Shown here piece by piece: positions 1 to 64,000 of a DNA stretch of 64,000 nucleotides. This DNA is from Octopus sinensis. Taxonomy: Eukaryota. The notes under the pieces were generated by a model. The model did not search any database. It saw nothing but the letters and a program-made list of their open reading frames with translations, and was not told the origin of the DNA. Every line of letters begins with the position of its first letter. Position 1 is the first letter of the stretch. The stretch spans positions 124,001 to 188,000 of the forward strand of contig NW_021832374.1 in NCBI RefSeq assembly GCF_006345805.1, in the 5' to 3' direction. The translations under genes were made by a program, and so were the position numbers.

Positions 1-1962
1 TCATTATTATTAGACACACTTTCGCGATGCCTGCTCCATCTATTTTCTTTTGTGCTGTGGCTGAGATAGACATCCTGTTCCGCAGTGGAATAATTAATAG
101 ATTAGTACAGAATTAATGAACACGATAAGCTTAATGATTTTATAGCAAGTAGCAGATATCCATTTTAAGTTTCTTTTGACTATTTTGACCTTCTTTGGTC
201 TTTAATTAGGTGTACTAGCTTTAGATTTCAATTGTTGGCTATCAAATGCCCTGCGAGAAAGTTGCATAATTGTAGAAAATATCTAATTAAAATTTTTCTT
301 CTAAAATAGCCGCGATTTTTTGTTTAAAAAAATATTAAAAGCTCGTGGTATTATAGAGCTGCGCTTGAATATGGTACAAAGAATCAATACAAATTCTTGG
401 GAATTTAATTTTTATTAAAAAAACAAAGTTAAGTCTCTTTAGCTAAAATATTAGCTTTATAGTTGCCGCATTTTAGTATCTTACAAGTGTTAAAAAAATT
501 TCTTATAGACTACATAGTTGATTAATCTGATTAAATATTAAACCTTCAAAATATAAGTATTTTAATACTAAACCACATTTTTGTGTTAATAGTTCGCAAA
601 AACCCACAATTTCAAGGTCTATGATCTTTACCGCAAGTAAAGAAAGTCTGTAATTAAAATAAATTTTAATTTTGAATTTATAAAATTTTGAATAAATAAA
701 TGTCAAAATATTTCATTAAATAACTTTATCGATCCAATACATCTAGAAAATTAGTATTTAAATCAATTATCTCAATTGTTTCTTGAAAATTCCATTGTGG
801 AAATTTCCACTGTGGAAAATTCCAGCGTAAAAAATGAATATAAAAAGCCGACGGCGCGTCGTGCTTGTGTACTTGTCTAATGTCAGTGTCAGTTTGTGTT
901 TGTCGAAGAGGCTCTTTTGTTACAATCCTTTCTAATGATGAGAGGGTGCTTGAATTTGGTCTTTTTATTTTTTACTAGGAAAATAATGATCAGGTTGTCT
1001 ACGATGAAATGTTTGAGACTCCTGAGGAGGGAGTTTCTACACTTGTGAGACGCCTTTCGGATGCTGGATTCACTCAAACAAGCAATTTTGAATTCGAGAC
1101 AGATGCCCCAGACGATGAGATTGTCTCTGCTCTCACTGAGGGCACTGATTAAGTCTTCTTGTTTTGTTTCTAACTTGATTTGGTTTCTAAAATTTTTGGT
1201 TTTATTATTGGTTAGACAGTAAAATTGATTTTTCATTTTGGATAATTCCTTTGTTATTTAGTCGATAATTTATTTGGATGGTTTCACACTCGATTAAAAT
1301 TGATTCATGCTTTATAAATTTTTAAAAGCAATTTGTTTTGGGTAATGTCAAAATAACTATTTTGACCTACATTTTGTATTTATATGAATCAAGTTTACAT
1401 AACATTTAATTTTGAACATGTTTTATAATCAATTCTGTTAGCTTAGGGTTCAAAGAATATATTAAAGACCTAAGCGCTTACAACGATTTAAGCTCGAAAT
1501 TGGTATTAAAAATGTCAAACTTGAAATGAAAATGGTATAGACTATATAAAATATATATGGTATCGACAAGTTATTAATAATGATATAGATAAGTGAAAAC
1601 AATGATAAAACTAATTATTTAAAAAGAATTTAATGAAAAATTTTAGTATTAGAAATTAATGAATTTATGCATAAATAAATATTTATTATAGTACATAAAA
1701 TTATGATGAATATGAATTTAAAAATAATCTGAGGTTAACGATATGGAGTAACAAAATTGAGATTGGAGTGTTTTAAAATCATTTCTTCTTAAATATCAGA
1801 CCGATGACTGATGTGATCAAAGAAACGTGAGTTATCGATTTGAAAATCATTAATAAGTGCCTTCTGAGTAGAATAGAAAACGCTACTAAAATATTTCCTG
1901 GCTTCGGTCGTAGATTTTAGAATTTTTTAATTTAAAGAATATAAATAACTGTTTTCTTGTTA

Positions 1963-3613
1963 CAGTAAAACCTCTGGTGCTCGCCACCTCTGTTACTCGC
2001 CACCTCTATTGCTCGCCACATATTTTTCAAAAAATTAAAAATTTCTAGTAAATTTTGATAAATATTCTATTGCTCGCCATTTTCTAAATCTCGCCATTAA
2101 TTTTTAAAAATATTTTTTTTTGTTAAACTATTTTTTATATAAAATATTTCAACCACGCTAAATTTAACATGCGTAAGTGCACAAGATTGTCTTTTACTGA
2201 AAAACGTCGGATTATTGCGTACATGGAGGAGAACAAAAGTCTCACGATGGACCGTATAGCTTACATTTTTTCTTCTGTTTTGAAGAAAAAAATATCTCGA
2301 AGGGCTGTGAACGATTTAAGACTTGGAAAAGAGAAAATAATGTCTACTGATCCTATTTTCTCCAATAAGAAGAGATTATCTAACTTAACTTATTCTGTTA
2401 TTGACACCGAACTATTAACTTGGATGGAATACATTGAGCTTAGAGGGGAGTTTCTGGACGATAATTCAATTTTGTTGAAAGCAAAGAACATTGCTAATAT
2501 TTATGGAATTAAAGAGTTTAAAGCCAGCAATGGATGGCTAAGCAAGTTCAAGATACGGAACAACTTAAAATTGAGGTCTTTATATGGAGAATCAGGATCT
2601 GCTGCAGTTGATCAGAAACAAGAAAAAGATGCATTTACTTCTTTGATCTCTGCAAAGATTCAACAATATAATGCTGAAAACATTTATAAATATTTTTTTT
2701 GGTTAAACTATTTTTTATACGAAAAATTCTTTTAGTTGTGGATCGATGCCCATCCCATAAACTTTACGCTGATTTACAGTCAATTGAAGTTCTTTACCTA
2801 CCTTCGAAGACTACAACAATTCTACAACCAATGGATCAAGGAATCATTAGATCCTTCAAAGGACATTTTAATAAACTTAAATTTGAGTTAATGTTAGAAA
2901 AAATTGAAAATGGAGAAAATCCACTGGAAGCTCATAAAAAATAACCTTAAAAGACGGTCTTCTTTTTACATATTTTGTCTGGAAAAAAGTAACGACCAAA
3001 ACAACTACAAATTGTTTCGGACATTCAAAATGGATCGAATGTGAAAATCAACTCGAAAGACCAACTGTTGAAATTGATAATTATGATCAAATGGTAAATA
3101 TCTTGAAAATATTGGACCCGGTGGATAAAGATGATTTTATTAATCATGAATTTACCGAAATAGATGAAATTGAAGATTACCTTAATATTGCTGGAGATTC
3201 TTTTCCACACAAATATGACGATGAAGATACTCATAATGACGAATCTCATGTGACTTCAGAAGAGGCTTTGAAAATGTTGAAAAGAATAAAGTCATTCTTT
3301 TATCAAAATGAAAATTTTGATATAAATTCGTTGGAACTAATCGAAACCGTTATTAAAAATATGGCTGAATTAAAAAAAATTATTAAAGATTTTTTTAGTT
3401 AATTTTTTCCTTTTAATTTCTTTCGATTCTCTTTGTTTCTTTGCTCAAATATGACTTGAAAGACTCACTTATGATCGGAAAGTATCGAAAACGGAGATGT
3501 TTTCAAAATTTCAATGTCAACAAATTTATTGATTATTTCTATTGCTCGCCAAATTCTATTGCTCGCCATTTTTTCTTCGGTCCCGAAAATGGCGAGCACC
3601 AGAGGTTTTACTG
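1963..3613 (+). mobile_element. pogo/Tigger-family (Tc1-mariner superfamily) DNA transposon, internally deleted
   Basis: Perfect 24-bp TIRs CAGTAAAACCTCTGGTGCTCGCCA with TA on both sides (1961-62, 3614-15). Subterminal CTATTGCTCGCCA repeats. ORFs 2169-2735 (CENP-B-type HTH, FKASNGWLSKFK), 2699-2944 (VVDRCPSH, LQPMDQGIIRSFK) and 3091-3402. The segment holding the first catalytic Asp (YNxDETG) is missing. Confidence 0.95.
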
Positions 3614-4735
3614 TATTACTATTTATTAGTTTTCTCATGGGAGATCTGCAATGATATAAAAAAAATGTTGAAAATTGATTAATTTTCATTGATATTAATA
3701 GAATAAATTAAATTTAAACAATAATTTTTTTCAACAGGGTTTTTTAAAAAATTCTCCTTGAATGGAAATAATTGTACTTGATTGACAATTCATGAATAAA
3801 GAAGAGACTTAATGAGCTACTTAATTCACTTATTAATGAATAATTAAAATATATCAATAATTAAGTGTGTTTTAAAAGTTTTTATGATAATAAAATCAGG
3901 TTATGTATTGTTTCTCGTCCCTACAAAAATTCGATGTGGATTTTTTATGAAGACAATTGGTAGATTTTGGTATATTTTTAAAAATGTAAGGAAACCTTGA
4001 TGGGATGAATATTTTTTCATTTGAAAAAGAATGTCTTTGGTTTGAATATTTTTTCGACTACAATCTGTGTCTATTCATTTTCAAACTTTGGAATTTTTCC
4101 AATCGTGTCGAAGAAGTTGAAATAGACCAATATTTGGCAATCAAGAAAAAATGTTACTTTTAATCAACTTTTAGAACTTTAGTAACATTACAAAAATCAG
4201 ATTATTCAAATAAGTCAAAATTATCAAATTTGTTCTGCTAAAGGGGCAATTTGAGAATTTACTACATCAAAATTTCAAATTGCTTGCTTATCAGCTCATA
4301 TACATTAAAAAATGCTTTGTTTACCTAATAAATGATATTCATAAATTATTTTTCTGATTAGAGTGTATAAATAAAACTATGATCTGAAAACCAGTATTTG
4401 GGGTAAACAAAACCGATACTTTCAATATTATGACATGATAAATCAAAAAAATTAGAGGTCACAATTTTAGTCATTTCTCTTCATCTTTAAGGTGCTTCCC
4501 GAAGCTTTTGAGGTCCTAGGCAAACACAACCGGGAATTTTGGCCTTAATCGGCCTCTGAGTGTAATCTTCCAAAGAAAAGTAATCCTCCATAGTCGAGTC
4601 TTGGATCTTCTATTATCAATCCGGCATGCTTTAGGTAATTAGGGGCCGCACTTGAGAATCACTGATCCAGATTATAGATTTGATCAGGCTTATACAATTT
4701 AGTAATTTTCTTAAATTCTTGACGAAAATAAACTA

Positions 4736-6212
4736 CACCCCCTCGACATAAATATTGGTGAATCTTCAACTTACTTCATTCATACAAAGAATGATTTAAT
4801 TTTTTCTTCAGATATATTTTAAAATCTGATAAAATTGATAAAAATTAATTTAATTATTTAAATTGAAATTTTGTCTAAGAAATTTGGAAAAAACAACGAC
4901 TTTCATTGGCATAAAATTTGGTTATTGTGAGATTAATATGTAGAATAACCTCCTTTTGCCGAATAGATCTCCCAACATTTTTTTTTCATTGACTCAACTA
5001 ATTTTTCAAGTGTTTTTGATGGAATAGATTCCAAATATCTAATAGATTTTCCTTCAGTGCCTGAATGTTCTCATTTTTCTTTGCCTAATTTGAACCTTCA
5101 TATAAGCCCACAAATGCTCTATCGGATTTAATCCGGAGATTGCGAAGGCCATTCTAATTTTTTAATATTTTTCGCGAAAATATTGAATAATCATTTTTGA
5201 TGTATGGCAGGGAGCGTTGTCTTGTTGAAAAATATAGTCAACAATCCTATTTTTGTACAGAAAATGGCAAAATATTGGTCAAAATAGATTGATATTTGCA
5301 GAATTAAGCGTTTTGTCTATAAATACCAAATCGCCTACCCCATGATAGGAAAAACAACCCACACCATGACTTTCCTAATTTTTTATTACATCATAATTTA
5401 CCTTTTCAAATTTGACAGTTGGAGTAATATTTAGGATTTATTTATTTTAAATTTTTTCTATACACAATTTTTCTTTTTTGGGTAGTGATAATTAAAAAAT
5501 ACATTCATCAGGAAAAATTATTGATCTAAAATAATGGTCTGAAATTTAAAGAAATTTTTTGAATCTGGAAACCATGTGTTTTTTTGTTAGAAGTGGTTTT
5601 TTCTTTGCAATTCTTCCGAAAATTCCATTTTTATTTAAATTTCGTATTATGGTTCGAGACGAGACACGTGTTCCAGAAAACTTTTCTATTTCATTAGAGA
5701 GTTCAGAAGCAGTTAAAGATGAATTTTCCTCTGATGTGCGTACCAAATGATTAATTTGCACATTATTCAAAATTGATAGTCTTCCAGAACCATGTTGGCG
5801 GTCATATGATCCAGTTTTATTGTATTTCTTGATAAATTTACGACTGTTGAATATGGAACACGGTTTCTTTAGAAATTTTAATATATGACATATTTAAGTC
5901 GTATAGCGCAATTATTTTCCCTTTCATAAACGAATCGAGAGTATTATATCTAAAATATTTTTTTATTAAGATCAATCTCTAAATACTAGCATAATTTGAC
6001 GGTTTAAATTTTATAACCAATTTTTATGTCACTAACCTAATTGCCGACATGCTTTAATTTCTTGCAATATTAAAATTTAAATCTATTTTAATTATAAATA
6101 CAAAATAAATATTATTTTAGAAGATCTAAAGGATCTTAAAGTATGAATTTATTCGTTTTTAAATGAAAAAAAGCAGGAAAGATTAAATAACCAAATTTTT
6201 TGTCGAGGGGTG
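4736..6212 (-). mobile_element. Degenerate Tc1-family transposon
   Basis: Imperfect TIRs CACCCC(C)TCGACA flanked by TA (4734-35, 6213-14). Minus strand gives HTH ORF 5546-5770 and frameshifted DD34E motifs VMVWGCFS, YIFQQDNAPCHTS, WPSQSPDLNPIEHLW. Confidence 0.9.
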
Positions 6213-6398
6213 TACTTTCTCAGTCGAATTCTTTGTGTAATTTTAGCATTCTAAAATCATGCCTCCTTTTGATTTTCCAGAAACCCGTTAGAATTTTAAA
6301 ATTATCAAGTTGTAACTCTTCGGCAAATGTAGATCTTCCTTGTCTTTTATAATTGGTGTTGTATTATGAAGAGTGAAAAAATTGTGACCTACAAACAA

Positions 6399-6470
6399 GG
6401 TCCTGTAGTGTAGTGGTTATCACATCGGACTCTGAATCCGGTAACCCGAGTTCGAATCTCGGCAGGACCT
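6399..6470 (+). tRNA. tRNA-Gln (anticodon CTG)
   Basis: 72-nt cloverleaf: acceptor GGTCCTG/CAGGACC, anticodon arm TCGGA-CTCTGAA-TCCGG, T-arm GAGTTCGAATCTC, followed by a T-run Pol III terminator. Confidence 0.97.
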
Positions 6471-6565
6471 TTTTTTGAATTTTTTGTATTTTTTATGGTT
6501 TATTGTCAGATTACAAAAAATATTTAAAACAACATTTACTTGTAATAATAAATTTTTTTTTATTT

Positions 6566-6650
6566 TCGAGAAGACGGAGAGAGCCTCGGGAGAAGCAATG
6601 GTTGTTCCAAAGAATATCCATTGCGATCCTGAGGGGCAACGTCTTCTCGA
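6566..6650 (+). other. GC-rich long imperfect hairpin, candidate structured ncRNA
   Basis: Nested stems TCGAGAAGACG/CGTCTTCTCGA (11 bp), CCTCGGGA/TCCTGAGG (8 bp), GCAATGG/CCATTGC (7 bp), TGTTC/GAATA (5 bp) around a CAAA loop. 44 of 85 nt are G+C in very AT-rich flanks. Confidence 0.45.
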
Positions 6651-6877
6651 TCATCAGCAGCTTAAGATTATGATAATCATTTTCACTCAATTTATTTAAA
6701 TGAAAAAAATTTTGGAAAATTATATGGATGAAAGAAAAAAATAAAAACTATTTTTTTAATTTTGTAACTGAAGCTGAAGAGTTTTAATCGATTCGACACT
6801 CTCAGATTAAATTGAATATAATCAATTGATTTTTTATTAATGTGAATTAATTTCATTACTAATAAACGAATATAACT

Positions 6878-8650
6878 TGTCACAGTCCGAATAAAATACA
6901 CGCCGAATAATTACATTCTTTAATTTTACTGAAATTAAAAATTTACACAACAAAATGTTTAATTATTAAAAATATGATTTTTAATGTAAAATTCATTAAC
7001 CTTTTTTACTAATTTATATAAACAAAACCAACCACACTCAATTTACGCAGTTAACTTATACGTTTGAATATTGTTATTCCATTTTAGGTTATCCTAATAA
7101 ATTTTCATATAAAATTTATCGTTAATTTAAATAAAAAATTATTTTATTATGGATTTATGAAAATTAATCAATTTTCTAATCGAGAAATATGATTCCGTGT
7201 AACCGCTCACCGTCCTCCTTTTCGATAACATAGAGATCATTTCTTCGCTCGACAACAATATACTTATTAACATCAAGTCCATCGTACAGCGGATACTGCG
7301 AACATTGGCATCGTTGTCCTGTCTAAAAATTAATTTGACGCTTGAGACCTTAAAGCACAGTCGTTCCGACATTGATATTTTCTTCGTCGTATCTCCATTC
7401 TTTTTTCAATCATTTTTTCGCCAGCAATAATTAAGTTTTCTAATGCACTTTCTCGTGCCTCTGATAATCCAGTTGAATCATAGGCTAAAAGTTGCTCCAT
7501 TCCCCCTTCATCAATCCTTCCAGGATTTTCAACACCCATGAATATATAAAAAGGGATTTTTTTTGTCGAAGAATGAATGCTGTTATTGTAATCATACACG
7601 ATGTCCTTTATGCATTCGCGATATCGTCCAAAACAATTTTGAGAAGAACTTGCCGACGATATCCAGCGTTTTATGCTTTGATTAAATCTACAAATCGATT
7701 TTAAATCATTAACCTTTCGACTTGCCCTTGTACCCAAGGAGCACGAGGCCTCCCACGTACATGTTTATACCATATTTCGTACATAGAGCATCATTTGCGG
7801 AATTGCAAAATTCCCTTCCATTATCAGTGTGTAGAATAAGCGGAGGCCCGACATAATAAAAAATCTTTGGAATAAATCTGCGATTTCTTCAGAAGATTTG
7901 GTCACCGACAGTTCAAGCATTACATATTTGGAAAAAGAATCCACAATTACCAAAATCTATTTATTAACATTAAATTCATACCCAGCTAAAGCCATCATTC
8001 AACGCCGAATATCTTCTGAGGTCAATTAAATCCGCAATGTATCTGTCCCTACATCTCCTTGCAATGATTGGCGTAATCGGAGGCTTCGTAGACAATAATT
8101 TTTTCGACTAAGATATTTACTAAAAGGAGTTATTCCTGACAGAAAGCACAATTCGAAATCACCTTAGAGATTTCTTCTCTATTCAATCCCTAATAGAGAT
8201 TTCTTAATTTCGAAAAAAGCGGTCTCTCCAAAGTGGTTATAGTTATGTTCCGCCTAATTTTATTTATTAAGTTGGACCTCAACGCACTTAAGCTTTAATT
8301 CGATTTCATCTTCACAGAAAAAACGCAATTTAAGCCCATTTTTTCGAAAATATGTTTTTCCATTTTCAAAATGGAAATTCTTTCCAATTTGTGAGCCTGT
8401 ATCGCTCATGCCGCTCGATTGACGATGTATCAAAGTTGGAGTCTTCATTTCTTTGATTTTGTCAGTTTTCCTTAAATAATCTCACTACACGCATGTTTCA
8501 CGCTTTTTTAAATAAAAAATAATAATGTGATTCTACTAAAATAAATAATCAATTATTGATTTTTTTCATACTAATTTTTAGATTTCTAATTTTTTCAGCC
8601 ATTGTGACAAGTGTAGATTATTCGGCGTGTATTTTATTCGGACTGTCACA
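6878..8650 (-). mobile_element. Ginger-type (integrase-encoding, TIR-bounded) DNA transposon, degenerate
   Basis: About 34-bp TIRs TGT(C/G)ACAGTCCGAATAAAATACACGCCGAATAAT with TG...CA ends and a near 4-bp TSD (TAAC/AACT, 1-nt offset). Minus strand has remnants of the H2C2 finger, rve core (RYIADLIDL, IVDSFSKY, TDNGREF) and YNNSIHSST. Confidence 0.8.
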
Positions 8651-8757
8651 TAACTTTTTATAATTTTTTTTTTTTTTTTTAATAATTGTTTCTAATAAAA
8701 AATTAGCAGATTAAAAACGGATTATCATTTTCAAACGTTTTACTTTTAATGCATTCA

Positions 8758-8960
8758 TACCTGCTGCTTCATTCCCCTGGCTTTCGAGACCAGTGGGATA
8801 ATTGGACCCAAAGCCCTCAAACTCCTCTCAGAGATTGGTTTAATCATCTCGTGGAGGAGTCACGACAGTCGTGAAACGAGCTGGCTTTTTCAGCGGATAT
8901 CGTTCGCGATATTACGTGGAAATTGCCTGTCCATCCGCTCGGCGACTGATCTAAATTAGT
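8758..8960 (+). mobile_element. CRE-clade non-LTR retrotransposon 3' fragment
   Basis: Translates to FIPLAFETSGIIGPKALKLL...RETSWLFQRISFAILRGNCLSI, homologous to the C-terminus of ORF 61364-61957. Confidence 0.8.
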
Positions 8961-9429
8961 TAACTTCTCTATTTTACTTGTTACTTAAAATTGTTATGTA
9001 ATTATTAAAAAAATGCATTCATTATGTAATATTTCAAAGTTTCGAAAAACTGTTTAAGTAAAAATGTCTTGTCAAGAAAAAATAAAGTTATGTAAAAACT
9101 TGTTTAAAATGTGAATGAAAGAAAGGAAAATATGTTAAATACCATATTAAATGCAGTAAATCTTTTTAAGCAATGAATAAATTTCGATTTGATTTGAATA
9201 GATACGTACGAAAATTCTCAGCAATCTAACTCTACGATTGCTACTTTCGCTGTCTCTCTTAACTATTGTAAATATAATTCTTATTCTCAAAAGTATAAAT
9301 TTGCAAATATAATTTTCATTCTCATGGTAAAGAAAAAGGATAGTCAAAACTAATTATTTATCAATTGAACTAATTAATGCGTCCTCTCACTCGATTCTCC
9401 TCCTTTTTGAGCTAAAGCCAATCTCTTCG

Positions 9430-10318
9430 ATGGGCACACTCATCCATCTCACAGGGTTGGCCTCTTCTGTGGTCGTTCTCAAGTTTGACTCAATGGCCTC
9501 ACTCGGCAGAGCCTCTTCCGTTGTTCCATTTGGCATTCTTCTGGAGGGATCATTCCAAATTTGTGTTCTACACGCATACTCTCCAATGTTTTCTGATAAC
9601 CACCGACTGAATGTAAGCTCGTGTAAGTTCTTCCAAAACCAATAGTATTGCAGTGATGTTTATAGTATTTACTCACAACACCATCCCACGTTTTTTGAGA
9701 GGTGATTCTAATCTCTATAAGCGTGATTGTGTTCCTTATTTTGTCAAGTACAAAGATATCCGGCTTGTTATTCTCAACCTTCTTATCCGTATTAATTGTC
9801 GTTTGTCAACACCAATCTCCACAGAGTTATTCGCAACCACAGATTGAACAGAGTGGGTTTTCAATTTCTTAGATTTTTGATTCATACTCCCTGTATAGAT
9901 GTAGATGTACACATTTCACTACTTCGTTGTGTCGTCGTAAATAGTCACTATTCAGCATTCGACCACACCTCGTTGCTAAGTGGTCAACAGTCTTTTGGAA
10001 GAGTTACAGTGGCTGAAAATTGCCCCCAACATTGTCGAAAAATAAATTACGGTCTTTGGATCTTGGTGAGTTATTTCCATGTGATAACCAATGAGAAGAT
10101 TCTGCAACGTCGACATTGGAATCATTCAAACAATCAAAGAGAATTGCATGTAATGGTTTTTTCATTATTTGCTTAATTAAGCTGTTCTTCTGCAATTCTC
10201 TCAGTATGTTCAAATCAAGGCTTCCAATATCTTGGATGTTGTATTTGCGCTTGAGGTATTCAGCAATTGTGGCCAAATGTGTTCTCTTTGAATTAAAGAA
10301 AAAGGATAATCTTCTCAT
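9430..10318 (-). mobile_element. Degenerate R4/NeSL-like non-LTR retrotransposon (restriction-like endonuclease type), 3' part
   Basis: Frameshifted motifs SSHWLSHGN, DRNLFF, KTVDHLATRCGRMLNSDYLRRHNEVVKCVH, RAYIQSVV. Same family as 14343-14850. Confidence 0.75.
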
Positions 10319-10319
10319 G

Positions 10320-12440
10320 GTTAATGCTTGCGCAAAAGCACAAAAGCAAGCTCCAGTTAAATCAAAAAATTTTTCTGAACCTATGAAACCTCAAAACCCA
10401 CTGAAACTCAAAAACCTATTGAACCTAAAAAACCTTTTCAGCGAAAAACTGAGCCTGACACCTAAAACCTTTGCTACATCCTCACTATCAAAAACCCAGC
10501 AAGATCAAGAAGTTTAACCTCATGTCAAAATCGCTAACTGCTCGAAAGCTCGGATAACTTTGCAGAAATCCGGCCTCTTTAATCTAAAATAGAGGATGCA
10601 AGTAATTTCGAAAGGTACACTCGTAATGGAGCTAACATACCGGTTGGAAAACTCACTCTGGACTCCAAAGTCAAGGTTAACACCCTCATCCGCTTTAAAA
10701 CTACTGCGGTTTTTAGTCATATCCGTTGCGAATGGCACAAGCCCGACTACGAGATGCTTCCGATGGTACCAGCTTGGACACGAAAAAATTTAGATGCCTC
10801 CTCTGCGGTGACAAACACAGGCACCTTGCGTGCTACGGTGGATGCCCGTTTGCCAAAGCTGCAACACCAGCCTCAAGGACTGCAAAAAACCCTTTGGCCA
10901 AAAGCCCAGTCCGCTGGGTAAAAGCCAAACGCACTGAGTCAGTCTGAACAAAAGGGCTATCAACGAGTTCGTCCAAAGCCGATGTGTGCATTCAGACTTT
11001 GATTCCGACAACATCACGAAGTCAAACACTAACGATCTTCATAGCGCGATATTTGACCGCTGTCCGTTGTAAGAAGGCAGACGCCCTCCGTGACAAAGTC
11101 CTGCCATAACGAGGTGCCCACTCGGAGCAGGACCTATACAACATAGATGCCCTAATGAATTTTATCGCCGCTGTGTAGGAGCCCTGACTAAACCTGGAGT
11201 AGAAATGGAGATGCTGCAAAAGCTCCTGCTAGAAGGGAGCAAATCAGCAACATAGTCCCCTTAAAAATCATCGCTATGAATGCCCGATCTACTAAAAAAC
11301 GGCATCACAACTTCGTTAAGATGGTAAACAGCGCCCATCCTGATATTATTGTCGTCAACGACTTAAAGCTCTAAAAAAATCAGTCGTATGAACTCCGAGG
11401 TCCAGATGATCAAGAAACCTGAAAGCCTACGAATCGAGCTGTTAGCTACCGTCCAATAAGCCTTATCCCAATTATCTCAAGGCTAATGAAAAAAATCATG
11501 GCAAAGCGCCTTGATTTCCTGGCCAAAGAGAAAAACGTTCTGCTCACGCAGTAATGGGGTTTCCGCTCGGAACGGGAGCTGCAGTGACCTTTTCCTGACG
11601 ATGCAGTTCTCAGTTTTGAGAGCAATGGAATTCAAAGAAATTCTATCTTTTGTATTCTTAGACATCTCGAAGGCTTTCGACAGGGTTTGGCACCGAGATC
11701 TGCTGGAAAGGATCCAACTTTGTGAACCACTGGGAGAGGTCTTTCTTTGGCTACAGTGCTTCCTCTCAAACCGTTACTCTTTCGTTTCAGAATCGGCTAT
11801 CACTCCAGGAACATCAAACTCCTCAAGGGGATGCCGCAATGGTCCTGCCTTAGTCCGTTTCTCTTCAATTTGGTAATGAACAGTTTCCCTTTGCCCTCAG
11901 ACCCCCGGACAACTCTGATTTTATACTTTGTAACTTCAGTATTACTTACACTCCGATCTCCTCTCAAACTTTGAGTAATCTACAAATATTGTCATTGAAT
12001 CAATTCTCAATGGGAACTCTGCCGGGTTAGATCTCTGGCTGTACTGACTTAGGTCACGGGTTCGAGTCCGTCCCCTTTTCATCCGTCTGAAGGTTCCACG
12101 CATCTCTAAAGGCCCGTCATCAGTAAAAACTTACTGCGGAACTGGATTGTCTATCTTGGACCCACACACAAAAAAAGAAAAAAAGTAAAGATCATTCTAC
12201 AGCCCTACTTAGGATTAGCTAAAAATAAACTCTACTTAAAATAAAGTGTGTGTCCTGCCTGTGCGGAGCTATAAAATAATATGGTTCTCCGGAAAAGGGT
12301 ATAAAAAAACTGACAAGATTGACTGGAGCTAGATAGCTTACCGGTGCGGTTTAGAGGAACTGAATTTGTTTGTCTGCAAAATTTTTCGAAAACTTAAAAA
12401 AATGCGTTAGAGCGGCTGGAAAAACTCTCAGGTGCATATT
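10320..12440 (+). mobile_element. Degenerate APE-type LINE (Jockey/I-like): gag-like ORF1 and deleted ORF2
   Basis: CCHC-like knuckles (RCFRWYQLGH, CLLCGDKHRHLAC), endonuclease start (KIIAMNARS) and RT motifs (FLDISKAFDRVWH, KGMPQWSCLSPFLFN). Many stops and frameshifts; boundaries approximate. Confidence 0.75.
12021..12190 (+). mobile_element. Possible tRNA-derived SINE nested in the LINE
   Basis: tRNA-like 5' end GCCGGGTTAG, degenerate A box, B box GGTTCGAGTCC (12059-12069), unrelated body and A-rich tail. No full cloverleaf and no TSD seen. Confidence 0.45.
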
Positions 12441-12970
12441 CTTGTTTTTTTTTTAAAAATACTTTATTGACCAAAAGACCAGGGTAAGCCAATTAATTAT
12501 AATCCTCCGTGATCCCCGAATCAATCGAGGGAGATCCTTCTGAAAGATTCGATCCTGCCCACAATGATCGGACTGAGACGACGATGTCCCAGGGTCAGAG
12601 TGTTAAAAGAAATGTTAAAAGAAGCATAAAATTATTTCCGGTTTCGTTATTGAAAAGTTAAAGAACACCATCGTGTGTATAAGACGAATTTCTGACATAA
12701 ACTACATTCTGGATCTTATTGCTGTTTTTGCCATTTAAATAGCGTGAATATGTTTTTTCAAAGAAAAATACATCAACCCTCTCTATAATGAACAAAAAAA
12801 TAGAACCAGAAATCAAAATAACAATAAACAATATTAAATATAATTACAAAGATTATTTAGAAATTTAATCATGTAATCGGTAAGTTTTGGGAATGATTAG
12901 TTTGATAATTTCTTGAAATTTTTTGTATTTCGTATGCTTTTCCTATTTGTTCATAGTTATTCTCAAGAAA

Positions 12971-13195
12971 TCACAATTCAAGCGCCGTCGCATATTCACT
13001 AGCTTCATATAGTGTCGGAACATGAATTTTTTCATCTTTTTCTTCAGCTTGGTCTAGCTGTTTTAGTTTTCTCAAATAGTTCTGTATAAAGATTTCCTCG
13101 TCAATTTGATCATTTGTACGAATCAAAAAATTTTTATCATCTATTTCTGTCAGGTTCTGTATTAAATCTTTTTCAAATGCTTCCTTGAAACAATT
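12971..13195 (-). mobile_element. pogo/Tigger transposase C-terminal fragment
   Basis: TNCFKEA followed by an acidic region and PTLYEASEYATAL, resembling Tigger C-termini and the end of the 1963-3613 element. Confidence 0.45.
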
Positions 13196-13460
13196 TGTCA
13201 GCCGGAGAGCCGGGCTCCGCAGTAACCTGGAAGAAACGCTAAAAATCAAGAAATACAGTGCATTGTCTCAACGCCATATCTTTGCCCCGATCGCAGTGGA
13301 GACGTCTGGAGTCCTCGGTCCCAGAACTAAAAAATTCCTTATTAAACTGGGGGACCTGGCAAGCAGAAGAAGAAATGATCATCGGGAACGGACATGGCTT
13401 TTCCAACGCATATCAATAGCCATCTTTCGTCGGAATTGCCATTCCATCTAATTCTCTGCT
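13195..13460 (+). mobile_element. CRE-clade non-LTR retrotransposon 3' fragment
   Basis: ORF 13185-13451: KYSALSQRHIFAPIAVETSGVLGP...WLFQRISIAIFRRNCHSI. Confidence 0.85.
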
Positions 13461-14342
13461 GCTAATTAAATAAATTCTAATCAATTTACTTATTAATATT
13501 TGTAATTGTCAATTCCGATACTTCGAACCAAGCTTGATTTATGAATATAAAACAATTCATTAAACTGAATTTCTTCAAATTTCCGTAATTTCCATCATTA
13601 GTACAAAATTAGATAAAGTGTGCATATAAGAGTTGTCAATACCTGTCTTTGAATGATCTTTTGAACAAAATATTTGTTGCAAAATATTTTCTATTTAGGT
13701 TTTCTGTAAAATTTTCAATCACAGAGGTTTCAACAAATTGATTTTCCCCACATAAAGCAAAGAAGCAATGCAATATCGATTTTTAAATTTCTCAAGAAAT
13801 CCATTTGACGCTTGAAATCCTTGAATATTACAAACTTCCGCCATTTTTAGAGACATGGACTTTAAAAGATATTCATTGGTTGTAAATCCAAATGATCGTT
13901 TTTTAACGAATCATTCAAATAAATCTCTGTCGAATGGTTTAGTGAAAATTAAATATTCCTTCAGAATTTTATTTATGCAACCCAGTGAAACATTAAAATA
14001 AAAGGATGAATCACGTTGTGTTTATTTATATGATATAATTCGATTATTTCCTTCTTTTGAAAAAATTAAGGCGTTTTCGATTTTTCACCATTTTAACAAA
14101 TGTAAAACGTGTAATTTATTCATTTTAAGGAATTTCAAATATACAGAAATATTAAATTTAATATTTTTATGTTCAAAAAAATTCACTATTCTCTAATAGT
14201 GAACGTCAAAATATTTAAATAAATGATATTATACATTTTTAAAGGGAATACTCATTTTATAATTAATATATTAATGAGAATTACTAATATTTGTTAAATA
14301 AATAAATAAAGAATTACTAATATTTGTTATTGTAGATTGCAT

Positions 14343-14850
14343 AAGCATCACGTCACAAGATCGCCTCAAACAAGTCGAAATAGAGAAATTTCATAAATAT
14401 TATCTGCTCGCAAACGAACTTTCGATACTTTATGATGCAAAGGTAAAGATTATCCCGGTTGTCTTGACCTGGGACGGCGTTGTTTCGAGATACTTCAAAA
14501 ACTATATGGACAAATTGTCGATCGAAAAAGCCACAAGAACTTATATTCAATCTGTTGTTTAAAAAAGGACTCTAGAAAGCATGGTAGTTGAACACAGACA
14601 TGGAGTGAGAGTATCTGCCGAAGAATACGCCTCTGCTGCTTACCAGCTTGCAGAAGTGGCATGCTGCCGTGACACGCCGGTGAAAGATATGAGACAAATA
14701 GAAAATCTATCTGGCTGGGAGATGGAGAGTGAGGAGGAACTGGTTGCAAGCTCTTCTCCTAAAAGGAGGAGAGAGATTCCAATAATCGGGACTGAGAATC
14801 TAAATTAAATAGTCTAGCTTAAGTTAAATTTTGTTTCTTTTAATAAATTA
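14343..14850 (+). mobile_element. 5'-truncated R4/NeSL-like retrotransposon with 10-bp TSD
   Basis: ITSQDRLKQVEIEKFHKYYLLANELSILYDAKVKIIPVVLTWDGVVSRY...YIQSVV. Flanked by TAGATTGCAT at 14333-14342 and 14851-14860. Confidence 0.85.
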
Positions 14851-14939
14851 TAGATTGCATTAATATGGCCTGTTCATAATGAAGAGGGTTCACTATAAGA
14901 GGGTTGACTGTATCTTTACTTAGTTACTTCAGCTTCCCT

Positions 14940-15540
14940 AGCATGTAGGAACCTGACTGCAATCAGGTAGCGAGAAGCAGAAATTGGGTGCTCCCAGAAA
15001 TCCCGAATCTCAATAGGTGGTGATAGGTAAGGCGGTCCAGGACAGGAAAAAAATCTTCAGGGGAGAAAGAGCGGTGTGTGTCAAAAATGAATGGATGATG
15101 TCTCAAGCAAAGTTTTGCAAGCTGGACACGGAGGTACCTGTCGAGTGATTGCTCTGAAGAATGGACCGGTGGCGGGGGAGAAACAAGAAGTTTGTTATTT
15201 TTGAGCATCCTGATAGCACAAGATGAGATGTAATCATGAATTATTTTCTGCAAGTTTTTTTATTGTTCGTTAAGAGTATTTTTGAAAGACATTTGGATTG
15301 ATCGGCCAGAGTAATATCTTTTGTTTTCTGAAATAAGATTTTGTGGCATGGATGAGATAAGTATTATATTTTGTTGAGGAATTGGAGTCCTCTTAGCGCC
15401 AAATGATCTTCGACCGGAAGGATACAAAATTTCCAAAAAAAGATGATCGGTGAAAGTGGAGGCTAGGCAGTCAGTTATTTGTCGGAGGCCTGAGTTTTGG
15501 ATTCTTGATTTGGGTCAACTTCACGTGGTGTTGTTTGGAT
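14940..15540 (-). mobile_element. LINE (I/R1-like) C-terminal fragment
   Basis: TDCLASTFTDHLFWKFCILPVEDHL and PPPVHSSEQSLDRYLRVQLAKL, typical post-RT LINE motifs; frameshifted. Confidence 0.6.
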
Positions 15541-17489
15541 ACTGCTCTAATGCTACTATAAGACATTCAACAATCTCCCCATTTGATCGTTGTCACAAAT
15601 ATCTTTCTGCCAAAGATACAAAAATCAGGGAAAATGTTACAATTTTAAACAAGTAAAAAAAGGATTTGAAATTAATGAAATCCAAATAAATATTAAAAAT
15701 TGTGAAATAAGTTTTTTGCAGTTCATATACTTCATATTGCTAAGTCTGCAGTGCCCGATAAGTTCAATGTGTACATGTACATGATTTATGTCAACTATTT
15801 TGGAGTATCAGTGACGATATTTGATTATCTGGAGTTCAGTCGTTCAAAGGATTAAACGATAGTTAATCATCTAGACGAATTCAATCACAAAAATACATAC
15901 CAATTTGCGGCTTTTTTAGGAATATCATATAAGGATAGAATCGACAAAATTCTTTAAATCTGATATGCAAAAATGGAATATAGATATTCTACAAAAAAAC
16001 TTTAGAGAGCATGATAATTGAACACAATCATGAAATAAACATTGACAACTATTTTGACTAAATTATAAGGGCAACGAATAGTCCTATCTCTAAAGGAAAA
16101 TAACGGTAAGTGCATGCCGACTTGTCAAATGAGTATGGAAAACAAATCTTAATTGCTAGATTAAAATATTATTCTGCACCTATATAGCATTGCCGCTTTT
16201 CTTAGTCACAGAAAGATAATTGTATTTGTTAAAAAAAGTATAAAATATAAATTGTCACGCACCGCCAGCCAGTATCGCGTGTTTGTTGCCCCGAAGAACC
16301 GAAATATTAAAAAGAATTAAAAACAATTATATCGTGTTATAGTGTACATATTATTGATTAATGTGACATTAATATTTAGACGCAAAATTCTATTTATGGT
16401 GCGACAAATTATTTTCGGATCTGAACATTTTTATAAATAAATAGCCATGAATACAATTGAAAGAAAAATTACTATTTTCTCAAATCAGAACTTCATAGAT
16501 ATGTACAAATATGAAAGAGTAATCTATTGTAAATATATCATTAGCTTAACCATGATTTAAATATCTTAAAAAATTTTGAGGATAAAAAAATTAAACAAGA
16601 AATTTTAAAAGAATTAAAAGAAACGGTAAAGAACCATTAATTTATATTAAAAGTCTAAATGCGAAATTAAATTAATGTTCATTTCTGATCCATTTATTAA
16701 AAAACAAAATAATGATTTTTCGTCACAAAGATTAATTCAAATCGTCCAACAGCCTCGTGGAGGTAATGGAATCACAATTTTTAACGAATGGACATCTCCT
16801 AAAGGTTTTTAACCTTTAATCATTTAGAATAGAAATTTTTGTCATTCGGTCATTGCGGCAGACTTCTTTTCCTCTTGGATTGACCTTTTATATTAACAAA
16901 GTGATGGTTTTCCGGATAAGTTGCTGCTGTGAATATTTTTTTGAGATAAACACTATTTTTTACAAATGTTTTAAATTATTGGAACTGAAGAACGGACTTC
17001 CGTGCATGACGTATTGATCTTAATTTTATTTTAGATGCACATATAAATTAATTCGCAACATTAAAGGATTTGACGATAATTATTCAAAGAAAATACGATT
17101 TTTTAAAGGAAGCAAACGATTAATCACAAGACAGAAAATAAAATACGGCGAAATCTTGGACGAAAAATACGTTCAATATGTAAATTTAAAGATATAAATC
17201 ATTTTAAAAGATTCACGAATTACAAAATCGGATAGAAACAAGGCATTAATTATTTTAGTTGAAACCTTAAACTGCTTAACTTGAATGTATTAAAAAGCAA
17301 TTCAGATTCTTTTTTGATACAATTTTCTCTATATTTTACTAAAAATTCTTTAGATAAGATGATTTTCATAAATCTCAAAACAATTTTCATAGGTCCAATT
17401 TAGACATGTTTGAGTGTATATTTTTTTAATTTTTATGGCCATTTCCTCTATTATAAAATAACAAAATCAATTATAAAAATATAAAAATC

Positions 17490-20031
17490 CTATAAACGAG
17501 TGACTATCTTTTCTATACATTCGCACAGCTCAAAATTATTATTCTCCTTCGCAATTTCCTTCGCATACAGCAAGAAAAAACACATCTCATCTCTTGACTG
17601 TCTACAAATCTCTCCAATAACAGAAATAGTATCCCCCACATCTGAAATATACAAATATTCCAGAAACCGCTATTTTTCGAAACAGAAGCTCGTATCATTC
17701 CAAGAAACCCATCCACACGATCCAAAAACTCAGTACTTGGTTCCCAACTCTTTTTGACACTCTTTTCAGGCTCTTCTTTGCTAATATTAGGGACTATCTC
17801 ATCGACAGTTTCAACTTCCATAGACACTATGCTGGAAGCAGTCGACGAGCTCCTATAAGGCACAGAAATCCTAAAATCAGACGGAAGAGGCCCAGAACGT
17901 CTCCTGAATTTTTTCATCTCCCCCAAAACTCGAGCCATGCTCTCATTAGCCTCGTCAAGCATATAATTCTAATCTTATCAAAATATTCAGACTACACTGC
18001 TAAGCTTAAATGGATTCCCAAAAGGATGAAGTCTTGGAGGCTGAGGATCCACTTCCCGAAGAGGCTGAAGCTTCATATTTCGACTCGATGCTTGGAAGTT
18101 CCCCATTATTGAAATAGGCAAAGAATGCTTTGATTCTAAAAAATATTTTTGGTCATTTCAACCTGCTTCAACAAGACTTGTTTTGCCAGAAAGAATAGAC
18201 ATCAAATTAGATCGCAAACGAGGATATTCATCCAACAACTTTCCTGCTCCAATCCGATAAATATCACTTTTAATTGTAGTTTAAATACTTACATAAATCC
18301 GTGGAAAGAATCGCTGGTTTTAGCAGTACAGAGTTTACGAAAACATTTCCTTTCGTTCTTTCTTCTGTGTTCTACTTGACTGCACGTGCTTTCATACTGA
18401 GATTTAGCCTAATTAGTAAACTAATACTCATTTCATAACCCATGATTTAATTCTGTGTAAGGAATTGATAATCGAGTGAGGAATACAACCATTTTCCAAT
18501 TTATCAGGCAAAGACAAATTCATTCTGGCCAGAATTTTCCGAAGAGACTAAAAAATAACCAAATAAATCACCGGAACGTAATAAAACGGAATTCTATTAA
18601 GATAACTCACCAACTCCTCCTTCTTTCCTCTTCCAACGGCTCTCTCAGTAACCAAACTCTCTAAAACAGTCAGAATAGTACCAAAACCTATAAGAGGGAA
18701 GAATTCTGTATAGTTAAAAGGAGTAATAACAAGATAAACAGTACTCATGTCTGCATCAGTTCTGAGAAACCCACAAGGAGGAAGACCATTTCGTTTATTT
18801 CCACTAAAAGGCACAGCGACCTACAAAAGCAATTAAATCTAAAAAAATGACAGGCCAGCATTTGTCTGGTCTCTGAAACTGTAGAAGATATTGAGTAAGA
18901 GGAGAGGACTCGAGTTCGTATATATCCAAAGGTACTTGTTCAGGACAAACCGGCAACGGAGACTGAACAAGCGAGAATTTAAGCGTCGGATGTGCATTTC
19001 TGGGGGGCTGGAAATATAAAATTAAAGAAATTGTCATACCAGGCTTAGTAATCCAGGATCGACCCAAAAAGACTCAGGAATAGGCCAATTTCCTTCAGAG
19101 ATTTTATTATGGAGATGAGGGACATTCACAAAGTTAATTAAAGAGGCCCAGGCTGGCATTGGACAGTCAGATCCTTCATTTGGAAGGTTATAAGCCTCAA
19201 AATGGATGTTTACTCCAACCAATAATCTTTGAGCCAATAATTCCAAACTTTGATTAAACGCTTTTTGTGAAAAGACAGAAACAGCTCTTCCTTTAAATTG
19301 CCAGAAAAAAACAACCTCCAGTCATTTCACAGAGTTGAGACAGTGAGGGGGGTCCAGTCACTATTTCATCACGTGCCAAAGGAGTATCAAAAGCAGGGAA
19401 ATTAAGAACAAAAATAAAAATACGCTGATCCCATCGATATGGCTCAATAGTTAACTCCGATCCAAGAATTTTATTATTTGATGACAAATTTATCTAAAAA
19501 TGATTTATTTTTGTGACTTTTTGGTTTAAAATATCAATAGATGTGCCATCAGTGATACATATGACTACAGCAGGCTCTAATCGGAAAGGATAACGTCCCA
19601 TTGAGTAGTTATCCACTCCACTTTTAGCTCTGTTGACGTTCAGAAGATCCAAAGCTCTGTTTAGTGATTTTGATAGACTGGTTCCCGCTGTGGTTGATAG
19701 ACTACGCAATTCTGAGACAAATGTTGGATAATTCTCTTTCCAAGCAGACTAAATATTTTAATATATATTTTTATGTTATTAAATATGTTTAAAAACCTTA
19801 ATGTTGTTGGGGGGTTCGTCAAAGCTCATTAGAATATACCGGTCTCCTCTCCCGTAGGGAATTTTTTGTTTAGACTTTTTAATTAATGAATTAGTTGATT
19901 AAATAAAGGAAATAGTTTACTTTGTAGAACGTTTCCACTCCAATGCGAGCTACATCGAGATGTGAGATTCCTATTTTTGTACGAATATTCATTGAAGCGC
20001 TGTTATCAATAAGAAATAAAATAATTGTCAT
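17490..20031 (-). CDS. INTS6: Integrator complex subunit 6 (multi-exon)
   Basis: Spliced translation MTIILFLIDNSASMN..., GDRYILMSFDEPP, GVDNYSMGRYPFRLEPAVVICITDG, GSELTIEPYRWDQR, LREVDPQPPRLHPFGNPFK, MLDEANE. A 26-nt GT-AG intron shifts into a C-terminal domain ending IEKIVTRL*. Confidence 0.93.
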
Positions 20032-20233
20032 TTTCTGAAGAAAATTTGAACTTAATCGTGAACACAAGAAGAAACTTTTATTTTTAATGAAAATAAATTT
20101 TATTAAAACATTTAAACAAAATTTTCATTTAAAACTATTTATTCGGAAATGCGAAAAGAAAATGAACGTGCTGAAAAGTAAATCCGAAATATAGGGTGCC
20201 GGCATTAACAAACGAAAAAATAAATAGTTAACT

Positions 20234-20305
20234 AGCGGAATGGCGCAGTGGGAGCGCGCTGGGCCCATAACCCAGAGGTCCGAGGATCGAAACCTCGTTC
20301 CGCTA
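20234..20305 (+). tRNA. Initiator tRNA-Met (CAT)
   Basis: A1-U72 acceptor AGCGGAA/TTCCGCT, anticodon arm CTGGG-CCCATAA-CCCAG with three G-C pairs, initiator-type T loop GGATCGAAACC, T-run terminator. Confidence 0.97.
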
Positions 20306-20439
20306 TTTTTTAAATTTTTTTATTTACAATCAAATTATGTTTGTTTCTATAGTCGATTCAAATCTTCCTTGACTAAAATTAAAAAAGAATAATTAAAGTA
20401 TTGAAGAACTTGCAATCGTTCTTTAGGATTACAATAAAC

Positions 20440-20915
20440 CCATTTCGAATAAAAAGCTAGTAAATTATACAATCGAACGCCTTACTCATCCACAGGTAAA
20501 TTTGTACTTTTATTTTTCCTTAGGTGTTAGTCCGTTTCAAAAATATCGAGAGATCTCAGGCTACAACACTATTGAGAAAAATACTTTAACAGAGACAGAC
20601 GGTGAAGAAAACCTGGAAAATGTGCATCATTCTGCTTTTTATAAAAGGATGAATAAAAAGATGGGAGTGGATCAAAATATGAATTTAACATTGGAGATTC
20701 TGTATCTAATTTATAATAACTTAAAGGTTCGTATTCAGAAGGACTATGGAACTAATCCTTCACTATGTCAGCAAAAATTGGAGCATCTCTACGGTGATCT
20801 GTCACTATTGTTAGAAAATTTTCCAACAATTTTGTCAATGTTAAAGATAGTGAGGGAATTGTTAGAGAGGTGCATTCTAAACGCTTTAAAAAGATACTTA
20901 AAAATAATTAATTAA
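20440..20915 (+). other. Unassigned coding segment, possibly integrase-derived, containing a 28-nt GT-AG intron
   Basis: Splicing gtaaat...ccttag joins YNRTPYSSTG to VSPFQKYRE, resembling the integrase YNxTPHSxTGxSPF motif. Open frame runs to 20915; upstream frame has a stop. Confidence 0.3.
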
Positions 20916-21288
20916 TGTTTTCTTTGAAAAATATTTGATTATCTCAAACAACAAGACAAGAGGTCATACAGGCGGAACTTTGACCCGATTATTTTGATTA
21001 TTTTATTTTTGACAAGAATTGACATTGACGACAGCTGTCATGGTTTCAATCTCGGCTTGCTTTTATAATATGATCGCAATTCTAAATAAAATCGTAGGTA
21101 TCCAACTAAATTTTATTTTTAAGAAAACATGTTTTAATCATATTTTTCCAATATTCGTGCTATAGATTTGTGAATATAAAAGTCGTCTTCATTTTTAACT
21201 GTTTTTTAATACATTAAATGTCTTTACAGATAACAGTATGTAGTGTTGGTCGTAGTGACGAGTATACTGTTGCAGATATGGTATAGAC

Positions 21289-22659
21289 CAGGGGTTCTCA
21301 ACCTTTTTAGCTCAAGGGCCAAATCGATAATTAATATTAGCTTCGCGGGCCGCACAAAAAATATTTTATATATTTTTATATTTTCCAAGCCGGTAACTTG
21401 CTTGCAATCCGAAGTGCAGCCACTGCTGATGCGTAATGAGTTTTTGGACTCTGTTTTTTCTTTTTTTAATTTCCATTTCCTTTATAAAGAATTACAAGCT
21501 AAAAAATCTAAAAAAAGGCGTTGTAACTAAAAAGAAAGTATTATTTGTTTATTAAGTTTTTGAATTCCGAAATAAGTAAAGTCGAAGAAGTTCGTAAAAG
21601 CTGACTCGAGTGATTATCCGTGAGTTTGTTACGATATTTATTTTTTATGCGAATCATTTTACTAAATATTGATTCGCATAAATAGTAGATCCAAACATTG
21701 ATATATTCATATATGCATTGTGTGTTATATTTTTGAATTTGTCTTGAGGAATTAATTCGTAAAAATCAATAATGGACGCTTTTTTGAACAATGCCGCCAG
21801 TTCTATATCATGTTGTAAATTAATGAGTTCTAGTTGAAACTTTGCAGGCGCATCCTTAATTTCCACGCTGAATGGAGTTGTGAATATTTTCATTAAAGGA
21901 AGGAATTCTTTAAAATTCTAAAAATTAAATTTATATAAATGTACCCCAAAACGTGCTTCAAATTGATTAATTAAATCACCAATTATGGATATGTATTTTT
22001 CATAAGCAGCGCCTTCGTTGTTTTCAGATAGTGAATAAAAATGAGATGTATCTCCCTCTTTAAGGGAAGTCATCCATAAATATAATTTTTCGATAAACGA
22101 AGAAATATATCCATATAACTGATAACAGAGTTTGCCTTTTCCTTGTAATTCAACATTGAGATCCGACAAATGCGTGGTTAAATCTACATAAAAAGCCAAA
22201 TCGGCAATCCATCTTTCATCGTAAAGTTCATCGAAAATTACTTTGTCTTTGGTAAACTCCTTAATTTCTGGAAGCAATTTATAGAACCTTTAATAAAATA
22301 TTAAGGCATTTCGAACGACTTAACCACCTCACTTCAGTATGAAAAATAACATCTCCATACTCAGCATCAACTTCTTCCAAAAAAGATTTAAAATATCGGT
22401 GATTGAGCGCTTTTGAGCGTATCCAATTAACGATATAACGACTTTTTTGGAAACATGTTCCATTTTAATGGACTTGGCGATAAGATTTTCCTGGTGAATT
22501 ATGCAGTGATGCCATATTAATTGATCGAAACTATTTTCGGTTATATCTTTGGAACAATCAATAAATAATTAAATTTTAACATTATTAAAAAATTAAAAAA
22601 GTTAGTTACTCTAGAGGGGCCGCAAGAAAAATCCTGCGGGCCGCATTTGAGAACCGCTG
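21289..22659 (-). mobile_element. hAT (Buster/Spin, GTF2IRD2-like) transposon, internally deleted
   Basis: TIRs CAG(G/C)GGTTCTCAA and perfect 8-bp TSD GTATAGAC (21281-88, 22660-67). Minus strand has HCIIHQE, RWLS, DLAFYVDLTTHL and SMFGST remnants. Confidence 0.95.
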
Positions 22660-22801
22660 GTATAGACTCTATACCATATCTATATTATAGAGTGAAGTTC
22701 ATTGGTCAGTCTGATGCAGATAAGAAGTCTTAAATGTCTTTAGTTAATATTCAAATGCAGTCCAAGCGGATATTAAAATTTTGCTATTTAAAATATATTT
22801 T

Positions 22802-23147
22802 TGTAGCGGAATAATTTTACTGTACTTTTCCATATTCATTTAAAAACCTTTTTCAAATGCATGAGAAGAAATGTTCAGCATTCGGCCTGGAGCTCAGCAG
22901 TCCGCTGGAGGACCTGCATGAGCGGAGTGTTGACACGATAGACGCGATCCTGGCAAAAACTCGAATTCGCTGAGGGAGATAAGACAGTCTCCTGGGGCAA
23001 AACCGAAGTTGAGACCTTCGTGGCTCTCGTTATCAAGCCCCCTAAGCTCTAATTCCTCGGCCACTTTTCTTTTGGAGCTATTGTATTAAATAAACCATAT
23101 TCTATTCTTCTTTGGGTGTCGACTTATCGTGAGACAAAAACTCTACA
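22802..23147 (+). mobile_element. Probable solo LTR
   Basis: 346 bp with TGTAG...CTACA inverted termini, GC-elevated interior, AATAAA at 23089-94, and flanks TTTT/TTGT (3 of 4 match as TSD). Confidence 0.55.
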
Positions 23148-23312
23148 TTGTCAGAATATTTCTTTAGTTATTGACTCAGTCTTTACTAGTTTTCTCAGAT
23201 TTAAATTAAGTTTATGTAAGTTTTTATTAATTAATAAATATAAAAATTATTTATTTATTATATTGATAATAAATTAATTCATATTTGCTCTGCTTTCTCG
23301 TGACTTCTTCAA

Positions 23313-24627
23313 ATGATTATTTTCTTTGTTTTGTCTGGTTATTTTTGTAATAAAATTAATAAAAGTATTTCTATTAACCACTGTCAGATTAATACCAGCA
23401 GTAAAAGTGATAGGTATTTTTATATTTATTAATTTCTTTTAGCTCCAGGTAACGACATACATAATTGATTTTTTGTAACATTCTTTTTCATTTAATAACT
23501 ATATATCTGATAAAACTTTTAAATAATTATATTTAGGTGATTTAAATAACGCTGAAACACTCCAATCCGGTAAAATAAACAATTTATTATATTTTAGAAC
23601 AAGCCGCTGATTCCAACGTCGATAAAAATATAAGTTTTTTAATTAATATTGAATTTTAGATCCTCCAGTTGACGAGAATAGTCAAAAAAATGAAGATTCC
23701 TCAAATGATGACGGAAATAATGCTAACAGTCATAGATTGTCAGAATTGTTAAATGGCCAACAAAATGCCGAACCAATGAGTCAGCGTTGGTCTTTATTTT
23801 TGTATTTCTTAGAATCCAACGATAAAGAAGAAAAGGGGGATAATTCAAAAAATTTGGATTCAGAAAGTCTGGGTTGGTCTTTATTTTTATATTTTTAGAT
23901 TCCAACAATAAAGCAGCAGAAAAAAGTGATAATTCAATAAATTCGGATCCGAAGAGTGCGGGTCCATTTTTATTTTTGTATTTTTTAGATTCCATCAATA
24001 AAGGAGAAGAAAAAAATGATAATAAAATAAATTCGGATCCGAAGAGTCAGGGTCCATTTTTATTTTTGTATTTTTTAGATTCCATCAATAAAGGAGAAGA
24101 AAAAATTGATAATTCAATAAATTCGGATCAGAAGAGTGAGGGTCAGTTTGTATTTTTGTATTTTTTAGATTCGAATGATAAAGAAAAAGAAAAAAGTGAT
24201 AATTTAGAAAATTCGGATTTAAAGAGTGGAGGCTGGTCTTTATTTTTTAGATTCCGATAATAAAAATGAAGATAAAATTGATAATTCAAAGAAAGGTATT
24301 TATACAATTATAAAATCATTAAACTCTAAATTATTGAAATATTTTAGTGATCAAAAATCCTGAAACTGTTGGAACTCAAAATGGTTTTTAATATTTTATG
24401 CTTTCTAAATTTTTCACTGAATAATTTTAACTAAAGGCGGTATTTTTGAGAGTAATAGCAGATTCTTTGTGATAATGTTGGTAATTTTGCTAATTCTAAT
24501 CATCTTACTTATTCTCAAACGTCCGATATCGATGGTTTATTTTTTACTTTTATTTTAGAAATTGTCAAATCTTTTCTCTTCTAGAACTAGAGGTCGATAT
24601 ACCGTCCTTGAAGAAAAGGTTGCCTAG
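23313..24627 (+). CDS. Predicted type I membrane protein (~275 aa): signal peptide, Asn/Asp/Ser/Lys-rich exon-repeat ectodomain, TM helix, YxxL tail
   Basis: Removing mostly 24-30 nt GT-AG introns (plus two longer ones, phase 1 except the last) gives MIIFFVLSVFLLTTVRLIPA..., five ~21-aa repeats (e.g. DSNNKAAEKSDNSINSDPKSA), TM FFVIMLVILLILIILLIL and tail KRPISMKLSNLFSSRTRGRYTVLEEKVA*. Confidence 0.75.
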
Positions 24628-24898
24628 ACATTAGTTGTTTTAATGTTGTTTTTCTCTTATGGTGTTAGAATTAAAATTTTTCGGTTATAACTTTAATACT
24701 CAGTTTATGTAAAATTTTATAATTTGAACAGGAAGTTGATTAAAATGTCGTTTTAGCAAATCAATTTTTTAGATAAAGTAACGCGGCATGTTATTTTTTT
24801 AATAATTTATTTTGAAACACTGTTTGTTATCATACAAAGATCTTATTTTTCTACGAATCTTGAATAAACATAAAACAGACTTAGTCTTAATTATATTA

Positions 24899-25506
24899 TG
24901 TCGCAAGCGCAGCGAGCGACCGAGCGCAGCGAGCGACCACTCAATTTCTAGATCCGATCAATCAAAAAATCTATAAATTGACAAATACCTAGGGTTGTAT
25001 TCGGGATTAATATATTCGATAACAAAAATTAAAATCGATGCCAAAGCAGAATGAGCTTTAAAACCGATTTCATAAATAAAAATAATATTTTAAAATTTAT
25101 AATTGATATTTTAGAATAATGAGAAAAAATCTAAATGCTTCATAATTTATTAAAATGTCAAAACAAGAATCTTCTGAAGGAGCACGCCTGTCAGCACAGT
25201 TCATTTTTGATTAGAAGACCTAATTTTAGAGATTAAAACGAAAAAATAACAATGAGATCTGTCAAATTATTACCCCCCCTCACAACCTAAACCAAATTAG
25301 CGTTTAGTATTCATTGATTTTACTTTTTCTATTAAGGTCTACTTATAAATTATTTTATGGGATTCAATGGAAAACTTAAGTTATTTCAATTTTAATTTTA
25401 AATCATGTTAAAATTTTAAATAATTTAATAAATATATTTGTTGATGATAGGCTTGTTAGCTGTCAAAGTCGCGTCTAGCGCTCGGTCGCGCGCTGCGCTC
25501 GCGACA
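24899..25506. mobile_element. 608-bp non-autonomous TIR element (MITE-like, superfamily unassigned)
   Basis: 29-bp TIRs TGTCGC(A/G)AGCGCAGCG(A/C)GCGACCGAGCGC with TATTA on both sides. The paralogous site in unit 2 (27197-27201) is empty. Confidence 0.9.
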
Positions 25507-25638
25507 TATTATTATTTGTGACTTTTCACAAATTAATTTAGCTTCAAACTGATTATCTTTTTTTATTATTAAAGACAAATACAATATACGGTTATCTTGT
25601 TTATAACTATCAAATTGTAAAATTTATAATAAAAGTAT

Positions 25639-26929
25639 TGAAACACTCCAATCCGGTAAAATAAACAATTTATTATATTTTAGAACAAGCCGCTGATTCC
25701 AACATCGATAAAAATATAAGTTTTTTAATTAATATTGAATTTTAGATCCTCCAGTTGACGAGAATAGTCAAAAAAATGAAGACGGAAATTTCAAAGAAGA
25801 ATGTAGTGAAGATATTTTATTTTCTTTAAGATTCTTCAAATGATGACGGAAATAATGCTAACAGTCATAGATTGTCAGATTTGTTAAATGGCCGACAACA
25901 AAATGCCGAACCAATGAGTCAGCGTTGGTCTTTATTTTTGTATTTCTTAGAATCCAACGATAAAGAAGAAAAGGGGGATAATTCAAAAAATTTGGATTCA
26001 GAAAGTCTGGGTCCATCTTTATTTTTATATTTTTAGATTCCAACAATAAAGCAGCAGAAAAAAGTGATAATTCAATAAATTCGGATCCGAAGAGTGAGGG
26101 TCCATTTTTATTTTTGTATTCTTTAGATCCAACAATAAAGAAGAAAGGGGATATTCAAAAAATTGGATCAGAAAGTCTGGGTCAATTTTATATTTTGTAT
26201 TTTTTAGATTCCAACAATAAAGGAGAAAAAAGTGATAATTCAATAAATTCGGATCCGAAGAGTGCGGGTCCATTTTTATTTTTGTATTCTTTAGATTCCA
26301 ACAATAAAGCAGAAGAAATGGGGGATAATTCAAAAAATTCGGATCCGAAGAGTCAGGGTCAATTTGTATTTTTGTAATTTATAGATTTTAACGATAAAGG
26401 AGAAGAAAAAAATGATAATAAAATAAATTCGGATCCGAAGAGTCAGGGTCAATTTTTATTTTTGTATTTTTTAGATTCGAATGATAAAGAAAAAGAAAAA
26501 AGTGATAATTTAGAAAATTCGGATTTAAAGAGTGGGGGCTGGTCTTTATTTTTTAGATTCCGATAATAAAAATGAAGATAAAATTGATAATTCAAAGAAA
26601 GGTATTTATACAATTATAAACTCATTAAACTCTAAATTATTGGAATATTTTAGTGATCAAAAATCCTGGAACTGTTGGAACTCAAAATGGTTTTTAATAT
26701 TTTGTTTTCTAAATTTTCACTGAATAATTTTAATTAAAGGCGGTGTTTTTGAGAGTAATAGCAGATTCTTTGTGATAATGTTGGTAATTTTGGTAATTCT
26801 AATCATCTTACTTATTCTCAAACGTCCGATATCGATGGTTTATTTTTTATTTTATTTTAGAAATTGTCAAATCTTTTCTCTTCTAGAACTAGAGGTCGAT
26901 ATACCGTCCTTGAAGAAAAGGTTGCTTAG
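25639..26929 (+). CDS. 5'-less duplicate of the repeat membrane-protein gene (seven repeat exons, TM and tail in frame)
   Basis: Starts mid-exon, with no signal-peptide exons. All following splice sites and the overall frame are retained down to RYTVLEEKVA* (TAG 26927-29). Confidence 0.6.
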
Positions 26930-27356
26930 ACATTAGTTGTTTTAATGTTGTTTTTCTCTTATGGTGTTAGAATTAAAATTTTCGGTTATAACTTTAATAC
27001 TCAGTTTATGTAAAATTTATTTATATAATTTGAACAAGAAGTTGATTAAAATGTCGTTTTAAGATCAATTTTTTAGATAAAGTAACGCGGCATGTTATTT
27101 TTTTAATATTTATTTTGAAACACTGTTTGTTATCATACAAAGATCTTATTTTTCTACGAATCATGAATAAACATAAAATAGACTTAGTCTTATTTATATT
27201 ATTATTTGTGACTTTTCACAAATTAATTTTAGCTTCAAACTGATTATCTTTTTTTATTATTAAAGACAAATACAAATATACGGTTATCTTGTTTATAACT
27301 ATCAACTTGTAAAATTTATAATAAAAGTATTAGTAGTAAAAATTAACGAAGATTAA

Positions 27357-28511
27357 TCAAAATTCTGTGGTCAAGTCATATCGAATTGTCGGAATAATAG
27401 TATGGACAAACTTAAGGAAAAGAACCATATAACTATTATAACCACAAAACTACTTACAAATGAACAGGCACTTCTTGTCCAGTCGCCATAATCTCTTCAA
27501 TCCTCCGCTTCATCGTATTACCGTGACTATAAACATTATACCAACTATAAACTGGCAAGGATGAATAGTCGCCATTTGTGACTTGTCCAAATTAAACGGA
27601 AATGCTTCTACCGTTATCGTCTTATTAATGTGTTGTGCACTGAAATCTTCAAACATCTCCTCGGGTGTCAAGACTACTCCTTTCTTAAATAGCTTCAAAA
27701 ACAAACTCAACATGATTAAACCCCAACAGCCACATTCTGGGGACACGATACATTCTATCATATGTCACGTACAAAGTATATGTTCTATAATTTTCTACAT
27801 AGCCAACATCTTCGGTCTCGGATTCTCCATCCTATAAAATTCATTTTTTGATAAAAAAACATCCTCAATCTCACATGCCTCCAAATCGTCCAAAGATTGA
27901 ACACATTCTCCTGTATCTCCTCCTCCCGACAAATCAATCGGCTAAAACATTAAATCAACACATTTATTGACTATTTATGAATTAATACCGGTTCGATTGA
28001 TTGGTTGTTTTGAGAAAAATGAGGAGATTTTGTATTTTTAGATAAATTATTTATATCTTCATTATTGGAGACAGATTTTTCTTCAATAAGTAAGATATCT
28101 TCGCCTTCTTCACTTATGGGGATCGTTGTTAGTGGATCATTGTCGACTCGATCAAAACAAAATACTGTTTTAAGTATTGAATTATATTAAACCATTTGTC
28201 TGACAAAGATATTGCTTATCTTGAGGCAAATAATCTTTTTTATGTTTATCATCTGCCCCACACCAATGCCAGGTTTTGCAGTTATCGGTCAAAAATTGGC
28301 CAGCAGATACAAACTTATATATTTTATATTATTATACTTCTGAAGGGGTGAGTATTCCTTTCTCGAGATATTCACTTTTCTTTGAGTATGAATAAAAATT
28401 AATTTATACAGAGATAATTGGTATTTTTTTCTCTACGGCTCTTCTTGTGTATGCTTTTACGTGGTTATAAACTCTTTCAAACTTTGGTTATAAAATATAA
28501 CAGCAAACCAT
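27357..28511 (-). CDS. ATG3: Autophagy E2-like enzyme ATG3 (multi-exon)
   Basis: EKGILTPSEFVSAGQFLTDNCKTWHW, YTLYVTYDRMYRVPRMWLLG, catalytic ATIHPC, and C-terminal YMVLFLKFVHTIIPTIRYDLTTEF*. First exon appears to be ATG only. Confidence 0.93.
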
Positions 28512-28949
28512 AACCGATATCAATTTAAATTAATATTTTATCTAGAGTTGTTCAAAATATAGATATAAATTAATTATAAATGTTTTAGAAATTCTATATT
28601 TTTGTAACAAAGTTTTTTGTGACTGAGAATAGAAAGTGTATATTTTCGATATTCACTATTTATTTGTTTTTAAGACATTCGAAATTTCAAAATCCAGGAG
28701 ATCCTTGGAAATTATTAATGTCATAGTCACGAAATAGTTTATTTTATAAAGATTTGTACTCTTGAGATTTTTCAAATTTGAACAGTCGATTGGTTCAATT
28801 TTTCTATTTTATAATCACATAAAACTTTCTAAGTAACCACAATAAACAGTTTTATTTCTGTCCACTGTTTCTGATGTCCAATCTAAAATCACAATATAAT
28901 ATTTGTTTAATTAATTGACTGTATTTTTAAAGCTGACTATATGACTGGA

Positions 28950-29150
28950 GACTAAATATTTTCATAAAACAAGGAATGGCAAATTCCTCTAAACCGACTC
29001 CTCGGTTACTGGCTTCACAATTTCGAATGACTTTTCTAATAATCTCATTTTTGAGTTTGAAATATTTTTGTCGACATTCATATTCAATTTTATTTACTCC
29101 TCTGTGTAAACCATTTCGCTTTCATTATCCAGGAATATGGCTAATTTGGG
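28950..29150 (-). mobile_element. Degenerate Ginger-like integrase zinc-finger remnant
   Basis: HRGVNKIEYECRQKYFKLKNEIIRKVIRNCEAS resembles the H2C2 finger of such integrases; surrounded by stops. Confidence 0.3.
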
Positions 29151-29876
29151 ATCAATCGTAAAGTTTGTAAATTTATTGAAAATTGACAATACCTGTCATT
29201 GATGATGGTGAAATTCTCAATCTTCTTTTAAGTCTATATTTTAGGTGCCTGGAAAGAATTTTTCTGGAAATTTATCATGTAAAACACTATTTACAAAACC
29301 CTTATAAGAATCCATTTCAACAAAATAATTGTTCATGCTAAATATCACGCTAGAAATTAGTTTGCCGCTATAAAAAATAACATCTTTATAATCATAACAT
29401 TTATAAATAAAAGGATAAAATCACAATAAAAATCGGATATACAAAATTAAATGACATTCAAAGTGATTGCTGAACAGAAGCTAAATACGAGGGAATTCTT
29501 ATTGACAATTTTACTGTTTGACTTTTTTGTTATTAGTAAATTTAATGACTTGTTCAATATACTGGTCTCTTTTCTATACCGGACAATCTCGAGAGGAATC
29601 AGTCTAAAGGAGTTTGACTGTATATCATACAAATTTTATCTGATGTTATTGCATATTTGCTAGAGTTTGACCGTCTATATAATTTTTTATGAATTGTTAT
29701 TGCTATAAAAAAATAAAAAATCTTCAACTAGCATTATTGATTGCATCCAAATCATTATATTTTTTGATGATTGTCATCTATAACACTAAATTTTAGCATT
29801 TTGTTTCTATATAATCGTTAGCCACTGTCTAACTAAAAAACGACAAAAATTGAATGTAACAAAAAGTAATCCTGCT

Positions 29877-31542
<1,666 letters not shown>

Positions 31543-31761
31543 CAAATTTTATACTACTATGGAAATAAAAATATATTTTATCACTAATTTTTTATTAATT
31601 AAAAAAACAAATTAATAATTAGCTTCAACGGAAGTAAAAATCTTTGCCACTTTTAAATCTGAAATTTTTAAGAGTATTTCTATCGAATATAAAATAAATA
31701 AAACTGTCTTCTTAAACGAATTTCGCTGTCAATTGTTAGTTCGGGTATTTTGTTCCATTTC

Positions 31762-32337
31762 TCAAATCTTGTATCTTGTCGACATAAAAGATTGTAGGGC
31801 ATACTTCTCTGACTCAAAAAAAGTGGCAACGTTTCCTTTATAAGTATTTCTACTCAATAAAACTTTGTCATTTTTGTTATGAATTTTGTAAGGATTATAT
31901 TCATCAATATTACCCGAATGTAAAAACACTCGTTGACAATTTGAATTGCTATCCTTATTCAGATTTGTCATTGGTTCTCGTTACCTTGTGATCGAAGTAT
32001 TTGAGATAATTTTCGTACTCTTGTTGTCTCATTTTCCTAATTTTTTGATAGGAAATTGATTTTATTAATTGCCGCTCCTATAAATTTAGGACTATTTTAG
32101 TTATAAGTAACTTTATTCCACTTTTTATACTGTTTTTCAAGTTTTTGAAATTGCAATTCTTCCTCCAATAAAATGACTTTGTTTATAATCTTTGATATTA
32201 AATAGCCAAGGGAATACAGAATTTATTGCAGTTTCTTTTAAACGGAATAAATTACATTCATTTAAAATCTCTTTTTGGTCCAATTCCTGTTTTATATGTA
32301 CGCTATATCTTTTATCAACATCAGTCATAATGTTCAA
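31762..32337 (-). CDS. Unidentified small multi-exon gene (putative)
   Basis: ORFs 32137-32337 and 31762-31971 lie on the same strand with intron-like AT-rich gaps; no family recognised. Confidence 0.25.
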
Positions 32338-32791
32338 AAATCTATTAAATTTTAATGTTTGTAGTTTATGAAAAATGCAATATTCAGTTTATTTACTTCG
32401 ACGATTGTCGCAATCCACTATATTTAATTATATATTGATTTTGAATCCATGGTAATGAAACCGTAATCATAAAAGGCTTATTTTTAATTTAAAAGTTTTA
32501 AAAAAATAACTACTTTTGATACGTAGTTTATTTAATTGTTTTTTAAGTGCTTTAACAAATTAAAAATAATTATTTTCTTTCTTTAAGACCAGCTGTGTCA
32601 AAAACAATTTATTTTTGGTCGAACTGCATTAATTTGAATGTTTTTTATAATATTTATTAAATTTTTTTTAGGAATTAATAAACATCAAATTTTATGAAAA
32701 CCAAGTTTTAAAATAAAATTATATTTAATTTATAAATAGTTATATTATTTTTGTTAATTTTGAATTAATTTATTCAATTACAAACACTTTT

Positions 32792-35758
32792 ATGTTGTTC
32801 TTGATTTTGGCAAGTCTAATATACAACAAAGTAATTTATATATATAAATACTTTTTTTTATTACTTAGAACTCTGAAATATCACTTCCTGACCAACTTTT
32901 ACTTATAAACACAATTGATGGACGACTTACTGCAGTAGATAAAAATACTGGACTAATCAAATGGACAATTCAAGACGGTAACATATGTTATATATATATT
33001 AACAGAACCAACAATAATAATTGAACAATTTGACTTAAAAATGTATATATTAAATAAAATAATTTTAGGAATACATTTTTTCCAAACCCACGTGATGGGT
33101 CTCTTTATTCAAGTCATGGCAAAGGGGTTAGAAAGTTGACTGCAAGTATTCCTACTTTGGCCATATCCCCGCCTACTATAACGAATGATAGACTTATATA
33201 TTCAGGTCAGTATATATATGTTATATATAGGATATAAAAAGGACTCGTGGGTTGATGTGGATCTCCAAAATGGGCAGGTTTTTGCAGAGGCTGACTCGGA
33301 TATTTGTGCTAAACACAACTCCATTTTTGGTGCCCACGTACAAATAGCAAAAATAAGTTTATAATTTATTTAATTATTTAAATATTAATTAATTAATTTA
33401 AAATAGAATATAGTGTAACAATAACAGATCGAGATACATTTAATTGCAAGTTGTATTTATGATTATTTTTCAGATCGAATATTACTTATAATCAATTTTT
33501 TGCTTCTGGGTCTGTTTCTGTGGAAAATTATGGTCATTTTTTGTCTTAATTTAAAGGTTTGAGACACTTTTCCTCCACTTTTGGAGGCATTCTGGCCACA
33601 TTAGATGCAGAGAATGGCAATTTGTTGTGGCTTCAGCATTTTGACTCTCCAATTGTAAGTATTTTTATTGTGGAGGACTCTGTATTGCTCACTGTGCCCT
33701 TCGTTACACTCGATGAGGCCACTTTTGACACAATTTTTAGCTCAAGTGGTGCTAAATTTAACCAATTTTTTGATATTTATCATCAGAATTATCAGTTTGT
33801 GTGTTTTTGTTGTATTTTTGTAGACCAATGGTTCATATTAGTAGAACTGAGACTGGATACTACTGTCTTCCCATCTGGATTGACCAAAAAGTGACCCCGT
33901 CTATTTCTGTATTCAATTTAGTCATGTGTATTAGAAGTTGCCACGGTTGACTTATTCTGAATTGATGGGCAAACAAAATGGATTGATTGTGGAGTATGTC
34001 ACATTCACAGTTTATGATGATATGTTCAGTTTATATATTTATTTTCATTTTTAGTGCCAAAAAGTCAAAATTATGAATATTTCCAGCCAAATAAGAATCA
34101 ATCTCACTCTCCTGTGAAGACTGTGGGACATGATTCATATTTGATTGTAATATTTGTGTCAATTTTGGCAACTTTGATCATTTTCTACCACATTTTTAAA
34201 GTATTGGTTATAAAATGGAAATATTATAGAAAAGTGAGCCAAAAAAAGAGATTCAAGAAATGTCGCACAATTCACACATCTCACGAGAGTCAGTTCTTGA
34301 AGTGGATGGAATTGTAAAAGTGGGCAAACTGAGTTACAATCCAGCCCACGTGATTGGGAGAGGGTGTGACGGGACTGTCGTATTTAAGTATATATATAAG
34401 TCAATATATATTCTCAGAGGTAATTTCGACCGTCGGGTTGTTGCTATCAAACGTCTAATGGCTCATAATTATGTCCTGGCAGAAAGGGAAATAAATCTGC
34501 TTATTGACTGTGATGTCCATCCGAATGTGTGCAGATATTATTTTATGGTAGTTAAATACTATTTTTTTGATTCCCGCGCTTTTTGGATTATTTTATTGTA
34601 GGAAAGTACATCGGAATTTTTGTATATTGCATTGGAGTATTGTATGGGGACTTTGCATGATTTTGTTGAAAAAAATATACAAGATGTGGATTTGAGCGGG
34701 AAAGAGTGTCTAAGACAAGCCTCATTGGGACTCGAACATCTCCATTCTCTCAAAATTGGTAGAAAAAATGGATAATTGTCAGTACATAGAGATATCAAAC
34801 CACAAAACATACTTATAACTTTTTCTGATAAAAACAAACGAGCAAAAGCAGTCATTTCTGATTTTGGGTTATGCCGATCAGTTGAAAGTGACCAAATGTC
34901 ATTTTCCCGCCACTCGGGGAATGTGGGGACCGAAGGTTGGATGGCTCCAGAAATGATCAAGTTGAATGTCGATCGGATAGTAAGCACTCTAATAGCACGT
35001 TAGTCATCCTCAGTGGACATATTCTCTCTGGGATGTGTGTTTTATTACGTGCTTTCCCACGGGCATCATCCTTTCGGGGAGTCCCTCAACCGACAGGCTC
35101 ACATTCAGGAAAATATTTTGATTTTACATCATTTGGATGCTGAACGTGATTGGATTTTGATATTTTTAGATGACCATGTGGCCAGGACACTCATTATGAG
35201 AATGTTGAGTCATGACCCTTCGAAGAGACCGAGTTGTGGAAGTGTGATGAATCAGCCTTTCTTTTGGGACTCTGCAAAAATATTGTCATTTTTTTTGGTG
35301 TATTTTTTGGTGAATTATTGTGAAAGGACACGAGTGATCGGATTGATAAACTTGATATTTCGGACGAGCTTGTACGTCGTTTGGAAAGTAATAATAAAAG
35401 TGTCATTAATTTGAGTTGGATTGACCATATTTGTGTTGCTTTAAAATCAGGTTGGATTTTGTTGACGGAATTGTAGATTTGGGGAGATTTCGTACTTATA
35501 AGGGACGATATGTGAGAGATCTGCTCAGGGCAATTCGGAATAAGGTTGGTTTAGTTTGTTATTTCGGTGTAGAAGAATCATTACGCTGAAATGCCGGATG
35601 ATGTGAAAAGGTCTTTGGGGGAAATTCCAGATGAATTTGTAAAATATTTTACCAACAGATTTCCTTACCTGCTTGTTTTTGTGTATGAGGCAATGAAAGT
35701 CTGTGCTGAAGAGCCCAATTTTCGTAAATACTACTCTGTTGATAAATCATTTTTATGA
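32792..35758 (+). CDS. ERN1: ER stress sensor kinase/endoribonuclease IRE1 (multi-exon)
   Basis: Signal peptide, lumenal LPDQLLLINTIDGRLTAVDKNTGLIKW, TM YLIVIFVSILATLIIFY, kinase IGRGCDGTVVF / VHRDIKPQNILI / SDFGLCR / GTEGWMAPE, and KEN RNase VRDLLRAIRNK..NHYAEMP...FTNRFPYLL. Confidence 0.95.
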
Positions 35759-35959
35759 ACAATGTTGGGTTTTTAATTTTTATGGATTAACTTCCTTTCT
35801 TTCTCCCCTTCTCTGGCTCTGTAAAGCTTCGAGAAGGTGCAGTCTACGTCTCTCGCTGATTAAATGTCAGGAAAGGACTGGATCGGAAAGAATCAAATGA
35901 AATACTAGCCAGAGACCTCTTAAGAACAGTTGAGACTTATCTACGCTCAGATTTCTTAA

Positions 35960-36230
35960 GTACCTCTTGTGGTATTTTGTGACCAGTCCATCCCATTTCA
36001 TCACACACGGAATGACATTGGTGCATCAGCCCTAGCTCGTTTTCAAGGAGGTTTTACTTTCTGCCTTTTCCACTTTCACTGTCTGCAATCGACCTATGCA
36101 CGTGATGTCCAACTCCACAATAACAATCTCCCACTGACATTATCGTAGACCACAATATCGGGTCTGTTGTGCTGGACAACAATCGAATGTGTGCATTAAA
36201 ATCCACCTTAATGCACACATTAGAACAAAG
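35960..36230 (-). mobile_element. R4/NeSL-like retrotransposon endonuclease-domain fragment
   Basis: Minus strand HNRPDIVVYD and frameshifted VIPCVMKWDGLVT, the same family as 14343-14850. Confidence 0.6.
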
Positions 36231-36855
36231 CTGGTAACAATTATGTTAGGCCATTGGTAATTATTTTATAGACAAAGAGAATCGATAAACTAATATCGTA
36301 CTCTGTGATGTTATTCTCTTTTGTTGAAAATAAAAATCGACAGATTATATTTTTCCATAGTATCGATATACTAATCAATATTTAAAATTGTGGAGGTTTT
36401 GCTGAAACTTGAGACTTTTTGCAATTTGTACGAGTCTAAACTGAAGCTGGGAAACATCATCGACTTGAGTTTTCTTTGGCCTGACTAAACAAGAACATAA
36501 AAAATTTGTCGAAGAAACTGATATTGTTGGAAGAAATGATATAATTTCGAGTGACTCAAAACCTGCTCTATATTCTTAGGCAAAATAATGGAAGCTGAAA
36601 GTGCTCTCAGAATTTGTTTGGTTGACTATGTACGGGAGTGGTGAATGCAGTACGACCGTTCGATTTACTTTAAGAGTTGATTTGTAGGCAAAGAAGGGAA
36701 TTCTCGTCAGTATATGAACCCATAAAGCCTTTGGGAAGACCGACTATCATTATTAGTATTATTGTGTTAGTTCAGGGACCTAAGACCGGGTTAACTGGAA
36801 AGAAGTTGGAGATAATGACTGCATCCTTTGATCTAACAATTTAGACAGTCTAGAA

Positions 36856-38052
36856 CAGAGGTTTCCAAATGGGGAGGCGCGCCTCCCTAGGGAGGCGTTG
36901 ACTCGTGTCAAGGGAGGCGCGAAAAGTATTTCAGAAACATTTTTTAGAAAATTATATCTATGTAAAAAACGTGACTATATTCCGATAATAAGAGTTATTA
37001 ATTTAAAAATTATATTTTTTCAAAAATTTATTTAATTTATTAGACAATTAAATAATTTTAACACATGAATAAATTCTTGAGTGGTTGCAAAAGAAAATTC
37101 ACGAATAATAAAGATTTTGACGATGGTTCAAAAAATCAAAATGATTGGAATATAATCAATACCACTGATTAGAAGGGTGTTTGAACTCAAAGATCAAGTT
37201 GCAGATTTTCTTGATGAAAATGATATTGAAGATGCAAAGTTGTTCAGGGATGATGACTTTATTGTCAAATTTGCCTATTTAGTTGACATTTTTGGGAAAT
37301 TGAGTATATTGAATAAATCAATGCAGGGACCACAACTACATTTATTCTCTCAAAAGGACAAAATAAAAGCATTTATGAAAAAATTGGTATTATGGAAATC
37401 AAATATACAAAAAAATATCTATGACATGTTTCCACTTTTAAACACCTTTTGCGCCATAGTGAACATTGAAGCAAACAAAGACATATTTGCTGAACATTTG
37501 GATTGTTTGTTGAAGCATTTTGCTCACTATTTTAAAGATCTCGACTGTAAAATGTTCGAATGGATACAGAATCCATTTATTGATGAAGAAGATAATCAAT
37601 TTGCATTGACAACTTTTGAAAAAGAAAAATTGATAGAATTGTCATGCGATACATTATTGAAACAAAAATTTGAGAGAGAACCGCTAATTTCTTTTTGGTT
37701 GAATGTAAGAACGGAATATGAAATTTTGTCGAATAAAGCAATGAAAGTTTTGTTGCCATTTGCTACTTCATATTTATGCGAAACTGGATTTTCTGCACTA
37801 GCTGCAATTAAATCTAAATATCGAACTCGTTTAGTAGTGACTAATGAGCTAAGAGTAGCACTCTCTGCGATGACACCAAGATTTGAAAAACTTTGCGCCA
37901 AGATGGAAAAAAAATTATCTCATTAACTTTTTGTTTTAAAAAATTGTTTTTGATAAAATAATAATTGTATTATATTATGGAATATAAAGGGAGGCGCAAG
38001 ATTGTACTTTTTCTCTAAGGGAGGCGCGTAAAAAAAAGCTTGGAAACCTCTG
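36856..38052 (+). mobile_element. hAT (Buster/ZBED5-like) transposon, internally deleted
   Basis: Perfect 13-bp TIRs CAGAGGTTTCCAA and 8-bp TSD GTCTAGAA (36848-55, 38053-60). 249-aa C-terminal ORF 37177-37926 with AYLVDIF and dimerisation motif LPFATSYLCETGFS. Confidence 0.96.
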
Positions 38053-39602
38053 GTCTAGAATATTTGTAGTACCCGATTATAGTTTTAGCCTGTTTGTCTA
38101 CCTCAAATAATGCCAGAAGAATAAATGTAGAAACTATCTTTTTAAAAGTCAAATGTTTATATCACAAATAGCTGAAGGTGATTTCATTACACCCCATTTT
38201 TTTAAATATCTCATAATATGCAGAATTATTCCGTTTGGATGTTCATAAAATTATTTATATTCAGAAACTGTATTTTGACCTAAAAAATTCAAAAATGATT
38301 ATAATTAACTGCAAATTATTGGGAAAATAATTATTCAAAAACCTCATCTTGAATGAAATCAAAGCATTTTGAGTTCCCCGCATTCCATTTTGTAGTGATT
38401 TCTAAATATTAAAAATAGAAAAAGACCAGTACTGCTATATATAAGTCGTTATATAGTGGATGGTTTTTTACGACGTTCTGCAATACTATTATGAGCGAGA
38501 GATGGGGCACCACTGAAAGTGCCATTTCAATTGCACAAAATCTAAAATACTAAGTATTAAAAATATATACAATGTGATATACTCCTTTACTTATTGGTCT
38601 TGGAATCCAATCAAAAAACATCTTTTTGACCAGACCATAACCAGATTTTGTATATTTGTATTTAATTTGTTATTATGTTTTTTTGATTTAGCATTTCTTA
38701 TTAATAGAAATTAAGAGCCCTTACGCAGGAAGAATTGCTAAGTAATTTCCGCTGACAATAGCAAAGGAGACATGCTGAAAAAATCAGCTAGTCTTTCTGT
38801 AGTTGCACCTTTTAGAGATGAACAGACTCAAAATTCTTGATATGTGATATGGATAATCAGGCCCCTATGGGCAACATTTCCTTTACGTGTTATATCCATA
38901 AAAATCAAATTAATTATATTAGTAGAACATGAATTCAATTGGAAGATCAGAAAAAGTATTTATATGGAGGTAATGAATCATTATATAGTCATTCAGAAAT
39001 CAATAAAAATTTGTGCAAAAAGGCTCTATTGCATACAATATATATAATTTCCAAAGTTTAAAATATTTCCAGATAAATCAAAATCATAAATAATGAATTT
39101 TGGGTAAATGTGACACCATTAGAAACAAATCGTTTCGAAACGTCATTTTTAAAGGTTTAAATATAGAAAGCATTAGAAAATTAGAACACAATTTATTTAA
39201 TTACAAGTAACTATCCAAATGAGATTCCCAGGCTATAGTGAGAAGTAATATCCTGACTATCTGCAAATAAGCATTTTTCTTATATTATTAATAACTACGC
39301 CGCAAATAACGTTAGTAAAGTTATCTTTCTTTTTAGTAAACTAATCACATAGCACTCATATTAAAATATCAAAAATAAAATACAAAAAGTCGACTTTTGT
39401 GAACATTATAATTGATTAGTAAATAATTTAAACCAGCAATGACTCTGAGGTTTCTTTTAAGTCAATCTTGTAGTTTTTTGCCGAGCTGCAAGTACCAATA
39501 ACATCAATGATTTAATTTTTGCTATTTATTGGTATTTTTCCACATGCTTATTTAATATGATTTGAAAGGAATAATTTTTTATGAACTTTCTTTTACTGAT
39601 TA

Positions 39603-41956
39603 AAGAATTTGAAATTTTATTATTTTATCATTTATTATGATTTATTCCTTCAAAGTCAATTTTTATATTATGTTAAACAAAATTTCAAGGACAATTCCAA
39701 CTCAACCACACGAAAGTAACATTTCAAATTGTCTACATAATTGTTAGTCCAGAATGAATAATATTGTTACAATAATGACTATTGAAAACAGATAATAATT
39801 TGTTCTAAATAATCTAGTTCTGTAAAAGCTACGATATTTCTTTTTGACATTATTTATCCAATCAGTTTGCTTAAATGCAAACGGTGGTAACAGATTGGAC
39901 TAATGGGTTTTTAATGTATTCGACTTTTTAATTCCATATTGGCGACATAGATGGAAATGAAAGCATTTGACAAGTTTGTTATGGCGTCTAAGGTAGGGGC
40001 CGTTAAGCATTCGCCCACATCTGATAGCAAGCTGATCGAAGGTCTTTTTGGATGAGTTGCAGTGGCTGCACTTATTCTCCTCGTTACTGAAAAACTCTCA
40101 TTTCCTTGTTGAAATCCGGTTTGATTGACTATTTAACAATAACGTAATAACGTAATATTATTATATTCCTCTTCCAAATATTCTATGTCATCATTTTTGC
40201 AATAACAATGATTCTAGTTCCTCCTCTGATGTTTCAATAGGATATTTTATGCCCATAAATAGATTAAATGGGACTTTTTTGTGGTGGAATGGACAGTATT
40301 GTTATAATCAAAAACAATGTCTTTGATTATATCGCAATAGCGTCCAAAACATTCATCAGAGTAACTTTTAGATGAAATCCATCTTTTGATACTCTGATTT
40401 AGTCTAAAGAATAATGTTATCTTACAACCTTTCCACCTGTCCCTGTACCCAAGGAGCCCTTGGTCGTCCACGGACATGTTTAATTTTGTACTTTTCACAT
40501 AAACGGGCGACATGGTCATTGCAAAATTCTTTACCATTGTCTGTATGCAAGATCAATGGTGGCCCAATATAATAAAAGATGTTCTGAAATAACGAAGCAA
40601 TTTCATGAGCTCTTTTGGTAAAAGATAACTCAACTATCGCGAATTTCGAAAAGAATCGACAATTACAAGAATCTAATCTTTATATAGCCAAAAGTACCCA
40701 GTTTAAGAATCATTAATATCTGAATATCTCCTTAGGTCCACTAAATCGGCGATATACCGATCGCGACTCCGCCTTGCAATGATCGGCGTAACTGGGGGTT
40801 TAGTAGCCAATGATTTTTTTGACTAAAAAATTAATAAAAAAAACTTAAAACCTGGCAAGGAATACATCGTTTTATGACACGATTGATCTCTGCACGTGAT
40901 ATTCCGTGGTATAAGCGCGCCAATTTTGAAAACAACCGGTCTCGACCAAATGATTCAAATTATGTTCAGCCATTGAAATAAACATTTATTATGCAAACTT
41001 CAATATATTTATCTTTAAGTTCAGCTTCATCGCTGCAGAAAAATCTTAATTTAAGTCCATCTTTAGTGATATATGGAGCTCCATCCAAAAATCAAATTTA
41101 TTTGCTAATTTCAGTAGTCTTGATCTTTGCATCCGCGAAAGCGTCCTGCTGACGAATACGAGCTCAGGATTGCTCTTAAGTTCCTTAAGTAATTCTAAGT
41201 CTTCCTTTGTTACTTGCACTAAACGCATTTTTAACGTGTATTTGTAATTTAAAAAAACATCAATATTTTTTAAAAATTTATAAGTTTTCTTTGATTTCAT
41301 AGAAATATACCAAAGGATTCATGTTTTAAGTTTTTTCCAACTTGACAATTTGATGTTGGTGTAACATATCTGGCGGAGTAACAGTTGTGGCCTGTGACAA
41401 AGAATTTGAAATTTTATTATTTTATCATTTATTATGATTTATTCCTTCAAAGTCAATTTTTATATTATGTTAAACAAATTTCAAGGACAATTCCAACTCA
41501 ACCACACGAAAGTAACATTTCAAATTGTCTACATAATTGTTAGTCCAGAATGAATAATATTGTTACAATAATGACTATTTGAAAACAGATAATAATTTGT
41601 TCTAAATAATCTAGTTCTGTAAAAGCTACGATATTTCTTTTTGACATTATTTATCCAATCAGTTTGCTTAAATGCAAACGGTGGTAACAGATTGGACTAA
41701 TGGGTTTTTAATGTATTCGACTTTTTAATTCCATATTGGCGACATAGATGGAAATGAAAGCATTTGACAAGTTTGTTATGGCGTCTAAGGTAGGGGCCGT
41801 TAAGCATTCGCCCACATCTGATAGCAAGCTGATCGAAGGTCTTTTTGGATGAGTTGCAGTGGCTGCACTTATTCTCCTCGTTACTGAAAAACTCTCATTT
41901 CCTTGTTGAAATCCGGTTTGATTGACTATTTAACAATAACGTAATATTATTATATT
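39603..41956 (+). repeat. Near-identical ~560-bp direct repeat (39603-40167 and 41400-41956) flanking a Ginger fragment
   Basis: Copies differ mainly by single-base indels and an 8-bp AACGTAAT duplication. Each holds a minus-strand R4/NeSL-like fragment (KTFDQLAIRCGRMLNGPYLRRHNKLVKCFH). Confidence 0.95.
40168..41399 (-). mobile_element. One-ended Ginger-type integrase transposon fragment
   Basis: Terminus TGTCACAG (ends at 41399) like the 6878-8650 element. Degenerate PPVTPIIARRSRDRYIADLVDL, IVDSF and YNNTVHSTT. Other end truncated within the coding region. Confidence 0.75.
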
Positions 41957-42224
41957 ATAATTGACTATATAATGAATGTAAGTTTGTAATTTTTACCAAT
42001 TTTATCTGGAATAGTCTCACATTACTAACTATGTTCTTCATTAATTATTCTGACCTTTGTGTAAATGTTCCTGAGAGTTTTATCATGTCACCAACAAAAA
42101 TATCCAAAAATTCTTAATTTCTATTATTCTAATTCCTTATAAACAAACATACCTAACATTTGAAATACAAATACTTACATGTTGTTTAACATATTTAAAG
42201 TCATCAAACATGTTTTTTGATAAC

Positions 42225-45200
42225 TGAATGAATGAATGAATGAATTTTTATTAACGGAAAAGCCAAAAAAGAGGGAGAAAGTTAATGAACAACGTATGCC
42301 TCTTCTTCGTTGTTTCCCTCTTTTTTTTTTTTTTTTTAATATTTAATTCGAGAGGAAAAGGCTCTCTCAAGAACACTTCCAACCGTTTCCGTCGCGTCTT
42401 CCATCACTTGAGGGATGGGTTGGTCCAACTGGAGTCCATTTGCCAATTTGATGGCATATCGCCTCGTCTTTTCGAGCTTAGCGATAATGCCATCCCTTTC
42501 AGCAGTAGGATACCATCCCTCGAACCGTAGGTAAGCAATGGTTCGACGCACGTTTTATAAACATATAAAAACGTTTCCGGGGAAAGGTGGAAGTGAATTA
42601 TGCTCCTGAGAATTTGAGCGCATTTCCTTCTCCTCGAGTCGATGTATCTGAAGTAAGAACCCTTGGATCCAACTTCAACCCCAAGGTATTTCAGGTTCTC
42701 CGTTACTGTAAACCCATAGAGGTTTCTCGGCGGTTTTCGTTTTGCTCCCTGTTTTGCAATCCAAGTGGCGGTGCACTTTTCTTTTGCAAGCGTCAGTCCT
42801 TTTGATATGCACCATTCTTCCACTCTTGTCACGTATCCTTTTAACTTCCTCCACGAGATGTCTTTTCTCCACGAAGCATCCGTTATTAATATGTCGTCCG
42901 CGTAGATCATGAGACGACTGGTAGGATCTTTCGGTTTTGGAATATCAGCAACGTAAATATTAAAAAGCAGGGGGCTCAAGACCGAGCCTTGAGGTACCCC
43001 TCTTTTGAGATCGACAGATTCCGACAAACGGTTTCCGCATCGTATGTATGACCTTCTCATTGATAAATAGCTCTTCAGCCAATTGACCGTTTTAGACCCG
43101 GGTTTGCTCTTGGCGACACTTTCCAAGAGGCCCAGGTGCCATACGCTGTCAAAAGCTTTTGAGACATCGAGGCAGATAGCAATAGTCGCTGTATTATTAG
43201 CAAGACTAAGCGAGATGACTTTCTCGAGTTCTCCGAAACAATCACCACAGGATCTTTTTCGTCGGAATCCCCACTGCTCTACTGCAAGTGCACCTGATTC
43301 CTCTACGAAGTTCGAAAGTCTTGTGAAGACAATCCGTTCCATAATTTTAGAGACGGAGCATATTAGGCTTATCGGCCTATAGTTCTCTGCATGGTCCTTT
43401 ATTTTTCCAGGCTTTGGAATCATACGTACGATTGACTTTTTCCAAGAGTCCGGTACGTATCCAAGTCTCCAGCTTGCATTGTATAGTGCGGTCAGTATCG
43501 TAGGATAATATTTGGAGCATGTTTGAATACAGAAATTGGAATGTAGTCATGGCCGGGTGCATTATTCTTGCAGCTCATAATTGCGGCATACGTTTCTTCC
43601 AACGTTATGTCTCTGCACAGTGGTCCCGTATGACTCAAATTAGCTCTTAGACTTCTCTGAGCCTCACATATAACTTCTTTCGGAACCATGTCGATCGGAT
43701 CCACCTCTTGAACTTTTGCCAGTTGACTTCGCAGATGTGAGGGAACTTCATCGAGCGGGATATCTATTCCTTCAGTTGTTTTTAGTCGGATCTCTTCTCC
43801 TTTGTTCTCCATATTACTCAGTCTGTTGAAAACCTTCCAAAAATGAGGGTTTTTCTTATTCAGTTTCGAGCATTGACTCTTCCAAGCAAGGTCTGAATGT
43901 TTTTTTGCGACATCATTTATCTCTATTTTCACGGTACGAATCTTATCCCGAAGACGAATACGATCTATGGGGTCACTGCATCGTCTTAGCTTCTTTTCAA
44001 GGTTTCCCTTCCATTTTATAAGTTTTCCCAAAGATTCGTCAATCCGGGTTTTTCTGTTAGTATTTGACATGATGTATTTCCTGATTGAAGATTTTCGGAG
44101 AAAGTCCAGTATAGCTTCTCTGAGAATTTTATCAGTTTTTCAATTTGTATATTCGAAGGGATGTTTTGTATTGGATACGGTGTCAAATGCTTTTTCATTG
44201 ATACCTCAAGGTCCGACCAGATTGTCCGAGACGTATCGTATCCGATAAACAGATCTTCGCATATCGTAGATGATGTTCGCATACACAAGGATTGAGGTAG
44301 GTGATCACTACCAATGTTTATCTCAATCCTTGGTATGCTGCATTGATGAACAAGATCTGCCGATACGAGGAAAACTCCAATACAATCCTCTCCATAACAA
44401 GAGAAGTGGTTTGGTTCTCGTGAGGTCAAAACACTAAAACCGCAGTTCTCCGATAATCTGAGGAGTATATTACCGTCCGAATTTGTGTTGGCACATCCGT
44501 ACGATGTGTGTTTTGCGTTAAGGTCTCCTATTAGAATTCCTCTATCATTGTTCTGGAAAAATTCTTCAATAAGATTTTGATAATTCTTCATTGCTTTGGA
44601 GTACATAGCTCCGACAGATATCCATCCAAGGGATGTTAGTAGTTTCAATGTAATCAGTTCGCACAAATTTTGTTCGACGATTTTCAAGTCCTCACCATCA
44701 GATTGTCTTTATAATATATGGATGTCCCAGTGCCAGCCACTGCGTCAGGTCGCCATGGGATATCAATCGACTGAAAACCATGGATTTTATGATGCTGATT
44801 TCCCTTAAGCTTCGTTTCATAACAACCAATATGTCCATGTTTACCGAGCTAACCAAGTAGGTTAGCTCCGTAGCCCGTTTCCGAATGACCGGGCGTTGAT
44901 AAGCGTAAAAACGCTCATCTCGTCAAGTTTTGGTGACTGTCCTCCATAACGAGCGCCACCAGTTCCAGTAAATTTTTAAACGTTTTTTTAGTCGTCGTTT
45001 TCGATTTAAGATGGAGGTCCTCCAGTTTTGCTTTTAAATGTTCATTGCATTTGTCTTTCATCTGCCACCTGTATGTTGCATGGTGGTGTCCCGGGTTTGA
45101 TTTGGAAGTGTCCCCGAGTTCATGCCTTTTTTGGGTTGAGTCATATATTCGGGTGTGTTTACGCCTTGTTCCAACTTTAATTTTGGTTTTTGCGTAGATA

Positions 45201-45420
45201 TAGTGGGTGTCGCAGTTTTCAAAGTGTTTGACATGGATTCAGAGATATCGTCAGTCTGAACCTCAGCATCCACGAATTTTGTACTTTTATTAAAGTTCCA
45301 TCCTTTCCAGGTATTTTGTACTTTCACGTTTCCTGTTTCAGTTTTGATCGTTTTTCAGTTTTGATCGTTTTATCGCTGGTTTTTGATAACTATTACAGGT
45401 TTTACAAAGTAATTTTATGT
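42225..45420 (-). mobile_element. Near full-length degenerate APE-RT LINE (Jockey/L2-like)
   Basis: Endonuclease 44016-44687 (IGDLNAKH, GSDHLP) and RT 42404-44070 (YRPISL, LDVSKAFDSVWH, GVPQGSVLSPLLFNIY, YADD, KYLGV) broken by frameshifts. (TTCA)5 tail at 42225-44; 5' limit approximate. Confidence 0.92.
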
Positions 45421-45499
45421 ACGTTCGTTAAATTCACAATAACAAAAAATATAACATTTTTAATAATCAAAAAGTGAGTGACTCGATCTCATTTAACCC

Positions 45500-46015
45500 A
45501 TTGTCCAAAGGACCCATTGAATCACACTTTCTCCACTTGAATATACTCCTCCAACAAGTCATCATTCTGGTCGGAGATAAACCACGGCTAAACACAGTAT
45601 CTAAGAAAAAACACCTTCTTTTCAATCTCGAACACTCCATTGTACTTCTTAATCGTAGTCTCTATTTGCTCTATGTAGTCCTGAATCATTTTCTTGGGTT
45701 GAGGGGACATTCTGTTGCAGATTACTTATTGGAGAACTCTTCTCTCATCATCCGACAGATCACATTGCCCTAACAGGCTAAGGTCCTTTCCTATCTTAAT
45801 TTTTAATCACAAACCAGGAACTTCGAGTCATCAAATCTTTTTGATGACTCATTTGTGAACGACCCATATTCTCTTTTTGGATAACTCACTTAGAATAATC
45901 ATTCCTTCAATATCGTATTCTAGAAGGTTGACTTTGACTCCAAAGTTGTCAATATTCAAGATTTTTATCATCACTGGGTCATTTTCGTTCGGGAATTGCT
46001 GTTCATAAAATCGAC
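45500..46015 (-). pseudogene. Internally deleted eIF2-alpha-like pseudogene
   Basis: RFYEQQFPNENDPVMIKILNIDNFGVKVNLLEYDIEGMIILSELSKKRI matches the eIF2-alpha S1 domain. Later blocks DLSDDERRVL*VICNRMSPQP and IETTIKKYNGVFEI match downstream eIF2-alpha segments. In-frame stops present; no start codon found. Confidence 0.75.
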
Positions 46016-46177
46016 GATTGTATTTTAATTAAAAGTTAAATTAACCCCGCAGATATTCAATTAATACCTTATTAATTAACTCAACTAAAAACTTTAATTA
46101 AAAAATTAAACTATTTTTCAAGATTTAATTCAAAATTAGCATTAAAATTAAATTTTTGTTTGTTTTTATGCCTAATA

Positions 46178-46890
46178 TGAAAAGAAAGGTTGACCGCGAA
46201 TGTCGTGTATTCAATAAATTATGAAAAATGAAATATTTTTTTGTGAAAGATGAATTAAAGCAGAAAGCTTATTGTTTAATATTCCACGAACATCTCTCTG
46301 TTATGAAGGAGTATAACATTAGAAGTCACTATGAGACGAATCATTTTCCGATATATTCCAAGTACACTGGAAAGCTACGTGAGGATAGAGTTGAATCACT
46401 GAAGCCCACTTTACAAGTTAAATCACTGAAGGCTTTGAAAAAAATTTTGAAAATAATGAAAATGTAACAAGAGCTGGATACAAAATAACGAAAATTATTT
46501 TACAACACGGAAAACTCTTTAGTGATGGGATGTATATCAAAAATTGTATTATTAAAACAGTTAATTGTTTGTGCTTTATAAATTTGTGAAAAGACAAGTG
46601 GTATTCTGTTGCATTGGATGAGTCAGTTGACATTCCGGGAACATCGCAACTTTTTATTTTTATTCGTTGAGTTGATGAGAGTATTTCCATAACTGAAGAA
46701 CTGGCATTTGTATGTTCTATTCATGGAACAACCACTGGAAAAGATATTTTTAATGAATTGGAACAAACTATAAGTGACTATAACGTTGAATGGAAGAAAT
46801 ATGTTACGATTGACGGGGCAAAGAATATCGCTGGTTCTAAAAAGGGTCTAGTTGGGCAAATAATTAATAAGTTGGAGGAATTACATAAAA
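46178..46890 (+). mobile_element. hAT (GTF2IRD2-like) transposase N-terminal fragment
   Basis: KRKVDRECRVF, YFFV...CLI...SVMKEYNIRSHYETNH, SVALDES and HGTTTGKDIF remnants with stops; no TIR found. Confidence 0.8.
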
Positions 46891-47094
46891 GTTTCTGAGA
46901 CTAAAGAATTTTGCAATGAAGATGCTTTCAACTTACCAAAATGAGCAAACGTTTTCGAGAATGAAATATGTTAAGTCTGCCCATTGTGGCTTTTTTGTTG
47001 TGATTGTTTGAAGCAAGATAATAATTGTTTCTAAATCATCTAACCCTTGTAAAAGTCTGGAACCAGTCCTACGATATTTATTTTTGACATTATA

Positions 47095-47420
47095 CACTCC
47101 ATGTAATGAAAAACCAGATTTTCGAATGCTTAATTTTTTTGATATTCTGTTTTTAATTTTAGACTTTTTTTAATTTATAATGATAATTTTCGTAACTTTT
47201 CTTTTTATAATTTTTCAATAATCTTTTTGTACAGCTAAACTGACTATATAAATTTTTTCTGTGTACAAAAAACCGGATTAGAAAAAAGTCAAATGATTAA
47301 TAATTAATGTGTCCTCCGTGTGCTTTATAAAGCTCAATGCTTCTTCTTGGCATGCTTTCAGTTAATTTTCTCAAAAATTCCATTGGTATTTTGTCCCAAA
47401 TTTTTATGATATTTTCGCAT
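47095..47420 (-). mobile_element. Tc1 3'-end fragment
   Basis: WDKIPMEFLRKLTESMPRRSIELYKAHGGH* plus TA-CACTCC terminus at 47093-47100. Confidence 0.55.
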
Positions 47421-47499
47421 AAATCCAATCAGTTTGCTTAAATGCAAACTAAAACTCAGCAATCCACCCTGCAGTGATAACAAACGCAAAAAATAAAAA

Positions 47500-47990
47500 A
47501 TACAAAACCAATTACCGGTGAGTATTTCAAGAAATTCAGAGAAGGGGGACTGATTATTAGACATCTTCCGTCAAATTCTTGACGCAAATACTCGTTTTTG
47601 ATGATGGTGAAAAGTTCGAGGTAACTCGGAATCCACATCGAGAAGAAGATCGCTACATCGACCCGAGGACCAATAAATCCTTTGTTGATTCGACGAGTCG
47701 TGTAGTTTGGACGTGCATTGAAGACAAGCAACGTGAGGACAGACACTCGTGAGGTAACGGGGTCGTACAATTCACAACTTTTAAAACTCCTGGACGAGTA
47801 TGTTGACGATTTTTACCCACGGGACAATTTTTTTAGTCGAGGACAGTTCGGAAGGGAATATCAATTTGAAATTATGTATCGAAAGCGACTTTTTTAAGAA
47901 TCCAATATGACGTAATCCATTCGTTTATTCCCTCAAGAAATGGTCAATATTTGTTCGTTGGTGGCCTTAATTGTTACCAATATTAAAATG
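47500..47990 (-). mobile_element. PIF/Harbinger-like transposase remnant
   Basis: Frameshifted KNCPV, FDGRCLII and NYTTRRINKG segments resembling Harbinger DDE proteins. Confidence 0.45.
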
Positions 47991-48199
47991 GCTAAAGTTT
48001 CAGGATCAAATAAATGATAATTTTAATTTCCGAGACAACATTTCGTGATATTCGAAGGTAGTTTGTCCATTACAAAGTCGTTGATAAACTGGAACAAGAT
48101 TGTTGGCCACAAAATGGTTGGGGAACTTAAAAAATAATTTCAACGTTCTCATTTTATTTAACGGATTTAATTTATTGGAATAAATCTTAAACATAAAGG

Positions 48200-48815
48200 A
48201 TATTGCAAGGAGAAAAATGCTGGCATCTGCAGCAATGCACAAACATTGGAAGGAATGGCTATCATTGAATCAGCAAATGTTCAATTTGGAACAAGACTTT
48301 ACAATGCCTTTGTGAGATCCGTGTTAATGTATAACTCCTCCACTTGGGGTTGCACAGATACGGAACTGACAAGTCTTAATAGTTTCCACAGAGGATAATT
48401 GAGAAAACTGTTCAAAATGCAGTGACCCTATAGAATATCCAGGGAGTCGTTATACAGAAAGTGTACTAAAAGGCCGCTTTGCATTGACATTGCTGATTCC
48501 CGCTGAAAGCTATTTGGACACATATTGCGAATGGAGCACTCTGCACCCGCAAATACGGTGATGGAGGATTTCTTCCAATGCGAAAACCACGCTTCCGGAG
48601 ACGCCCACGCACTACGTTACCTGTCGTTCTGAACGCAGACCTGGCCCAAATCAAATCCTGTCTCAAGACCGGTGATGACTTGGACAGGCTGCGATTCACA
48701 GCGCTTAACCAAGGAAAATGGAGAAGACTCGTTACTAACATTGTTTTGGATGTTGCACAAGTGGGACTATAATTATTATGGCCTTACAATAAATGCGTTA
48801 ATAATAATAATTATA
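48200..48815 (+). mobile_element. RTE-clade LINE 3' fragment
   Basis: RLYNAFVRSVLMYNSSTW...LNSFHR, FGHILRM, ALNQGKWRRLV, ending in a (TAA)n tail. Confidence 0.75.
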
Positions 48816-48920
48816 AAATGGTTTCTTAACATACTCAATTTCAAAAAATAAGCAACACTAAAATTACGTAGATCTTTGTATTATTGTAAAGTAATTTGTA
48901 GTTAAAAATCAAATACAAAA

Positions 48921-51581
48921 TTAATTATTTATAGACGAATTGCCGGTCGATTCCAACAAAGAAGTCAAATAATGATTACAAATAACATCGACAGGAGGCA
49001 ACATGTGAGATGCAAAGGTCATCATCTAAACTAATAGTAAAATCCATACATATTCAGAAAAATGAGTCTGATCATGTAAAGAAACAATCTTTTTCTTGAT
49101 TACAGGTTTATAATCTTGTTCGCTTTTGAGATAACTCGAAAGAGGACCCAAAACACTGTTCTCTGGGAACAATCCATCACTCCCAACTGAAGCGGAATTC
49201 ACATAAGAATTTCTTTTATGAATAACTTTCAAATTTTGTTTCTTGTCGATAACAACAACCGACCAATCATATTTTTCTGTTATAAACAAAGCTGCAACAT
49301 GAATATTTATATTGCCAGCTACAATCAACCTTGTCTTTGTAAGCCCATCAAACAATTCAACTAACAATAAAGCATTAGTCACAACCATTTCCGTTTGAAA
49401 GAAACATGGCAAAGTGATCCAATTTGCTGTTTGTAGCCACGCACTTGACATTGTTTTCAAAAATAGAGTAAAAAACTGTGATATATAACAAATTAGAATA
49501 CTTTCATCTTTAAGAACGTCAACAAGAAGAAGATTCAAATCCTCAGTAACACAAACAAGTAATCTTCGACATCTCTCACCGCAAAATTCGGCTTGTCTAG
49601 TAAACAATAATAACATAAATATACTTTATTCTATTATATTTTGAAAGACAGTCAATATGAGGAAGAATGGAAAAATTCAAGGTATCCCACAACAAAATTC
49701 TGTTGCAATATGGTTTGGCAAACAGAGTTAGAAATATAGAAAAATCTGCAGAGACCGCGATATTTAGAATGGGAAACTCAATTTCAAGTTCTTTGTAACA
49801 AAACCAATTATTTTCTTTTAAAAACATTTAAAAAGTGTAAATACCAGAATCAAGTTGCCATATTTTAACACAGGTTAATAAACGAGTACAAATTCTTCTC
49901 TCATTGATGTTCAATAATTGTGTAATTGGTGTAGATTCATCAACAAAAAAGTCCAAATCAAACCTATTTTTACTAATAAGAATATAACTCTGTTTTGGAT
50001 TTTTTGCATTTCCAGAATTTCAGTCGGCACTCCTTAGCTATGTGTGATAACTCAGAAGTGATCAGCCACTGGTCATCTTCATTTATCTCTACAAGAACGG
50101 CCGCAGTGATGTCTGGGAAATCAGAAACGAGTTCATCATCAGTAGCCGCCACATAATTCTGTCTCACAACATCAACCTAATTAATAACAAACAATATTTA
50201 ACCTGAAATAGTGGCTTACAATCGTCCAAAGACAGAAATTGAACATGTCCAATACGCCCATTTGTCATGAAAGAATTTCCATTAAATCCTGACACCAATC
50301 CGACAGGATAATCCCAATTTTTGTAGTCTTCCTTCCCGCCTGTATACCACTGACAGAAAAACTGATTTATGGAATGTTTGATAATTTTATTGCTGTCAAG
50401 AATAGTGATCGCTATAATATTAATTGAAATAAACTATTGTCGGAATGAAGAAGGCATATGTTGTGCGAATCAGGTGCGATTGATATTTGTCGAATTGGAG
50501 AGGACAATCGAGGGACAAAATCATTTGTACATTCATCGACCCTCCACTTTACCATCACACATTCACCTCCACCCGATATCATAAATAACCCTTTAAATCA
50601 TAATTTTCAAACAAAATTGTCAATATTTAAATATTTATGTAAAACCAGCTAAGTTTAGAAAATTTTCTAACCATTCGGCGAAAAATCAATCGAAATTTTG
50701 CCTCGAAAATGCCAGAACAATTCAGAACGAGAATATTTCAAGTTTTCCCCCAAATTTGAAATTATCAGAATCTTCCGCTCTCAAACCCAACTGCAATTGA
50801 ATCACATATAACTGGATGAGCCTTTACAGAACAAACATTCTCAGATTTATTAAATTTCACTCTATTTCTCTAAAAAAATATCCTACCTTGTTATGACAGA
50901 AAGTTTCACGGAGTCAAAAACACGAATTAAGTGACGACTTGCAATGACAAGATTAGAATTGTTAAGTAATTCTAAAAAGTGAGTTTCCCCTTCTAATTCT
51001 AGTTTATTTCCACGTTCAAAAATAGAATTGTCAAAAAGGTTGAAAGTCTGCAGATAAAATTGTTCTATTTTATTATTTGACAAATAAAACCTGCTTTTTT
51101 AAATAGTATTGCTATTTTTATTGGAAATGTATTTTTTAAATTTGTGATATTTGAAATGACGGAAAACGACTGAATCATTTCTCCAAATTTATATTCCTTA
51201 AAAAGTTGATAAAAACCACAAACTAAAATTATTTTGTTTCGATCGTAATTCCATATGAATAAGTTTCCATTACAATCCGAGGAAATCAGCTAAATAAATT
51301 AATAATAAAATATAACTTCATAATCCTGATATTGGCTAATAAACGTTATCGGGGCTGTGTGAATAGTATTTTTATAAATACAAATTCCAGACAGGACTGA
51401 ATATACGTGGATCTCACACCCACAGACAACAAACAGTAACCTTAATTAAATTTTGTAGGTAAGTTAGTACTTTGAATCGTGAGAAAATGCTGGTTTTACA
51501 TCAAAATTGTTGGGAGTATTTATTACTTCGGTGCAGTAATTATTCTAACTCTTAGTTTATAATAACAACCAGTAGAGACAT
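48921..51581 (-). CDS. WDR75: WD-repeat SSU processome t-UTP protein WDR75/UTP17 (multi-exon)
   Basis: PAFSHDSKLLFVVCGCEIHVYS, FVPRLSSPIRQISIAPDSHNICLLHSDNS, NGRIGHVQFLSLDDCKPLFQVDVVRQNYV, QWLITSE, and C-terminal ASHMLPPVDVIC, colinear with WDR75 as recalled. Confidence 0.8.
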
Positions 51582-53947
51582 AATAAAATGGCACGTTAAA
51601 TAACTTTATTAATAAATAATTAAATAATGTTTTATAATATATTCAACTTAAAAAACTATTTTAATTTAAGTAAATAACCTTTCATAATTATTTTATTTGA
51701 ATATTTGTCGTAATCCTTAGCTGAGTTTTTTGTTTTTTATTTTTCAGCAAATGGGCTGCTGCAAACATTTGTGTACCATCTTTTAAGTTTTCGACTTCAT
51801 TTATATTAGACCTCATTATATTTCTAATATGCTCGTTGTTTAGTTTCTTTATTTGCCATTTCAAAAAATTACAATCCGTTTTTAAAATCTGTTTTTTGGT
51901 CCCGTCAGTAATTTAAGCCTGACATTTTTTTTGACTTAAGGATATCATTGGAACTTAGGATGGCAGGTTTTTATAAATTTTCCTCCAGTTTCAATTTTCT
52001 TTCCTATATGCGTATTTACTGCTTATGTATTCCTTTAATTAGGCTATTCCAAATGTCTTGATTCGACTTACAAAGCCTTGATCTCTTTGTAAGACCATCT
52101 GCCTCAAATAGTAGTGGTAGACTCGGCATATTTGAGTATTACTTGTGTCTCGTATGTACTATAAAACAATCAAATTGGTCAATTGATGGGTAGAACGTAT
52201 GAGGTGACTGTCACTCTCTTTGATAGTAAAGATCACACAATTTATAATTCTGAGGTTTTCGAGTAAAGTAATGTCCAGATTGATGTCGACATTCCTCCAG
52301 AATATTTTCAGATTATCAAATCGGCAGGTCACGTGTTCACAGTTGTCGCACATTTCTCGGAAATGCTCTTTTTTGTGCAAAATTGAAATGAGTAATTTAA
52401 ATTTAAGCAGAATTGACAGAATTACTCCATTTCTGTTGAGCAGGCCGTCAAACTGTTTTTCCCACTGGCTCTATCTCATACTAATTTATATTTGGGCCTG
52501 TCATCTCCGTGCACTGTGGATATTCCGGTATTATTTAATGTCTCACCGTCAGCTCACAGTAACTGTGGAGTGTATAAGTGGACTGTGTTCCCTCAAAATA
52601 TTGTAAAATTTAACAACTCATCAATCGAACGAGTTCTTTCACCAGGCGTCGCTCGGTGACTGTTAGAGATGTCAATGTTTGGATGCTTCTCTCGAGGTTG
52701 TGTTGGTAATTTATGGTAGATACAAGTGGTGCCTGTTCTGAGTTTTCAAAAGGGAAGAAGGGAGGCATTTGTTAAAGATGAGTTCATATTCACAGGCATA
52801 GTGTTGGTCGTAGTGATTGTATGTTCACATTCGTCGCTACTTTTGGAAACATTACTACTGCCACCAATATATACCAATATTGATTGAATAATTTTTTTAT
52901 TTTTTCTGATTTTAGGTTTTGACATGCAATTAAGGAAAATACATACCGCTGCTAAAATTATCTAGTCGGGACTGACATTTCGAATTTGGCTGGTACTTCC
53001 CGAAATGATAGTCAAAATGGCGTAGAAGACGCAAGGGACTTAATTCAGAATTATCTCACTCATGTGCAGTTTCTTTTCGTAGACCCGGGAATTAAGTTTG
53101 CAAACACATAGTGCAATGTTTAGTAAATGGGACACGAGGGACGTCACACCTGTGAATACCACGAATCCTCCCCCATTCGCCTTGAACCTGGGGTTGACTA
53201 AAACTGAAATCGCCACACTCTGCTCAGTGAGGTCACAATTATACGCAGAAGCACACTCTAATTCAAACTTGAAATGGCTCATGTTGTATATTTTGAATTT
53301 GTCTAGGAAGTGATATTCTGTTGGATGTAACTAAAATGAATGAATAATTACTGACCTAATTTACTGGGTTTCTAAAATGATTTAATGACAGTCATTAATT
53401 ATATATAAACATATTCATATTAATGAACGAGAAATTAATATGAGAGTACAATTTCCACCCAAAGGTCTATTCATAGACTTATGAAGAGCATATGTGAGTA
53501 GGAATTGTCAGGAGAGATGCTTCGTAGGTGGGAATCAATGAGGGATGTTTTCGTTGTGCCAGTGTAAGAGAATAGCCATGTAGTTACGTCACACTCCGGG
53601 GATAAAATACGAGCAGCCAGAAACACCATTTGCAGGAGTTGAATGAGTTGATCTCACTACTTCTTGCAGTATAGTTCAATTATATCTGCATTAAGAAATC
53701 AAGGGAATGAATACGTGACACGGCTGCTGAGGGAATGGCGATTCTAATTAGACTATTTGCGTCCCAAGAACATGTCATTCTGTTTCCTTATTGACTATTA
53801 GAAACTGAAGTCGTGGCTTATTGACATAAATTCGAAGTTTAATTACTTTGTGAGCAAGTGGGATATTTGACTGAATTGTTAGTCAAGTTAGAGGCATACA
53901 ATCATCCCTTTTGGACTACAAACTAATCATTTGGCATTCGACTAGAC

Positions 53948-54830
53948 CAGCGGTCCTTAACCGCGGCCCGATAAATTTTATTTACGGCCCCTTAGCTACT
54001 TTTTCAAATAAAATTTATATGGTGAATTTAATTGAGTTTGCTCCCTTGCCTTCAAAACCTCAGGAATCGTCGGCAAGGCCTCACAACTCCTCACTGACAT
54101 TAATAGGAGAATTTCCTTAAAAACAAACGAACGGAGGGAGACGACCTGGCTTTTTCAGCAAATCTTGGTCGTCGTGCTCCGCGGAAACAGCCATTAAATA
54201 CGCAGTTCGGCTTCTTTGAACTGACCCTTAGGTTCTGACTACTCTTTCAGCCGCCTATCCTAGCTAGCATCTTTCTATAATAATTATAAACTCATAAAAT
54301 TCCTATGATCGGCGTGTTAATTATCATTATGCCAGAATTATTAAAAAAGCTAGAAAAATAAAAGAAGAGGACCGTGTATTAAAAACTTAAATATTTTATG
54401 ATCGGAAAAAACAGCAAGGTACACTGTCTTTAATGTCACATGGCGATAAATGTTATGAAATCATTTAATGTTGAGAGACATTACAAAACTCACAGTAAAG
54501 TATATGATTGCTTGAGATTCTAGAATAAGAAAATTGGAATCATTAAAATCAGCCAAAACAATACAAAACAATTTCTTTAAACCAGCAAATGATTCTAAAG
54601 CCGTAACAATGGCATCATACAAAATCAGCCACCTTCTAGACTCGAAAATGAAGCCATATTTAGATGATGAAACAAGCTATTGCCATATTTACAGAGGAAT
54701 GTTGTCTAACAGCTTTTTAAAGATAGCTAAAAAATTATAGTTAAGCGATGATACGGTGACACGAAGAATTGAATTTATTTCAAGTGACATTCATTCCTAG
54801 ATTCTTGATAATCAATCAATTTTTATAGTC
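53948..54830 (+). mobile_element. hAT transposon 5' fragment (Buster/ZBED-like)
   Basis: Terminus CAGCGGTCCTTAACC after GACTAGAC. Remnants MASYKISHLL..KMKPY and LSDDTVTRRIEFIS. Confidence 0.65.
54110..54235 (+). mobile_element. Short CRE-clade 3' fragment nested in the hAT
   Basis: RRETTWLFQQILVVVLRGNSH matches the other CRE 3' ends. Confidence 0.6.
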
Positions 54831-55179
54831 AGATTCCATATGGGAAAAATCTCAATTTAATCTGTAATGCTCAAAAAAATGTAGTATTTGGGTTAACATA
54901 TGCTTATGAATCGCTCTTTAGTAAATTGGTATCTATATCAAAACAAAATTTTGTAACCGTTTGACTGATGAGAATCTCAACCAACTATTATGTTTTGCGT
55001 CTACCAATATTACTCTGTTTCGAAAAAAATTCTTAAAACAAAAGCAAAATCAAGTTGCATATTAAATTTAATTTAATGGTATTTTGTTATTGAAATGGGA
55101 AGATACCTCAGCAAAGAAGGGTCATTCACAGAATCTTCACGTATTATAATTTCCCATATTTACTGTAGAGTAGAAGGTG

Positions 55180-55330
55180 AAGGGATCTCCGCACTTTGTG
55201 GGTAAATAGTCAACGGTCACGCCTTACTTTTGAAGTGGTGACAATGTTTCCGTTGACCATAAAAAATTTCTATCCTGCAAATATGAGTATAACCCTTTTG
55301 CTTTGGCAGCACCCAGACCATACTTAATCG
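55180..55330 (-). mobile_element. R4/NeSL-like retrotransposon fragment
   Basis: YSYLQDRNFLW...TVDYLPTKC, same family as 9430-10318. Confidence 0.5.
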
Positions 55331-55636
55331 ACACGTAACTTTTTTTAATCCCAACAGATTATTTTTAGCGCACACATAAAATTTAATTATCTTGGTTATA
55401 GAAACTTTACTTTAGAGAACGTTATTCAAAATTTAGGTTAAAAATGTAGTCATAATTTTAAGTTGTATGAATAACATATATTCTACTACTATTTTATTCA
55501 AATACCTTAGTATTTGTTTATAAAAATCGATTTTGCTATAAAAACTTACAAAAATATTTAATTATAAATTTGACATGCAATACTTTTTAATTAAATAAAA
55601 CGTAATATTTCTGAAATTTATCAAAAAAAAATTTAA

Positions 55637-56978
55637 TTAAAAAGACCGTATTGACCCTAAAATTCTCAAAATAAAATTACCAATGCTGACAACATCAACC
55701 AAGTCCTGATCACTGTAATTAGCATATCCGTCATTAACATAGAAAAGTTCATTAATGGAATTTGCTTCCTGCATACTCACCATCAAATTTTCATATTCAT
55801 CTAGAGACCGACAAATAAAACCCTTTGATAAATAAAAACAATAAAATAATACAAAACAAAAAGTAGGCCGTATTTTACTAAAAGACGTTGCTTCGAGGTT
55901 ATGAGTATGATAGGAAGAGTCGACATTTTTATCAAAATTATCGCAGATTGCGTCGTTCACTTTATGGGGATCATAGTACATCAGTTTATCGTCATAAAAT
56001 CCAGTCAAAAAAACCGCATGATCTGGAGGTAGGCCACTCAAAGCTCCAATAAATTGTGGAATTTGCAATATTTTCTAAAAATATAAAACAACTCAAACTT
56101 TTAAAGTAGAAATATATTGAGATTCCAAATATTGTGAAAGATTTTGAACGGAAACCAAAAGAATTGCGGGTTTCCATCCGCCATCACTCGAAAGGCAAGC
56201 ATTGACTATATTTGCTAATAAAAAGTTAACTAATTTCCTGTTTAATGATCGAAACATCCCATGAAAGTATTTTAAAATCGTGGAAAGAACTCGCAATTTT
56301 TCTATTTCTAAATTAATCGAAAATTACTCTGAGATCTTTGCGACTGAAGAAGCTCCAAATTTATGACCATATTTTATACCGCACGTGCTCAGACCTGTCC
56401 AAGCTTAAAATTATAATTATCGACTGTCTACAGAAATTTTGAATGGAAAATAAGCTTTGCGGGCGATCAATAAACATGGATAAAATTTCTAAATAAACCT
56501 CATTAGTTTCCGAATCCTGCCATTTATAATCTATCAATTATCTCAAAATTCTGAGTAATACCACCAATGCGTATATTTAGAATTCCGTTGGCGACAAGCA
56601 TTTGAGCACATCGAATCATACAACCCCAACCAGCATCAGAATTGAGCTTATTTTCTATTTTTTGTTTTAAATTAAAACAATACCCTCGTCAATTGCTGAA
56701 AATCCAGTTCTGTATGTCATGTATATTTTTGAGAAAATATCTTGTTTGAGTTCTTCTATGTCTGGAAATAAATTTTGTTCTAACATTATACCTTTTGGAA
56801 CGTAGTATTTCTTTCCATAAAACCAACAATCGGAAGTGACGTTGGCTTTGTTGAGCATTTTTCGAATGTAGTACCAAACTAGAACATATACAAATATATC
56901 TACAATTTCTAATGCTGTTCACTTTACAGGCTTTTGCCTAAAATAAAATATAACAATAACCACAAAAATATTTATCAT
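55637..56978 (-). CDS. ATG4: Cysteine protease ATG4 (multi-exon)
   Basis: IYMTYRTGF, NSDAGWGCMIRCAQM (catalytic Cys), WKPAILL, LMYYDPH (catalytic Asp/His), GFICRSLDEY. Start codon tentative. Confidence 0.9.
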
Positions 56979-57339
56979 TTGTCAATAAATACAATAAATT
57001 TAAATATTAAATACTGCGTTATCCAACATTAAAATCATTTTATTATATATTAAAATTGTATATATTTTAAACTATTAATCATAATTACTTTCATAATATA
57101 CAACAATAAAAAAACGATAATTTAACAAATGGAAGAGTTTTTTTTAGCCGATCGGTGGACTAGCAGCCTGACAGATCGTCAAAATGTTTCCCCAACAACA
57201 AAAATATATTTTTTATTAATAATATTGTTGGTTGGTTATCATGTTATTCTTGCTATCATTTTTTAACTGCTAATTGTACTTTCTCTTTTATTATTATGTT
57301 AATCATTTCTTTTTTTATCTCGTCCCATTGTATCATTCT

Positions 57340-58420
57340 TTCACATGACAATTTGTGTTTCATGTAAATTAGCCAATTCCCGTAAGAAGGGCCGCTCGTG
57401 CTCTTTTTTCGATCTGTATTTCCACTTATCCTGCTTCCGACTTTCCAGGGCCAGCTCGGGTATTATCCAATGCTGGAAGTGCCCGAGTTGCCTCGGTTTA
57501 CCCAAACGGTCATTCCCGGGTGCCATCCCACTCCTTCTGGATTTATCATGATTTTATCAACTTTCCGATGCGAAGCCTTTATTCCGGTGAGGATCCCAAA
57601 ATCAGCCAGGCTCACTGTGGCCAAATCCCTTATAGTCTTGATAGACCAGTCGCTGGCTTCTATCGCTCCTGACCCCTGGTTCAAGCTGTTTTTTTCCCAT
57701 TTGTCTCAACTTTACTTGGGCACCATTTTAACCGTCGCCAAAAAGCTTTTTTCTTTGCTCGGCTCATTGCGATGTTGAAGGCCAAAGACTACAATTTCAT
57801 CATAAAGCTGGACTTTTACCTGCGTTTGCCGGGACTACCTATTAGAATTGGTCTCAATACGTTGCCCAGAGCTCTTCTAAATCGCAAAGCTGGCGTACTC
57901 TTTCCCAAGTTGCCTCTTGATCCATGACAAAATTATCATGTCCAAATGCGGTATTTAGCAGGATGACTGTTTGCTTTCTCTGTATGAAGAACATATACAA
58001 AATCACTTCTGGCTTTCCAAAATCGGAATATCCTTCAACGGCTGCAAATGCAAACTTGACAATATTTCTTTTTCCCTGTTGCTCTCTGCCACACATTCTC
58101 CTCTCTCAGCAGCTTGATCGATGGATTAAGGTTCACGCCAACCAACAATCTAATCATATTGAGTTTTCAAATCTCCGCCAATGGCATAGAAAAAGCCTCA
58201 TCATCTAAATGGGACAAAATTAAACTGCTTACTGATCGGATCTGTGGGCTTGGCTTACATCTGGCGTTTTTCCTATTGAAGAACTTTTTATCCCCAGACT
58301 GACCTATCTTCTCAGGTCTTCCCCTTGTTTCGTTGCCGCTGATTCATTATCCAGAATCGACAAATCGTTCATGAATCCTTAACATTCCATGTCAATTTGA
58401 GGATCAAGGGATTCCTTCAG
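57340..58420 (-). mobile_element. Degenerate Gypsy-like integrase fragment
   Basis: GC-elevated, stop-riddled segment with FGKPEVI and a GPY/F-like GMTVWV..YPSWPWKV block; no LTR found. Confidence 0.45.
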
Positions 58421-59215
58421 TCCAAAAGGAGTTTATATGACATATATTCGGTATTTTGAAATGATTATACATTATTTTTTAATTTATTTATTAAAATATA
58501 GTTTTTGATAAATTAGTTATCTCAAAATGTTGTCGCGTGCTGTGATTTTATGTTTAGTTTGCTTGTTTGTGTTTAACTTTTATGCATATAGATCTCCTTC
58601 ATTTTATTTAATGATGGTCGAAAATATGCTATATTATCGACAGCTATCGTTGCCATCTTTTAGATGGTTAGTAATGCTGTCTACAATTTAATATATTGTC
58701 ATTTATGTTTTGTCTTTCTCTCAGATATTTAACTCCTATTCTTTCTAGAAATTGAATTATGTTTTTATTTTTGAGTAACTTGTTAGTCAATTTGTGTATA
58801 GTTTATATACTTTTTGGGGTCAGTTCTCCAAAAAGGTTTAGGAAACTTAAATTTTATCAAATTCTTTATAAAAGGCTAGAAAAGAAATTTTTCGACAAAT
58901 TAAACTCTATCTTTTCAGCTAAACATCGGTACGTCAAATAACTATTTATAAATCTCCTGCTTATCATAAAATGCAGTTCATAATTTAAGTATCAAGCCTC
59001 TCGTTATAATTTGTGAATTTTTTGAACTATGGTTGTGCTACATATATTATTATAGTGGGAATAGCAGCTATTTTTGATAAGCTATTAGTCACTCCGAAGC
59101 CGAATTTAATCCCGTTAAGAGATTGAAATCTCCTCATACTAAATTTGGTTTTTATTAAATTTATAAATATATAATGCTTTTTTATAGATTTTTCAGCATT
59201 ATATTAAAAACAAAT

Positions 59216-59723
59216 TTATTTAACGATAAGAAAATAGTCTGTTAATTTCCCTCCGGTTGCGGATTTTTTCATTTTCATTCCTAATATTTTTCTGAAATAA
59301 TAATAATTTTTTAAAGTTTCAGGTAACAAATTGAAAATGTTCTCTTCAAGTGTATTCATCGCTGTTATCATTTTCAAATGAGAATATGTACATTTTATTC
59401 CGACGTATATATTCTCGTCATCATTTTCTACATTATTTTCAGTGATTATATCTTTAATTATTTTATGTAAACTCTCCAATTCATTATTCACCAATTTGAA
59501 AATGATATTCATCAATTTTTCCAACAATTAGTAATTAATTCAGAGTGTATTTGTTGCCCCAACAATAATGATTATTTGTCTGAGATTTATTTCTTTAAAT
59601 TCAACATTGTAAACTGATCATCCTCAAAAGATAGGCCAAAATCCATCAAATTATGTAAATAATTATGTAAATAACTTGGGGGTGCCCCCAAAACAAATGT
59701 ACCTCATTGAGGAGGTTGTACTG
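59216..59723 (-). mobile_element. pogo/Tigger-like deleted element
   Basis: Terminus GAGGTTGTACTG-TA at 59712-25 and ORF 59216-59527 ending KLTDYF, typical of Tigger C-termini. Confidence 0.5.
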
Positions 59724-59963
59724 TACTATGATATAAAGACCCTGAAAATATGCAGGTTAAATACAGAAATAGGTGGATTGACATATTTTAAATCTCTACA
59801 AAAGTCTAACTGCTTTTCAGAAATTATAATTTGATGCTTATGTCCAATCATCATACTTTCCGATGTTTTTTAAAACGAATAATAATTAATTTATCAATGA
59901 AATTCGTGAAAATTTGAAACAGCTAAATCTCATATGCGGCTTTCAGTATCATCTTATAGTATA

Positions 59964-60545
59964 CTAGCTCGGCAGCTCGCTTCGCTCACCGCGACCTAGC
60001 TCCTGCGGAGGGCCTGTTTCATCAAACAACAATAAGTTTATGTAGATGTATAAAACTACATGGTTTAATGTAACCCTATTCTATCGCCTGTTGATAAACG
60101 ATGTTTGTCGTCCGTCCTTCCTTGGCATATATGAATAAATTTTCTCTTCTGCCTACCCTCGAGCATCCCACATACAGCTGTCCATGTGAAAAGCACTCAC
60201 TCTCTAAAAATAACCCAACTACCTTTAATGACTGTCCCTGGGCCTTGTTTATTGTCATTGCAAAACTCATCCTCAAAGGAAATTGCAGCCTTTAAATCTA
60301 AATGGTAATTCATCAGAAATTATCGGAATTCGTGGAATATAAACATCCTCACCTCTATACTTACCTGTTAATATCGTCGCCTCTATTACGTTAGCCATCA
60401 AATTTTTGATAACTAACCTCGTTCCGTTGCATAATTTAGGTGGCGCAAGATTTCGTAATAAAACCACTGGAACGCCTATCTTTAACTTTAAAAGATGATT
60501 CGGCATTCCAGAGGGATCTAAGGAGTTTAAAAATTCAATCCGGTT
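59964..60545 (-). mobile_element. Helitron 3' fragment (PIF1-type helicase C-terminus)
   Basis: [55 protein letters not shown] with one frameshift. GC-rich subterminal segment then CTAG|T 3' end at 59964. Confidence 0.9.
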
Positions 60546-60880
60546 GAATTTTTAGAAAATAACAAAAAAATAAAAATAACAAATAAAAATAAATAATTTA
60601 AAAACAAAAAAATAAAAAAAACTTTAAAAATTTGTAAAATAGTATAAACAAAAAAATCTCTGCCGCCACGGCAACAACCTGTCTAATTTTTTTAACAGCC
60701 AATTAAGATAATGCTTAGAGCCTTTATAGTCCGGAGATTTAGCTTAGTGACCTTGATTAGACAAACCACTAGCGGAAATGGGGCAGGCGGAGATGCGGCA
60801 GGCAGAGTAGCAGCAGCCAAAAAGCGACACACAAAAAAGATTTAATTAATTACCTTAAGCTGACCGTTTTTTCTTCAGCT

Positions 60881-61229
60881 TCGTTTTTCCTCCTTCAGTT
60901 ATCTATTTAAAAAATTATTTTTGAATAATAAAAAATATTAGGAAAAAAGAGGCATACAGAAAATAAATTCTATCTTTACGAAAAACTTCTTTTCTTAAGG
61001 TCGTCTTCCCTCCTTCGGTTATCTATTGAAAAAAATTATTTTTGAATAATAAAAAATATTAGGAAAAAAGAGGCATACAGAAAATAAATTCTATCTTTAC
61101 GAAAAACTTCTTTTCTTAAGGTCGTCTTCCCTCCTTCGGTTATCTATTGAAAAAAATTATTTTTGAATAATAAAAAAGTTTAGGAAAAGAGGCATACCGA
61201 AAATAAATTTTATCTTTACGAAAAACTTA
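60881..61229. repeat. 120-121-bp tandem repeat, about 2.9 copies
   Basis: TCCTTC(A/G)GTTATCTATT recurs at 60891, 61011 and 61132 with near-identical spacers. Confidence 0.95.
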
Positions 61230-61363
61230 ACTAAATAGTTAATATTTTTACGCAAATTCTTCTGATTGCGCTGTCAATTGGTGGTAAATTGTGTTAATGA
61301 TTGTGCTAATGTGGTTCAACTATCAAAGTAAAGGTATTTATTAAAAAAATATGGAAAGCCAAA

Positions 61364-62602
61364 TTAATCAGAAATTAATCGGCCAGCAAGCCGGATGGAA
61401 CAGCTGTTCCCACGCACAACGGCCAACAGGATCCTTTGGATTAGGAAAGTAAATTCCCTAGGATCCTTGGAGCGTAAAGAACAGAGGTGGCCAAGTTTCT
61501 TTAGATGATCAACTGTCTTTGTGCCAAAGACGCACGAAGTCTCAACAACAATTGGCCAAAACCAAAAGCCGTCTAACAAGCCCCGGTATTTTTCGGATTT
61601 TGTATGTTCAGCCCTATTAGCACGGGACCCGGGCAGAGAGGCGGATTCGTTGATGGCCGACTTGGAGAAGGAATCAACACACGTGGCATCCCAAACTAGT
61701 GGTTTACCAGCGTCGAAAGCGAACAACGTCGAGCCATCAGGCCTTTTTCCATCACCACGGTCAAGACCAATTGGCTCAAGGACAGAAGGATACCCTGCCT
61801 TTTCGAGGGCATGGAGAATGATCTTGTTAAGAGCCGAATGACGAGGTATGCGACCTGCGCTTTTCTTGCAGGAAAGGGCATGGAGCCCGTATGTGTCCAT
61901 CGTTGATCCACACCGGCAGGGGTGGGGATTACAAATCGGTAATCCAGACGAAGGCATATTCCAAAACGGAGGGCATCAGAGTCGAGGCAGGTATCCAAAT
62001 GGGTCGTGGGAAGGCAGTTAAGCCAGGAGCCAGAATACGGTTGGCGACTGGCACGGAAGCAAACTAGTCTGTGCTGGTCCAAGAGACGCTCCAACGAGTC
62101 AACGTAATATTCACAAATAATTTTGTCCCATTCACGTTGGAGAGATCGTTCTGACGGTAAGACGAAATCCTTTTCCTTCCAAAGCAAGAGTGCAGAATTG
62201 ATATCAGAGTCCAAAGTTGATTCGGGTGATTTTTCAAGAATCTTATGGACAAGAAGATACAATCCTGAAGAAGATGAAAGGAAAGCGGGAAGAGAAGGTC
62301 GAGCGCGGAGCGAAGCCCCAGACCGCAAAGGATACAGGAAGTTTGGCCTGACACCAACCAACGTCATCAAACTTGACATTAAAAATCTTCTCAGCGGATG
62401 AACGCACCAGAGCGTCGAAAGAATCCAAGGCAATAGGAATAGAAAAGCAGCGGGAACTCCTTAGGACATAATTGATTTTCGGGATCAGAAGATAATTTTT
62501 GAGAATGAAATAAGCAGGGTGGGGATCAATATCTGCAAGTTTATCACAAAGGAAGAAAGGGCATTCCTCTTGGAAGTGTTTTTCAAAATCTGTTAATTGC
62601 AC
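61364..62602 (-). mobile_element. CRE-clade non-LTR retrotransposon, 5'-truncated and frameshifted
   Basis: Post-RT region (YLLIPKINYVLR, QAKLPV), CCHC finger (CRCG..HALSC), RHSALNKII, restriction-like endonuclease KRPDG..LVWDATCVD, and PIVVETS..LIQRILLAVVRGN. Confidence 0.9.
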
Positions 62603-62799
62603 ACTCTATTCAAGGTCGTGCAATCTGTAATTGCACATTCTGTCCAAGTCAAATATGATAATAGCTTTAATTTTGATTCATGGTCGATAATGATATATGC
62701 ATTTAATTTTAAAGAGAAAATCATAGGATGAATTGAATTTCTTTATCGCGAATAATTGGGAGTTCATCATTGTTAATATTCTCGCTGTCGTTTTCATCA

Positions 62800-63035
62800 A
62801 GGATATTCTTAATACGTGAGATTTTTGCCTCGAAGGTTTTAATGGACCTCATCATGAATGTCGAGGACATTAACGTTGTTCATTTTAATCAAATGCAGAA
62901 AATATTTTTTTGATTTTTTGGGGGGAAGGTTTTAAGGACCTCATCATGTAAGTCGAGGACATCGTATTGCCAATTTGAAGTTGGTGTGCACAGACAGACA
63001 GACACACACCATACCATTTTATTATTAAGACATAC
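62800..63035 (+). mobile_element. Possible non-autonomous Helentron/DINE-like end
   Basis: Two ~39-bp direct repeats (GAAGGTTTTAA..GGACCTCATCATG..TCGAGGACAT), then CAATTTGAAG, a (CAGA)n/(CA)n microsatellite and TTTATTATTAAG, a layout recalled from HINE/DINE-1 elements. Confidence 0.35.
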
Positions 63036-63640
63036 CAACATATGCAGTTATAGTTTATGCTTTTCAGATGACTTAACTAATTTTTTTTGGTTTGTCAAAC
63101 TTAACATTTTATTTTGATTATTTTTAAACCATTTTATTGCTCTAGGATCAATAAACTTATGAAATTTACAAAGCATACAGAATATCTATAATTCCGTCAA
63201 TATTTTGAGAAAGAAATAACTTGGAAATTTAATTCATCAAGTATATCAGAAATTAACGCTCAAGTTTGGAAACACTGTGGGTATCAAGTTCTATATTTTA
63301 TAAAAAGTAGATGTGATGACAAGTTTTTACTGATGCATTATTCAATGTCTTGAAAAGTGTATTTAAAGAAGCTAGCTAACACTTTTCAAAGCTTACAGTA
63401 GCCAACTGTATTTTAGAGGGATATAAAAGTATCTATTCGATGGCTGCAAATAAAATCATTAAGAAAACGGAGTACGAATTGCTCCTTCTTGGAGTAAGTA
63501 ACCCGGCCGTAGAGATGAGAGAAAAATTGTTTCACTTTTAATCACCCGAAAAGTTGAAAATTTTTACTTAATTCGAAAATAGTTTTGAATAAAGGAAACT
63601 CGACATTAAAAAAGAAAGATTAAAAACTGAAGATTTAAGA

Positions 63641-63890
63641 TTATGAATCCATTTTATTATTCATTACTTTTTCAACTTCATTTCTGAATTGATTAAATAA
63701 AATGAAGAACTTTAAATCTTGAGAAAAGTCCGTCTCAATAATATCCTCATCCCAGTCGATGTTCCATGCACTCATAGCCAGATGATCCTGTGAATCGTCC
63801 CATTCTGGATAAATATATTATATTCGAACCTTTTATTGGAAAATCCTCAAAATTGTCATCTTCATCAAAACCAAAATCTGAAACATCCAT
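63641..63890 (-). CDS. SEM1: 26S proteasome / TREX-2 subunit SEM1 (DSS1)
   Basis: Three exons (25- and 27-nt introns) give MDVSDFGFDEDDNFEDFPIKEWDDSQDHLAMSAWNIDWDEDIIETDFSQDLKNEVEK..., matching DSS1 EDDEFEEFP..W..WDDD..DDFS..L. Confidence 0.9.
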
Positions 63891-64000
63891 CACTACAATA
63901 TATAATGCTGTTATTATTTAATTTGTAAATTTTTATTATACAATTACATTAAATGCTAATTTTCACTAAAGACTACATAATTAAAAAATCTTAATAATTA

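What the first reader, a model, noticed from the sequence alone, without database searches (positions are those of the whole stretch)
23313..24627. Membrane protein whose ectodomain is a tandem array of exon-plus-mini-intron units
Seen: the ~87-90 bp repeat is a 60-63 nt exon plus a 26-27 nt GT-AG intron, all phase 1, so any exon can be skipped, duplicated or swapped in frame. Most introns are 27 nt and stop-free, so retention would insert a hydrophobic nonapeptide (GPFLFLYFL) between hydrophilic repeats. A 6-nt microexon (CTCCAG) is also predicted. The spliced product has a signal peptide, N/D/S/K-rich repeats with N-x-S sequons, one TM helix and an R-rich YTVL tail. Known: YxxL is an endocytic/TGN sorting motif, and TGN38/TGOLN2-type proteins have this architecture. 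Inference: a splice-tunable, length-variable surface or Golgi glycoprotein, and a live case of intron multiplication by tandem duplication.
Basis: partly seen in the sequence, partly recalled or inferred. Interest (0 to 1): 0.8.

Follow-up and report, generated by a model that had tools for sequence, protein, structure and literature searches.

The report
Repeat membrane gene with mini-introns
The repeat really is a chain of small exons, each followed by a roughly 27-base intron, in a predicted membrane-protein gene; such tiny introns are normal here because this stretch of the octopus assembly most likely comes from a dicyemid kidney parasite.

Summary
Removing 13 GT-AG introns (24-88 nt) from 23313-24627 gives one 282-codon ORF. 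It has an N-terminal hydrophobic stretch, an acidic N/S/D/K/E-rich repeat region, one TM helix and a basic tail with YTVL. The ~90-bp tandem unit is a 57-63 nt exon plus a 25-27 nt intron, and the first 12 introns are phase 1.

A partial tandem duplicate 2.3 kb downstream splices the same way into an intact 289-codon frame. It has 7 full units against 5. All 23 internal exons of the two copies are multiples of 3; only 12 of 27 introns are.

The mini-introns are not special to this gene. IRE1 and ATG3 in the same window have 15 introns with a median of 28 nt.

The assembly is Octopus sinensis. The octopus's own IRE1 and ATG3 lie on chromosome scaffolds with kb-scale introns, so this unplaced contig is most likely dicyemid DNA.

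- The repeats carry no N-x-S/T sequons.
- The last intron is phase 0.
- An in-frame alternative donor lies 6 nt upstream in every unit.
- The 6-nt microexon is unverified.
- No homology to TGN38, FAM174 or anything else was found.

The architecture is a known kind (SmPoMuc, Flag silk, MEG-like) in miniature. Expression and splicing remain untested.

The parts
23313..23406 (+). Exon 1: ATG plus an N-terminal hydrophobic stretch (MIIFFVLSGYFC...), a probable short signal peptide. It holds the only two N-x-S/T sequons.
   Evidence: An in-frame stop lies just upstream (ORF list).
23407..23442 (+). Intron 1 (36 nt, GTG...TAG, phase 1). The internal GTA donor at 23414 would be out of frame.
23443..23448 (+). 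Predicted 6-nt microexon CTCCAG. It is unverified, and skipping it (a 130-nt intron) is also in frame.
   Evidence: The region is absent from paralog B.
23537..23785 (+). Exons 3-5 (33, 36 and 126 nt) with 28- and 26-nt phase-1 introns. This is the non-repeat polar part of the ectodomain. The end of exon 5 is a degenerate repeat unit.
23786..24250 (+). Tandem array: the 27-nt intron after exon 5, then five units. Exons are 60, 63, 63, 63 and 57 nt; introns are 26, 27, 27, 27 and 25 nt. All are phase 1. In the last unit the usual donor is GC, and a GT 6 nt upstream keeps the frame.
24251..24383 (+). Exon 11 (45 nt, a truncated repeat unit), a 52-nt intron, and exon 12 (36 nt).
24437..24534 (+). 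Exon 13 (98 nt): the TM helix FFVIMLVILLILIILLIL (aa 237-254), followed by KRPISM.
   Evidence: KD19 peak 3.45
24559..24627 (+). Exon 14, after a 24-nt phase-0 intron: a basic cytoplasmic tail with YTVL (YxxPhi), then the TAG stop.
24900..25505 (.). A ~606-bp element with ~39-nt inverted ends and a 7-bp flanking duplication. It was inserted between copies A and B after the duplication.
25639..26929 (+). Copy B, a partial tandem duplicate beginning in mid-exon 3 of A (A 23553). It has 14 GT-AG introns of 23-52 nt and a 289-codon open frame, with 7 full units plus one truncated. It has one extra 24-nt exon segment plus a 28-nt intron. No ATG or signal-peptide exon was found.

Best explanation
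This is a protein-coding gene of a dicyemid-like parasite. Its contig was co-assembled with the Octopus sinensis genome.

The gene encodes a single-pass type I membrane protein. It has a short N-terminal signal-like segment and a ~200-residue acidic, probably disordered N/S/D/K/E-rich ectodomain (pI 4.4). One TM helix and a 28-residue basic tail carrying a YxxPhi motif (YTVL) follow.

The ectodomain is built from 19-21-codon modules. Each module is one phase-1/phase-1 exon followed by a ~27-nt intron of the size class normal for this genome.

The ~90-bp exon+intron module has been multiplied and reshuffled by unequal recombination or slippage. Because every module is symmetric, gain, loss or hybrid formation keeps the frame and changes intron number at the same time.

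Repeat amino-acid sequence is weakly constrained or diversifying. Frame, composition and splice sites are kept.

Shown: the anatomy, the 3n rule, the paralog comparison, the local intron norm and the host identity. Inferred: transcription and splicing, topology, surface or endocytic-recycling localisation, and dicyemid origin.
For: Gene model:
- The 282-aa ORF appears only after removing 13 GT-AG introns. The unspliced frames break at the 26- and 25-nt introns, and the longest read-through ORF is 138 aa with no start and no TM.
- Internal exons are 3n in 11/11 (A) and 12/12 (B) cases. Introns are 3n in 6/13 and 6/14 cases.
- Copy B splices into an intact 289-codon frame. Its exon-length differences from A (+3, +24, -3, -6) are all 3n. 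A 52-nt insertion resolves into 24 nt of exon plus a new 28-nt GT-AG intron. Intron indels are 3 and 1 nt.
- Outside the repeats, A and B differ at 7/484 exon sites, 9/231 intron sites and 5/268 flank sites.
- GT, TAG and two internal A's are invariant across the unit introns.

Local intron norm:
- IRE1 has introns of 30, 54, 24, 24, 24 and 29 nt.
- ATG3 has introns of 27, 30, 24, 28, 47, 29, 28, 26 and 25 nt. All were placed by protein conservation.

Protein features: KD hydropathy gives a TM at aa 237-254. The ectodomain has D+E 47 against K+R 26.

Origin of the contig:
- A PLK4 ORF on scaffold C16 is identical to XP_029646527.1 [Octopus sinensis].
- A second IRE1 lies on C22, spread over about 12 kb. 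A second ATG3 lies on C19, with exons more than 22 kb apart.
- A LINE family from the window has 40 further matches, most of them >=98% identical. All are on unplaced contigs and none on the chromosome-scale scaffolds.
- Among animals, introns under 30 bp are known only in myxobolids and Dicyema (PMC13644364). The dicyemid median intron is 27 bp (PMC6543705). D. japonicum was collected from O. sinensis, and its genome is 49% repeats with LINEs (PMC6736024).
Against: - There is no transcript evidence. No identical or similar protein exists in the 5.8-billion-protein collection. The same is true of this contig's ATG3 and IRE1 (best hits 38% and 52% identity), so that absence is uninformative.
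- A spliced ORF of this length arises in about 1% of shuffles under a permissive mini-intron rule.
- The 5' end is the weakest part. It has a short hydrophobic N-terminus, a 36-nt GTG intron competing with an out-of-frame 29-nt GTA one, a 6-nt microexon and an atypically long 88-nt intron.
- Unit donors begin GTC, which is not seen among the 15 reference introns.
- Repeat pN/pS is about 2 on very few sites. Amino-acid constraint therefore cannot be used as evidence of function.
- Copy B lacks a start and may be a pseudogene, so its open frame is weak evidence (roughly a 1-in-27 chance).
- One B unit carries six 1-nt homopolymer deletions, which could be long-read consensus errors.
Confidence: 0.7

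Rival explanations
1. The locus is a decaying or never-functional gene: a lineage-specific ORF or pseudogene in a transposon-rich region. The array is then simply a ~90-bp minisatellite that still carries old splice sites, and nothing is made from it today.
For: - It is an orphan: no homolog and no domain.
- Repeat pN/pS is at least 1.
- The neighbouring copy B is 5'-truncated.
- Transposon remnants flank the locus.
- The ORF alone is p~0.01.
Against: - Copy A keeps a start, 13 usable splice-site pairs, the frame, the TM and the stop.
- All exon-length changes are 3n, while intron changes are not.
- Exons differ less than introns between A and B, 1.4% against 3.9%.
Confidence: 0.17
2. The 27-nt segments are not introns. 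The array is translated straight through as a repeat protein, with hydrophobic GPFLFLYFL blocks between the polar blocks.
For: Four A-copy segments and most B-copy segments are 27 nt and free of stops in frame. This gives read-through ORFs of 138 and 131 aa.
Against: - The 26- and 25-nt segments and a TAA in one B unit break the read-through frame. It cannot be joined to the start codon or to the TM exon.
- Every segment starts GT and ends TAG.
- The segments are T-rich (54% T) against A-rich exons, like the verified IRE1 and ATG3 introns.
Confidence: 0.04
3. The gene is real, but the repeat structure seen here is partly an assembly artefact. Unit number, unit order and single-base indels would come from collapsed or mis-polished long reads of a low-coverage contaminant.
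For: - One B unit has six 1-nt deletions, all in homopolymer runs.
- The contig is an unplaced by-product of a host assembly.
- Near-duplicate unplaced contigs exist.
Against: - IRE1, ATG3 and copy A all give clean frames across 37 introns.
- Copies A and B were assembled separately with consistent flanks.
Confidence: 0.09

Closest known systems
Schistosoma mansoni polymorphic mucins (SmPoMuc), and the spider flagelliform silk gene discussed in the same paper (PMC2576457)
   Same: - Protein repeats are encoded by genomic tandem repeats, each holding one small exon plus its intron.
- Repeat number differs between clustered gene copies.
- Truncated copies lie next to complete ones.
- Hybrid units indicate recombination.
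- Introns of the units are at least as homogeneous as the exons.
- It is a parasite gene, possibly at the host interface.
   Different: - The unit here is ~90 bp (57-63 nt exon plus 25-27 nt intron), against ~1 kb in SmPoMuc (27-bp exon).
- There is no sequence similarity.
- This product is predicted to be membrane-anchored and N/D/K/E/S-rich, not a secreted S/T/P mucin.
- Only one complete gene and one fragment were found, not a multigene family.
Schistosome micro-exon genes (MEGs) (PMC10526429, PMC4350168)
   Same: - Most of the coding sequence is in short symmetric exons whose lengths are multiples of three. Any of them can be dropped or added in frame.
- The gene is lineage-specific and fast-evolving.
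- There is an N-terminal signal-like segment.
   Different: - MEG exons (3-81 bp) are separated by long introns of up to 5 kb. Here the introns are 24-88 nt.
- MEG products are secreted. This one has a TM helix and a cytoplasmic tail.
- There is no homology.
- Splice variation is documented for MEGs and untested here.
TGN38/TGOLN2, and endolyn/CD164-type sialomucins
   Same: As recalled from the literature, these share the overall layout: signal peptide, repetitive polar ectodomain, one TM helix and a short tail with a YxxPhi sorting motif.
   Different: - There is no detectable sequence relationship.
- The repeats lack N-glycosylation sequons and are poor in Thr and Pro.
- Localisation is unknown.
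- The resemblance is architectural only.
Ordinary dicyemid genes with ultra-short introns (PMC6543705, PMC6736024, PMC13644364)
   Same: Intron length (median 27-28 nt), AT-rich introns with weak splice motifs, and a repeat- and LINE-rich genomic setting.
   Different: Here the introns are paralogous copies of one another inside a tandem array. I found no report of that for dicyemids in the papers I read.

Membership tests
TGN38/TGOLN2-type or FAM174/C5orf15 (DUF1180) proteins | Detectable sequence or profile similarity to the family | tested here: not met
   Pfam-A has no family at E<=0.01. At E<=10 there are only unrelated sub-threshold hits. PDB has none at E<=1. The 5.8-billion-protein search has none.
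TGN38/TGOLN2-type or FAM174/C5orf15 (DUF1180) proteins | Type I topology with a YxxPhi motif in a short cytoplasmic tail | tested here: inconclusive
   Hydropathy gives one TM at aa 237-254, followed by KR. YTVL lies 19 residues after the TM. The signal peptide and the topology were not run through a dedicated predictor.
TGN38/TGOLN2-type or FAM174/C5orf15 (DUF1180) proteins | TGN/endosome cycling | not testable with these tools
   This needs localisation experiments.
Schistosome micro-exon genes (MEG) | Bulk of the CDS in short symmetric exons (3-81 bp, multiples of 3) | tested here: met
   10 of 14 exons are 6-63 nt and 3n, and all 11 internal exons before the TM exon are 3n.
Schistosome micro-exon genes (MEG) | Long introns between the micro-exons, and a secreted (non-membrane) product | tested here: not met
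   Introns are 24-88 nt. A TM helix is predicted.
Schistosome micro-exon genes (MEG) | Protein variation by alternative splicing of micro-exons | not testable with these tools
   No transcript data are available.
Genes whose protein repeats are tandem exon+intron genomic units (SmPoMuc / Flag-silk type architecture) | Each tandem genomic unit contains a whole exon and a whole intron, and the unit introns are homologous | tested here: met
   Alignment of 14 units from A and B. Two introns are 100% identical, and mean intron divergence among the seven 60-63-nt (beta-type) units is 0.088.
Genes whose protein repeats are tandem exon+intron genomic units (SmPoMuc / Flag-silk type architecture) | Unit number varies between gene copies or individuals | tested here: met
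   5 full units in A against 7 in B, although the non-repeat parts are ~98% identical. B contains hybrid units. Variation between individuals was not testable.
Genes whose protein repeats are tandem exon+intron genomic units (SmPoMuc / Flag-silk type architecture) | Homology to SmPoMuc or silk genes | tested here: not met
   No hits. The resemblance is architectural, not familial.
Dicyemid (Dicyemida) nuclear gene | Spliceosomal introns mostly under 30 nt in conserved genes | tested here: met
   The 15 IRE1 and ATG3 introns have a median of 28 nt, against a reported median of 27 bp (PMC6543705).
Dicyemid (Dicyemida) nuclear gene | Comes from a cephalopod host sample but is distinct from the host genome | tested here: met
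   The host is O. sinensis. The host has its own IRE1 and ATG3 on chromosome scaffolds. The LINE family is confined to unplaced contigs.
Dicyemid (Dicyemida) nuclear gene | Direct sequence match to a Dicyema reference genome or transcriptome | not testable with these tools
   No dicyemid sequences surfaced in the searchable collections. The best ATG3 hit is 38% identical.

The most novel reading that the evidence does not exclude
The array is a variable surface-coat gene of a dicyemid at the parasite-host (renal sac) interface. It would diversify in two ways. One is rapid gain, loss and recombination of ~90-bp exon+intron modules, with diversifying selection on the repeat residues. The other is regulated retention of the 27-nt, stop-free, in-frame introns, which would escape nonsense-mediated decay and insert hydrophobic nonapeptides between the polar modules. 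The mini-introns would then act as optional coding cassettes.
Probability: 0.1. Interest if true: 0.75.

Novelty: new variant of a known kind. Interest (0 to 1): 0.45.

Why it matters
The locus shows introns being multiplied, lost and newly delimited by tandem duplication on a very short time scale. Two copies about 2% apart differ by two modules and by one extra exon-intron pair. The smallest intron class known in animals is involved, so the whole exon+intron module is only ~90 bp.

That makes it a convenient natural test case for three questions:
- How are intron-defined ultra-short introns recognised?
- How do symmetric phase-1 exons allow length variation?
- Are in-frame, stop-free mini-introns retained?

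The by-product matters for users of the data. The Octopus sinensis reference assembly appears to carry long contigs (hundreds of kb) of a dicyemid genome. They are a contamination issue for cephalopod genomics, and a free long-read resource for a phylum that is hard to assemble.

Tried and rejected
- Exon 1 donor at 23414 (GTA, 29-nt intron): out of frame, with stops throughout.
- An extra intron inside exon 1 (GTTATT...AAAAG, 28 nt): gives the wrong phase. Rejected by inspection.
- Upstream ATGs at 22919 and 23215 run straight into stops.
- A start for copy B: there is no ATG between the inserted element and the first homologous exon. ATGs inside the element were not pursued.
- Homolog search with the spliced protein: none. 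Own-genome DNA and protein searches found only copies A and B.
- Pfam at E<=10 and PDB: nothing meaningful.
For the same reason I did not attempt structure prediction.
- Taxon identification by protein identity failed. IRE1 is at most 52% and ATG3 at most 38% identical to anything.
- The literature look-up of the assembly size found nothing. Host identity came from an exact PLK4 match instead.
- The spliced-ORF shuffle test is only weakly discriminating, because mini-intron rules are permissive.
- TRF over 258 kb of the contig found no other exon-intron-like array, only satellites.
- Rfam and tRNA scans found nothing in the locus.
- A ciliate (Chromidina) or apicomplexan (Aggregata) origin was considered and rejected. 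IRE1 is closest to metazoan IRE1s, the standard stop codons are used, and LINE, hAT and mariner elements are present.

Full report
**What is in the sequence**

Tandem Repeats Finder reports a 90-bp period at 23778-24247 (5.3 copies, 83% matches) and a second array at 25931-26524 (6.8 copies).

Reading the + strand from the ATG at 23313 and removing 13 GT...AG segments gives one open frame of 282 codons ending at TAG 24625-24627. The exons are:
- 23313-23406
- 23443-23448
- 23537-23569
- 23598-23633
- 23660-23785
- 23813-23872
- 23899-23961
- 23989-24051
- 24079-24141
- 24169-24225
- 24251-24295
- 24348-24383
- 24437-24534
- 24559-24627

The introns are 36, 88, 28, 26, 27, 26, 27, 27, 27, 25, 52, 53 and 24 nt. 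Introns 1-12 are phase 1 and the last is phase 0.

The unspliced sequence gives at most a 138-aa frame (23844-24260), with no start and no membrane segment. The 26- and 25-nt segments shift that frame.

**Is it more than chance?**

A long ORF obtained by splicing is only modest evidence in AT-rich DNA when introns may be as short as 23 nt. I ran a dynamic-programming search allowing up to 13 GT-AG introns of 23-90 nt and exons of at least 6 nt. In it, 31 of 3000 dinucleotide shuffles reach 849 coding nt, with mean 585 and SD 142.

Three other kinds of evidence carry more weight.

- Exon lengths. All 11 internal exons before the TM exon are multiples of three, while only 6 of 13 introns are.
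- The neighbouring copy B (25639-26929). It splices in the same way, with 14 GT-AG introns of 23-52 nt, into an unbroken 289-codon frame. All 12 of its internal exons are 3n, against 6 of 14 introns. Between A and B the exon-length changes are +3, +24, -3 and -6, and the intron changes are 3 and 1 nt. A 52-nt insertion in B resolves exactly into 24 nt of exon plus a new 28-nt GT...AAG intron of phase 1. Outside the repeats, A and B differ at 7/484 exon sites, 9/231 intron sites and 5/268 flank sites.
- The unit alignment. GT, the terminal TAG and two internal A's are invariant, while other intron positions vary. In the last full unit, where the usual donor has become GC, a GT 6 nt upstream keeps the frame.

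**Mini-introns are the rule here, not a peculiarity of this gene**

Two conserved genes in the same window fix their intron positions by protein conservation.
- IRE1 (about 32.8-35.8 kb, + strand) has kinase-domain introns of 30, 54, 24, 24, 24 and 29 nt.
- ATG3 (28.5-27.36 kb, - strand) has introns of 27, 30, 24, 28, 47, 29, 28, 26 and 25 nt and gives a clean 296-aa product.

The median of these 15 introns is 28 nt. They are AT-rich and end in TAG, AAG or CAG. The introns of the finding (median 27 nt, 54% T) fit this class.

One difference remains. Many unit introns begin GTC, which none of the 15 reference introns does.

**Whose genome is this?**

The assembly (2,719,151,902 bp in 13,516 contigs) has scaffolds of 30-213 Mb.

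The window lies on a 382-kb unplaced contig, C8845. The assembly holds a second copy of each conserved gene:
- A second IRE1 on C22, with exons spread over about 12 kb and 45-52% identity to the window's IRE1.
- A second ATG3 on C19, with exons more than 22 kb apart.

A LINE from the window (42404-44708) has 40 further matches, most of them at least 98% identical. All are on unplaced contigs and none on the chromosome-scale scaffolds.

The window's IRE1 is closest to metazoan IRE1s but at most 52% identical. Its ATG3 is at most 38% identical to anything. This is a very fast-evolving animal with no relatives in the collections.

Among animals, introns under 30 bp are reported only for myxobolid myxozoans and Dicyema (PMC13644364). 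The dicyemid median intron is 27 bp (PMC6543705). Dicyemids live in cephalopod renal sacs, and D. japonicum was collected from O. sinensis. Its genome is 49% repeats with many LINEs (PMC6736024).

The contig is therefore most likely dicyemid DNA co-assembled with its host. This is an inference, at about 0.9. I could not make a direct match to a Dicyema reference.

**The protein**

The product reads:

MIIFFVLSGYFC...(polar region)...FFVIMLVILLILIILLIL-KRPISMKLSNLFSSRTRGRYTVLEEKVA

Its features:
- Kyte-Doolittle analysis gives a single strong TM at residues 237-254.
- The N-terminus has an 11-residue hydrophobic stretch, which is short for a signal peptide.
- The 207-residue region between them is N 18%, S 15%, D 13%, K 12% and E 10%, with pI 4.4 and few hydrophobic residues. 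It is probably disordered.
- The 28-residue tail is basic, with YTVL 19 residues after the membrane.
- Only two N-x-S/T sequons exist (residues 16 and 27), and none is in the repeats.

No Pfam family, PDB chain or database protein matches. The TGN38/FAM174 idea is therefore an architectural analogy only.

**Evolution of the array**

Copy A has five full units and copy B has seven, plus a truncated last unit in each. B contains a second alpha/beta pair and hybrid units such as DSNNKAEEMGDNSKNSDPKSQ, so recombination within and between units has occurred.

B is a partial tandem duplicate. Homology starts in mid-exon 3 of A (23553 = 25639). It includes the 3' flank and a 134-nt segment that recurs at 27196-27331 with 97.8% identity. 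A ~606-bp element with inverted ends and a 7-bp flanking duplication later inserted between the copies. B has no start codon or signal exon and may be a pseudogene.

Among the seven 60-63-nt (beta-type) units, divergence by position is:

| Position | Divergence |
|---|---|
| Codon position 1 | 0.078 |
| Codon position 2 | 0.209 |
| Codon position 3 | 0.041 |
| Intron | 0.088 |

Pooled pN/pS over the six 63-nt units is 2.15, but it rests on only about 17 variable sites. The residues are thus unconstrained or diversifying, while frame and splice signals are kept.

The unit introns are copies of one another, and two are identical.

**Points of uncertainty in the model**

- The 5' end. Only the GTG donor at 23407 (36-nt intron) is in frame, and the GTA donor at 23414 is not.
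- The 6-nt microexon. It has good flanking sites (TTTTAG|CTCCAG|GTAACG), but skipping it is also in frame, and copy B lacks the region.
- The donor choice in the units. Every unit has a second in-frame GT 6 nt upstream, so the partition could be 57+33 rather than 63+27.
- One B unit differs from its relatives by six single-base deletions in homopolymers. These may be consensus errors.
- No other array of this kind occurs in the 258 kb of the contig I could read.

**How it probably works**

This section is inference.

The gene makes a surface or endocytically cycling single-pass membrane protein with a flexible acidic ectodomain. Dicyemid peripheral cells take up nutrients from host urine by endocytosis (PMC6736024), so a YxxPhi-tailed coat protein is plausible there.

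Each ~27-nt intron would be recognised as a unit (intron definition). The natural alternative event is then retention, which for the 27-nt stop-free introns would add a hydrophobic nonapeptide in frame. Exon skipping is less natural under that mode.

Length variation arises at the DNA level, by unequal exchange of symmetric modules.

**Comparison with what is known**

Tandem genomic units of one small exon plus its intron that encode protein repeats are known from SmPoMuc mucins of Schistosoma mansoni. Those have a 27-bp exon in ~1-kb units, up to about 20 copies, and truncated copies nearby. They are also known from spider flagelliform silk (PMC2576457). Genes built from short symmetric exons are known as schistosome MEGs (PMC10526429).

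This locus is the same kind of thing in miniature, with no sequence relationship to those genes. Its product is predicted to be membrane-anchored rather than secreted.

**Verdict**

The thing is a new variant of a known architecture in a poorly known phylum, and its expression is still unproven.

Noticed in passing
Whole window (G000:C8845:124001-188000); G000 C16, C19, C22: The assembly is Octopus sinensis (exact PLK4 match). This 382-kb unplaced contig carries its own IRE1 and ATG3 with 24-30-nt introns, while the host copies sit on chromosome scaffolds with kb-scale introns. The contig looks like dicyemid parasite DNA inside the host reference assembly.
   Followed up: yes
window 42404-44708 (- strand): A LINE-type element (endonuclease and reverse-transcriptase ORFs) has 40 further matches, most at least 98% identical. 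All are on unplaced contigs and none on scaffolds C1-C30. This looks like a young, probably active family of the non-octopus genome, and it marks which unplaced contigs belong to that genome.
   Followed up: partly
window 25639-27331: A partial tandem duplicate (copy B) of the finding's gene starts in mid-exon 3, with no start codon. Its frame is otherwise intact. It has two more repeat units and one extra 24-nt exon piece plus a 28-nt intron relative to copy A.
   Followed up: yes
window 24900-25505: A ~606-bp element with ~39-nt inverted ends (90% complementary) and a 7-bp flanking duplication lies between the two gene copies. It is absent from the equivalent site after copy B, so it looks like a MITE-like DNA transposon insertion.
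   Followed up: partly
window 28505-28476 (- strand): ATG3 appears to have a 27-nt intron immediately after its ATG start codon (ATG|GTTTGC...CAAAG|TTTGAA). No in-frame ATG exists in the next exon.
   Followed up: partly
window 26127-26180: One repeat exon of copy B differs from its closest relatives by six single-base deletions, all in homopolymer runs. They net to -6 nt and shift the frame locally twice. This is either real decay or long-read consensus error.
   Followed up: no
window 34388-35338: Two IRE1 kinase-domain introns (30 nt at about 34388, 24 nt at about 35146) are multiples of three and stop-free in frame. In-frame retainable mini-introns therefore also occur in a housekeeping gene.
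   Followed up: partly
window 21654-22568 (-), 37156-37926 (+), 2127-3402 (+), 5546-5893 (-): The gene neighbourhood is dense with transposon remnants. These are hAT-like transposase fragments (Pfam Dimer_Tnp_hAT is just sub-threshold for 37156-37926) and Tc1/mariner- or pogo-like ORFs.
   Followed up: no
G000 unplaced contigs C8692/C9547, C10363/C12596, C9300/C10550, C10621/C11714: Pairs of unplaced contigs give identical kinase hits. This suggests haplotigs or several parasite genotypes in the assembly. The finding's locus has no such twin.
   Followed up: no
window 6398-6471 and 20233-20306 (+): tRNA-Gln(CTG) and tRNA-Met(CAT) genes. Nothing from Rfam falls in the finding's region.
   Followed up: no
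window 55637-56074 (-), 30200-31000 (-): Exons of an ATG4-like cysteine protease and of a MAPK-like kinase. These identifications are by eye from the translation and were not checked with a family search.
   Followed up: no
contig C8845 33111-34958, 36230-37400, 77743-78176 (contig coordinates); window 60869-61228: Non-coding satellites with periods of 87-95 bp and 121 bp. None has the exon/intron structure of the finding.
   Followed up: partly
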